Shown: in pieces, positions 1 through 64,000 of the stretch
How positions within the stretch are numbered: position 1 is the stretch's first letter
Layout of the letters: every line of letters begins with the position of its first letter
NCBI GenBank assembly: GCA_037447605.1
Contig: CM074807.1
Span: 1,240,001-1,304,000 of the forward strand
Source of the DNA: Zygnema circumcarinatum SAG 698-1b
Lineage: Eukaryota > Plantae > Zygnematophyceae
Direction: 5' to 3'
Length of the DNA stretch: 64,000 bases
Program-made: the position numbers and the translations under genes
Notes under the pieces: generated by a model
Told to the model about the DNA's origin: nothing
Seen by the model: only the letters and a program-made list of their open reading frames with translations
The model's database searches: none

Positions 1-465
1 ATGGGAACAGTAATGGACAGAGTGGGCAAATGCCGACTGCCATGGCGGTGGATGGAGAGGGGGGAGAGGCAGGAAACAACGGGAGCAGCGGAGTGGACAA
101 CGGGATGAGCAAGGGAGGCACGGGGGGAGGGAGTGGAAACGGAGTGGTAGTGGTGGGACCCACTCAGAACCGCTCTGCGAGGAGAGAGGCGGCACTGAAT
201 AAGTTCCGGCAGAAGCGCAAGGAGAGATGCTTCGAGAAGAAGGTAAGAAGATTAATGCAATTTGTAGTCCTTTTCGCTTGTCAGCCACACGCGTACCTTC
301 TGTTCTGCAGTCGTTATTGCAACTTCACTAACTTGAATCTGTGGTGTAATGTTTTCCTTTACGCAGGTTCGATATCAGAGTCGAAAGAGGCTGGCAGAGC
401 AGCGACCTCGTGTGAGGGGACAGTTTGTGCGGCAGACTGCCCTCGTCAATGTGGATGCGGAGTGA
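1..465 (+). CDS. PRR: Pseudo-response regulator (PRR7/PRR37-like), 3' end only, CCT domain
   Basis: Exon <1-242 ends REAALNKFRQKRKERCFEKK. A GT-AG intron spans 243-366. Exon 367-465 reads VRYQSRKRLAEQRPRVRGQFVRQTALVNVDAE*. The joined sequence is the CCT motif typical of the PRR3/7 clade, preceded by a Gly/Asn/Ser-rich linker. The 5' part lies outside the window. Confidence 0.93.
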
Positions 466-1196
466 TGGGGACATCGGCGATGGCCATGATGCCATGCCAT
501 GCGGCGGAGGGGGGGTGGGGTCTGAGCATGATGCCGGGACGCATCTCATGTCACGTTGTGCATAGTTTTCCTTTTTTCCAGTTCTTGGCGGAGGGCGGGA
601 TGCGGCTGGAAAGCAGCTCACTTCGCTCGAAATGGAGGCCGACATCTCCTGAACGGGTGGCTGTTGTTGTCGAGTTTGGCAATTTTTAGGAAGAGTAGGG
701 TAGGAGATAATAGAACTGTGTATCTTACGGAATGCTTCAAAGACCAAACATTGTTTGAGACAGTGACAGAATAAGGTGGGATAAAATCCTTAACTCAGTC
801 AAAAAAAGAGGTAGGCCCTGCTGGGCGGCTGTCTTCCAGTTTTGTGACGTACTTGGTAAAATATTGTGCAGAGAATGCTCTCCACTTGTAATCATGCGAA
901 GGGGGGGGGAAGGGGAGGGACGGAAGGGGGAAGAGTTAGCAATAGTAGGACGGTACATTGTGCAAAATTGCTGAAATTTTGGACCTGGATCCATCTTCGT
1001 AAAGTTTTTGGCAATGTTTGTTTAAACACAGTGTGGATGTTTTGAAAATTGTGTAAATCTATCTGGACTGATTGCACCTTGAAGGCGAAAGCGGAAGGCA
1101 AATGCTTAGAGTTGACAAATCTCAGTTAAAGAACATTCGTTAACTTCAACAATGCCCCATAGCAGCCGCAGCTGCATTAACGTGGGCAGGCCAAAC

Positions 1197-1289
1197 TAGA
1201 CCCTACACCCTAAACCCTACACCCTGAACCCTACACCCTGAATCCTGAAAACCCTAAAACTCTGAACCCTAAGGGTCCTACTAACCCTG
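1197..1289. repeat. Degenerate telomere-like heptamer array (CCCTAAA/CCCTACA/CCCTGAA variants)
   Basis: ccctaca ccctaaa ccctaca ccctgaa ccctaca ccctgaa tcctgaaa accctaaa..., about 12 imperfect units resembling the plant telomere repeat (CCCTAAA)n. Confidence 0.75.
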
Positions 1290-1470
1290 TCCTGGAAATC
1301 CATTGCAATTCTAAATATTTTGAAGCTTGGTGTTCACAGCAGTTGGGACCCTCACGAGGCTCAAACCTTCGGAGATCGGGTCCACCTTTCTCGAGTGTCC
1401 ACCTTTCTTTCTATACAATCCATGTAGGATTGCAGCTTGCAGAGGCTGTTGCAACGGCGGAGAGTGCTAT

Positions 1471-3879
1471 TCACCCATGCGTCCATCTTATTCCTGTTCC
1501 GATGTCCCTGACGACTTCCCACGGTATAGAGAGAGAGGAAAACGAGAGAGTGAGAGAGATCGTGAGAGGGGGAGGAGGAAGGTGGGAGGGGGAGGGGGAG
1601 GGGGAAAGGGGGGAGGGATAGGGGGGAGGAGGAGAGGGAGGGGGGAGGGAGGGGAGGCGGGGGGGTGTGAGAGGGGGAAGGGGGGAGAAAGGTAGAGAGG
1701 GAGAGGGAGAGTGAGAGGGGGAGAGAGGAAGAGAGGGAGAGAGGGAGAGAGAGGGCGAGAGAGAGACACCAGTGACGAGAATATTGGAAGCTGCCGCTCT
1801 TGCCATATTGCTGAGGATATTGATGTGACCTTGTTTCCTTCTCACCGATTTCTGCTAGCAGCCTCTTCCTTCCAAGCCCTCTCCACGCAGTCCTGCAGCA
1901 ATGAGGCGAATTTCCTGTCATATGTGACCCCATGGAGGCTCCGCGCTACGTCCACACAAGGTGAAGGGCCCATTGTGCCAACAACTTGGGGCAAAGAGAT
2001 CTATCATGTCCTAACTGACGCTAAGTTGCAGGGTTGTTGTCCACAGCAGCAAGCATAGTACTGTCCCAAATTGTACATTGTGATCCAACGTATTCAAAAA
2101 CGATGAGGCAATGTGACTTGCCGCACATAAATCACTGACACCTTCCATCATCTGAGTTTCAATGCGGCTTAGAGTTTGTACTATCCCGGCCCTCATGAAT
2201 CCTTTCATGCTCACCTTGGGACTTCCAAGGGGACAACGCTTCACAAGTCGAAAGAGAGGTAAAAGATGATCGTTGAAAACGTGTGTGGTGCGGTTAAAGT
2301 CGTCCTTCACAAGGTCCGTGCAGATCTGCGTCTCCACTCGATCGGCTCCCAACCCTCGGAAATGATGATGCCGGACCTCCGTGAGAACATTAAGATTCTT
2401 TCCAAACGGACTGTCGAAAAACTCGTGAGTGCTCGCAAAGTCGACCTGCATTCCCACAACACAAAGTAGAAAATTCAACAGATAATCCAACCCTTTTTTT
2501 TTTTTGGTCTCTGCAGTCAGAAGACCCCCCATGGCATTGCACATTTCCACACCTTCCGAGGGTTTGCAAAGTATTTCCGGTGACCCCAAAACTGGAGACA
2601 GAGGGCCGAGTCCGGGTATGCAGCGGGTAGCAAGCAGCTCGGCTCTCTCTCTCTCAGACGCGCTCTCTCTGCCATGAAGTCTCCCTCCCTCTTCTCCGTA
2701 CAGCGCTGCATGTCCCATGCGTATGAGCCATGCGTCAGCCATGGGGTCTCCGCATACTCGGCCAGAATGCCCTGGAGAGTATTGGGAGGAACAAGCTCAA
2801 GGTACCTGCGGGAGAGGGGGAAAGAGAGAGGGGGAGAGGGAGAGAGAGAGTGGGGGAGAGGGAAAGAGAGAGAGGGGAAGAGGGAGAGAGAGAGAGGGGG
2901 AGCGCGAGAGTGAGGAAAGAGGCACATCGAAATTGGTGTGAAATGCAAAGTTCATGAAATAACACCGGAAATGTGATGTGGAATTATTCCGTCTATGGCT
3001 GCTTAAGGCTGCAATGAGAAAGTGTATTTGGGAGGATTTTATTTACTCGTCGACATCGGCCATAGCGACCCATTTGGCTTCCATTCGAGAGCGGTGGAGA
3101 CAATCGGCAATGGCCAATGGCTGCTCACTTCCCCCCACTCGCCCCCCGGAACAACAAAAAGGGACTCAATCGAAAGGGACAAGCGAAGCAAGGTAGATAT
3201 TTCCCTCCTTCTCTAATTCTCTTTCTCAACTATGATAACCCTCTTCATTCAAAAAACGAGTGCTGGCAGGTAGGCAGACCTCACCTGACCCCACTGCTTA
3301 ATGCCATAAATCAAGACTTCGCGCATGTCAGTGATTGTGACCAGATTCGCGTTCTTGTAAGGCTCAAGCATTGCTAGAAAAGCCGCATCTATTGCTCCTG
3401 CGTTGTACATGTAAAAGTGGTCCACATTGTATAAGACCCGGTGAAACTCCATCCACTCCTTCACCTGAACATCAATAATAGCTCGAAAGCCCCGTTACTT
3501 TGAAATGCCTGCTTGAGCGAAGGCAATTTTCACAAAAGGGACGAGCTCTAAGTCTCCTTTTAGAAAGGAACACGAAATTGCAGGCAGTGCGGTTCACCTC
3601 TCCGGGAACCATAATGTCGTGATAAGAAGAGGCGCAGTATGCCAATTGGTATTTGAACTGATCAGTGGGAGGCGAGAGGATGTGGGTCTGCATAACATTG
3701 CCCTTTTGCATGTTATCTACTGGGGATTAAAGAAGATGATTCCACTATAACAGAACAGGGAAAGCGTGCAGACACATTAAGACTGGAAGTAAAACTAAAG
3801 AAATTGTGGAAGGTAGAGAGTTGACGACAATCACAGCTCTGCCGAATGTATACATAGAGAGAGAGAAAGAGAGAAAGAA

Positions 3880-3917
<38 letters not shown>

Positions 3918-6744
3918 GGGGCGTGGTGTGGGAGAGACAAGGAACGGAGGAGACAGAAAAAGCGAAAGGAGGCCGAGGCAAGAGCGCCCGCGGAAAGCGC
4001 GAGAGAGGATGGCCATAACGAGAGAGAGAGACATAGAGGGGGGGACAGGAAGCGAGAACGGGGGGGGGCTGAAGCACTTCACCTGGTTTGCATCTTCCCG
4101 ATACATAACAAAGCGTTCAAAGTCCACACTCCCTTCCAACCAGCCTCCCGTGTCCGCCGTGTCCCCCTCCAGGACGCAGAGCAGCACAATGCCCTCGTAC
4201 TGCAGCTCCCTCCCGCCCCTCCTTAGAGTGCAGTGAGTGGGGGCGGAGCGAGGGAGGGAGGGCGAGCTCTCCCTCCCGCCCCTCCTTAGAGAGCAGTGAG
4301 ACGGGCCAAGGCGAGGGGGAGAGAGCGGGCTCTCCCTCCCCCCCCTTCCTTAGAGTGCAGTGAGAGGGGGCGGGGCGAGGGAGGGAGGGCGAGCTCTCCC
4401 TCCCGCCGCGTGGCACATACCCATTGGCCAAAGATAGCGCTTTCGGAAAGCGGGCCTTCATATGCAGCTGTGAGCGTGCCAGCTGTCGTGCTGCCATTGG
4501 TCGCATGCCACGTGCAGCCCTGCAGTTGCCTCGTGGTTCGGTGCGCCGCCCCGGCCAATCCCGTTCCTGAAAAGGTCCTCCTTCCGGTGCGGTATGCACT
4601 GCACCAATTTAGGCCCATTTCCAGGAGGAGGGATTCTTCAGATGGAAATTTCCGGCCTTCACAGTATTGAGAGACTGCATGCAATTGGACCACGACGGAA
4701 GGAAAGGCTATGCAAAGGTCAGTCAAGCTTAGTCAGTCATGAGGCTATGTCAGAATGTCTGGAGATTTGAAAGCATTTCACCTGAATTGAATGAAGCTGC
4801 GCATTCCGTGAGCCTTGAATGTGTGCTGCTGCCAAACTGACGGCGGCTCCGCGGGAATCCATCGCGGGACAAAGGGCCTTAAGCTGCTGTTCGCTTTTCC
4901 AATCAAGTCCTACCACATACAGCAACAAGAAAGAGAAGAAATTGATTAAAAATCGCTACATCTGAAGAATCTCCCCGGAAATACCCCCTAATATAAAGTT
5001 CATCCCTACATCTGTGCATTTCTTTTCACCTGCATTGCTTGTTGCACCTCTGGCAGCTCACTCAAGGACTTAAGCCGAGGAGGGTCCGACGATTCTGCGC
5101 GTGTAAGCTGCTTTATCTTCCGCACAAACTTCCGAATCTTGATTTCCCCCTCCAGTCGTGTAGCATTCGCTGCTTCTAGCCGAGTGCTCATCGCCTGCAA
5201 TTCCTCCTCCAGCTTTGCATTCCGCATCTTCTGCGATTCATACTTTGCTTCCCAGTCAGCCAGTTGGCCCGCGAGATCTGCTCTGCCCTCTTCCAGCTGC
5301 TTCGTCTGAAGCTGCAGCGCTGAAATAGTGGCTTCCTGATCAGCGATTTCTTTGGCTGAATCTGCTCGCCAAAAGGATCCCTGCCGAAGGAAACGAGCCC
5401 AAACAAAGCTTTTCTAAACTTCGTCAAAGGGGCCTTGAGAGCAGGCTATGCAGCAGACGAGGTTGGGACTCTGAAAGGCTAGCAACATGAATGGATGGGA
5501 GTAGTTTTCGCTCCATTTCGGTTAAAAAAATGGACCAGGTCAGAGCAATGCTCAGTTCCCAAGCACAGTATAGCCTCCCAGTAATGCTCCCAGCTTCAAC
5601 AGCTTATCATTTTTTGCACACCAAACGTCATAGTAGTTGTTTTTATGACATAATCATTATGGTTAGTCGATGTTCATAACAGAAGCGACCGTAAGTTTGA
5701 AGGACCTGTCGAGAAGGACACTCACGTTCAAAATAACGCGGGGCCTACGGATTATGCTGAAACAATATCCAGTCAAAGTACCAACCGGTAACTCACAGCA
5801 ACCAAGGACTTACTTTGTCACTCTGACTTAACACAGATGTATTAATTAATTACTATGCAATACTATTCACCAAGTGCACGCTTGTGCAAGAGACTGAAAC
5901 ATTAATTTAGTCAGCCAAATGAAAGAGTCCATACTTAAGTTCATACTAAAAAGTGCACGTAGTCGTGTATGCTCGAGTGACAGCAAGTTGAAGTATTGGA
6001 GCAGGGAGCTGCGAGAATGTCCAGCTAGGACGGGTGCGCATGCGTACCTGTATAATCAGCAGACACAGAGCGAATAGAAGTAGCCCTGCAGTCCGAGTCT
6101 GAACCCCATCCTTTACCAATATAAAAAATGGGCACTTGCTTTTTTTTGCAAAGAAAAAAGGAGGGTGAAGGAGTGAGTGGAAGAAGAGTTTCCCAATCCT
6201 AAAGCTGTATTATATGAACTTCCTATCCTGAACTACAGTGTTTTCAGAGCTTTGTGTCTTCGCCTGGATCAGTTCGGCCAAGCTAAGAAATTTGGGAATT
6301 GAACCAGAAGGAACCAAAAACGGCGTGAAATTCTCAAGTATGCAGTGTCCTAGCCGATAGCTTATAAATAGGCGGACTGACTGGCATGCTGCAGGGAGGG
6401 GCAAAAGCAATGAGCGCTTGCAAAATCACGAGGAAAAATGAGAAAATAAGAAGGCTGTTAGGCTTTGTTGTAGGCTGCATTCAAAACAGAATTTGTTTCA
6501 TTTATTAGTCCCACGGCAAGAACAAAAAAAATCCGTATTTGAAATGCCTTGTATTGCACAACACTTGCAGTACCATGAGCTTCGTCCAAGACAGAGGCAC
6601 GCAGTGCCCAAAAAGTGAAGGAAAAGCCAGCCCTTGCCGGATCCTGTTCGAAGATCCATCAAATTGCTCATCTACGTGCATGGCATCTCCGTCACGCTGC
6701 CAGCTGCCAGGGCGCTCGACGGCATTTGCTCCCAGCATACTCAT
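1471..6744 (-). CDS. Glycosyltransferase family 92 (DUF23), galactan synthase GALS-like type II membrane protein
   Basis: Exons (minus): 6744-6574, 6098-6048 (TM: TRTAGLLLFALCLLIIQ), 5380-5030, 4909-4782, 4598-4421, 4199-4083, 3687-3598, 3464-3285, 3120-3047, 2805-2553, 2445-2215, and inferred 2000-1846 and 1507-1471. All are GT-AG and phase-compatible. GALS-like motifs: FKAHGMRSFIQFSAYRTG..F..TGLA, KYQLAYCASS, VKEWMEFH, DCLHRSR...W..ADVDEY (DxD), RKYFANP, RHHHFRG. The first and the last two exons are inferred from splice signals only. An unspliced read-through would stop at 2011. Confidence 0.87.
1525..1765. repeat. GA/G-rich purine microsatellite tract (probably an intron of the GT92 gene)
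   Basis: About 240 bp almost entirely of G and A on the + strand. Similar tracts fill GT92 introns at about 2810-2910 and 3855-4070. Confidence 0.85.
4206..4407. repeat. Minisatellite, about 3.2 copies of a 63-64 bp unit, filling a GT92 intron
   Basis: The unit ctccctcccgcccctccttagagtgcagtgag...gagggagggcgagct starts at 4206, 4269, 4332 and (partial) 4396. The intron spans 4200-4420. Confidence 0.9.
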
Positions 6745-7175
6745 GAGCACCTGTCTTTCACACCCTCCCTCCCTCTGTCCTGCTGCGCCTCTGTCCTCGC
6801 CACTCAAGCTTTCCTGCTACAGGTACGCCTCCACAACTTGAGCTCCAAGAAAAGCCATGCCAGTGAAGGTACGGGAGGAGAGAGTGCGAGAGAGGGAGAG
6901 GGAGAGGGAGAGAGTGAGAGCGAGGGGGAGGGGGAGGGGGAGGGGGAGGGGGAGGGAAGGCAAGCAAGTCCACGTGGCAATCAGTTATCCACGTGGCGCG
7001 CGCTGACTTTCTCTGCCGCTGCCGCGTTTGCCCCAATATGTACAGGTCATGACGTCAGCGGCAGGCTGACGCAGGACCACGCTACCAAGCGGTTGCAAAC
7101 GGAAAAGGATGGTGGTACCGTCAGGAGCGGACGACCTCCGGCGAGGAAAAGCGGTCGACGGACGGCGCATGTGAC

Positions 7176-7183
7176 TTTCGCGG
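7176..7183 (+). promoter_or_regulatory. E2F-type site (TTTCGCGG) in the GT92/SMC4 divergent intergenic region
   Basis: Exact match to TTTSSCGS about 560 bp upstream of the SMC4 ATG. This is a motif match only. Confidence 0.35.
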
Positions 7184-7645
7184 ACTTCTACCAATGGCTC
7201 GCGGACAAGGCCGTACGATGTGGAGGTGTTATAGATGACGTCACCACTCGGTTGTACAAGGAACCCGCGCAGCTCGTTCCGGTTGTTTGAAACAGCGGTC
7301 ACGGTCACGTACGTCGACGTCTCGTAGTAGGGTTGGGGGCACATGGAGGCACGAACTGGGCCGGGCCCGTGCCCCCAACCCTCCCTCCCTCCCTCCGGCA
7401 GCGGCAAGGCGAGGCGAGGCGAGGCGGCATCCGCCGCTCAAAACGTGAACCGGAGGGAGGGGACTGCTTCAACCGACACGAATGGAAAGGTACGACGTAA
7501 AGTGTACGATCGCACATTTTCTCGTATTCTAGCAGGAGAAAGTGAAAAAACGTACATAATCTGTCTTATGTACGGCGTATGGCATGTTAAGTAGCAGGAC
7601 CTCTCGCCGGAGAGCGGACCCCAACGTCTCCTGTTCCGTACGGCC

Positions 7646-7659
7646 CGCGCAAATTTGAA
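7646..7659 (+). promoter_or_regulatory. CDE/CHR-like tandem element upstream of SMC4
   Basis: CGCG-caaa-TTTGAA: a GC element, a 4-nt spacer and the CHR hexamer, 76 bp upstream of ATG 7735. This is a motif match only. Confidence 0.4.
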
Positions 7660-7734
7660 CTTGCGAGGGAGGGAGGGAGGGGGAGGGGGAGGGGGAGGGC
7701 GAGGGGAGGAGCTCTGCAGCGCCACCTGGCGGCC

Positions 7735-10700
7735 ATGGCGGGACAGGAAGCCACGCTGCAGGACGACATGGATATGGAGGATGTGTCCATTGGCATAGCT
7801 GACATGGAAGTGGAGGAGGAGCGGGAGGCGGACATCCGTGGCAGTCCCTTGCACAGCCCAGAAGTGGCCAAAGCCGCAGACGGTCAGACGAAGGGTTCGA
7901 GGCGACTTATGATAACTGAGATGGTCCTTGAAAACTTTAAATCTTACGCTGGAGCACAGCGTGTTGGTCCATTTCATAAGGTGTGGTCCTCGATTGGTGT
8001 TTCCGTTCTGGATGATCTCAGGTGACATTGTGCTTCTGCCTTCATGTTCTATAAAACATATAGTAGATTTAAGTTCTTAAATCGTCTCGCGCTTTCAGCT
8101 CCGTCAAATTAATGAGCAGTTACTGTTTTGTTAAAATGCAGTGCTTTTCATCTGTAGTGGGACCTAATGGAAGCGGGAAGAGCAACGTCATCGACGCTAT
8201 GCTTTTTGTATTCGGAAAACGTGCAAAGCAGGTCAGCTTTCGAAGCCTTGGTGTACGGTATTCTTCTCTGAACGAGTGGAACCTGCAGGGCGATGTTCAC
8301 AATGTAAATGACATATGTACGCCATGTTGTGGTGCAGTTACGGCTCAACAAAGTTTCGGAGCTTATCCATAACTCTTCTAATCATCAAAATCTACAAGAG
8401 GCAAGGGTCACTGTGCACTTCAACGAGATCGTTGACCTGGTTAGTGCCGCGCTCTGCAGGCTTCACTCAAATGTCTCGCTCGTCAATTTAAAGCTATTCA
8501 AAGGGCAATCCAAGCGACCTTAGCACATTACATTCACGGCGTTTTTGGTGTTTTGAAAGGTTGGCTTCTGTTTGTGTGAAACAAAATAAAGTCATCTACC
8601 AGATGAAAGTCCTTGGGCCCAAATAAGCAAGCGAAAGGGCGGTCTGCAAGCACTCACCAAACTTGCGGCCCATTGTTAAAAATGTTGGGTTGATTTTCAG
8701 GATGATGAAGCTTACGAGGTGATTCCCAATTCGGAACTCACCATAGCACGATCAGCTTATCGAAATAACACCTCCAAGTATTTTATCAATGGAAAAACAA
8801 GTACTTTTACAGACGTCACAAATCTCCTCAAGGGGAAGGGAGTGGATTTGGATAACAACCGCTTTCTTATTTTGCAGGTATCACATCCAAACTTTATGCT
8901 GAAGCGAGGAATAGGGCCTGTAGTCAGTATAAGCTTACCCTATGTTTCCAGAACATGCTTAAGGAAGAAGAGAAGTCAGATTCATGCATACGCTGCTCAT
9001 ATGATTGAGAGTTGGTGATGGAATGGTACCACAGTAGGAACTGCAAGACTCACATCTGTATCTCTCACACTACACGGCGTTTATGCAATTGTGCGATAGA
9101 GCAATGACGTGGAATTTTCCTGTTCGTGCCTATTGGACAGGGGGAGGTTGAGCAGATTGCCATGATGAAGCCAAAAAGCCAAGGACCTCACGATGAGGGA
9201 TTGTTAGAATATTTGGAGGACATCATTGGTTCCAATTGTTACATAGAACAAATTGAAAACGTTTCTAAAGAGTGAGACCGTCCATAGCCTTCACACATTG
9301 CTGTCAAGTATAATTCAATTAGCTATGATGAGCATCAGCTACACCTGCTACCTTTTGTTGACTGCAGTCTTCTAGTTTCTGAGTTTAAGTTTGTATCCAG
9401 TGCTCTTGCGGAACATCTATAGATTCTCTCAGGCTTTTAACTATTAAGTAGCTCTTAACACCCATCAATTTGACTTACGTCGACGAACATGCTATCAATT
9501 TTAGTTTTGCATTTTTTGTTTTATCAATTTTCAGTTTTGCGTTTTGGCCGTGCAGGCTTGAAACATTGAACGAAACACGGACTGGAATGGTGCAGCGAGT
9601 GAAGCTGGTGGAGAAGGACAAAGATGCACTTGAGGTGTGTGGACGAGATTCTGTATCGAAGCACGTTAGCCCGACATAATATAATATTTTTTGCTTAGGT
9701 AATTGCTGACAATCTGGAGTCAGTATTGCGAGTCGTAGTTTCCACCATCCTATTTCTAAGGAGGCTCACTCATAGTGATCCACTTCTTGTTGATCTTGCA
9801 GGGGGTAAAGAAGGAAGCAGAAGCTTACATTCTAAAGGAAGCAGAAAAACTCCAGTGGCAGGGGAAGGTGTATGAGATTATGCTCCATGAAGCTGAATCA
9901 ACTGTAGAATCATTACAGAAGCAAGTGGCAGAACTGTCTGAGAGAATAAGCGTGGAGCGGTACGCTACTAAATGCCAACAAACCGATTGGATATGGAGTG
10001 CCATGAATACGAATAATGATGCTGACACTGAATTATGCTACATCTGGCAGTTCAGTTTTTGCTGCCCAAATATGGGAACCAACACCTAATCTAAGTAGGC
10101 TGGTCATCAGAACTATGAAAGTTTCTTCTATCAGTGGCCGGTGCTTAGGTGAGTGCATGCCAATTCTTATTTGATCTGCCTCTCATGAGCCCAACAACTC
10201 TGCAAGCGTATTGCAGGGAAAAGGCTGTTGAATATCAGCGGAGCCTTGCTGATATGGAAGGCAGCTACAACAAACTTAAACAAGAGCATGAGGTCCGTAA
10301 ATGTATAACCCATGCCTCAGACTAGCTGATGGATGGCACTTTTCTTTACTAGCTTTAAGGGGAGGTTTTGATTGACGAACCTTACTGTCCAATATTGAGG
10401 ACTCCTGTGCTTCATTGAGGTTGCAAGTAAGCATTTCAAAAGTGGGAAATGACAGAGTTCCCAGAGTGGGTCAGAGTTCCCAAAAAGGCCTCTATTTTAA
10501 ACTGCTAATCCAATCATTTCTTTGAGAGTATCATGGACTTACCTGACCTGCGATTCTTTCTGGACGACTTCAGTTTATCCAAAAGGAGCTTGAAGTTTGC
10601 CAGAACGAGTTTACAGAGTGTGAGCGAAAAGACGTGAAGTACCGAGAGGACTTGAAGCACAGCAAGACAAAGCTGAAGAAGCTCGAGGAGAAGCTGAAGA

Positions 10701-13700
10701 AGGTGACGCGCGCTTTTACCTCATGCTGCCTCCCTTTGTGCTCCTTCTATCAGACATGAATGCCGGGAAGTGCTCAGATATGTTTATGCTGAATGGGAAA
10801 GCATTTCTGTTCTGGTAAACCTGCTGGACTCTTTGAGGGTTTTAGGGTTTTCTCTTTGAGATTCTGCAGCTAGATGTTGCAATATTGTGTACAGTATCAT
10901 CTATCGTATCAGTATTCTTTGCTTCGGTCTAGAGGGCCCTGCATTACATCTGTTGTTGAAGGAAGACTCAACGTTTCCTTGAGATGAGTGATCAGAATCT
11001 GCATGGGTCAAGCAGCAGTCACATGTTGTTGTAATCGTAGCCCTTCACAGTTGAAGGGTAACCCGAGCTGGCCAACTTATCAGAGTTTGAGGTATCGTTG
11101 GCAGGACTCTGCAAAGCTCGAAGAACTGGAGAGAGGAATCGAAAAGGCGAGAGCAGCTTTGCCAAGTCTCGAGGAAGCGCAGAAAAAAAGTGCGCAAGTT
11201 CTTGTCAAGGAGGAAAGTCATTTGGAGAAAATACAGGAAGATGTGAAAGGTGAGCTTTACACTGTGACGATCAGTCCTCTGTCATTTTTTCATCCGAGAG
11301 TTGCAAGGCATAAAATTCCTTTATTTTGTGGCATACTCTCTTGCATTGGCTACTGAAACTCGCCATCGCAGCACAAGTGAACTATGAGCTAGAATGTAGG
11401 GTTGGGCTAACATGGTTAACCATCTAGTGATGTTGTAATGCTGTCTATGACTCCTCCTTGCAGCTGATGTGGAGGAGTATCACAAGCATTTGTCCAAGTA
11501 TCGGGTCGAGTTGGAGCCTTATGAAAAGGAACTCACTGATTGTCGAGCTCGCATTGACATCGCTTCAACGAAGAAGAATTTGCTGCTTGATAAGGTATCC
11601 GAACTAGAGGCCCTGCTAGCACATTTTGGCGATGGAGGTCTTGAATTCCCGGACTTCTATCTTGATAACAATGGCTTCTCTTTGGTGAATTCATCATCAA
11701 AGCGTCCTAGGTGGCATTCTTCTGAATGTCATGATTCAGATGCTGATCTTTAGGGTATTTTTTTTCTCACTTGTTCTTCTCAGTTTTCCTGGACTGAGAG
11801 ATTTCATGGATGTTTATGTGGCAGCATAAAGCAGCTGCTAGGCAGTACGAAGATGCCCAAGCGACTTTCGAGGAACAGAAAAAAGAAATGGAGCAGAAGG
11901 GCCAAGAATTAGTGAGGATTGAAAAGGAAGTCGAGAAGCATCGCCGTACAGCTGCAGAGTGCCGAGATGAAGAGCAGGTATTTTGAACCGTGCTCCCAAT
12001 CCACCACCATGCATGTCCAATTCTGTGACTAACCATTGACTTGCTCAGTTGGGCAGCACATCATAAGGCACATCAGATTGCATACTCTTGCAATTGTTTA
12101 AATTCCTTTTGTGGGTTTTCCTTCTTGGGTGGTCTGCAGGCCTGCCTTCTGCAGGAGACTGGTTTGGAAGCAAAGACGCAATCTGCCCGAGCCCTAATGG
12201 CCGAGATGGAGGAGGCTCTCTACTCGGAGAAAACTCAGAACTCAATGATGCAAGCCCTTCTTCAGGCCAAGCAGACCGGCCAAATTCCTGGCATATATGG
12301 TCGGTTGGGAGATTTGGGGGCTATTGATGGTAAGTACGTCGAAAGCTTCTGCATCGGACACAGGCTGAAATTTTGCATACAGCATTTTGTGGGCAGACGG
12401 ATTATGGCAGGCTCAGTTTTCTGCATTCAGCTTGAAACTATGCTTAGATTGAAGTGACGGTAGGTCTATGTGTGTCAGTGGCTGGTTCAGTCGATGGCTG
12501 TGCTTGTTTTGGACCAAGAACCCCATCCTGTTAAATCTCAAACTTCTCAGTATTTCTCTCTGATCTACTTTGAGACCTTTCTTGGTGGATGATCTTCTGC
12601 AGCAAAGTACGATGTGGCCATATCCACAGCTTGCGCTGCTCTCGACTATGTGGTGGTGGAGACAACAGCGGATGCCAAAGCTTGTGTAGAGATGTTGCGT
12701 GCGAACAGCCTAGGAGTGGCAACATTTCTCATCTTGGTAAAAACATAGTTTTTCGCCATAGGCAGGGAAGTTTTGGAAGTCATTTCAACAATCGTAGACA
12801 ATGTTCAACATGCATCTATGGAGGAAAATGTAGAGGAGTACAACAAGGGTGTCCATTCAGCCGCTCTCTTGGTCTCATCAAATCTGCATCCAACTCCTTA
12901 CAACAGCTTCAGCATTTGCTGTATTTCAGGAAAAGCAGCAGGGTCTGCTGTCAGCCATGAGAGAGAAGTTGCAGGCCCCTGAAGGGGTCCCCCGCCTCTT
13001 TGACCTCATCAGAACAGAGAATGAAAAACTTCTGCCCGCTTTCTACTTCGCATTGCGGAACACCATAGTGGCGAAGGACCTCGATCAGGTAAAGAACAGG
13101 GCTCGGGCTCGGACCATACAGTACCATGTAGTGTTCATGCTTAGAAATGGTCCCTTGCCATACTGATTTGAGCTTTTCTGATAACATAAAGCTTGAGAAA
13201 GCCGAGAAGCAACCCGCAAGAAAAGCAGGATTCAGAAACCGATTTGTCACAGAAGGCTTTGTGTGTGCTGGTCTGCGATTCACAGCTGCATTTTCTTGTT
13301 TTAACTTCCTTTACGAATTGCATGGCAGGCAACAAGAATCGCATTTGGCACAGACCGCAGATTCCGTAGGGCGGTCACTCTCATAGGCGAAGTGATTGAG
13401 CCTTCCGGAACAATGTCTGGAGGAGGAGGCAGAGGGAAAGGAGGGAAAATGGGAACAGCTGTTGTTAAAGCGGTTGGGGCATCGAAAGAGTCTCTTCTTC
13501 AGGCCGAGGAGAGATGGACGAGCCTTTCTGAAGAGCTGAGGCAGCTGAGAGAAAAGAAAGCACAAGCAGCTGAAGGGGCCAAAAGAGCAAACGAATCACT
13601 GAGAGCCTTGGAAATGCGCATCGAGAAGATCAAGATAGAGGTCAGTTCGGATCTCCTCCTCTTGGCGCTGCCTCTCTGCTTTTCTGATTTCTTCTCTTCT

Positions 13701-16700
13701 TCTCTCCGTACTTCAAATCCTCTCCTCCCTCCTCTACCTCCTCTTCCCTCTTGATTAACTCCTTTCACGAAGGCAGACATTGCCCTGAAGAATGGTCACA
13801 TGCTTTCTGGTCTGTAGATAGCTTTAAGTTAGCAAATGTTTTCAGACTTGCAATTCAGTTTGGCAGACTTCTCTTGCTGCTCTAGAAAAAAACGAAGCAT
13901 GATTCGAGGTGTTGGTTGCTCGCTCAAGTATTGCTCGCTCGCAGAAAGACCCCTCGTTTTATTCAGACTGTTCAACCCAGCTTCTCTCACCATAAGCTCG
14001 TTTAAAACCTGCTCTCCTAACTAAATTTGAAGAGCATTTTGCTTCTGCGGTGCTGCATTCTACAGACAGTTTTTTTGATCCATCTTCCATTTGGCTTCTC
14101 TTGTTTTCGGGCAGGTGGAAGCCCTCCATATACAGCATGCCGAGCTTTCAAACCGTTTGCCTGATCTGAAAAATTCGGCGAATTCGAACAGGGAAGAGCT
14201 TGCCCACATCGACGGTCTGCAGGCAGCCATCGCTGCGGAGGAACAAAAAAAGCTAAAGATCGAAAATGACTCGAGTCCGCTTCGTGCCAAGGTGAGGCAA
14301 AAAACTGAAGTTTGCATCTGCCCACGTTTGGAGATTGCCTCAGCAGATAGGCTCCTTCCTGTTAACGGTGGAAATTCAGATTTGGGTGCTCGTCGAGCAC
14401 CGACAGTGAGCTCTTTCAATCTGTGAGCAGCACTCATTTTTAGGCAAAGGGTGGTGGGGGTTGGTTTCCTGTGCAGGTTGCGGAATTCCAAACGAAGATT
14501 GAGGGAGCGGGTTCGAAAGTGAAGGAGAAAAAAGCTCGAGTAGCTGCATTGCAGCAGGTAGTCTCTCCCTGGTCTCTACTTCTATCTGCACAGCAATGGC
14601 AAGCTAAGTCTGAATTCATGATAGGACCATCTTTGAAAATGCGTACGTCCTTATAATCTGGAAAAGGCGGTCTTTTCCTTTTGGTGTTCGTCCACGTTCA
14701 AGGACTTTCAAAAAGCAATGAATAAGTCTTTTTGTTTGCTAGACTTCACAAGAAGACTGGAAGGTCTAAAGCCTCCATTACCACTGTACTGTGCAGGAGA
14801 TTGATGCTGCAGGGAGTGAGAGCAACAGGATGAAAGTTTTGATTTCGGCGAATGCGAAGGCAATGGAGAAGGTGCAGAAGGCCATTGAAGATGCGAAACT
14901 TGAGAAGGAAACTCAAACGCAGCTGCTTGAAGCTAAGAAGGAAGAGCTGAAGGGTCTGGAGAAGGGGGCGTTTGCAGTGCATGACAACTACAAACGCGTG
15001 AAAGAGGTCAGTGTTTCCCATGATATGACATGTGCTCGATTACATGCTCGACCGAATATGGGAACAAATTGCAGTGTTTCAGGATCTCCCAAACATGCCA
15101 TGCTGCTCACAAGAGTAGAAACATTTGCATTTGCATTTGCATTTGCATTTGCATTTGTATTTGCTTTTGCATCTACCTTTGCATCATCCTCAACAGATTA
15201 CAGCGAATCTGCAAGCTCGCTCATATATAGCAAAGGAAAATTTTGGTGTACGAGTTGCGAAACAGATATGGCAGACCTGTGTGAACCCAGATTAAGTGTC
15301 GAAACGTATGCATCCATGAACTTGCTCTTGATCAGCCTTTTTTGTGGCCCCATGTGGCCTATTCATTGGCACTAGTATCTCCTGCTAACGTTGCAAAACT
15401 TCACTTTTCTTGTGGGATTTCAGTTGCTGGAGGCGAAAAGAGAGGAGCTGGAGGGCATTCAGAACCAGTACAACAAGCTGAAGGCGACGGCTGATGAACT
15501 TCGTACTATAGAGGTCAGTCCTATGGCTTCTGCATATGCACGGTTTGTTGTACGAAAATCTGATGTTGAGATTGCTGCTCTGTCAAGTACAACAGAAAAT
15601 GTCTCAGCTCCTTTCTCTTTTCAGAGAAGGATATTAGAGATGCTCCCGATGTTCTAGTCACTCACCTCACTATTGCAATGATAGGTTTGATTCAAGAACT
15701 GGCTTTTTTTGTCTTGTTTCTGCCTGCCTTGATTGCCGCATGCACCATCTTGGTGTCGAGAAGCAGAGTCTTAGGAGCTGCTTTGTTGAGCTGTGATATC
15801 CCCTTTTGTACTGAGAAGCAGTGGGATAAGCTTCTGACAGGTAGACACACAGTGCAAGCTGGACGACGTGGTTCGGCACACCAAGACATGTCAGGAGAAG
15901 AAGAGGATGTTGGTGGGTAAGCTGCAAGATGTGCGGAAGGAGCAACAGCAACAATTGGCACAGTAAGAGCAGTCACCTTCTACTCGTTTCATTTTTTCAC
16001 CTTCCTGTATTATGAATTCGACTGCAAATTGCTTTGCATAGATTGAAAGAACCCATGCCAGTGGCATATCGGGATCGCGCAGAGGAAAAAAGAAACTACT
16101 CATTTTCAACCCAAGACCTTGCCGAGTGAGCATTGGACTACTATGTGTGAGTGAAATGCCTGCGTTAAAGTTTTGTATGGATGCACCAACAACCATGATG
16201 TGTTTGCTGTTGTTTGACCAAAGTGATGTTGCTCTTGTGAGTTCGCAGACTGACGAGCGATGGCATGGACCCCGCCCGAGTGGAGGCCGCCATGGCCGCC
16301 GCCGCCATGGAGGACATCTCCTGCGAGGAGGCGCAGCAGCAGGTGGCGCTGCTGGAAAAGGAGCTTAAGGAAATGAAGCCGAATATGGCTGCTATTGCAG
16401 AGTATGCTTTCCGAACCCTCACTTTGTATCGTTCTTTCCTCATCAGTGATTCGTACCAGCTAATGGATTGCTTGCATTTGATGCGAGTGAAAGACAGGAG
16501 TCTGTATATTAGACCATGCAGCCAATATGTAGCCAAAGTCTACCATGGTTGTTGCTTCTCAATAATGAGAGCTGCATCACTTAGGAATCTCCTTTGGATT
16601 TGCTGTCATTCCACTTTAAGATGCAGTGGCACATTGGTGCCATTTAGCTGAAGTTCAAACCATTTGCTGAGTCGTTTGATGAGAAGCTCGAGGCAAGGGA

Positions 16701-18855
16701 GAGATGGATCTAATTCTTTGCTAGGCATTAACAGAGACTCGGAACAACAAGCTTTGCAGTACCTTATCTTCGTTGATAGCCAGCGAAGATAAGGGCTATC
16801 AACGACGATAAGGTTCTTCTAATTCGATGGACGAATCTGCTCGTCAAACGTTAACGTGAATGATTTCTTGATAAGCCGAATTTTACCCAACTGTACAATA
16901 GGGAGAGTTCGGAGAAGATACATACCAGCAGATGACGTTATCCCTTTTCCAAATAAACAGTTTCAATTCAAAAAGCAACCGCACTCTACGGACTCCACAG
17001 TTGTTTACAGCAATTTCGGGATTTCGTGCATTCAGACCATTCCATGGTCACATAAGGTGCATCTCTGACCATGCAGCACAGCTCTGCAGGTATCGGAGAA
17101 AGGAAGCCGAGTATGGAGAGCGAGTGAAGGACCTTGACAGTCTCACAAAGCAAAGGGATCAAATGAGAAGGGGATGGGAGGACCTGCGGAAGAGGAGGTC
17201 GGTAGACTTTCATCCTCCGCAAGCAAGTCGCCTCCTTTGGCTTTGTTAGTTTAATAGCCTACTCCATGTTTAGGTGTCTACGTTGGAACCTTCTTGTTCA
17301 TAGGGTTGGTCTCGTCTCTCGCTTATGGGTATCCTGAGGAGGTGCAATGTGGATGCAGGTTGGAAGAATTCATGGCAGGGTTCAACATCATCACAATGAA
17401 GCTGAAGGAGATGTACCAGGTATGGTGTTTGCAGCCCACATCAGCGATAATGAGAATACCCATCAACTGCTCAGGATGATTACTCTGTCATTATGGCTTT
17501 TTATTAGCAAGCCATTAAGCATTGTTGCTGTTTCTTTCCTGGAGTTGAAGAAACCAGTTCACAACGAACTTAGCCAGATGAAGTTGCAATATGTGTCTCT
17601 TTGACAATACGCTGCCTTGTGTCTCCCATGTCGTCCCCCTCCGGTGATTTATCTCATTCTCTAACACCCTTTCCATGTCTCCCCTTGCTCAGATGATCAC
17701 CCTTGGTGGTGATGCGGAGTTGGAGCTGGTGGACTCGTTGGACCCATTCTCAGAGGGCATCGTCTTTAGCGTACGACCTCCAAAGAAGAGCTGGAAAAAC
17801 ATCTCCAATTTGTCGGGAGGGGAAAAGGTACGTCTGCTTCTTCACGAAGAACTTCTCTGATTCAAATGAGCCGATTTGTCCGGCGAGGAGTTATTTCTTG
17901 ATTTGACTCTCTGCCTTAAACATTACCTCGTTCGTGGGCACTGTCTTTTTATAATGAGGAATGCGTCCTTTCCTAGGCTGTTGCGAAGGAAATGATTTCA
18001 CCTAATCTTATTCCACTATATAATCGGGCTTAAATGAAACAACATAGAATTGGCAGCGTAGTTTAAAGCTGCAGACGTCAAGTATTCCATCTGACGAGCT
18101 TGGAAAATACTTGGTGCTGAGTTTATGCCTTTCTGCTTCACTTCTATGTGTGCAGACACTGAGCTCGCTGGCCCTCGTCTTTGCTCTTCATCACTACAAG
18201 CCCACCCCTCTCTATGTCATGGATGAAATCGATGCAGCACTTGGTAAGGGATGAGATGAGATGAGATGAGTGCAGAACTGCGATTTGAAGAACCTATGCT
18301 CTGCAATGTTCTGTCATAGCGAGCCGTTTGAGAGGGAGAGCCTGATGGCAGAGCTAATAGTGGCCATTTCTGCAACTTTCCATTCCCCTGTTTTTGCGTA
18401 ACAGGCTCCCAGTGACTCTGTTTTTTTGCAGACTTCAAGAATGTCTCCATTGTGGCGCACTACATCAAGGACCGCACCAAGAACGCCCAATTCATCATCA
18501 TCAGGTGGGCGGGCATGCCTGCCTCTTGCAGCCGCATTCCTCCATGCTCGACTTTTTTAAATTGCATTGTCGCTTTCCTCGAGGCACTCTGAGCCTGCAG
18601 TCATTTGCACACACCCACTTTGAGAGTGAAAAAGCGAAGAGGGGCTTTATTTCCGACATTTCGTGTGATCTTCTTGCCTGCCGTTTCATTCGATGTCCTC
18701 ACTTTGAGTTTTTGCTTTTTGCCCTCGTTTGCAGCCTGCGGAATAACATGTTCGAACTAGCTGACCGCCTAGTGGGGATATACAAAACCGACAACTGCAC
18801 CAAGAGCATCACCATCAACCCTAACAGCTTTGCTGTGGCCTCTTCCGCCTCGTGA
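7735..18855 (+). CDS. SMC4: Structural maintenance of chromosomes protein 4 (condensin subunit)
   Basis: 28 exons traced, all GT-AG: 7735-7980, 8142-8231, 8338-8439, 8701-8877, 9141-9271, 9556-9634, 9802-9959, 10217-10292, 10574-10702, 11105-11249, 11464-11594, 11825-11977, 12155-12329, 12603-12736, 12930-13088, 13329-13640, 14115-14291, 14477-14557, 14797-15006, 15424-15513, 15841-15962, 16249-16401, 17090-17197, 17359-17420, 17693-17827, 18156-18243, 18432-18504, 18735-18855. Motifs: ENFKSYAG, Walker A GPNGSGKSN, hinge IPGIYGRLGDLGAID and GTMSGGG, signature LSGGEK, Walker B YVMDEIDAAL, SLRNNMFELADRLVGIYKT. Confidence 0.98.
15122..15172. repeat. (CATTTG)n hexamer microsatellite in an SMC4 intron
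   Basis: catttg repeated about 8 times, degenerating at the 3' end. Confidence 0.9.
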
Positions 18856-19492
18856 ACCCCCTCCTTCCCTTCCAACCCTCCAGGCATCTCCTGCTCTTGA
18901 CTCCCCAGATTCCACCAATGGGGCCCGCCCAGACCTCGCCTTCATCAGCACCGTCCGATAAAAAGTCTTTTGCAGACTCTGCAATAGCTGTAGCTGTTGT
19001 AAATAAATAATGCTTCCTACAGCAACCCCAGACGTCCCTCCTTGAAGGGAGGAGCTCAGGCTTCAGAAGATTAGGGGAGTGCTGGAAGTGGAGTTGCATA
19101 CTTTTTTGTATGTTGATGACAGGGCTTGCAATCATTCTTTATTCGACCCTTCTCTTACCTCAACGGGCGGCGCATACATCATTAACATAAGCACTAACAT
19201 TAGCTGTTATGTAACCGGCCACTCCCTCCTGTGAACTGTTAAAGAGTTCACTGGCATGAAAGTCCCCTCAGACCGGCTTGGGAGGAAGAACAAATTCAAC
19301 AAAACAAAACGAAACTATAAACACAGAAAATTCCTAGAATGAAAACGAACACAGGACGTGCCTCGGTAATCTCTACCCCTTAGCATGTCACTCAGAGCCC
19401 TGGCCCTAAAATCTCTACAAACCTAAAAATAATTACACTGATCCGCACCTTAAGTAGCAGACCACAAGCGAGAGCAGGCTGCTGCGCATTCG

Positions 19493-21349
19493 TCAGTCAA
19501 TGAGATCGAAAGACTCCAGCACGCGATGCAGAGGGTCCGCCAGCGAGGCGGGGGCTGGCGAGTCTCTGCTGTCAGCGAAGGCAATATTGAGTATGTAAAG
19601 CTTCTTGGAGGCGATGGTGACAGCCGTCAGGGTCCGTTTGGCTCCCCTTGTGCTGTCCAGAAAGTACTCCATTACGTAAAGTGGCACTCCACCTCGAGCT
19701 TCTCTCGAGGAGGCATTAAGAAGAGTGGCTTCGCGAGTGCTTTCCTGTGCACAATGTAGAAGCAGTGTTCAGAAAGACAAGCTTTTCACAGGACAAGACA
19801 GGGAGCTTGTGACTGGAAGCACAAAACTGCTGCTTACAGGCATCTGATTGATTGAAGAGGCGCTATGAAGTGGCCCATACCTTCTTCCTCTCTGCAGCAA
19901 TCAGTTTGTTTGCGACGTCCTCAAGAGAGCCAAACTCCCGTAGAGACGGAATCCGCACTTTATTGACCACCACTCCTATAGTGCTGCTTTTCTTCTCCGG
20001 GTCTTGAAACAGTAGAGTGGCCCCTGCCTTCTCCACCTGCACTCCCACGCAGCTTTAGATACGACATAAGGAATGGTTTGTGCTACATGATATTTCCAGG
20101 ATGCTCATGAAGAAGTTGCTCATACTTTGGAATTCCACTTGGGTACATGGAAGGAGCTTTAATGTGCCTCTGTAGAAAGGCTATTCACTTCACGGTAACA
20201 ATAGCTTCACAACTAACTGCACCCTGATGTACATAATTCTGCAAACATTGTATAGATCCTCAGAAAGGCGGCCCACGATGCACACAAAAATGAACTTGTA
20301 AAGTTTGCTCAGCTGAATACATTATTTTGGCCTAGCAATCTCCCACGAGTCTTTGAAGACTCTTGAATATGGACAAAAGTGCTGTCTACTAACAATTCTG
20401 TACATGTAAATTTCATTTATACCAAAATAGAGTAGTCCCTTGTCTCTCATGCCCTTCCAATCAAAGCACGTGAACGGAAAAAATCAACTAAAATCTGCTG
20501 CATGGCTTCGACATCAAGCAGTTCCTCATCCATACGACTTCTTCACATGCATCGCAACCGCCCCCTTGATACATATGCCAAGAATTGCTGGAAAACTCTC
20601 TACACGTCGCAGTATTATCTTGCTTGTATCCTGACCTTGTTCCAGCCGGCCGGGCGCAATAGTTTGAACCCTTCTTCAGCATCATCATAAGGCACCAGCG
20701 TCAACAGAGGGGGCTCTGCCAAACTGGTCTCTGCATAGCATACCATCCGCCGAGAATGCTTCCGTCTGAGCCATTGCTTTACTTTAAGCCCCTCTGGTCT
20801 CCACTTATTGCATTAAAGTGAACAATAATGGACAAGCCAAATACTTTTTTTGAAAAACAATATCACATGACAGGCAGCACTATTGCATTTTATTGAAGAA
20901 TTAAGTTAATGAACCGAGTTCCTTCTGAGAAGTTTGGCTGAATTACTCTTGTAACTTGAGAACTCTTGAATAAAACATTAGGGTGTAAGGAAAGCGCAAT
21001 GTGCTTGCGGAGTCAATGGAGGGCTCATGGCAATAATTAAGAAAGACGAGCAAAAAGAATTACCTGCTTTTGCATTCTCTCTATTGACCAATTGAGCCAC
21101 CGCAGCAGCAGCAAGCAGGAGAGCTGCAGAGCGCCTCGGAATGGGTGGAGCTGCCGACAGTCCTCCCTCTCGTAGCTGCTCTCCTCCCTCATGCGCATTC
21201 CCCTCCTCCCTTTGGGCTCTCACAAGGCATATAGCAGGCGGCCTTCTCCATCTATAGGCTGCGGCTGCAGCGGGCGGCCATGGGGAGGCACGATTTATAA
21301 ATGGAGTAGAAACTTTACAAGAGGCTGCTGCAGAAGAAAGCTGAGCCAT
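19493..21349 (-). CDS. PPD2: PsbP domain-containing protein 2 (thylakoid lumen)
   Basis: Exons 21349-21064, 20730-20636, 20036-19881, 19744-19493. Mature part: GFKLLRPAGWNKVEKAGATLLFQD...IGVVVNKVRIPSLREFGS..VA.KLI.AERKKEST...LDSTRG.KR....ASKKLYILN...LESFD, matching the recalled PPD2 pattern. Exon 1 is a bipartite presequence with RR, a hydrophobic core and A-K-A. Confidence 0.92.
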
Positions 21350-21830
21350 CCTCCTCTCGGTGCCTTCCTGCTACAGCCTGCCTCGTGCCTACGGTCGAGG
21401 TCAAGAGTGTGAGAGGGAGAGGCGTTCCGTACTCCTGCATTCATTCGCTTCAAGGCGGCAGCTGACGCAATCGTCTCATACAAAAGGCAGGTCAGGGGGA
21501 GCACGAGGGTGCTATCGTGTTGGCTATGGCCGCCTCCCTTTAGAGCAAAATCTTTCTCGGCTGAGTCCCATCGCAATTTTGGCAGCCATGGCTGTTGTCT
21601 CCATAGCTTCTCCATCATCAGCTCTGCTTTCATTTGGTCGTACACGTTCTTCTGTCTCTGTTCATTGCAAAGAAGGTCAGCCATGGCGGCGGTATAGTGG
21701 ACTCTCTTGCCATCTAGCTTTTAGACATTGTAGTAAACAAAAGGCAATAGGACATAGATTGTGGCGAAGGAGGTCTCCTTGTGTCAGAGCTGCAGTCCTC
21801 CCTGTGGATCCATGGTCTCCTGGAGGTCTG
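21050..21830. repeat. Copy 1 of a local segmental duplication (PPD2 exon 1 + shared promoter + DUF3593 5' end)
   Basis: Collinear similarity to 28240-28960. Examples: gcagcaagcagga..gcgcctcggaatgg vs gcagcaagcagaa..ccgcctcggaatgg; gccttcc..tgcctacggtcga vs gccttcc..tgcctgcggtcga; ccatggcggcggtatagtgg vs ccatgacggcggatgtagtg; tgtggatccatggtctcc vs tgtgaatccgtggtctct. Boundaries are approximate. Confidence 0.88.
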
Positions 21831-23251
21831 GACAGCCAGAGCATTGCGTCTTCTCTCTTTGCAGTGTCTCTTTTCCCTTATATTGGCTTTCTTTACCATC
21901 TTACTAAGTCAAAGACTGCGCCGAAATTGACACTCTTTGGCTTCTACTTCCTCCTTGCCTTCGTCGGAGCTACAAGTAAGCCTGGTGACAACCAGCCCTT
22001 GTGACAAAAGATCCACATAAGTGGATGGGTTGAACAGAACTTGCATTAGGTTAAAGAAGCCATCCGAATTTGCATATGGACTGGGTTGATCAAAGCAGAG
22101 TATATACTAGCTTATTAGAGACAACAAGTGAAACATGTCACCTTGAATGTCCTTCAAACATTTCTTTCACTTGAGAGCCAGGACTGTGCTTTCTACCTAA
22201 GAACTGATTGGGTCTTGCCAGCCTTCTCAGACCCTAATGGAAGGCAGTGGGTTTTATAGCATACATGAAGCCCTTTAGTCATGAAAATTGCATGGTTCGT
22301 TCCTCTCTGCATACTTTGTTCAATATTTTCCCTCTCGTCTTTTCCTTAGTCGTTCTTCATGGCTACAGCGCCTCACGCAAATTTATCAAATGGTTTGAAA
22401 TCTATTTGAATTTAAGCACTTAAAAATAGTGGAGCCAAATATGACCTGTGAATAGATGGACTTTCTGAAGCTCCTCTTTTTGGGAGGCATGAAGTTGAAG
22501 ATTGTTAGGTTCTAATGTTGGATCACTGGGGGGTGTTATGGATTGCTATTTCAGTTCCCGCTGGAATTTATGGTAAGCTGACTTCCCTCAAAGTTGAGAA
22601 CATTTTCGTTTGCAAGTAGCGCAGAAGTGCTTCCTTGTATTTCTTGTATCCCTGCGCTGCTTTCGCAACTATACAGCTGTTCAGCAACTCATTGCCACGT
22701 AGTTATGGTGCACTTAATTTACGAATTATTCAAGTTTCTGGCAAAAAAAATGCTTTTTCTTTTGATTCAAGAGAAATGCCAAGGCAGACATATTGGGCGT
22801 TTGCTTTTTGAGCAGCTCCGTTAAATATGCACTCATGCAGTCTTACTTGAAAGAAGCTTGAGCTGTAAACATATACTGCCCAGATTGCGGAATCCAAGCA
22901 GTAGAGATAGGCGGTGTGAACTGTGAAGCTAGCTCATTCTGAAGGTTGTCCTATTTTTTTTCATCTTTATGTTTCCTAGTTGCCAAAACTGGTTCAGGTG
23001 AAAGTAGAGAATGGAATCGTTACTTTCCTAATCCTGGGTTGTGGGGAAGGGCGTTTACCACAGCCAAAATTCAATATGGGACATCTTTATCGAACGTTGA
23101 TTACCTTCATGGGAGTGCTGAGTCCCTCCTTACCATCACAAATCTGTTCATCGTGTTGGGACTGCGAAGGGCGCTAAAAGAGGAAGTGAACGCAGTGGCT
23201 GACGTCCCAAACACTGAAGCATCTAAAGCTGTGGAAAACACTGACACATAA
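21588..23251 (+). CDS. DUF3593-family chloroplast membrane protein
   Basis: Exons 21588-21975, 22555-22572 (18-nt microexon, IPAGIYA) and 23064-23251. An S/R-rich transit peptide is followed by SSLFAVSLFPYIGFLYHLTKSKTAPKLTLFGFYFLLAFVGATIPAGIYAKIQYGTSLSNVDYLHGSAESLLTITNLFIVLGLR, the recalled DUF3593 pattern. Head-to-head with PPD2, 239 bp between ATGs. Confidence 0.88.
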
Positions 23252-24972
23252 GCGCCTGTTCAAAAGGTAAATTAATTATGGAGTTTAGAAAACTGTTTTG
23301 CAGCCAGACCCAGAATGGCTTTCCTTTCGTGTGATCTCTGAAATGCAGTACTTGTTGAAGTGCGGTGAATAGGAATAGGTCTTGTTATGAGGGTGGATTA
23401 CTACCATTTTCTGTGGAATTCAACGTTTTTATTGTTTCAGGGCGGCTAGGCAGGTTTTTCTTGCGTTTAGCGTTAGATAGGTCCCTGTGCAGCAATTTCC
23501 CCTCCTTAGAACTTGACAAATTCAGTTTCTTAGAAGTAACTAAGCAATAGCTGGTTACCTGGCTTAGATTCCAATAGCCTTCTCGATGGATGTTGAAGGC
23601 GAGTGGGTTCGAGTTTGTGGCCTCGTGCGTAATTTCATTCACACTCTAACGGGACAGGTTCAGTTCTGTAAGTTTAAAAACATATTGAGCATATTGCTAG
23701 GATGACGATGTGCACGATGATGGAATTATGTTTCTGAGGGAGATGATGTACATGATGATGTGATGATGTGAGGATGATGTGCACAAATGAAGAGCGATGG
23801 AATGATGATGGGTGATTTTGCTTAAGCATAATAAGCATCCTAACGAAGGCGGGCCATTTCTTGCATGACAGCATAAAGCATTCTAGGGATGTGAGTTATG
23901 GCCTGAACCAGATGCGCGCTTGTGCAGTGCAGCTCAAATAGAGGCTTTTGAGCAACGACGACAACAAGCGCTGCAATTTGCATTTGGATCGGACCTCTGC
24001 GTTGCATGCAAGGCACTGCAACTTCGACAGTTGGATGCCGTGGTAACGAGTTAAGGTGTGGTTTTGACAGTTGCGGTTCGGATAACGCAAGCGAATTCTG
24101 TTCTGTACTATAAAGACATTGTGTATGTCGCCCATCTTTTCCTCTTCGTCTAGATTTTTTTGTAGAAAAGCACTCATTTCTTCAAAAAAGAACAATAATC
24201 GAGCTTTTTAAGTTCTTCACAAATCAGCAAGACTAATAGCAAATCTATCCTGCAACCAGAGGTGTCGACGAAAAGGGGTGCGAATCAAGAAAGAGAAAGT
24301 AAAAATTGAGAGGGTCTCTCTCGGCTTTTGGAAGCTTCAACTCGGCACAGTCACGGTTCCGTCATTCCGTCCATGTACGGGGGACGGACGAAGGCATGGG
24401 ACACCCGTGAATGGTGTGTTCGACGGCTCCCGTTTGGGATGTTGCGGGTGCAAGGTCGAACGTTGGGAATTTTCGAATGTGGTGTGGGTGAGAGGACGGT
24501 ACGTTAAGCGCGCAGAGTAGACAGAGGGAAGGGAAAAGGGGGGGGGAGAGGAATGGAGAGAGGCAGGCAACGAGGGAGGGATGGTGCTTGACAACCTGAC
24601 GGCATCTATGTCACGCAGAGCATGACATGAGCCTGCTCTTTACATCCGCAACGTCATCGCGCATCCTCACACAACATCATCGCTTTCCATCTAATTTTGA
24701 GACAATGAATCGCCAAAATTAAAGAGCAAAGAGCCGTGCAAAACATGAAAAATTATGTAAAAAAGTGAGCGATGCTCTCATCAGTGGAGACCAGCATGTA
24801 CCGCCGACAAGGTCCTCTTGCGTAGTTACTGCGCATGGCTTGGACATTCTCCTCTCCAATGGTCACAAAAATTCGTCAAGGCTTGGAATGTTAAGTTAGA
24901 CATTCGAATGAAAAGTCCTCCAAGTGGCGGACGATTGACTTTGGGCAGAAAGGAGGACAACTGGAAGTGAGC

Positions 24973-27900
24973 TCAAGCAGGGGTGAGTCCCACAACGCCT
25001 GCCACCCCCCCGGCCCCCAATAGGTTGGCACAGCTGCCATTGAGAAGAAGGTATGGGAAGGGCGTGTAGGGCTTAGGAAGGAACTCCTTCCCACCTTGCC
25101 AGTCCGCCTCTAGAGGAGGATGAACGGACTGCCACTTCTGCCCCCTCGAGATTGAAATTTGCTTACAAGACATCTAAATACCGAACAGCAGATAGTCCAC
25201 ACATTCTTGGGAAAGCTTTGGAAAGGTACCGCAAGCAAGACGGCCGCCTGCATTGCCGGTTGTGCGGCTGAGCTCAACCCCACCTGCAGAGGCCATAGAG
25301 AGAGGGAGGGGAGTAAGAGACGAGAGGCATGTGGTAAGTCTGTTTCCATACAAAATCTCTAAAACTGCTCTCCGCATTAGCCTGTGTTAAATTCTCTCGT
25401 CCTGCATCATGAGGTCTTGAATGCGACTGCACCTTCAAGCGGTGCATCTGTGAAATGACTTAAAAGAAGGAACTTCTCAATGGACCCCTCGCTGATGCAC
25501 ACTATGGCGCAGTACTCACCTTTGCCAAGGTCATCTTCGAGCTCGTGCACCACGAATGCGCGGCCAACGACAGAGTTCACCCCAGACAAAGGAATCTGCA
25601 CAAGATGGAGAGTGGGATGAAGCCAAGAGTCCGAAGTTGTGCATGTGCAAAAAATAAGGAGAATAAGGAGAATGATGTATAGAGTGTGGAATAACCGCAA
25701 AGAAGAATCCAGGATTGCGGCAATTAACGAAGAATGAAACGCAAGGCTCAAAATAGATAGATCAGAAATATCTGACCTGTGAGTCGATCATTTCTGCCTC
25801 GGCCAAACCTGCAGGACCGCATGCAGTCCGGCCGTCAGAAGCAGCAAAATCTCAGGCTCAAAAAAAACTGGTCATATGCTTAGTAAGCTGAAATCGGCGA
25901 GACAAAGATATTTATCACTCACGTGCGACATGCTCAGGAATCTCGAAAGAAAATCGTTCAAGCAGCCGACCTCAAAGCCTTCTCATAACAGTTACAAGCC
26001 TTCAGCATACAAGGGAGGGTTCCGATGAGCAGGCACTCGAAACACACTACCTATTGATGGACAACCCTACAGGGAAAATTGCATCTAATAGCTATTCCTA
26101 AACCCTAAACCCTGAAGCCAGAGTCAGCCCTATAGCACGTACCATTCTCGTCCGCCAACACATTGCCCAAATCCCCCGCATGCCGCACCTCATCGTCCGG
26201 GCTGCCATGTGTTAAACCCTTAGGGTTGAAGTGGGGTCCTGCCTCCCAATAGCAGGTCCTTTCGCTCAGTAGTAGTACAATGTCACCACTTCGGTGGGTT
26301 ACAAAGTTGAGAGCATGATTTGATGGAACGAATAGAATAGAGGGGCAAGCTCACATAGCATGCAACAGTTGAAAGAAACAGAGGTCGGATGTCAAACACT
26401 TAGGTGTTGCGAGCAGCCAAGAAGAACTGTTGCCGTTCGTTACGAATGTGTTTAGTTGAATAAGGGCTTCATTTAGCACGAGTTAGAAATGTATAGCTTT
26501 AAAGCCCCATAGAGCAGTGGTGGTGGCTGAGGGGCTCACCAGTTGAGATGCAGCCGTTGGTAGTATCTCCGAATTGGTGCTGCAATGCCCACAACAAGTC
26601 CAAGCTGAATTTGTTCATAATCATAACAACAGGAGTAGTAAGCGCCGGACTTACATCCTCGAAGGCAGATAACTTATAGTTTTGACAACTCTTGGATGTA
26701 CTTGCATATGGCTTCTTTAACTTCACGTGCTTTCCCAGCATAGAATTGGAAGGTAAAAGTGCTCATTTAATAGTAAAACAGACCATAATATACAATACAG
26801 TAACGAGGAAACTACATGGACAACTCTATCGTTCGCTTGCCCTCGCTTCAGACGACAGTTCCTTGACTTAAACATATTCCAATTTGACCAATTTTTCCAA
26901 TTTGAATCTGATTTCAGAGCTGATAGAGCTTCAAAAGAGGGAAGGAACAATGAGATTGAGGTTTCTCCAGACAGTGTTAACTAAGGAGATCAGCTAGATT
27001 TCTGCTAACAGATTAAAAAAAAAGTCATTTCTCCCTTTAAGAGTGACCTATACCGCGTTCTAGTGAAAAGAAATACATACCAAATGGAATCCATGCTTGC
27101 CAGGAGTAAGTCCAGTGATCCGCAGAGTGACCTTTGTTGGCCCTGCACTTTAACAAAAGTATACTTTCAAATAGTACTACTGCAGAAAACAATGCGCTAT
27201 CTGAAAATGATTTGAGCTTCAAGAACTCGTCGGCTAAATGTTTTGACCGAAACATGCGAAACTTCAATATCTTCTAGTTAGAAGCAAGGATATCAAATTC
27301 TCTGCGCTCCGCTTAGGCCGTGAAGAGATGCAAAGACCAGTATTCGCAGTCACAAATGATACCTCCGAAAGGAGGATATGCGAGATGCATGCACTCTACT
27401 CTCTCTATAAGCCTCCAATACATTATTCACTACGATAATGAGATGGCACAAGTTCCACAAAAGGATTCGTTACAAGCTTGTTCAAAAAGGCCTATTTCCA
27501 GGCTTACAAGGTTAAGAAATCATTGACAGTAAGACTAGACTGCCATCACAAGTCAGCTGACTAAATCATGACTGATAGTCTTAATGCAACACTTCGTGCC
27601 TCTGCTCTTGGCAGGAAAGACCAACCATCACCGCTCACCATCGCCTTCTTGCAGAAGGCTAACAACTCCTTCAACTCCCGCGGTTCCTTTTAAAACTGCA
27701 ACAGCCTTCTTCGTCTCCGTGAACGCCTGAGATGGAGCTGGACGACAGAAAAGAGAGGAAGGTTTAGAAAAATGGCATTATTAAGGCAAGAGCAAAAAAT
27801 GTGCCTCAAAAAGCTTCCTTTGATAGTTTTTAAGAAATAATAGTGTGCCTCTTCCCCGCCTATCCATTCTCTACGTTTCCTTAGAGCAGAGTACAAGTGT

Positions 27901-28532
27901 TTTCAAAATCTTCATAAAAAAAAATACTGTCCACGGCTAAAAAACTGCAAGACCTTTCCGTCTGAGTATTTTTTGGAGAATTAACCAATCTTCAGGAGGC
28001 ATAGAAATGGGTTTGTGTGTGTGTCAATAAGAAGTTGAGTAAACGCAGCCCTTACAACAGCGTCGAGCTCCTGAGCTGAGCTAGTCAGGCACAGGAACTG
28101 CTTTGCTGCTATACATGGATGCACTACTAGAAAAGAGAACATCTACAACCACTGTACTGTTGAAAAACACATTCCAATGTTATATGTTTATAAATTCAGC
28201 CGAAGAAAGTCAGGAAAATAAGCACGGCAGCGTTGCAGAACCATGATACCTGCTTGTGCTCTCTCTCCTACCAACTGAGCCGCTACAGGAGCAGCAAGCA
28301 GAAGCGCTGCCGACCGCCTCGGAATGGATGAAGGGGTAGACCGCCCTTGCTCTGACAGCTGCTCTCCCTCACGCGCGTTGGTATCCTCCCCTCGAGCTCT
28401 CACAAAGCATGCACCTGAAGCTCTTTGCCACCTGCAGCTGCCTCTGCTTGCGACAGGCGGCCATTGCGAGGCACTGCTTGTGAGAGGAAGAAAACTTGTA
28501 GAAGAAACTGCTGCACAAAAAAGCTGCGCCAT
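24973..28532 (-). CDS. CSD2: Chloroplast-type Cu/Zn superoxide dismutase with a PPD2-derived bipartite (Tat lumen-type) presequence exon
   Basis: Nine exons: 28532-28250, 27737-27639, 27142-27081, 26579-26540, 26238-26143, 25808-25777, 25595-25520, 25283-25230, 24998-24973. All are GT-AG and phase-compatible. Mature part: [16 protein letters not shown]...[41 protein letters not shown]...[43 protein letters not shown]. All Cu/Zn ligands, both disulfide Cys and the catalytic Arg are present. SOD identity is certain. Assignment of exon 1 rests on phase match, position and the lack of another clear candidate in the intervening sequence. Confidence 0.92.
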
Positions 28533-28960
28533 TTCCTTGATGACAGCCTTCCACCTAAAAGCTTGCCTGCGGTCGATAGAAAATGCGAGCCTTTTTTAGC
28601 GACAACAGTTTGTGCACGGCGATGTTTAACGTTCCTGACGGGAAGAGTTTGAAGAGACAAGGAATGGCAGGCGGCGAAAGCTACGGCAGCCATGCTTGCC
28701 TCCATGAAGCGCACTGTATCAAATTTCATTTGCAGTTTCAGCAGTGGTCCTGTCTCGGCAGCAGTCTCCTTTGCCAGCTGCGCTTTCTGCTGGTGTGGCC
28801 CCACTTTCTCGTCTCGAAGGTGGTGGTCCGCCATGACGGCGGATGTAGTGACCTTTCTTGCCATTAGAGTTTCGTTAACGTGCAGAAAACAAAAAATGTG
28901 GCAAGGAAAAATATCTGTTTATCATACTAAATTGTTGTGAATCCGTGGTCTCTTGTTGTT
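28240..28960. repeat. Copy 2 of the local segmental duplication (now SOD exon 1 + promoter + DUF3593 relic)
   Basis: Same orientation as copy 1, about 7.2 kb downstream. See the shared blocks listed for 21050-21830. Confidence 0.88.
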
Positions 28961-29465
28961 CCTCTCCCATTGCATTCTTAATAAAAAGCAATTAGTTTGC
29001 CATCATCTTGGAAATGCTGAGAAATCGTTGTGTTTAGAATATTGGCAGGCATTGTGCTCTGTTCTCAAAAGTTGTAAATTTTGCGGCCTTCTGAATGCAC
29101 TTCGAAACAATTAATTGAGAACTTCTCAGTCAGTCGTCACAGAAAGCCCTTTACGTCTTTTGCTTGCTTGCTTCGGCTCAGAGTTCAGTCCGTAGAGTTC
29201 AAAAAATCTCTATGGAAAATAATAATTATTTTTCAGCAACTTGCAAAGGGATGGCAGCTAGCAACGACGAAAGCTGCTCTGCGTTACAGATCGTAACAAG
29301 GCATTTCGGAAGTTCAGTGGTTTGCACTCCGAGTTTGATGCACTCTCTGACTACCGTTTCCGCAGTCACCTTCTCTTGTGTAGGTGTGAGAGCATGAATA
29401 ATGGGAAACGTGCTGAGCGGTCCCTGCTAGTCTCTGATTAGGATTCTATGGTAAGTAAACTTCCT
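28740..29465 (+). pseudogene. Decayed duplicate of the DUF3593 gene
   Basis: Blocks homologous to DUF3593 exon 1 (cagctgcgctttc; ccatgacggcgg; gtggcaagg; tgtgaatccgtggtctc) and to the microexon/donor (ggattctatg|gtaagtaaacttcc at about 29441-29465 vs ggaatttatg|gtaagctgacttcc at 22563-22586). No intact reading frame; stops by 28940. Confidence 0.7.
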
Positions 29466-30746
29466 GCAGGCTCATCGACTGATAGATAAAGATGTCATTC
29501 ACGATGCTTTGAACAAAGTCGATGCTTGGAGTTTCTATGCATCATTCACGAAATGACCATTGATGGCAGATTTCTGCGCATACTTTCATTGCAGCAAAGT
29601 AAGCCTGCCAAGGCCAAGTAAAAATTGTCAGCAGATGCACTTTCCACTTCTTCAACATTGCTGGACATTTTTGTCAATCATTCCGTACTGTAACGACCTG
29701 TAAGTCTATTTGAAGGCAGCGTAAGCAACAGGTCAGAGGTGTCGCAACTGTCGAGAAAGCAGCGAGACACGGCAGCATAACCATGGCAACCTCATCATGT
29801 TTAATTTAAGCTTCTGCTTTGTCACACGTTTCCCTCCTGCTGAGAGCGAGCATGTAGCCAAATGCATCAGCATAGAGAAGAATAGAGGTGTCCCCATATC
29901 AGCAGTTTTGGCAGCTTACTTCATTTTGGCTTCTTTACTTTCTTGACTGGTTACATTCCATGGGGCAGATTCAGCAATCGTGTGAGGGCGACGCAGAGCT
30001 AGAACTCAAAGCAGAGGATTTTGCGATAGCAGGACAGGATGCTGCGGCCATGTGGAGGGAGGCATGGGAGACCAAGAGGCCAATCCACACAAGCTCTCTG
30101 ATTTGTTTCAGGACAACCCAAAAGCGCACAATGAGAGCAGAACAGCAGCAGCACTCGAGCACCGCTCGCAGCCCATCCCTTACACACAGTCCACAGGAAT
30201 CCTGAGCTGCAACCCAGTACGGTACACAGCAGAGACTGACAGTCTAAGTCAATCATCTGTGGGATCTTCCGGGTGAGACATGAAAGCCTTCCCCCACCCT
30301 GCCTTTGAATGAAAATCCCTTCCTGGGGCTACAATCACACGGAATATATTTTGTAAGGCGCCTTAACGGCAGTGGGACGCAGCTGCGCCTTTCTATGCCC
30401 TCCTAGTCTTCTGCTTCCTACTGGCTTAAAAGCTGCTACCATTCAAGGTATTTGAGAGGGGCCTAGAGCCACTACTAAAGGAAAGAGTCCACTTAATGGC
30501 GTTGCCTTTACCTGGCATGCAAGAGCGCCTTTATTTTGGATTTTGGACTTTAACTAATTATTCCCAATCTGCCTCTTCACTGGATTCACTTCCAGCCAAA
30601 GACAATTGTCACAGCAGAGCTGCCCCGGCATACTCTTTCCAAATGGAAGTGCTGTGCCGAATTCGTCACAATAGGAAAGTAAAAAAAAGTGGAAAAAAAG
30701 GCAATCCAGCCTGCCAGTTTGCCTGATTAAATCTCTCTCTAAAACC

Positions 30747-33700
30747 TTAATATCTCCGGCTTGGCTCCCGGAAGAAGGCGTGCTTTAGCGCCTCTCTCGC
30801 AGGTAGTCGTTCAGAGGGCTCGAACTTGAGCAGGCCGTGTAATAGGTCTATCAAAGTTCCCGCAGAGTGCTCCACGTGTTGCATTATGAGGTCCTGTACA
30901 CAAATTAAAGAGACTAGTCATATCCCCTGCTCGAAGAACCAATTGTTTTGGGCTGAAAATTCTAAGTGTGACCACTAAATTAAGGTGCTTGAAGCACAGA
31001 GAAATCTGATAATCCAATTTCTACTTGAGAACGTACTCCTCTACAAATTACAGCAGGATTCAGCCGAGATGTCAGTTTGGACTCAAGTGCAGCTCTCACC
31101 CGCATTCGGGGTAATCTCCTCACTGCTCGGACGCTTTCTCTGGAAACTGCTCCCTCCGGCCAATTCAACTCTCGCCCATGCCGGAAATACTTCTCTGCTC
31201 TTCGGCTGCAACAACATGCGTGCGTTTGTGAGGAAGGATTCTAAACAACAATTGATCATGACAACGTCTGGACTTGTAAATAGCGGGAAATTCTATTTTC
31301 TTTTTCTGTCCTGTCTCATTATTAGCTGTCACCAAGTGGCAACTCTGTAGTGGTGATCTTGGATAAGAAAACGGAAAGTAACGCCTGAGATTTTGGAAGC
31401 CAATACAGATTACGCCATATCAAAGGGGGCTACTTTCTTTCTTCAAGCAGAATGAATGACAGAGTTTCTTTCGAGATCTGAATGAGGTACACACTAAACT
31501 CACGTGTATCATACAAAAGCACGAGTTGCCACGTAGCATCTAGCATGCAATACAATGGCAAAGGTAGCTTTATCACTTACTCTGCCATTTTTATCATCCG
31601 TGGTGGGATTGGCCCAATCACGCGTTCCATCATGGCTAGGTGTTCAAGGTTCTCATGTGTTTGGAACAAGGCATCTCCCTGGTGAATTCCACATCCAAAT
31701 GCATTGTAAGCAATGAACACCTTCCGGCCATACACAACACCTAACCAAAAATCTCTAATAGTACAAACAATGACTAAACAGAGATGTTCTGCAAGGAGGA
31801 ACACATTTCGACTAAAACAGCAGGAATGGCAGCACTCACGGTGACAAGCTCCACCAAAATGCAGCCTATGCTCCAAATGTCGCAAGGGTAAGTCCAACCA
31901 AGACCTGTCCACTCTCTGTTCAAGACGATCAGTACAAGTGCAGGAGCTTCAATTACAGAGCAATAAAGAAAAAACAGCTCATAATCATAGCACATGCGTT
32001 GGGTTTTAGGAAGCTTATGCAGCTATTCAACGTTTGACTCCAAATAAGTGAGTGAAGAAGACCTGCTCACCCAAAATGACTTCAGGTGCTCGGTAGTGGC
32101 GGGTTGACACCACCGAACAGTGGTAGTGACTGTCGAAAGTGGCGCTCCCAAAGTCTATAAGTTTTATCTCACTGCTGCAAGGAATTCGTTTGAGATGTTT
32201 GCTCGGCTGAGCTGACTGCCGTACACAGGCCCAAACAGTCCACAAGGGTCAGAACAACACAGAAAACTGTTGGGCAGCTAAGATCGATCGCCGTTATACT
32301 TTGGGTGTTGTTCCATTGTTATCTTCTGATCAATTCCGAGCGAAGGCATTCTCAGCAGCAGACAGACATAGCCATGGAGTAGGCTGAATGCTCCAACTCC
32401 TACCACTCGTCCCACGTCACATCACTGCCTATTCAATGATTCCAAGGACAAGCATTCTGCCGTTTGCTCAATGTAATACCAGTTACCTTGTATTCTGGAA
32501 CTTTAATGTAATCGGCAGAGTTGAGAAGAATGTTCTCGGGTTTTAAGTCAGTATGTATCAACGTGAGCTCGTGCATGTCTGCAGCAACATCCAACAAGCA
32601 AGCTAAATCATACTTGGCTTACTGACCCATGCATATCGAAAGTGTTCCTAATAACCTAAGGTTCCCTACTCCGTTCAAGCTCATGGTTAGCCCGCCGACA
32701 TGCTAACTGGCGACAAGCATACAAAATTTCCTACGTTAAGTAAAACAGTGGTGAAGGAAAAAGCGCATAGCCGGTCCTAGAGAAAGGGCCTGCAGAACAT
32801 CTTTTTACTGACAGGCAACTGCTTCCAAAAGCTGCCGAGCAAAATCTCGCGCCATGTCGACAGTGAAGGGCTTGTAATTGTTTTTGCGGAGAAAATCATA
32901 CAGACTCGGTCCAAGCCTCTCAAATACCTGCAAAGATTGTCCAGAAATAACTTAACGACTCGATGAGACAGAGAAAGAATGTATTCGCAAAGTAGTGAGT
33001 AACACCACCATAACGAATCGAAGTCTGCAGAACCAAAGCAATTACAACTTCTCCAAAGGACCCTAACATCTCTGATATGCTAGTTGGCTGGCCAATGTAT
33101 GATATAAAACCAGTGTTAGACTAGTCTAGAGGTAAAGTAGACAAGACTAAAGACTATATTAGACTAGGGTAGACTAAAAGTAGGCTACGTGCCCCTTGTT
33201 GCAAGCACAATCTAGTTTCTGCATGGGCAACAAAGTTGTGCACACTTGCTGCATGGGATTTAGAAGATACATGGACGGCGACCAACTAAAATGGTCCATG
33301 ACGACAGAGGCTTCCCAACATTTATGTCTTATTTCTGAGCTTCATTGTGATGGAGTCAAAAGCTTTGTTTTCCTTCTGTTACGATATCAGCCAAAGAATA
33401 AAACGTTTCTCACCATGCAAATGTGGTTGCGGTAGTCGAACCACGCTTTGAGCTGCACACAACCCCTGCACAGAGAGCAAACCTAGGTCAATTGCCGGTA
33501 ACACTTTGACCTTGCTAAGGACTCAATGCAAAAAATGAACAGTGCGTAGATATGTCCCTGCTTTTTGATTGATCAGCAAGCAAGTTCTTCACGGAAGCAA
33601 CATAATGACAAGCTCGCTAAATCTCCACTAAAAAAAAAAGTGAATAAATGGATTTTTTAATACTCAGCTCTAATGAGATTTGACATAGTAGGACTTAGAG

Positions 33701-35098
33701 AACGTTCATGGATTAAAGTTGAAAAGACAACAGGATGTGTTTGCTATGGGATGAGTAAACTTTGAAACCTACATTAGAGCTCCCAAAACTAGACCATGCT
33801 GAGTTTTGATCCGCCAGCGCAGGCAAGTCACAACTAGGCTTCCAAACTACTGAAGAATCTCCAAATTGCACTGGCCATGCAAGCAAAGTACGAACTGCAA
33901 ATCTGTAATTCCGTTGCATTATTATCACTTTCATGCAGATTTTTCTATTAAGACCTAATGTGAACATGGGGGGAGATCATGTCCGCAAGATCCAACGCAC
34001 CGTTGGCCAACTCTATCATGCTTATGAAGTTCTGTAAGCACATCAATTTCGATCATGGCAGCATCCCGGTACTTCTGTACATTCCGAATCACTTTTATGG
34101 CTACGTATTCTTGTGTTTCCCTATCCCAACACTCCATGACTCGTCCAAAGGTTCCTGCAAACGGCGACAAGCATCAAAGTGAGCTATGAAGCTCCGAAAA
34201 AAGGGGCAGACGGAAAAGCCTCCCAGCACTTAGGTGGTTTATACGTGAAATCCGAAACATCATTAAACTACTCTTTGAAATGGAACGCTTCCCTGTGAAA
34301 AGCTAAAAAAAACGCGAATCGGCAAAAGGACGAGAAATGGAAACATAACTTTTAATATCCTGAAAACCCTAAACTTGCGCCTAAGCTTCAGGAAAAAACA
34401 GAGCATGCAAGGTCCGCAAGCATACCTTCGCCAAGTTTGCTCAAAATTTTGTCTGCACCATGGAAACTCAGCAATTTTAGAAAAAAAGTCATGCAGAGCA
34501 CCTCAAGCTAATCAGCGGGCATCCACACGAAAGGAAGGGTATGCTATCGACTGAGCTCAACAAAAGTTACACAGCTCGCCCTTGTGGTTGATCTAAATAA
34601 GAGCCATGAAAGATATGCATCGTAACAAGCATTACATATTGCCAAAAGTTGCTGGAACATTTGTTTGCGTCTTGTAGATCGAAACTCTCTATTTTCGTCC
34701 ATTCTTACATCGAGGAGTTATATTCTCTCCAAGCTCAAACACATAGTGGCCATCTTTGTCATCTTCTCGCCAAGGCGGCGATGCTGGCCGAGTTCCATTC
34801 GCAGGCATTGGAAGGGGGGCAGAAAGGGCCACGGATGGATGTCCTGCTGTCCTCCCTAAGAACAGGTGCTCTTCCCGCCCGCTAGGTCCCGCCTGCTCTC
34901 CCACGCAATCGGCCCAGCCCGAATGCCACCCAGCAGCCCCCCGAAGGTCACCACCAGTGCATACATGCGCAGACGAGACGAGACCTCCTCCACATCGCAG
35001 CAGCGCATCATCCAGAAACGCACCTCATCTGGATCCCCTCTATAGTCGTCCACTCTCGCGCGCTTCTCAGGGCGACCGTCGTATCTGAAGGGCTCCAT
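30747..35098 (-). CDS. AFC: LAMMER-family (AFC/CLK) dual-specificity protein kinase
   Basis: 12 exons traced from [15 protein letters not shown] to FFREPSRRY*. Motifs: [100 protein letters not shown], and the family signature [11 protein letters not shown]. Confidence 0.97.
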
Positions 35099-35338
35099 GC
35101 CTTACAGACTGTCCTCTCCCAGAAGCAACTCCCACATTCCAGCTGGCAAGCTCGCCTCTCGCAGCACTCTGCAGGCAGCAGCCATAGCAGCCAGTTGCAG
35201 AGAGAGCGCGCCCTCGTCTCCCCTCCGCCTTTCTCTCTCCCTCTCCCTCTCCCTCTGATGCCGCGCCCGCCCGAGCTCGCCCTAACCCTAATTCCGCGTC
35301 CGCCCGAGCCCACAATGCATGGGCCGTACGCTCGGCCG

Positions 35339-35400
35339 TAGGGTCTAGGGTCTAATAGTCTAGGGTCTACGGTCTAGGGCCTAGGGTCTAGAGCCTAGAG
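35339..35400. repeat. Telomere-like (TCTAGGG)n degenerate array just upstream of AFC
   Basis: tagggtc tagggtc taatagtc tagggtc tacggtc tagggcc tagggtc tagagcc tagag, about 9 heptamers differing from TTTAGGG by one base. Confidence 0.75.
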
Positions 35401-35432
35401 GTCATCATTTTCACACGTGTCCACGTAGCACA

Positions 35433-35485
35433 TCCAACGGTCGTAACATGTGCCAAAAACTCCGCAAGATCTCATCTAACGGTTA
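35433..35485 (+). promoter_or_regulatory. Pair of MSA-like (MYB3R) elements upstream of AFC
   Basis: TCCAACGGTC at 35433-35442 and TCTAACGGTTA at 35475-35485 match YCYAACGGYY(A). This is a motif match only. Confidence 0.4.
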
Positions 35486-36563
35486 GGCGTGCATACAGAT
35501 GGCGTATCCGTCCACGTGGTGCCTCAGAAAGCACCCAAGAAACGAAGCGCGTACGACGTGGACGTGACAAGCACGAGCTGCCACGTGTCGTCGTTTGTCA
35601 TATTTTGTTGTTTACCCCATTTTCCTTGTCGGGTAACAAGGAAAGTTCAGTCATGTGAGATGACGTCATCAAATTTGAACCACGTCAGCAAAAGTTGGGG
35701 AAAGTTGAAGCAAGTTGTTGCCCCATGAAAGCGCGCCCTTGTTTCGTCCCTAGGTCCTTTGTTGAGCGGTTGGCTTCTCGTGGTTCCCCATGTTGTATGT
35801 AGTGCATGCCCATCAACATTTCACGCCATCGCCATCATGAGAACCGAACCATGCATGTTCTATCACCGCGGATGCCCATCGATGAACCCATTAGCCAATT
35901 CGCAAGCGAACAGCACACCGTACAATAATAGGTGGTAACAATGGTTCTTGCACTCATTATTCATGCCACTGTGTGACTTCAGGAATAAATGAACGACAGA
36001 ACAAAGAACACTAATTTTGTTGCTCAACAACTTATTTTCAGAAGGTCAGGACTACAAAATTTTGATCTACAGCCCTGAGCTCGTCTTCCATGGGCCACTC
36101 CCCCTCTGTTGCGAGGCGGAGGGGGGGCCCAAAAGAATGCTTTAATGCTTCAGAGCTAGCCAGCTTTTTTACAGAATCTGCTCCCTACTCTACCCTGCTC
36201 CTGCAACCCTGCTGTCCCCTGCCAAATGTGCTCAAAAGGGCAGTAGAGTCCTACAGTCTGCCTGTCCTGATAAGCACCTCCCCCAACACTCATGCTGCGC
36301 TACCAAATGCCCATTTACCCAATCTGAGTCGTCAAAATTACAAATCTGCCCTTCCGATCCCTTCCCAGAGCTGATGACAAATAAGGCCGAGGGAACTTCC
36401 ACTACCAAAGACATGTCTTTCATAGGCAAAAACCACTTCCCAAAACTGAATTGAGTAAGCAGGACCCCGAGATGAATACGGCGTGAGGCCCTGTGCCTTC
36501 GTGGGGCACAAAATCTTGATCCACTTTCCACTCCAAGCTGCTGCACTCGACTTTTATTCCATT

Positions 36564-39500
36564 CTAAACAGGCGGCAAGGGTCGTCTACAGGTGGGACAC
36601 TCCATTTTTATATCCATCCACCGCTGCAAACAACCCGTATGAAACAAGTGTTCACATGGTGTCACCTGCATTCCTCCAATCCATCCGCACTTAGTCAGAA
36701 CAGGAAACTCACCCCCCCCCCCCCCCCCCCCCCCCCCCNNNNNNNNNNCCCCCCCCCCCCCCCCCCCCTCCAACTGAATTTTCTGCCTTTCCAGACCCCA
36801 CAGCTGCCATCCCACCCACCATGCGCTGTGTTGACCGAGGCTCCGAGTCAACCGGAGTCATGCAGATGACGCAGTCAACCGGATTCGCCTCCTCTCCACT
36901 AGAAGCCAAACTCTGTCCAGCTCTTTGTTCCAACCGACGGAAATAGCTGTACTTCTCCGGAAGGAACTGCAAATGTACACTCAACAGCAAGTCATACAGA
37001 GGCCGAGAAGCACACACCACGCTTAGGAGGCGATGTCAAGCAGCATCCTTCTATCAACTTGCTCTCATGTGCCAAATCATTACAAGAAATCTTGGGAAAT
37101 CATGGTTGGGGAGGAGGGTAAAAATCTTTTTCAGGTGTTCACCTGCCGCGGAATGAAGCAGCGTGCCCCAAAGTAATGCTGCAGAAGGAGGAGAGCTGCC
37201 TGTGCTGTGAGAGACACAACAAGAGAAATGCACCACTGGGGACTAGGCTCTACTCGCATGAAGTTTTTGGGACAGCCGAAAGTGTAGAGAGGGATGGCCA
37301 GTCGAGTAAATGTGATGCCCAGAATGTAGTGCGGATGCAGCGGTTTTCGAGCATCGCGAATGGCTGAAGTCACAATTTGGGGAATCCAGAAGGAGTAGAA
37401 GAAGAAGAGGAGGTATCGGAGCATGCTCTGCAGTTGATACATGATGAGAATCCCCCCTAGAAGAAACCCATCTGCAACACACAGTTTTCCTGGAGGATCA
37501 GTCTTTGAATTTGAGTATTGACATGGTACAAAGGAGAAGGTAGAGGCTGAGCATTAAAGTGCGTTTGCTTGCGAGTTTGAGCTATGTCCAGGTAGCTCAA
37601 GCTTATCGTCAAATGTCATTGTTATTGTCATTGTTTTTTTTTTGTCATTGTTTTTTTGCTCAGAATATTCCTCAAACCTATTGCAGGCACACCAACCTTC
37701 AACACAGATTATGAGCGGACAGGTTTTTCCCTCTTTCAAGGATATGCCATAAGGACTTTGCCACTCACAGAATCTCCCATAAAGGACTGACAGTTCTCGC
37801 CTCACTGCCTCCCAACCTTCCCCAGCATTTGCCGGTCTTCTCGCCTTCCATATGGACAGCAGGTATCGCATTTCAAATATGCTGAAGATAACAAACTTGA
37901 AGAAGGCAGCGGTGGCAAATGCATTGAACAGTGATTCTGCATGCAAAAGCATCAGGGTAAGTCAGGCAAGTGGCCAAGGTTTGAAAAGCTGCAAATTCAG
38001 AAATCATTATCAAAAACGGAACTATAAAGGTAGAGCCCAGTTACATCTCTGTCTCTGCTTTCTTTACATGAATTCTTCCACGAATGAGTTTAAGCAGTGC
38101 TCCCTTTGACCCCTCACTGTCGTCTGGGCATTATCCACCTGAGCCTTCAATTCTCACCACATATGACTACTGTTTCCAGGATGTTAGCTCCCCCTCTAAA
38201 AATGACCCGCACCTTGCCCTTGTGTTTGATACAAGCAAGCGGCCCAATCTCACAGTACAACAAAGTTGCAGCTTCACCCTTACCTACAACAATGCCAGCT
38301 GTCAGATGGAGAAGGCACAGGTATGCATCCATAATCGCCTGCTGACCGATCATAAGTAAAGACACCTTTGCTGCGCCCTGTACACACAGCAACCCCACAA
38401 TTCCCAACAATTAAGCATTTTGTGTCCTCAAGAATAATGAAGCTAGAGAGCACCCGTTTGCTCTGAATCAACAATCAGCAGCCGAGAGGGCTTAAGGTGA
38501 CGTACAGCAACTCTCTGTTACAAAGGCATTACTTACCGCCTGCGTGTTGCTATGCTCCATCTGACGAATAAGAAACAGCACTTGAAGGAAAGATATCTGT
38601 CACGATGGGGGCATTTTGGTCAAGGAACAATTCAGCACAAGACAATCCCTAGCCCTCACTCCCCCCTCACAAATTTCCTTTCCACTGTGAAACTTGAGTA
38701 TCGAGCAACTCTACATGAGCTCATAGCTCCCCCCCTTGTGTGGAGATGAATGGATACGAAAGTCACAAGGAGAGTGTAATTGATGGCCTTGTTGTAATAT
38801 GCCTCCAGATTTACGGCCGTAGCGTTTATTTTCAGAGCCACAAAGCAGCTGCCATGATGATCTCCTATTCGCGGACTTTCCAATCGGCCCCACATTTCAG
38901 TGGCTACATGCTCCTGCACTCCGTCTGAAACCCACAAACCACCATCTTGTCATCCATGGACAGCTCGTTCTGCTGGAGAGGAGAGGCAAGGTGCAGGTGC
39001 TTTACTCCGTCAAAACATGGCAGAAAAAAAAAGGCATCCAACTCGGGAAAGGTGCCAACAACAGAGTCGTTGACAAGCCGCTCTCTTTGAAAAAACGAGA
39101 CCATGTTTGAAGTGAGAAGGAGGTGCCAAAGGTCGAAAAACCATCTTGGCAGGAGAGTATGGGAGTTCCAAGCATAAGGAAACAACATGTAGCTACTACC
39201 ACTAACCTTTCCACTCCCAAAGGGCTGGTGACAACTGCGTTACAATATGGATCTCGCAGTCTTCAACGGTAGTTGCTGAACCATCCCAGAGAGAAAAAGA
39301 TTCATTATTTGCTCCCTGTCTAAGGAGTGTGCAAAGTCTAAAACGTTCTACCTAATGGCGTTCCTGATGCACAGCTGAAGTCTGTGAGAATCCCTTTCAA
39401 CTGGATATCCGGACTCCTGCCGTCTATCATTTGAGCAACGCAGGTAGAGAAATTTGAATAGACAGCAACTCCAAGCCCACACATTGAAGGCAAGACTCCA

Positions 39501-42500
39501 AAAGCACCCCACAGACCTCAAAAACCAGAGTTCCCGCTACCTGAAAAAAAAAAAAAAAACTGAAAACAAGAAAGGTAGCAAGAGTAAGCGGTGGGCAGAC
39601 ATACGATCAGGAAACCCCTGTCTATGATGATCATGGGATGGATCTTGCAATGCCTGCAGCCCAGTCTGCAGATCGCCCACCCCAATAAGCCTTGTCAAAC
39701 ATCCAGAATGCAAAACAGATCTCTAGGATAACAACAAGAATCTCTAGCAAAATGGAAACATTGCATTTATATGGAGGTGGTCGCTGCCTACAAATGCTCT
39801 GAATACACACCATTCGGTATCCGCTGCCCGGCCCAAGCTCGTCTGATTCTACTAACTCCGGCTCCGCTGAGCTGGAAGTGCACCGGCCAAGCACAAAGTA
39901 AAGATGTGTTAGGGAAAGATTACTTCTTCCAGAAGCTTATACAAGCTGCGTCAGTCAGTCAGTCAGTCAGTCAGTCAGTCAGTCAGTCAGTCAGTCAGTC
40001 AGTCGTCAGTCGTCAATAGTAGTCGGTTATAGAGACTTGCGTCTTTAAGTGTATGTATGTCAGTGAGCCTCGAAGATTCCCACACCACTTGGATCATCCA
40101 CTGCTCTAGTTGTCGACATAAATACTTTTCTATGCAGCAACAATACATTCAAATTTGCTTTAGTCGTTATCCCAATATATATCTTCTCTCCTCTCTCCTC
40201 TCCTGCCCTTAAACATGAAGTAAATTATCATCAACAGAAGCTGGTGAGGGTTCACAACCACCATCGAGAGCAAAACAGGTGCCATCAGCCCAGCAGATGC
40301 AATAACTGAGGCCTGAATTCCAAACTCGACATAACAGAGAATTCTTTCAAATTTGTGCATCGTACAGCGCTCTGTATTCGCACAATATCGGACACCAAAA
40401 CATGAGGCATTCTCCAGTTTGACAGCCTACCTGCTAAGAACCATTCTGAGCTGCCCAAATGGTCGGACAAACACGCCTTCCATCTTCAGATGCAAGTCTC
40501 CATCGGTGATGTACATACCATCCCTCAGGACAACCTCGCCCTGCCCCGCCGCCACTCTCCAAATGATTGAAAACTTGTTGCCAAGCAGGACCACTGTGGC
40601 ACACTACGGGAACTGTGTCCGGAATGATGGCCTCACATGCATCACCATTGATCATGCCGCATCTGCATCTCATGACGACCTGAAAAATTCTCCGATCCCT
40701 GCAGCTTTCGTGCTAGTAATATCATTGAAAAAGAGGGCTATGTCCATCTGATTTGATCACTACAAATAGGTGCGCCATTTGTGGAAAGTCTACCAAAGAG
40801 CTATACGGGAAGTCAAGGCTGAAGTTGTACAAGTGTGGCTAATGTGGCAGAATCGATCACGTAGATCGATTTCATATAGCTAGGGAATAGGTACCGTCAA
40901 CGCTTGGTTCGGGAGAACACAGCTTAAAGACTAAGGTATTTTCGAGGCTCACATGCACGTAATGGACTTCTCTTGTTCCCGTTGGGAAGGTTCTGAGCTG
41001 CAAGATGATGTTTCCTGAGCTCTTTCTGAGCTCCGGGAGTTGCGTTCCATTCAAGCCTTCCACCTCCCAAGTACCTGCAAACATCTCATCATGCAAACAA
41101 GCTTTTAGTTCAACGTCACTGCGTGATTCATGGCTCTGAAAGAAGAAGAGAGAGGGACACATGACTACTGTAAAGTTAAGCGAATATTAAACCTAAGGCA
41201 TGCAATCAACGTCAGCTGCTCCATCGCATTCCTAGGTTTGAGGTTCCACCACAAAGGCTTTAGAAGGTGCACTAACAGCAGAAGACCTGCCGAAAACTAC
41301 TTCCCTTACCTTTATATGTCCCGGATATGTTGGCTGGATATTGTCTCAAAGCATCAGCCTGCCCATCTTCTGCCAAAGCTGGGATCGACACCTGTATAGA
41401 GGAAACAAGAAATTATTCACTTGTACATCGCACGAATGCAGACTATAACGCCATTAAGGGGAGAACTGATCTCCTTGGAAAGAGCCGTTCCTTGTTCGAT
41501 GATTCATTCATTATGTACAGTGTCTCCTACGGCATACAAAGGTTCTCCACGACAATTGTGACACTAAAAACTGAATAATGAGCGTTCAATGTTGGCGCTG
41601 GTCACTATAGCTCAACAATAGAACAAATGCAACTAAAAATGTTAAGCATAGTCCCAACACCACTCCAGCAAGAAATCCACAACACATGAATCCACAAAGT
41701 CTTTATGAGACACCAACACGGTTAGTCTCGTTCTTGTATGACATTTACAATGCTGCACAGCACCTGCATGTTTCCCTCAGATCTTCCACACATATCAAAT
41801 GCATTCCTGAATGTCAAGAACATCCAACTTAAACACCTATTCGTAGTTGCCATCTCAGTGCACTAATCTGCCTTTCTTGTTATTCGGTTTGCTGAAATCT
41901 AAAAACCCCACACAAGCACGTCATGAATCTAGTGAAAAGGACCGAACTTAAACTGGGAACATGTTCATGGCAACAAAATCCATACAGAAAATTCTGTTGA
42001 ACCATACAATGGGGCAGAAAAATAAGTCGATATGCCCGCGCCTGATGAATTTCGATTACTTCCGTTCAGCAACATTAAGCTCCTGAATAGAAAACTTTAG
42101 ACTAGCTCCTCGCAGACAAGCAAGTATAAACTAGAGGCATGTTCAAACCTGTGGCTCGACACCAAGCACTAGGCCTATACATACGCTTTTCCGATAGCCT
42201 TCAAAGTGCACATAAGTTGGAAATTGGGCTTGATTTCTGTCAGAAAGTCTTATTATCTTATACAGGCTTGCATCTGCTAAACGCCCAATTGCCTTCACGG
42301 AAAGTTATTCTTATACAGGATCACCCAGCATTCTGAAAGATTAACAAGTTGAGTTCCGTCAGGTGAACCTATCCACTCATTTACACCTGGTATTCGCTGA
42401 AAGTAGACCAGACAGGCTCAGTCCCCGAGTTTTACTGACAGGGCCAAATGGGTTAGCTTTCAGCAGACAAAGCCAGAACCCGACGACGTGCCATAACAAC

Positions 42501-43494
42501 ACCGTCTAGTCACCAACTCAGTTCAATCACAAGCTGGCCAAAGAGCTGGCCTTTCCAATGACCTTATCGGCTAGACAGTGAGCCATTCCTATGTCGAGGT
42601 CTGTTTTCGTATTTTCTTCTTCTCACTTGCCGTTCATTCAGAAACTCATAAGCCAGGCATGGCTTGTACACCCTTATACAAAGTCTGATCGGTTGAGAGC
42701 TAGAAATCCCTCCCTTTTAAGTGATCCTAAACTTCCAATTACCAAAATAGTGATACAACTCACCAAGCCTGCTTCGTATTTCACAGCGTCGTTCCCACAC
42801 TCTTAAGTCAGTGAGTGCCACTATGTCGTGACGGCTGAACGGAACACTTACGATACTCACCGCCTTTCTTTCTTTTTATCTCTTTTGGTTGAAGTAAATT
42901 CCAAATTGGACGAACAATCAGTCCTACGGGAACACGCCTGCATGCGACCTATGGCGGCGCCAAATGCAAAGGAAGCTTCGTCCTTGCCCAAACAAGGAAG
43001 CGGACCGAAGATAGGCTTCTCACGGTTTGACGTTTCATCTCAATAAGCTGACTTGCCTATTCAATGATCTCATACAATTGATTCTCCCCCGCAGTCTAGG
43101 CCCAGCATGTGTGGTATGCCAATCGGAAACTAGTTGAGCTAGATACGGATACAAAAGAAACCAATTTTTTGAAGTTAAAACCATCAGCGTCATGTATCTT
43201 CCACTTTACGATGTTCGACGAGAAGTAAAATTAGCACTGCGTTCACAATCTATCCTCATATGATCGACCAAATGCCCCGTCAATTGCCACTGGTTCACAC
43301 TGAACTTGTAATGAAGCAAAGTGCATGCACATGCGAAGAGCCGAATCGCCTTAACGCACCCGCACACGGCTACGCACTCGATGAAGAGGCCGCGCAGCAT
43401 CCGTATGCGTGAGAGTAGGCGTCCATATCAAGAGCACAAGCAGCGGCAGCACCACCCGCTGAAGCCTTGACTGCAAAGGAGCTGCTGAGGCCAT
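36564..43494 (-). CDS. FLY1: Transmembrane RING-H2 E3 ubiquitin ligase, FLY1/FLY2 (TUL1/DSC1) family
   Basis: Exon 1 (43494-43378) is a signal peptide MASAAPLQSRLQRVVLPLLVLLIWTPTLTHTDAARPLHR. Later exons give NISGTYKGTW, VHYVHG, EAYYNKAINYTLLVTFISFLQVLFLIRQMEHSNTQAGAAKVSLLMIGQQAIMDAYLCLLHLTAG, ESLFNAFATAAFFKF, YSFWIPQI, LLLQHYFGARCF and RING DCVICM...VTPCEHLFHTGCLQRWMDIKMECPTCRRPLPPV*. A few small luminal-domain exons are not fully resolved. Confidence 0.95.
36712..36768. other. Poly-C tract containing a 10-base assembly gap (N at 36739-36748), in the last FLY1 intron
   Basis: Seen directly; the true length of the homopolymer is unknown. Confidence 0.98.
39950..40004. repeat. (GTCA)n tetranucleotide microsatellite in a FLY1 intron
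   Basis: About 13-14 perfect copies. Confidence 0.97.
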
Positions 43495-45392
43495 CCCCTA
43501 CCTCCAACTCTGAAGCTCCTGCAGTCGCTGTAGAGTAGCTGCCATGCAATAAGCGCCTCTTTCCCCTCTCCTTCCCTCCCACTCCCTCTCCCTCTCCCTC
43601 TCCCTCTCCCTCTCCCTCTCCCTCTCCACCTCCCTCCGCCTTCCTTCCTCTCCCTCTCTCCACTCGCTCCGCCGATTGCCGGGCCCTCAGAACGATCTCC
43701 AAGGTTCTCTAGGGCCGACGTGGTTCCCGCCGTACGGCGTGCGTACCAGACCCTCCCACTGGTACGACCACGTACGAATCAAGCGTACGGCGCGGTCTCG
43801 GGCTGTCTCGCACGAGCGAAATGCCGCGCTGTACGGGTGGGCCGTCCGCCGCGTGACGCGTGTCGCCGTCCATCCGTCCGTCCGTCCGTCCGTCCGTCGG
43901 CCCGCGACTGCCGACACGCCCGCTCTGACGGACGGACAGGCGACCGCCGCCCGGGGAGGGGACCTCGCCGCCGGAGAAACCCTAACTGCGGCTCTATGTG
44001 GCAGCTCTATGTTCGACGGATTTACCCGTTCTGTGGGCGTGTGTCACAGGACTGTTTGACGGTTCAGGCACGGAGAATGTGTCTTGTCGTGTCACGTTGT
44101 GTCACATCACGTCACGTTGTGGCACGTCATGTCATGTCACCTTTGGTGACCTTCCCTGGGGGAGAGGTACAGGAGCTGAGGGCGAGGACGTGACAGCACG
44201 AGAAGAGAGGGAGAGGGGGTGTGACAAGGAGTGGTAACTCGTTGCGAATGATTTGGTGGGAGGAAGGACTCCATGGGAAGCTTGAAACTGTGGCGCCTTT
44301 GCTGCAATGGGCTTAGGATTTCGGGGGTAAAGGGTGGACATTGATGTGATTATATGGCAACAGATCCTGCTTCGGGAAAGGGCACTGTCTGACTCTAAAG
44401 GTAGAGAAAAGACTTGGCTATATCAAAACGGATGACCCCATGCAAAGCCCTCGGGGACATTTTGTTCTCTACAAATCTAAGGAATCACAGACTGCTCCAC
44501 AGAATAGTCGGAACGTTTGAAGACAGCAAATGATTTGTAAAGAAAGGACGTCAAATAAGAGGATGCGTTCATATCTAGTCAGGCATTTCCAAACCTAAAA
44601 AACTGCTTCACATGTGTCCGAACCAATCAGACTGATCCATCGTCATCTGACTGCAAAAGCACGCGAAGTTTCCTTGAAGTGGCAGTTACTGGTTCTGGGA
44701 CACCACACATAACAAAGGAGTAAACTTGAATAACTTCAGAGAGCATCCAATCATGTCAAAGCTTCCAAGCAAATAAACGCACAGAAGTACAAATAAAACG
44801 ATTGATATTACTACAAATGTCACAATGAAACATACCTCCACTTGACCCGACCACAACTACCGGAAAAGTTAATCCCATCATAAGCTCCTGAACATGGTTA
44901 GCACTACCCATACTTATCAGAGCTAGCTTCACATTTAAAATCTGTATAGAAGTACAAGACTCGCAAGCCTCACATAAGCGCAAATAACTCTTGATCTAAC
45001 ACCCTTGCACCGTTATTTGTTCATTACAGTCAAGCCTAGATAGAAGCCTACCCTGATCTCCTTGAACCAATTACTCAAGTTTCTACCCAACGTCTCTCCG
45101 ATTCGGAACAGCTCAAGCTGCCTGTTCAGCGGGGCCACGCCTTCACCTGAAGGCCACAGCCGCATGGAGCTGATCATACAGAAAGGCAACAAGTTGGGAC
45201 AAGTTGTAGAGGCAACAAGTAGCTTGAACATTAGGCTAGCAAAGGATGAAATGAATCTGCAGATTGGTGTATGTACAACAGAGGGCCGCTGAAAATCCAG
45301 CAAGTCTATGCTGGACAATGTTAAGGAGAGCTGAGCAACTTCCGACTCAGTGGAATCGTCCAGTCGCCAGCACACTCGGCAACCGCTCTTCA

Positions 45393-47481
45393 CTACCAGA
45401 ACCCGCCATCATCATCATCGTCTTTGAAGGCTGTCTTCGGCAATGGACGGGTTGTCTCTTCCTCCTCCTCGAGGTCATAAGAAATTTCAGGTGGTTGAAA
45501 TTCAGGAGAATCCAGGTCGGAAAGATTCTTCAGATCTACCATGGTGAGCTCATCCAGACGACGCACCACCAAATCTGCTGCTCCCAGCTCATATGCTGGG
45601 TGAACACCAGCTACAGCCACACACTGCAATACAAATGCAGAGAACATTTGACGGTAAGAAACTGGCGCATTGTGAAGGCTTGTCACAAAGGTGGCCTGAA
45701 ATCTCAAAATGAGACCTTGTCTAGAGCTGTCAGGACACCAGAGACAGAAAAACGAACAAAAGGCCATGTAGGGAAGTGAGAACAATACCTTCATGAGCGC
45801 ATCATGCGCAGCTTCTACAGTCCTGTTGGAATTTCCAACGATAATGCACCGCTCAGATATGAACCCCAATCTGTCAGCAGCATACTGCAGGAAACAGCGC
45901 CCCACCAAAAGAACACAGTTTAGGACAAGAGAGATGACCTTAGCGAGTCCAACAACTCATGGTGGCCCGACAATGAGATCAATCCCCGTCTATCGAGACA
46001 AGATAGAATCAACAAAACTTGTGGGCATTTTCACGATAACAAAAGATCTTTAACCTAGAGCGGCAATCTAGCAATCACAAGAAACATCAGACGTCAGAGA
46101 CACGCCGACGCTCCCTGTTCAGCAGTGACATTCAGCCAGCACGTGCGATCAGAAAGCTAAACAAGCCTTCTTAAACACTAACTCCGTCTGCTACAAGGAG
46201 AGTTACAAGAAAAGATATAGGTACAACAGGCGAATCAACTTAAGCACATGCTTCTTATAAACTGCCTTATAATGTACGAGGCCCATTTCAGATTCAAAGT
46301 TCAGGCTCGTAAGACCAAACCGAATACCGATGGTCAGCCCACCAGCGACGAATCAAACATGCAGACAACATCCTTCCATTCCACAGCGCAGAATTCAAGA
46401 AAACGAAGGAATCGCAATAGCAACAGACTTAGATATGAGGGACCCGCGAGCTGCAACTCAAACAGATTTTCGTCAAGAACTTCTCCTCGACTCTGCGTAA
46501 GTCTTGACTGAACACAACAGTCACCTGGAACATTTCGGGGTCCGGTTTTCCTCGATATACGTCCTCCGACGCAATAATAATATCAAAAAACCCTTCCATT
46601 CCCACCGCCTCGATTGCCCTTTCCAGGTATTGACGCGGCCTAGTAGAGGCCACTGCAATCGGGACATTATACTTCTTCAGAGCCTCCACAAACTCCCGAG
46701 ATCCAGGACGGACTCTGTACACTCCACCTTGCATCTCCTCGTAAAGCTGCTCTTTCCTCTTCGCCAACCTCTTCATATTCTGGAAATCGCGGGTCCAGCA
46801 AAGCACCTCGGATATAGCTTGTTCATTCTTCATGCCTTCCGCTCTCTTCAGAACAAAAGCTAAAGGTTGGGGCCTCCCCTCTTCCTCAGCAAGAGCTGCC
46901 CACGCCTTCCGCTCTAACTGCGCGTCATCCTCCACAATTACGCCTTCCCACTCAAAAACGACAGACAGCCAGCCACAACCCATTCGCTCAAGGCGTTGAA
47001 GAGGATTCTTCAAGGAGATATCATCTGCTCGATTTTTTGGAGGAAGAGGCAGTGGGCGTTGCACGGGCAAGGTAGGCGGCTTTGGCCCATCCTGGAACCC
47101 GGACACACGAAGCCGACGTTCTGCCGATCCATCAAACACCGCTTCCTCCATGGCCTCCATCGCCTGTGACAAAACCGGCATCCATCCCTTTCTTCGCGAT
47201 GTGATATCCGCACCAACCGTCCTTAACCTAGCGCTGATTCCAATCTGCTTCCCAAAAAAAGACCGGGACAGCCCCTTGACAACTCTCTGCTTCTTCCAGC
47301 ACTCCATGACAGGCGCAGCCGCCCCTTGCTGGCATGTTGCCCTCAGTTCTCCCCTCCCATCCACAGGTCCTAACAGCGGCCTCATCGCCTTCCCCTCTAC
47401 TGCCCTCTGCAAGAAATCCCCCTCGCCCCGTATTCTCAAAGAAAACGACGCCCTCACCACGGTCGCCATCCTGCAATACAC
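45393..47481 (-). CDS. Plastid HAD-superfamily hydrolase, ARPP/FMN phosphatase (PyrP2-like, riboflavin pathway)
   Basis: Exons 47481-46525, 45884-45789, 45623-45393. A long basic transit-like N-terminus is followed by NPLQRLERMGCGWLSVVFEWEGVIVED, AEGMKNEQAISEVLCW, EDVYRGKPDPEMF, ERCIIVGNSNRTVEAAHDA.MKCVAV, YELGAADLVVRRLDEL. The substrate assignment is from recalled family similarity. The start may be the second Met (47469). Confidence 0.9.
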
Positions 47482-48773
47482 CCCTCCCTTACTCCTAACT
47501 CGTTCCTCCTCACCCCACTCTGTACAGCAACAACAAGAGGAGCAGCAGTCACCTACACAGATGAATGGTCCTTTCCGCTATTAGGGTTACGGCAGTCTCT
47601 GCAGGCCACGCAGGTGCAGGCTCCCCCACGTGCGAGGGGGCCGGCGAAGCACATGGAGCACGGCAGGAGAAGGCGCGTGCGAAGGTCCTCAGCCGCGAAT
47701 CCGAGGCGGCCACGTCACGCACGAGGCACGTGCGAATGTTCTCATCCGCGAATTGGAGGCGGCCACGTCATGGGTGGAGGAGATATTTGGGCCGGCGGAG
47801 GCAGGGGAGCCCAGATGCAGCGCACCTGGCGGGCGGAGCTCGAAAAGTTTTGGAGCCTGCCCGTAATATTGGAAAATGTCGCGTCGGTCTCATCGGGGCC
47901 GTCAATTCGCTTTCAGTTCTTTGGATGGGCCCGATTAGTTCATTTTTTTTGGGGCTAAAAAAGAAATATCGTTATCTTTTCTTCGGGAGGTTCACTCGCA
48001 AAGACGAGGGAAACAACCGTGTCATTTCTCGCAAGGGCTAGAAGGGTCATGCAGTACAACACAGCAGCAGGAACGCTCACGTAGCCTAGGCCTAGGCGTG
48101 CTCTTAGCCTCTTTCCATTGTGCTTAGATCCTTTGCGACCAGTCCCTCGTGGTTCCACTTCATGCTTTTGTCCATGTACATTTGATGGCCTCGCCATCGT
48201 GAGTTCAATGAAATTTTCCCCTTCCTCTCACGTGGCCCAATGACAACACGAAAAGAAGTGTGGTTTTGGAATTCAAAAAAGGGTCTCGTCCATGTACAGT
48301 AGTCAAAGTTTGATGCCCAAATCGTACCCAATTGCGCTACTGTGTTACTGAACTTTACGGGTCAAACTCGGAATCAACGTGAAGCAGGCACTTCAATAGC
48401 CATAAATTTCTCCAGGCATAAATCAATAGTTCTTTCTTTGCATCCTGAAATGACTGCTATAACGAGAAAGGGAACAGTTATGATTGTTGCCGTGAATGTG
48501 TGAACCATCAAATCCTGCTATTGCTTCACAGAACATGGATCCCCAGTGTAAAGACACAACTTTTTTTTACTGTAACCCAAAGGCCTAGTTCGATATATAA
48601 AACGAACGGGTGCAGATATTCTGCTATTGCCGTTAAGGCGTGAGAAGACATCAAATGTAGCGTGCTTGCTGCTGTCTCTCTTGAAGGAATGAATGTACGT
48701 CCTTAGAGACGATGCCCGTTATATAGACTACAGGCGAGCCGGTTGTTGCTTGGTGTAAGCAGATAAGATGGAC

Positions 48774-51700
48774 TCACTCTTCCATGGCCCCCGAACTCTT
48801 CATTTCAACAGCTTTGGCGTGGGCCTGTTCCATCATAGCCCTATGTGTCTCCATGCCCGGAGCGTGCTTGAGGAGGTCCAAAGCAACCTTCATCCACTGT
48901 TCGGCTTCATCGTACCTCTTGAATTTGGCCTGCAAGGGGGCCCGGTTCCATGCGGTAGATACAAGCCAGTGGATTTCTTCCTTAGGATATGCATTTGGGC
49001 TGAGTCCCACAAGCATTTTCTCTGCTTCCTGGTACAGCTTGAGGACGCTTGGCCCATCCCTGTCTTGAAAGTCCGCCATCCGTATGAGCTTGCGAGTGAC
49101 CATTCCAGCGAGGTCGTAATCGGGAGCTGCAGAACTTAGCAGTCTTGTGAGACACAGTTTTAAGGCAGCACTTGCAACCGCAGTATTGCGCCCATCCTGC
49201 TCCTCTGCACTCAACGCCATTTTGAGAAAATTGTCCGCAGTGAATCCTGGCAAGCTGTTGCAATCTTTGAGAAGCTCCATTTGTGAGGCCGAATCCTTCA
49301 TTCTTCCTTTCAAATCAAACATGAGAAGGTTGAAGTAGACTTCCATAGAGCTCCTGTCTTGCGTAGAATCCGGAAGGTTGATGTTTACGGCAACCTGCAT
49401 GAATGAGAACGTGAAAAGACAACCAGACACGTGATACGAACGTCAGGCGCAAGTTTGAATCTCACATTTCAAGGTCACGGAGACGCTCTTAACGATGACT
49501 CAACTCATTCCCAGTCATTTACACTTCATCATCTGCTCTCAGCCTCTCTTCGAGCAGCACGAGTGTCCTTTCTCATCTTTGCTGACTACACGACGCAGTG
49601 TGAAAGGGAAGTGTCAGGCGAAACCATGCAGTTGCAGCAGAATACGTTTTCCCCATTACCTTACGACACCTTTCAAGACAGCTTGAGGCTACTCTCAGCA
49701 TGTTGTCGTCCAGCTTGTCGCCCTGCGCTAACATGGTGGCCGCAGCAAGCAGTAATGCACGCTTTAAGCACTGCTGAGTCTCTGGAGTATCTGGCATAGC
49801 GGAATAGAAGTCAGAGGCACACTGGAGGAATGCTGTAGATAGGGGCCAATCTTGCTGTTTACCAGCCTCAAGCCCATAGTTCCATGCAGATCCAGCAAAC
49901 CATGTTGCCTCCTTTCTTCCAGTGCTCCCCTCTCCGAAGCAAGCCTTGAAACCCGACTGGCTTAGCCTCGTCTGAGCCGCCTTGAAATATTTCAAAACCT
50001 CGCTGAGGCTTCTTTTGTCCTCTGCCAATAATGTCAATATGTTCCTTATGACAACAATCTCGTTCACCCCTGTGGTTTGTTCAGTCGAGTACAGATCGAG
50101 CAAACTAGCAAGAGCCTTGATAGCAACGTCAGAACATTTACATGCCATGGCTTCATGAGATGCCAGGGTGAGATACTCGGGCTCAAAGTCCTTGCAGGCA
50201 AGCATTCTCTCGACTTGTTTCGATGCCTCTACGACCTTCTTTGTTTGGAGATAGATCTTGTACTGCAAATGCAAGGCAAACAAAAAAAGAGGAAAAGATA
50301 TGCAAGTGAAAAAGGGAGAGAAAAAAAAAAAAGAGTAGGAGTCAACTGAAATTGCCAAGCAAGTCAGCTCTACGATTTCAGATTACTCAATGTCCAACTA
50401 TGCTACCTCATTTGTGAACTCGCTCGACTATTAGGCTTGAAAAACGATACAAAGGCAAAACAAGGATATACATGGGACAGGAAGAGAACAGGGCAGTAGT
50501 TGATCATGGCTAGTAATTGTTGAATCTTCTTCTAGCATTTCGGATCATGCAGTAAACATCTTGCCACCAATTCACACCAGAACCACCGTAGCATCCCGTT
50601 GGGCAGAGGTAATGGTCAGAGAGGGCTCGCGAAATTGACAACATAACTAACCTTGAGGAAGGCACTTGCAATCGTCGGATCCAGCTGCAAGGCCGCAACA
50701 TTTTGCAGAAGTTTGTCAAACGGTAAAATTCAACTGTAGAAGACTTCAGCCTCAACAAAAGGCAAGCATCAAACGCCATGATTAAGTGAAGCTGAAAGTG
50801 ATTGCTTGCGATGATAGCGCGACGTAAACGTTGCTGGCTAAAATGTTCTATGTGACTTCCAATACATTTCTGTTCCGCGGCAACTTCTCACTAACAAGTA
50901 CAAGTGGGAAGCATTATTGACCTGTTCAGCTACATCGACACATTCTTGAGCTTGATCAAACTGTTGAGTTGCCAAGTGGCAAAGACATATAACTCGCAAT
51001 GTTTTGGCACGTTGCACAGCCGCGGAGTTGCCACTTGGAAGGTACAACATGGACGCTTCGAACAATTTTCGGCTTAATCCGTAGTCCTTTCCTTGGAATC
51101 TATCAGTGCCGCTGAAATGGCAACAAATGAAAGGTGCAAGTCAGCTCTCGCCTCTAAAATTTCATGCATGCAGAATATTGTATTTGGTTGTGTGGCCTTG
51201 GATAAGCAGACGGCCAGATAAACAGACGTCTCAAACACCACGAACGAACATCCAGCCAAGCTAGACCACATTAGGGATTCTCGAACAGTGCTCCAGATCA
51301 AAAAACGTGTCCGAGTCATTCACTCCAAACAAAAAAGTCACACTTGGCATTGAAAAGGAGACAATGTGTGAAATGTTCAGCCCTGATGTAGCATCTTCCC
51401 GGCGTTCAAATATCTCCTTGAGACAGGTTTCTATCGTGGCATGATATTCTGACCTGTTCCATAGCAAAGCAAACACGCATTGCTGATCTTGCGACGCCGC
51501 TCCGTCCTTGGTCCCGTTACTCCTTCGCAGAATGGAAATGATGTCTTCTCGTTGGGCTATCTCAAGCGCTGTATTTATCTGATCTCTTGACGAGGTCCTA
51601 CTAAGCAACTTTTCCAACACTTGAAGGGGAAGTTGAATGTTTTCGGGAAATCTACTTTGCAGAATAATGAACGCTTTTTTCACGCCTGGTGATCCAGTTG

Positions 51701-52751
51701 GACAAGCGGTCGAAAGCATTGCCTCAATGCCCGCAGTTCCGAGCTCGACGGTGCAATCTTCATGGGATACTAAAGCTTCAAGTTGAATTTCCGCTTCCTC
51801 GTATCTTCCTAAGCCCGACAAAGCTTTCAGGTCCAAGAATGGAGTGCTCGGATGGTTGCTTGCTGCCTTCAAACTAGCCGTACATTTCAACGCGGCTTCA
51901 AAGTGTTGATTTTGGATGTGTGCTCCAGCAAGATATCGCAAGATCCTCCATTTCAACGAATTCAGTTCCCGTTTCACGCACTCTTCGGCGGTTCTGATGG
52001 CTGCTGAACAAATTTCAAAGGCTTGCTCGAGATAAGGAACTGATTCAGAAGCAAGTTCTGTGTTCTCTGACTTGCTGAGTAGCGCTCTTCCGTACGATAA
52101 ATAAATCTCAGCTAACTCTGCCGCCTTGTCAGGAAGCGAGGAAAGCAATGCACTGGCTCGTCCAAGCAAATTACAGGCCAGCGCTCGCTGGCCAAGTTCC
52201 CAAGCAGATGTAGCTCTATTGGTATATATCTCAAAGCTGAGGCTTAGAGTTTCACTTTTATCAGAAATCCCCAGTGCAGCTCCGCTGCTTTCCTCCCTGG
52301 TATGTGACAGAAGCTCAGTCGCTTTCGAGAAGCAAACTTCAGCCATCTCATAATTTTGGAGCTGATTCCACAGCATACCCGTTCTGCAGAAAAACATGGC
52401 CATCTTGACAAGACTTGAACGCATGTTTGAATTTTCTCCCGCTGTCAAGAGAATGTCAGCTGCAACATGCCGAAGGCTGGCATGCGCTTCAGTGACCTCG
52501 CCTGTTTCTGAGTTGTTGGCGAAATCCACACAACTGTTCCAAATCCGATAGCTCAGTTTCCACATTTGAAGCCTCTGATGCTCCAAAATATCAGAATGTA
52601 TGCTTGCGAGCAAGTTTCGGAGCTGCTGTGCAGTTTCGAGATTAGCATTTGCGGGAGACTCCTCCATATGAGCGATTACTTTGCTCATTTTTTCAAGAGT
52701 TTCATGCACACTTCCTCCTCCATCCTCCATGTGCACCTCAGCGATCTGCAT
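48774..52751 (-). CDS. ZIP4: Meiotic TPR protein ZIP4/SPO22
   Basis: Exons 52751-51454, 51111-50922, 50684-50652, 50262-49660, 49394-48774. Motifs matching recalled plant ZIP4: MQIAEV, WKLSYRIWNSCVD, LRHVAAD, LLWNS, MLYLP...RAKTLRVICLCHL, PEYLTLASHEA, WFAGSAWNYG, YPKEEIHWLVSTAWNRA. Confidence 0.94.
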
Positions 52752-54446
52752 GGCTACGAAACAAGGAACAGACTTCAAACCACAGCCTCTCTGATAGCCG
52801 GATACACGCCACCTCCTCCCACTCTCAGGAAGCTCGTTACAGCCTCAACGCGTTTGCAACCCCTGCGGGACGCTGCAAGGCCGCCGCCTGCCGATCCGTA
52901 CACTCCCAATGTTCTGTACGGTATCGTACCCGAATGTCTGGCAGTCGCGGCTAAGTTAAAAACTCGCTAAAGTCACGTCCCCTACAAAGACAAGTTGGTA
53001 CAATGTGCGATTGTGCAGTACCGTACACGCGCTGGCTCGCTCGCTAAAGTAAAAGGGAAGACAAGGGGGAGCCTCCTCGAGATGGAGGCTCGGATGCATA
53101 AAGAAGGGCAGAGAGTCGGAAGTCTGTCGTGAAGGTGGCTGATGTGCTTGACGACATTTCACCGCGTTAAAGTTCAGAACTAGGTCTAACTTGTGCTCGG
53201 GTTATGAATTCGGCTTAGTCACAAAAGCATGTACTGAGCGAAGCTATGATTTCCATTTGCAACAATAAGGCTTTCCCCCTCTCTCCCTCCCTCCACACAC
53301 TCCTGCTCCCTTTCCAATCGTCCCTTCCCCCCTCCGCCCTTCCTTTCCCTCCTCACCAGTGAGACAGGTGAAGTGCGCTGAGCTGCATTTTCTGTCCTTT
53401 TGCAAAATATGAAAAAGGGGATCCAAAAAGTAGCAAGTCTTGTACACCTCCAAACACAGCAACGATGTACATGAGCTCGACATCTCAAGAAGGCAGAAGA
53501 AAAGGGGACAAGGCCGACTGGATCATTATGCCAGCCTTTTGTCTGCAATACAAAGGGTCGAGTTCCACCTATCGCTCATAATGGCACCGCGCTTTCATAT
53601 GGTGCGCTAAAGCAGCTGCATGCGATTGCATGACAAAGGAAAACTCACGTCCAGAATTCAGAGCATCCTAAAACCGGCTCATACTATCATCTAACTGTAC
53701 ACACAATGCAAAAACCCCAAATAGGTAAACAAAAGAAAAAAAAAGGCGGGAGGGCGGAGGAGAAGACAAAAGGTGTCTTTTATGTGTGAGATGCCTTCAG
53801 AAAAGCTGCACGCCTTATGCTGGCGTCACCTCATGGGGTCCCGTACTCCACTCGCTTCATTGTTCACAGGAGGCTGTCAACTTTTGCCTGAAACTCTCAA
53901 CTTTTGCCTGAAACACAACACCAAAAATGACCGTCAGCACAGCTTCCAAGCAGAACACTTGATCCTTCAAACTTTTTCAGTCAGAACTCCTTTCGACCCA
54001 GCAACCTATGGGGGTATATCTTCTCCATTTCACCAAGCAAGTCCGATGATAAGCTGCGGCAGGGAAAGTACATGTCAGCAAATCACCTCCTAAACTCCGT
54101 CTAGGAAAACACGAGTTGTCCTTGGAACCCAGTCCTATTACTGCAGATTTCCTACGACCACTCATCTCCACCTCCAGCGAGTACCCAACACATTTGTTCT
54201 AGCTCTACAACAGTCATCCAGTATTCGATCAAAGCCTTCGGAACCCACCCTTAAATACTCTACAAAGAGAAACAACAGTCACTTAGATGACTACTTCGAT
54301 AGAGCTTAAACATGCAAGACAAAGAAGACCACTCTTACCGTTCGCACATTCCTTCTTCTTTTGACTAGATGTTTGGATACGCCTCTACAGAGTTGTCCGT
54401 TCCATGCAGGGAAAAGATTCATGTATAAGCATGGCACAGCTTAGTT

Positions 54447-56130
54447 CTACCCACCTTCTGTTCCATCTACATATGATGGTCGGCGAGCAGGGAGGGGCGT
54501 ATGTGGTGTCGGCTGCATCAGACAGGCAAGCATTACTCGGGATAATCAGAGAAGTTGCCATGCACGTGACAGGAGTTCACTTCACAATTGTGTTGATCCC
54601 TTCCCAGATACTCGAAGGCAGCTCATGAGGTCATGTCCATCAAAGAAGTGGTACCTCCAACTTTGGCGGCAATTCTTCTTCAGAAGGCCGCTCCATTCCA
54701 GCAGGGGCACCCTTTTGCTGCAACCCACTAATCAAGCCGTGAAATCTCAGATGCCATCCTAGATAACGAAGATAAATTGCTGCTAAAGCATTTACCTATT
54801 GTTCGAAAGCATCCCAGGAATACAGCGGATCTTCTCTGAGTCATATGTACTAGAGAGTGTTCCTACATACTGCCAAAGGTTGAAAAAATCAGCATAGCCA
54901 GAAGTGATGTGCTGTTCATTGCATCAAATTTTCTGCTGAATGTAATTTATCGATGAAAAAAAGCTAGCAGCCTTCATTCGCATTAGAGACAACCAGCAGG
55001 ATACTCCCTCTACGAAAACTAGAGCATCTCCATCGTCAAGCGCGGCATTCCTTTGAACAAGGCGACCAAGTAGATTTGGTTCATATAGACTCTCGAACCT
55101 TCCGGCAACCAGTTATGGCCAATTGGAGGGCATTGAGGGTGTTTTAATCTCTCATGGTTAGATAACGATAGGTCCTATAATTCGGCTAACATCATTGACC
55201 GCAGTACAGCCGCCGTTATCAGATTTTCCTCACTGACGAGCCAAAAAAGCCAGGCCCAACAAATATTTTTTCAAGCTGACATAACACCCAGCCAACACTC
55301 CATACCTTATTAAGGGCCCAGTCAGCTGAGTCAAAGAAGGCTCGCTCATGGTCCTGCGACTCAGTGCATGAAACCACCACCGTCAGCATACTTTCTGGGA
55401 AAGCAAGAAACGAAATACTTAAATTCCCGAAAAAAAGACTAACAAAGAGAGACCGCTGCACCTTTCTGCGCCATAGAAAAGCTGCGAATTAAGTAATTCA
55501 TTCGTCTGAAGGGACTCTGCAACGTGGAGTACCACTCAAATATGGCATGCCAAATTCAAACCGCCTTAAGTAGCACATGTACTCTCAGAATATATTTTAA
55601 TAACCCACCTTGGCCATAATGGGCTTCTTAGGAAGAAGACCGCCGTACTTCTTTCGCAGTTGCTTCTCCTGCAAAGAGCCCCACCAAGTGCACCAGACTA
55701 AAGCCTTCGAGCAAAAGCACCATTTCTTGAGGCGAATGGCGGCTTATTCCCACATAAGAAGTTTTAATTCCTAAGAAAGGGGAGGGACGATGCTCATTCT
55801 TCAGAGGTATTTGAATGAGTTCCAGCTAAGTGTCGCAATGAAGTTGACGGCCTTCAAATAGAATAGCACAATGGCGTAAATCTCAAGCAAGAACGATTTC
55901 CGCTACTCCTTGCTTTATCTGCCTCTCTCCCAACAATGCAGCTCTGATGGTCATCCCTGGCAACCTAAGACCATCACCCTGACAGTGACCAGGAGAAAAG
56001 AAACTTACTTACTTTCAAACCCCCCTTAAAGACTGAAGACTTCCTCATTCTGAGCAAACAATAACACGATTCAACCCACCATTTTCCGAGCTTGTCAAAG
56101 CCTCACCTGCTCAGCCTCAGCGCTGTCCAT
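54447..56130 (-). CDS. ENSA: Endosulfine / ARPP-19 (Igo-like) PP2A-B55 inhibitor, 86 aa
   Basis: Five phase-0 exons: 56130-56107, 55668-55609, 55353-55306, 54717-54655, 54512-54447. They give MDSAEAEQEKQLRKKYGGLLPKKPIMAKDHERAFFDSADWALNKQKGAPAGMERPSEEELPPKLEPTPHTPLPARRPSYVDGTEGG*. The KKYGGLLPKK and FFDSADW signatures are intact. The first exon and the C-terminus are less certain. Confidence 0.92.
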
Positions 56131-56732
56131 CGAGAACCGGCGCCTCTCACTCTGCGCCTTCCTCCCCCCTCTGCCGCCGCAGAGCGCGGTCGTCCCTTTC
56201 CCCCCCTTGCCCTAACTCGCTTCCCTCACAGCAAGCAGCAAGCAGCAAGCAGCACTCTCATCTTCGCGCCCACTCACGGCCTTAAGCGAGAGACGACGAG
56301 CGCGCGTGTTGATCTCGGATCTACAGATCGGCCGAGCACAAACCGCACCAATGCGTGGATGCCACGTGGCAACTCGGCCAATAGGAACGAGGAGATGACG
56401 CCGAAAAGGAGAAACAGTTCAGCGACTCGATTCCACCAGGCAGTGTTCGACGGTTGTGAGGGTGATGTACAGTTAGAGCCGGTGAGGAGGGAGAAAGGGG
56501 CAGAGAGAGAGAGAGAGAGAGAGGGCGGAGGGGCTGAGGGACAGTGAAGGCGGCCGGAGGACGCAGCACCTGCTGCAGGGTGGTAGGGGAAAAGAGGAGT
56601 GGGGACACGGAAGGTCTTGTCCTGGAGGAAGGAGGGAAGGGCTTCTGGGGCGGTTAGGGTTTGTAATACCTGTTCTAGGTTGTTAGGAGGGTTTATTCTG
56701 AACGAGAAGGACGTTAGGGGAAGGGGCCGAAG

Positions 56733-59700
56733 ATGGGAGGAGGCTTTCGTCTGCTGCACCTTGTGCGACCGTTTTTGAATATTTTGCCGGAAGTGCAGAA
56801 TGCGGACAGGAGGGTGCCGTTCAGGGAGAAGTTTCTGTACACTGCGGTTTCGCTGTTCATATTCTTGGTTTGCAGTCAATTGCCTCTATATGGCATTCAC
56901 ACTGCAACGGGCTCTGACCCGTTCTACTGGATGCGAGTTATCCTTGCTTCCAACAGGGGTACCGTGATGGAGCTGGGAATCACCCCGATCGTTACGTCGG
57001 GTTTGGTAATGCAGCTCTTAGCGGGATCAAAGCTCATTGAAGTCGACAACAGCGTAAAGGAAGATCGCGAGCTTCTGTAAGCTGTCACTCTCAGGAGCCC
57101 TCCGTTCACTTGCTGATTGGGAAGTCGAGCAGATGTTACATTGTAAGTTCTGAGGCAGTTTTGCGTCATTCAATTCATAGTGAAACAACTAGATATTCAG
57201 GCGTCACACTGTCAGTAGTCCATCTGAGACAAATTTGATCTCTGCAGCGGCTTTGGTTACTCTGGTGGATAGTAGAGCTTCCCTTTGCTCATCGTCGTGA
57301 CGTAGAAGTCTATGCTATGCGAGGCAAAAGTGTTTTTTTAGGTTTTTTGCAAGTCATTTGTTTGTGGCCGTTCGTTGTTTCTGCTGAATAAATCTGCGTT
57401 GACGAGGATGATTTAGTTTTGGGAGTTTCCTTAGGGATTTCATGTTCGCACCTTGTCTTGTCTGTAAACCTGTGGGATTGGTCTGTAAATTGCTTGCAAA
57501 ATTCAGGAGAAAGAGAAGGATCTTCTTGGATTTTTTTGTTCATTACATTGTGTCTAAATTATCTGTTCTATAACTGCAGAAATGGTGCACAGAAGCTACT
57601 TGGAGTTTTGATTACTATTGGAGAGGCGGTCGCGTACGTACTCTCTGGGATGTATGGTGATGTGAAAGATCTTGGAGCAGGCAATGCGATTCTCATCATC
57701 GTTCAGCTCTTCTTTGCCGGCATTATTGTCATCTGTCTCGATGAGCTGCTTCAGAAGGGCTACGGTCTTGGCTCTGGCATTTCTCTCTTCATTGCCACCA
57801 ATATCTGGTAAGTACTGGGTGTTGGATTGAACGTCATTGCCTTTCATCAAGACCAACTGCATGACTGCTTAATTGGCTTACATTCAGTAGAACTCTAGTT
57901 ACGTGGACCCGGAAAGATGATACGCGATCAGCCAAATAAATCCATACGAAGCTGCAGTTGCTGCAGTTTCCACGAGTTCTTGTGTTGACAATCACAAGCG
58001 CTTTTGAGCTTAACTCTACAGCATTTAGCAGCTGTGGAAGGCAATGAAATTAATATTGACGATTCACCAAGTCCATTTAGCACTTGCAGTGGGGCTGTAT
58101 ATCTGCGACACCTTGCAGACTGTTAAGAGGTCTTAGGTCAAACCGTGGCTAAGGATAGAGGACATCAGGTGATGTAAAGTCGCTTTTATACGTACTAAAT
58201 ATGTACATTTTGCCTATATTTACTCATTCCTTTTAGAAGGCCTCTGGAAGCATTGGCTTTTAGATAATTTACAGTGCAATCAAGAGGGCAGCTAGGATTC
58301 GGAGATTGAGAAAGAACTGCTCTCTTTCCTTCGGTTAGCGAAGTGCTTTCGTTCAAAGTACTGAAACGCTAAGACGAGGGAAATCGAGAGCTGACTTCGT
58401 ACGTGTTTGTATGGTAGAAATCTTTTGTTTTGTTTGGTCATGTGCAACAACGGAATGACTACCAGGAAGTAGTCCCTATATGGGTTTGTTTTTTCAATAA
58501 CACGTTTCTCTCTTTCGAATATTTTTTCCTCTGAATAGAGTTTGCCTTCACAAGGAAGGATTAAAGGGTGTCGACTCTATAAGCTGTCCGAGATTGCTGG
58601 ACACATTTGAGCTCTGATTTTCTTCGGTAATTCATCTCTGTTAATGAAATCGCACATAGTCACATTAAACTGCTAGGAATTGCCACAGTTTACAATGAGA
58701 GCTTGCCATTGTCATTACTTTAGTATGCCTTTGAAAACGTCACGGAGTTCTATTTGAGGTGCTGAACGAAATGTAGTGCAAGGGGCAGATTTATTGGCTA
58801 CACAAAGCATTTCGAAGTTGCTTACCTCCTAACGACTGAAATCCTGTCAACCCCTTTGTTTGCTTGTTGCTGATGGGAAGGAAGTCCTTGCGAACAAAAA
58901 TAACATTAAGCCAAATTTAATGTGTATTTTCCTTTGCTGTACTATGTACGTAGCATGCATTGAACCGCCCTGTGGTTTGCTGTGCAGTGAGAACATCATC
59001 TGGAAGGCGTTTAGCCCCACCACCATCAATAGCGGCCGAGGTGCTGAATTTGAGGGTGCAGTAATTGCCCTCTTCCATTTACTGATCACTCGTACCAACA
59101 AAGTGCGGGCCCTCAAGGAAGCGTTCTATCGCCAGAACCTGCCTAATGTCACCAACCTACTAGCCACAGTGCTGGTATTCCTTATTGTCATTTACTTCCA
59201 GGGCTTCCGTGTTGTGCTGCCAGTGCGGTCAAAGAGCGCAAGGGGGCAGCAAGGATCGTATCCCATCAAGCTGTTTTACACTTCCAACATGCCCATCATT
59301 CTGCAGTCAGCTCTTGTGTCGAACCTCTACTTCATTTCCCAGGTACTTCCTCTGAACAATATAACCCGACATCATCTCCGTTCACTTCAGAAATTTCAAT
59401 TGATTCTCCTCCTTTCTCTGAACAAGTGATCCATCTCCTGATACGCAATTGGTTAAATTCATTACCGTAGAATGTTATTGTATTGTTGTGTTGTTGTTTA
59501 TGTTGGGTGTCTGCATGACATTATCTTGCGATATTCTTTTTTTGTGCCAAGTTGGCGGCTTTCACTTGCAATGAATGCTCAGTAGATGATCGAGTATTTC
59601 ACTTTGAAGCTGAACTCAAGTGCAGAGTCTGAACCGCCGGGTGTCATGGAGTGGGTGATAAGAGCTCTTTCTGTAGATGGAGGGCTGATGCCATGAACGT

Positions 59701-60779
59701 CAGTTCATCAGTATAGTTTTTGCACTTCAATACTGTCAGTCCCAGATTTTTGCATAAAGATTTTTGCAGCTCTCAATGAAGAAAACTGTTGTGTTAGCTG
59801 CTACCTTTGGCGAGGTGACAGTCAGACGTTTTGGTTTTAACGTAGTTCTATTTCCTGCGCTGCTGTGTTCCTTCAGCTTTTGTACAAGAAGTACAGCGGA
59901 TTCTTCCTAGTCCGTCTGCTGGGCGTATGGCAAGAGGCTGAGTACTCTCAGAGTGGGCAGCTCATTCCTGTTAGCGGCCTTGTCTACTACATCACCCCAC
60001 CCTCTAGGTACACACCGCTCACAAGCCTTGAATCAATCAACCAACAAAGCACGAAGTCGCTAATCACGACCTTGAGAAAGTTCACCCGACGAGGATCATC
60101 AAGAGTTGCCACGTGTCTCAGAAGCATTAGCGGTTGTATGGATGATGGAGATCTCAGCAGGTTAGGCATGGCTACGGTGTAAGGGGCTTCCACAGCTTCT
60201 AATTCGGATGAGGGGGTGTGGGAGAGGTGCAGCTTGGCAGACATTGCCATTCACCCATTCCACGCGCTCTTCTACCTCACCTTCATGCTTACTGCGTGTG
60301 CTCTCTTCTCCAAGACTTGGATTGAGGTCTCGGGCTCCTCCGCACGGGATGTGGCAAAGCAGCTCAAGGTCAGTCTTCAGTCTTGGAAGATGTTTGGCTC
60401 CGGCATTCCGAGAACTGGCTTGGAGTGCTTATGCGCTACTGCTCTATGCGCATGCGCTTCTTCAGGTTGAAGCTTAAGTTATCACGGACTTCGTAACTTG
60501 CATCCTGATTGTTCGCCGGCTGTGCTTTGTGGTTGGCAGGAGCAACAAATGGTGATGCCTGGCCACCGTGAGTCGAACCTGCAGAAAGAGTTGAATCGGT
60601 ACATCCCAACAGCGGCAGCATTTGGAGGGATGTGCATTGGGGCTCTCACGGTGGTTGCTGATTTCATGGGAGCGATTGGTTCTGGTACTGGTATTCTGCT
60701 AGCCGTGACCATCATCTACCAATACTTTGAGACATTCGACAAAGAACGAGCGAGTGAATCCGGGATTTTTGGATTTTGA
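56733..60779 (+). CDS. SEC61A: Protein transport protein Sec61 subunit alpha
   Basis: Exons 56733-57076, 57580-57807, 58988-59342, 59877-60007, 60233-60368, 60540-60779. Motifs: [115 protein letters not shown]. Confidence 0.98.
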
Positions 60780-61272
60780 TCTGCAGTACTTGTCAGTAGT
60801 GCGCAGCCTTAGGCCGAATCAGTCCGTGCCTTGTCCTCAACTGAGGAAGCCGGTTTGTCTCCTCTTAAGAGGGAGGCTCACTTTGGCCTCTGCTATCCAT
60901 CCAAACAGGACCACTTTGTATCGGCACAATCGCTATAGGTTTGAATACCATCTCAGAGTCGCTTTTCGTGCTGACTTATGACTCGCATGCGTGGATGCTC
61001 GCCGCCATCATCTCGAAGATGTGTGCTCCTAAGATGCCATAACATGTCCAACCTTCTCCTTAAAAGAACGGACAAGCAGAGAGCTTAGACGCCCCACTCC
61101 TACCTACTAAATGAACTTCCACCGACCTTCGGCGCAACCAAAGAAATCCACAAACTTGTTTTCGTTTTAAACACAGCCGTTTTTAAACCCATCTCCAACC
61201 AGGTTTTTTTTCGGTTTGCCCCTCTGGGTCTATTTTGGAAAACTGGCAAATAGACCGACCCTCGTCTCCGGC

Positions 61273-61310
61273 GCCCGCCCGCCCGCCCGCCCGCCCGCCC
61301 GCCCGCCCGC
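61273..61310. repeat. (GCCC)9.5 tandem repeat in the MDH upstream region
   Basis: Seen directly; it reads (GGGC)n on the minus strand. Confidence 0.95.
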
Positions 61311-61732
61311 TACCGACGGTCCCAATCGTTCCAGTTGGCGCCAATAATTGGTCCAAACCCCATTTGTACCCGAACTCCCGCCCGTGTACCCCCTTTTCCC
61401 CGCTCCCTACGGCTGACGCCTCCCCGACCGCGACGGGCCCCTGCCAGGTCGGACGGCGGCCGCCCCCCGCTGGCCGCCACGTGGCGTGGGCCGGGCAGGG
61501 GCTCCCCCAATCCACCCCTCCTTTTCCTCCCAAGGGACGAAAGGAGCCGCCGTTGCGCGTTGCCAGCCTCTTTTTTGGAACTCTGCTGCAGCACCAGGAA
61601 CGAGACTTCAGGCTTGGAGCTCTGCAGGAGGAGCTGCCCGCATCTTCTCAAGGGCCGCGAGTTGCAGGCGCACTGAGGAGCTTGAGAGAAAGGCTGTGCT
61701 GCATTGCTGAGGACCGCTGATCCGCAGGAGCC

Positions 61733-63988
61733 ATGGCGAAGGAGCCGGTTCGTGTGCTGGTGACTGGAGCGGCAGGTGGGAGGGTTGAGGACGGTTGCGG
61801 TTGTAAAATGCAGCGATCTGGTTGGCGGGAAGTGATTTGGAAGCAGAGTGGGAGTGCTGATGTGTTGAGACGGTTGGAAGAGTGTTTGGAGGAGTTTGGA
61901 TCGGCTTATTTGAAGGGTGGAATGTTGGTTGTGCAGGACAAATTGGTTACGCGTTGGTTCCCATGATTGCGCGAGGGATCATGCTCGGTCCGGAACAGCC
62001 TGTCATTCTTCACTTGCTGGACATTCCTCCGGCTGCCGAGGCTCTCGAGGGTGTAAGAATGGAGCTGGTCGATGCAGCATTTCCACTTCTTCAAGGTGAT
62101 TACAGCTGGTGGCTAGGCCAAATTTTTCCACACTTTCGTTTTTCAGCCATATTTTAAGCAGGAAAAGGTGATTAAGCTCGTTGATCCAGTGGAAATGAGT
62201 ATACTGTGTGTTTCTCTTTTGTGATCCGTCTGTGGTGGTTGGATTTTTTTTAGTGTTTGTCAAAAATAACACCCGCTACTGTGAGCTGTTGTTTTTTCTC
62301 CAGGAGTTCTTGCCACCACGGATGTTGCTGCGGCCTGCAAAGGTGTGAAGATTGCAGTGATGGTGGGAGGGTTTCCCAGAAAGGAGGGAATGGAGAGGAA
62401 GGACGTCATGTCGAAGAATGTTTCTATCTATAAGAGTCAGGCTGCTGCACTGGAGGAGAACGCAGATAAAGACGTCAAGGTATAACCGTTCAGCTGCAAG
62501 CATCGTGTTTATCTCCTTGGCAGTTGTCTCATTGGCGTGCCGATCCATTGGGTTTGTTGGTCGTGCTAAGGCCTTTTTGAGATTCATAGAAGTCTTTTCG
62601 GATAGAGATACTACCTCCACTGCTTTCAGACTTTCCTTATGATATGTTAATAGATCTGAAACAATTGAACTAAAACTCCCGTTCTTGCACATTTTGTTTG
62701 TATTTTTCCTCGCCCTCAGGTGGTCGTTGTGGCTAATCCAGCAAACACCAATGCCCTCATTCTGAAGGAGTTCGCCCCAAAGATAGATGCAAAGAATATT
62801 TCTGCCCTTACAAGGTTGGACCACAACAGGGCCCTTGGTCAGGTTTCAGAGAGGACAGGCATTCCCGTGTCCAAGGTCAGGAACACTATCATTTGGGGAA
62901 ATCACTCGTCAACTCAGTATCCTGATGTCAACCACGCCACAGTTCTGACCGAGGAGGGTTGGAAGCCTGTTCGAGAAGTCGTGAAAGATGACGATTGGTA
63001 CTACTTCTCACAATTGCGCTATTGTTTCTGCCTTTGTTCCTTTTGTTGCTCTAAAAGAGATTAACTTAATATTATTGGGCTTTTTTGCTTTTTTTGTTTC
63101 ATGCTTGTTGCAGAACTGGCAATTTATTCTTATATTCTTATTCGTTTGAACTGATGAATGTGCAATAGAAGAATCCACTATTAAGTTTACATTTGCAGAA
63201 GAAAATGCGGCTGTCAATTAAAAGGATTCTTTATTTCTGGATGGTTGTGTGCGCAGGCTTAATGGAGAGTTCATCAAGACTGTGCAGCAAAGGGGTGCAG
63301 CCATCATTAAGGCTCGCAAGCTGTCCAGTGCCCTGTCTGCCGCCAGCTCAGCTTGCGACCACATTCGCGACTGGGTTCTCGGAACCCCAGAAGTATGTGC
63401 AAGCGTCACAGGGAGCTTTGGATGGGTCAAGCCTTAGTGTTTTCTCTCTAAAATTTTACTTGGAGTTTATTCTTGTTGTGTGAGCAAAGGGGACGAGCAT
63501 GGGATGTTGACAAAAACAGTATGGGCTTTAGGCTTTGGCTTTAAATTTTGTCTTTTGATCAATGTCTGTCTCACATGGCTTGCTCTGGTGAGTTGTCTAG
63601 GTCTACAGGGAAGGGTTGTTCGGAGTACATTCTTCAGAAAATATTCATGTGACTAAAGATTCTCTTAAGACTACCTAGTAGAATGTGATGATTATCAGGG
63701 CACTGAGGCGAATGCAGCTGTGATGAATAGTTCGTAAACGAAGTGAGGAAAAGCACGTTGTGGCCAACTGTCGTATTTTGCTGCACGGTAGCTGTGTGTG
63801 TGAGTGAACTTCTAGCGAGTACTGTATACTTTGTCAGCAGCCTCTCATTTGCTCAACAACTCTGTCTTGTGTGCAGGGGACTTGGGTGTCGATGGGAGTC
63901 ATCTCTGATGGGTCGTATGGAGCCCCTGTAGGCGTCAACTACTCCTTCCCGGTCACCTGTGCTAATGGAGAGTGGACAATTGTTCAAG
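61733..63988 (+). CDS. MDH: Cytosolic NAD-malate dehydrogenase, 3' end outside the window
   Basis: Exons 61733-61775, 61937-62095, 62304-62479, 62720-62997, 63257-63392, 63877-63988, then an intron to the window end. Motifs: [81 protein letters not shown]. Confidence 0.98.
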
Positions 63989-64000
63989 GTAAGTGATACC

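Follow-up and report, generated by a model that had tools for sequence, protein, structure and literature searches.

The window analysed here, a 64-kb stretch of Zygnema circumcarinatum DNA, carries on its minus strand a nine-exon gene for a Cu/Zn superoxide dismutase (SOD). In this gene model all introns have GT..AG borders, the stop codon is a TGA at 24975-24973, and the product is 255 aa long. Exon 1 (28532-28250, 283 nt) starts with the ATG at 28532, contains 94 codons plus one nucleotide, and ends in phase 1 at GCAG/GTATCA; translation confirmed the 94 residues and the phase that an earlier, sequence-only reading of this DNA had given for it. This ATG is the only in-frame start codon and supplies the sole Met of the chimeric protein before residue ~200. 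After intron 1 (27738..28249, 512 nt), exon 2 (27639..27737) indeed opens in phase 1, as had also been claimed, reads in frame across the junction, and encodes a short linker (APSQAFTE) followed by the start of the mature SOD. Exons 3 to 8 are located at 27081..27142, 26540..26579, 26143..26238, 25777..25808, 25520..25595, and 25230..25283, respectively, with exon 6 defined by the gene model and RNA contigs. The coding part of exon 9 (24973..24998) specifies the chloroplast-type C-terminus GVVGLTPA, and the 3' UTR (24586..24972) extends to the limit of the RNA contigs, which cover 24586-24999 in run X3 and 24733-24997 in run X1.

Approximately 7 kb downstream of SOD exon 1, on the same strand, is the first exon of a PPD2-like gene (21064..21349), which contains 95 codons plus one nucleotide and ends in phase 1 at GCAG/GTAATT. 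Together with exons 2-4 (20730-20636, 20036-19881, and 19744-19493) it forms an intact ORF of 262 aa, and exon 4 matches the Pfam PsbP profile (PF01789, E 6e-10). Among Atlas clusters, 'PsbP domain-containing protein 2, chloroplastic' is the nearest (score 0.97, 205 shared features), and the subfamily label used here derives from this automatic name only. A DUF3593 gene is transcribed divergently from the PPD2-like gene. Its first coding exon is at 21588..22001 on the plus strand (Pfam PF12159, E 4e-13), and the two genes share the intergenic promoter region.

The SOD domain is, by its sequence, complete and of the chloroplast (CSD2-like) type, and enzymatic activity is predicted. Matches to the Pfam Sod_Cu profile (PF00080) were found at collinear profile positions for exon 5 (E 3e-8), exon 7 (7e-4), and exon 3 (2e-3; positions 17-34), of which, the pieces being short, only exon 5 passes the gathering score on its own. 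Exon pieces matched 111 and 96 solved SOD chains, with exons 5 and 7 aligned to solved SODs, and the best solved matches among plant entries were chloroplast enzymes (1srd from spinach and 3hog from tomato). The claim that the SOD keeps all its metal ligands was borne out by these alignments and by direct reading: H46 (exon 3), H48 (exon 4), H63, H71, H80, and D83 (exon 5), and H120 (exon 7) are all present, comprising the copper ligands H46, H48, H63, and H120 and the zinc ligands H63, H71, H80, and D83. PHFNP..HG..RHAGD and VVHE are conserved in alignments to human SOD1 and plant chains, while GFHLH, NGCIS, and LACG can be read directly in the model, as can both disulfide cysteines (Cys57-Cys146, in exons 4 and 8).

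All eight SOD introns were confirmed by high-depth RNA contigs from four public runs (X1, X2, X3, and X5) belonging to four studies, and exons 2 to 9 were each represented in such contigs. Exon depth was 112-680 (112-454 for exon 1), compared with ~2-13 in most introns of the same runs. Since exon depth is far above intron depth, the contigs represent RNA, and a processed retrocopy is ruled out as the origin of the joined contigs. The sequence-only reading had proposed a 28250/27737 junction and had named RNA data as the way to check it. We found this joint, with the 512 nt of intron 1 skipped, in assembled contigs of 4/4 runs at a depth of 175-454. That reading had named as refutations a different SOD first exon, or a lack of splicing from 28250 to 27737; the joint was present and no other first exon was seen in the four runs. 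Likewise, in the Logan contigs of these runs 27737 was joined to no other site and 28250 had no loose end; such contigs show presence and not absence, so that a minor alternative first exon may exist.

The first exons of the SOD gene and the PPD2-like gene are paralogous. Aligned end to end, 51/93 residues are identical (55%) with 71% nucleotide identity, in keeping with the roughly half identity and common intron phase that had been estimated by eye, and both exons end in phase 1. The three indels that separate them are all multiples of 3, and within the 64-kb window the match is well beyond chance (blastn E 1e-34, tblastn E 1e-12). Stop-free stretches around the two exons reach at most 135 and 130 aa. 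The copied exon is not followed by a PsbP-domain exon, and no PsbP relics were found near it in a search of the 64-kb window, which agrees with what had been noted from the letters. The first introns of the two genes have no detectable homology (local alignment z = 0.6 versus shuffles). Similarity does extend upstream: the segment at 28739..28894 is homologous to 21583-21742, the antisense of DUF3593 exon 1, with a local alignment z of 14.8 versus shuffles, and its reading frame is broken in the copy. We regard it as nearly certain that the chimera exists both as a gene and as a transcript: a plant chloroplast-type Cu/Zn SOD gene whose first exon is a copy of that of the PPD2-like gene nearby. 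The structural half of the sequence-only reading is thereby upheld: the SOD mRNA starts with a duplicated PPD2-type exon 1 that carries an RR pair, a hydrophobic core, and an AxA site.

Because an intact DUF3593 gene adjoins the PPD2-like gene while only a decayed, frame-broken fragment of it adjoins SOD exon 1, the arrangement points to a transfer from PPD2 to SOD. The duplicated segment measured ~0.7 kb or more, comprising part of the divergent DUF3593/PPD2 promoter region and exon 1 of the PPD2-like gene as far as the splice donor, and its copy landed ~0.5 kb upstream of exon 2 of the chloroplast-type SOD gene. Each gene carries a phase-1 intron where presequence and mature protein meet, so that splicing of the copied exon to SOD exon 2 preserves the frame. 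As a result of the copying, the exon now provides the SOD gene with its promoter-proximal region, its sole in-frame start codon, and its entire presequence. Paralogous donor and recipient exons, a co-duplicated flank, compatible phases, and a chimeric junction in mature RNA are all present, as is characteristic of exon shuffling. A simple tandem duplication predicts an original SOD copy upstream. Since the 64-kb window holds neither a further SOD nor any recognisable remnant of the first exon of an ancestral SOD, that model is unsupported unless a later deletion is assumed.

What the copied exon encodes has the layout of a bipartite presequence. Its first 46 residues resemble a plastid transit peptide (11 Ser/Thr, 8 Ala, 0 Asp/Glu, and 4 Lys/Arg) with a VRA site. 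An acidic spacer comes next, then the RR pair (residues 72-73) and a hydrophobic core of 16 residues, and AQA closes the exon. These are the parts of a precursor for the thylakoid Tat translocase (cpTat): a transit part, RR, a moderately hydrophobic core, and a small-x-small site. In the SOD copy RR has kept its position, the residues at -3/-1 are still small, the c-region still holds a basic residue, and the acidic spacer is preserved; the mean Kyte-Doolittle hydropathy of its h-region (1.76) is nearly that of the PPD2-like exon (1.77). As a weak lead, the nearest named Atlas clusters of SOD exon 1 are the lumen proteins PsaN, Psb27, PsbQ, and TL16.5. Generic Tat-signal profiles matched neither exon 1 (Pfam at E <= 0.1, NCBIfam at E <= 10), as expected for models of the bacterial type.

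Comparison of the two exons indicated that selection acts on the Tat part of the copied exon, the constraint being mild. Over the entire exon dN/dS was 0.58, values of 0.4-0.6 amounting to no more than mild constraint, and the frame has stayed open after ~0.55 synonymous substitutions per site, every indel being a multiple of 3. The RR/core/AxA block, which had been picked out by eye as the best conserved, is indeed the best kept (76% amino acid identity, dN/dS 0.41), with dN 0.18 and dS 0.45 versus dN 0.37 and dS 0.60 in the N-terminal part. The purifying selection that had been suggested, with dN/dS named as its check, is thus indicated in mild form. Gene conversion was rejected as an explanation for the good preservation of the Tat block, whose dS is close to that of the N-terminal part. 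In a simulation at the observed 29% divergence, only 0.065% of the random-substitution replicates kept the frame together with RR, small residues at -3/-1, and the core; the thresholds for this were set with the data already in view.

Tat presequences of PsbP-family proteins can take foreign folded passengers to the lumen. Under the established rules of cpTat, the most likely mechanism, and one that we regard as probable, is that this SOD is delivered to the thylakoid lumen by cpTat. The first ~46 residues would take the precursor into the stroma via TOC/TIC, and a stromal peptidase would cut near VRA. The SOD domain would then fold, perhaps taking up Cu/Zn and forming its disulfide. The exposed RR/hydrophobic/AQA signal would engage cpTat (Tha4/Hcf106/cpTatC), which would move the folded enzyme into the lumen, and cleavage after AQA by the thylakoid processing peptidase would leave a mature N-terminus APSQAF..., so that a soluble superoxide scavenger would be the outcome. 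A point against this is that plastid Cu/Zn SOD usually receives its metal from a chaperone of the stroma, and has been described as stromal or thylakoid-attached. We give a slightly better than even chance to the full proposal, in which a plastid Cu/Zn SOD is a soluble lumen enzyme that is exported in folded form, possibly metal-loaded and dimeric, by means of the presequence of the adjacent PPD2 gene.

It is conceivable, albeit rather unlikely in our estimation, that the chimera is real and that its presequence serves as a stromal transit peptide only. The Tat part would then be ignored, inefficient, or a stop/attachment segment, and the SOD would reside, as ordinary CSD2 does, in the stroma or on the thylakoid surface that faces it. 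The N-terminal 46 residues alone look sufficient for such import, a dN/dS of 0.58 is a mild overall constraint, and plastid Cu/Zn SOD is classically stromal or PSI-associated. However, a Tat part without function is hard to reconcile with the RR, h-region, and AxA block being the best conserved, with low dN at unchanged dS, and the simulation makes it very unlikely that this block would survive unconstrained drift. The established cpTat rules, by which such signals export unrelated folded passengers, argue for delivery to the lumen as well.

The start of the mRNA is relevant to another explanation, namely that the spliced transcript is abundant and yet poorly translated, untranslated, or dispensable, with a working plastid SOD encoded at another locus and the chimera a by-product. 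The 5' leader (28533..28964) is of uncertain length, one spliced contig reaching 28964 and another run having a recurrent 5' end at 28535. In the long-leader form a 154-codon upstream ORF (ATG 28864) overlaps the main ATG of the SOD. The short form is that of run X5, in which the RNA 5' end lies 3 nt before the ATG at 28532, and its contigs additionally carry one T too many (T7) in the T6 tract of codons 4-6 (28517-28522), which would shift the frame from that ATG onwards. An upstream ORF, a very short leader, and a frameshift allele could each favour such a by-product. On the other hand, the PPD2-like parent has a comparable upstream ORF, and in a word search the T6 reference state at the start of the ORF was found in 20 runs from seven studies, DNA runs included. 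Moreover, neither substitutions (~0.55 synonymous ones per site) nor indels have broken the frame, the set of SOD ligands is complete, and expression is high in all runs. We accordingly hold this explanation to be improbable.

Searches with the first exon outside the window gave little. A phmmer search with SOD exon 1 against 1.84 billion representatives returned one low-complexity match, in a protein of 1374 aa. Word-index searches with exon 1 among candidates of 52-164 aa and 74-236 aa, length windows that leave out the 255-aa chimera and the 262-aa PPD2, gave no match at E <= 0.01. The view that the presequence originally belonged to the SOD and passed from it to the PsbP-domain gene, or that lumen-type SOD presequences are old and widespread in the lineage, draws on these exon-only searches for outgroups having returned nothing. 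It is very improbable given that DUF3593 is intact beside the PPD2-like gene and only a frame-broken fragment beside SOD exon 1, and that across green plants members of the PsbP family reach the lumen as Tat substrates, whereas CSD2 has a simple presequence.

If delivery to the lumen by cpTat is correct, a lumenal superoxide dismutase of a plant would here be defined genetically for the first time, and nature would have provided an example of a protein re-targeted within its organelle through duplication of a single exon. A local duplication of ~1 kb and phase-compatible introns would have sufficed for a full change of sub-organellar address in one step. How superoxide is handled in the lumen, the compartment of the PSII donor side, plastocyanin, and violaxanthin de-epoxidase, is poorly understood; with a SOD gene that is highly expressed and bears a Tat lumen presequence, this question becomes directly testable. 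The chimeric SOD also offers a natural way to test whether a dimer that is metal-loaded and disulfide-bonded can be carried by cpTat.

We know of no lumenal SOD gene in plants, and a gene-level description of a plant lumenal Cu/Zn SOD was not found in open-access literature, consistent with what the sequence-only reading had stated. A Cu,Zn-SOD was reportedly detected biochemically in the intrathylakoid space of spinach by Hayakawa, Kanematsu and Asada in 1984; to our knowledge, no gene or targeting signal stands behind that claim, and it is not supported by Arabidopsis lumen proteomes. Both cases concern a lumenal Cu/Zn SOD, but the spinach report is biochemistry without a gene, whereas here there is a gene-level signal alone. 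The plant chloroplast Cu/Zn SOD (CSD2 type; 1srd and 3hog) shares with the present enzyme the Sod_Cu domain, the metal ligands, the disulfide cysteines, and a GVVGLTPA-type tail. It differs in that CSD2 normally has a simple stromal transit peptide, whereas the SOD described here has a bipartite RR/hydrophobic/AxA presequence that is paralogous to exon 1 of a PsbP-domain gene. The same presequence architecture is found in PsbP-family lumen proteins (PsbP, PPL, PPD1-7) and in the cpTat substrates PsbQ and PsaN. With the PPD2-like neighbour it is common by descent, and the intron phase after AxA matches as well. The passenger here, however, is a Cu/Zn SOD and not a PsbP fold, and no PsbP exon stands behind the copy.

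Organelle presequences gained by exon shuffling or duplication are known from plant cytochrome c1, where the source was GapC, and from transferred ribosomal protein genes. In those cases, as here, a targeting exon was copied from another nuclear gene and joined via a phase-compatible intron. They gave an organelle address to a protein without one, whereas in the present case a plastid protein has apparently been moved to another sub-compartment. Also unlike those cases, the donor is the adjacent gene and a copied promoter fossil is still visible. Finally, in cyanobacteria, Chroococcidiopsis SodA2.1 is an MnSOD with a predicted Tat signal, and Anabaena has a membrane-anchored MnSOD (PMC8193680). 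These thylakoid/periplasm SODs resemble the chimera as SODs with a Tat-type signal that are proposed to work in the thylakoid lumen; they differ from it in being prokaryotic enzymes of the Mn rather than the Cu/Zn family, only predicted, with no envelope-transit part and no exon duplication.

Reading the minus strand of 24500-29500 and assembling its exons gave a nine-exon Cu/Zn superoxide dismutase (SOD) gene in which all introns are canonical GT..AG and whose spliced product is 255 amino acids long. The exons lie, on the minus strand, at 28532-28250, 27737-27639, 27142-27081, 26579-26540, 26238-26143, 25808-25777, 25595-25520, 25283-25230, and 24998-24973 (TGA at 24975-24973). A sequence-only reading of this DNA had proposed that the SOD captured a twin-arginine lumen-signal exon from the neighbouring PsbP-domain gene PPD2; exon 1 indeed translates into the 94 residues it had quoted and ends in phase 1, and exon 2 opens in the same phase.

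Contigs from four public RNA runs of the same organism, produced in four studies (X1, X2, X3, and X5), were placed on 24000-29900. The joint between 27737 and 28250, which the same reading had named as a check, was present in all four, in contigs of depth 175-454 that skip 512 nt (CT..AC on the plus strand, that is, GT..AG on the minus strand), and the seven remaining joints were seen at their predicted positions. Since depth per bin was about 50-680 in exons and 0-13 in most introns, the contigs represent RNA, which rules out a DNA retrocopy as their source. No other joint into 27737 was seen in the contigs, which report presence and not absence, and no loose end at 28250 was reported in those of the four runs. 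So far as contigs can tell, no first coding exon other than the PPD2-type exon is used, and this exon is not spliced elsewhere. The next in-frame Met after ATG 28532 is near residue 200, so no enzyme would be made without the presequence. The gene is thus an expressed chimera, its product a PPD2-type bipartite presequence fused to a chloroplast-type Cu/Zn SOD. Intron 5 contains a short telomere-like repeat (26100-26125), in which TTTAGGG occurs twice on the minus strand. Low-depth contigs from X2 and X3 depart from the window sequence at 26116 and continue with 255 nt of other sequence, which probably belongs to a similar repeat at another place.

Residues 95-255 form a complete Cu/Zn SOD. In profile searches the exon pieces matched Pfam Sod_Cu in collinear order, and more than 100 solved SOD chains matched them, with the chloroplast enzymes of spinach (1srd) and tomato (3hog) among the best. 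The metal ligands had been said to be fully kept, and they are: H63, H71, H80, D83, and H120 are visible in the alignments to solved chains, while H46 and H48 (GFHLH), like both disulfide cysteines, were read directly from the gene model. The mature protein is an unremarkable representative of the chloroplast Cu/Zn SOD family. Exon 8 (25230-25283) carries GKGGVELS at a site where plant chloroplast Cu/Zn SODs usually have GKGGHELS; this position is no metal ligand.

The PPD2-like gene shares the strand of the SOD gene and lies seven kb downstream of it. It is intact, with four exons (21349-21064, 20730-20636, 20036-19881, and 19744-19493, the last with the Pfam PsbP match) encoding 262 amino acids, and the nearest Atlas cluster to its protein is 'PsbP domain-containing protein 2' (score 0.97). 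Like SOD exon 1, its first exon closes in phase 1, immediately behind an A-x-A codon triplet. The end-to-end alignment of the two first exons at about half identity stood up: 51 of 93 residues are identical, with 71% nucleotide identity, three indels that are each a multiple of three, and a blastn E of 1e-34 within the window. Homology extends upstream (28894-28739 versus 21742-21583, z = 14.8 against shuffles), with none detectable between the introns (z = 0.6 against shuffles). In the parent, the homologous upstream stretch runs antisense to coding exon 1 of a divergently transcribed DUF3593 gene (Pfam PF12159); upstream of SOD exon 1 only a relic is left, its frame broken and with no DUF3593 domain beyond it. 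The DUF3593 exon, intact beside PPD2 and frame-broken beside SOD, indicates that the DUF3593-PPD2 pair was the donor and SOD the recipient. As had been claimed, no PsbP exon was found near the copied exon. The 64-kb window also contains no second SOD. Exon paralogy and the upstream relic at the DNA level, together with the spliced contigs at the RNA level, support the capture of a PPD2-type exon by SOD. With dS near 0.5 the duplication is old, probably by tens of millions of years. Searches with exon 1 alone found no match in other organisms, largely because length filters confined them to proteins shorter than the full-length ones.

The presequence has a recognizable architecture. Ser, Thr, and Ala are abundant in residues 1-46, which contain no acidic residue and end in FVRA, a sequence resembling a stromal-peptidase site. 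An acidic spacer, IPRR, a 16-residue hydrophobic core (mean hydropathy 1.76; parent, 1.77), and a c-region with one basic residue follow, and AQA closes the exon. Bipartite presequences of this form are classical for lumen precursors of the thylakoid Tat translocase (cpTat), such as PsbP, PsbQ, PsaN, and PPD proteins, and by its motifs the SOD presequence is of that type. In a language-model feature search with the exon alone, named neighbours were mostly lumen-protein clusters (PsaN, Psb27, PsbQ, TL16.5), which at scores below 0.9 serve as a lead only.

Comparison of the two copies points to selection on the Tat part of this exon. Over the whole exon, dN was 0.32 and dS 0.55 (dN/dS 0.58, 55% amino acid identity). 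The N-part gave 0.37 and 0.60 (0.62, 47%), and the IPRR-to-AQA block, singled out earlier as best conserved, gave 0.18 and 0.45 (0.41, 76%). Gene conversion could also keep the Tat block similar, but dS there is close to that of the N-part while dN is halved, which argues for selection. We also ran a crude simulation in which the parent exon was mutated uniformly to the observed 29% divergence. The open frame was kept in 8.7% of replicates, and the frame, the RR, small residues at -3 and -1, and the hydrophobic core were jointly kept in 0.065%; since the model was simple and thresholds were set after the data had been seen, this is supportive rather than decisive.

One spliced contig reaches 28964, and its leader would then carry a 154-codon upstream ORF (28400-28864, minus strand, ATG at 28864) that overlaps the main ATG in another frame. 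The parent has a comparable 129-codon ORF (21295-21684, minus strand), also overlapping the main start in another frame, and both lie in DNA that is antisense to DUF3593 exon 1 or to what is left of it. Depending on transcription starts, these ORFs may be within the mature leaders. The X5 contig stops at 28535 with Illumina adapter directly after, pointing to a recurrent RNA 5' end 3 nt ahead of the ATG. In the T6 run at 28522-28517 this contig has one extra T (T7), a variant that would break the frame from ATG 28532 and join the remainder of exon 1 in frame to the 154-codon ORF. X2 and X3 have T6, and a word search found this reference form in 20 runs, which come from seven studies and include DNA runs; T7 is therefore either a minority allele or an artefact of an assembly tip. 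X2 and X3 contigs covering the region above 28946 run into unrelated letters below it; this loose end may be a splice or the end of a plus-strand transcript from a relic bidirectional promoter. Further upstream, at 31570-32600 (minus strand), exon-like ORFs with two 11-residue protein-kinase motifs look like a LAMMER/CLK-type kinase gene.

How would such a precursor travel? It would be imported across the envelope and lose its transit part, the SOD would fold in the stroma, the compartment of the copper chaperone, and cpTat would export the folded protein, with cleavage after AQA leaving a lumenal enzyme that begins APSQAF. Because Tat presequences are established as carrying unrelated folded passengers, we consider lumen delivery moderately likely. 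The lumen is oxidising, and in topology it corresponds to the periplasm, the home of bacterial Cu/Zn SODs.

Gain of a targeting exon from another gene via phase-compatible introns is a known route, as for cytochrome c1 and transferred ribosomal protein genes. An intrathylakoid Cu/Zn SOD was reportedly claimed in old biochemical work on spinach, with no gene behind it. In line with the earlier statement that no gene-level description was known, we found none in the searchable literature of a plastid SOD with a lumen address copied from an adjacent gene; to our knowledge, this combination, in which the fossil of the copied promoter can still be seen, is new. The chimeric SOD is of real interest for photosynthesis and ROS biology, and its predicted lumen targeting is easily tested. 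By descent its presequence belongs among the PsbP-family Tat presequences. Functionally, the closest analogues are MnSODs of cyanobacteria that have either a predicted Tat signal or an anchor facing the lumen (PMC8193680).
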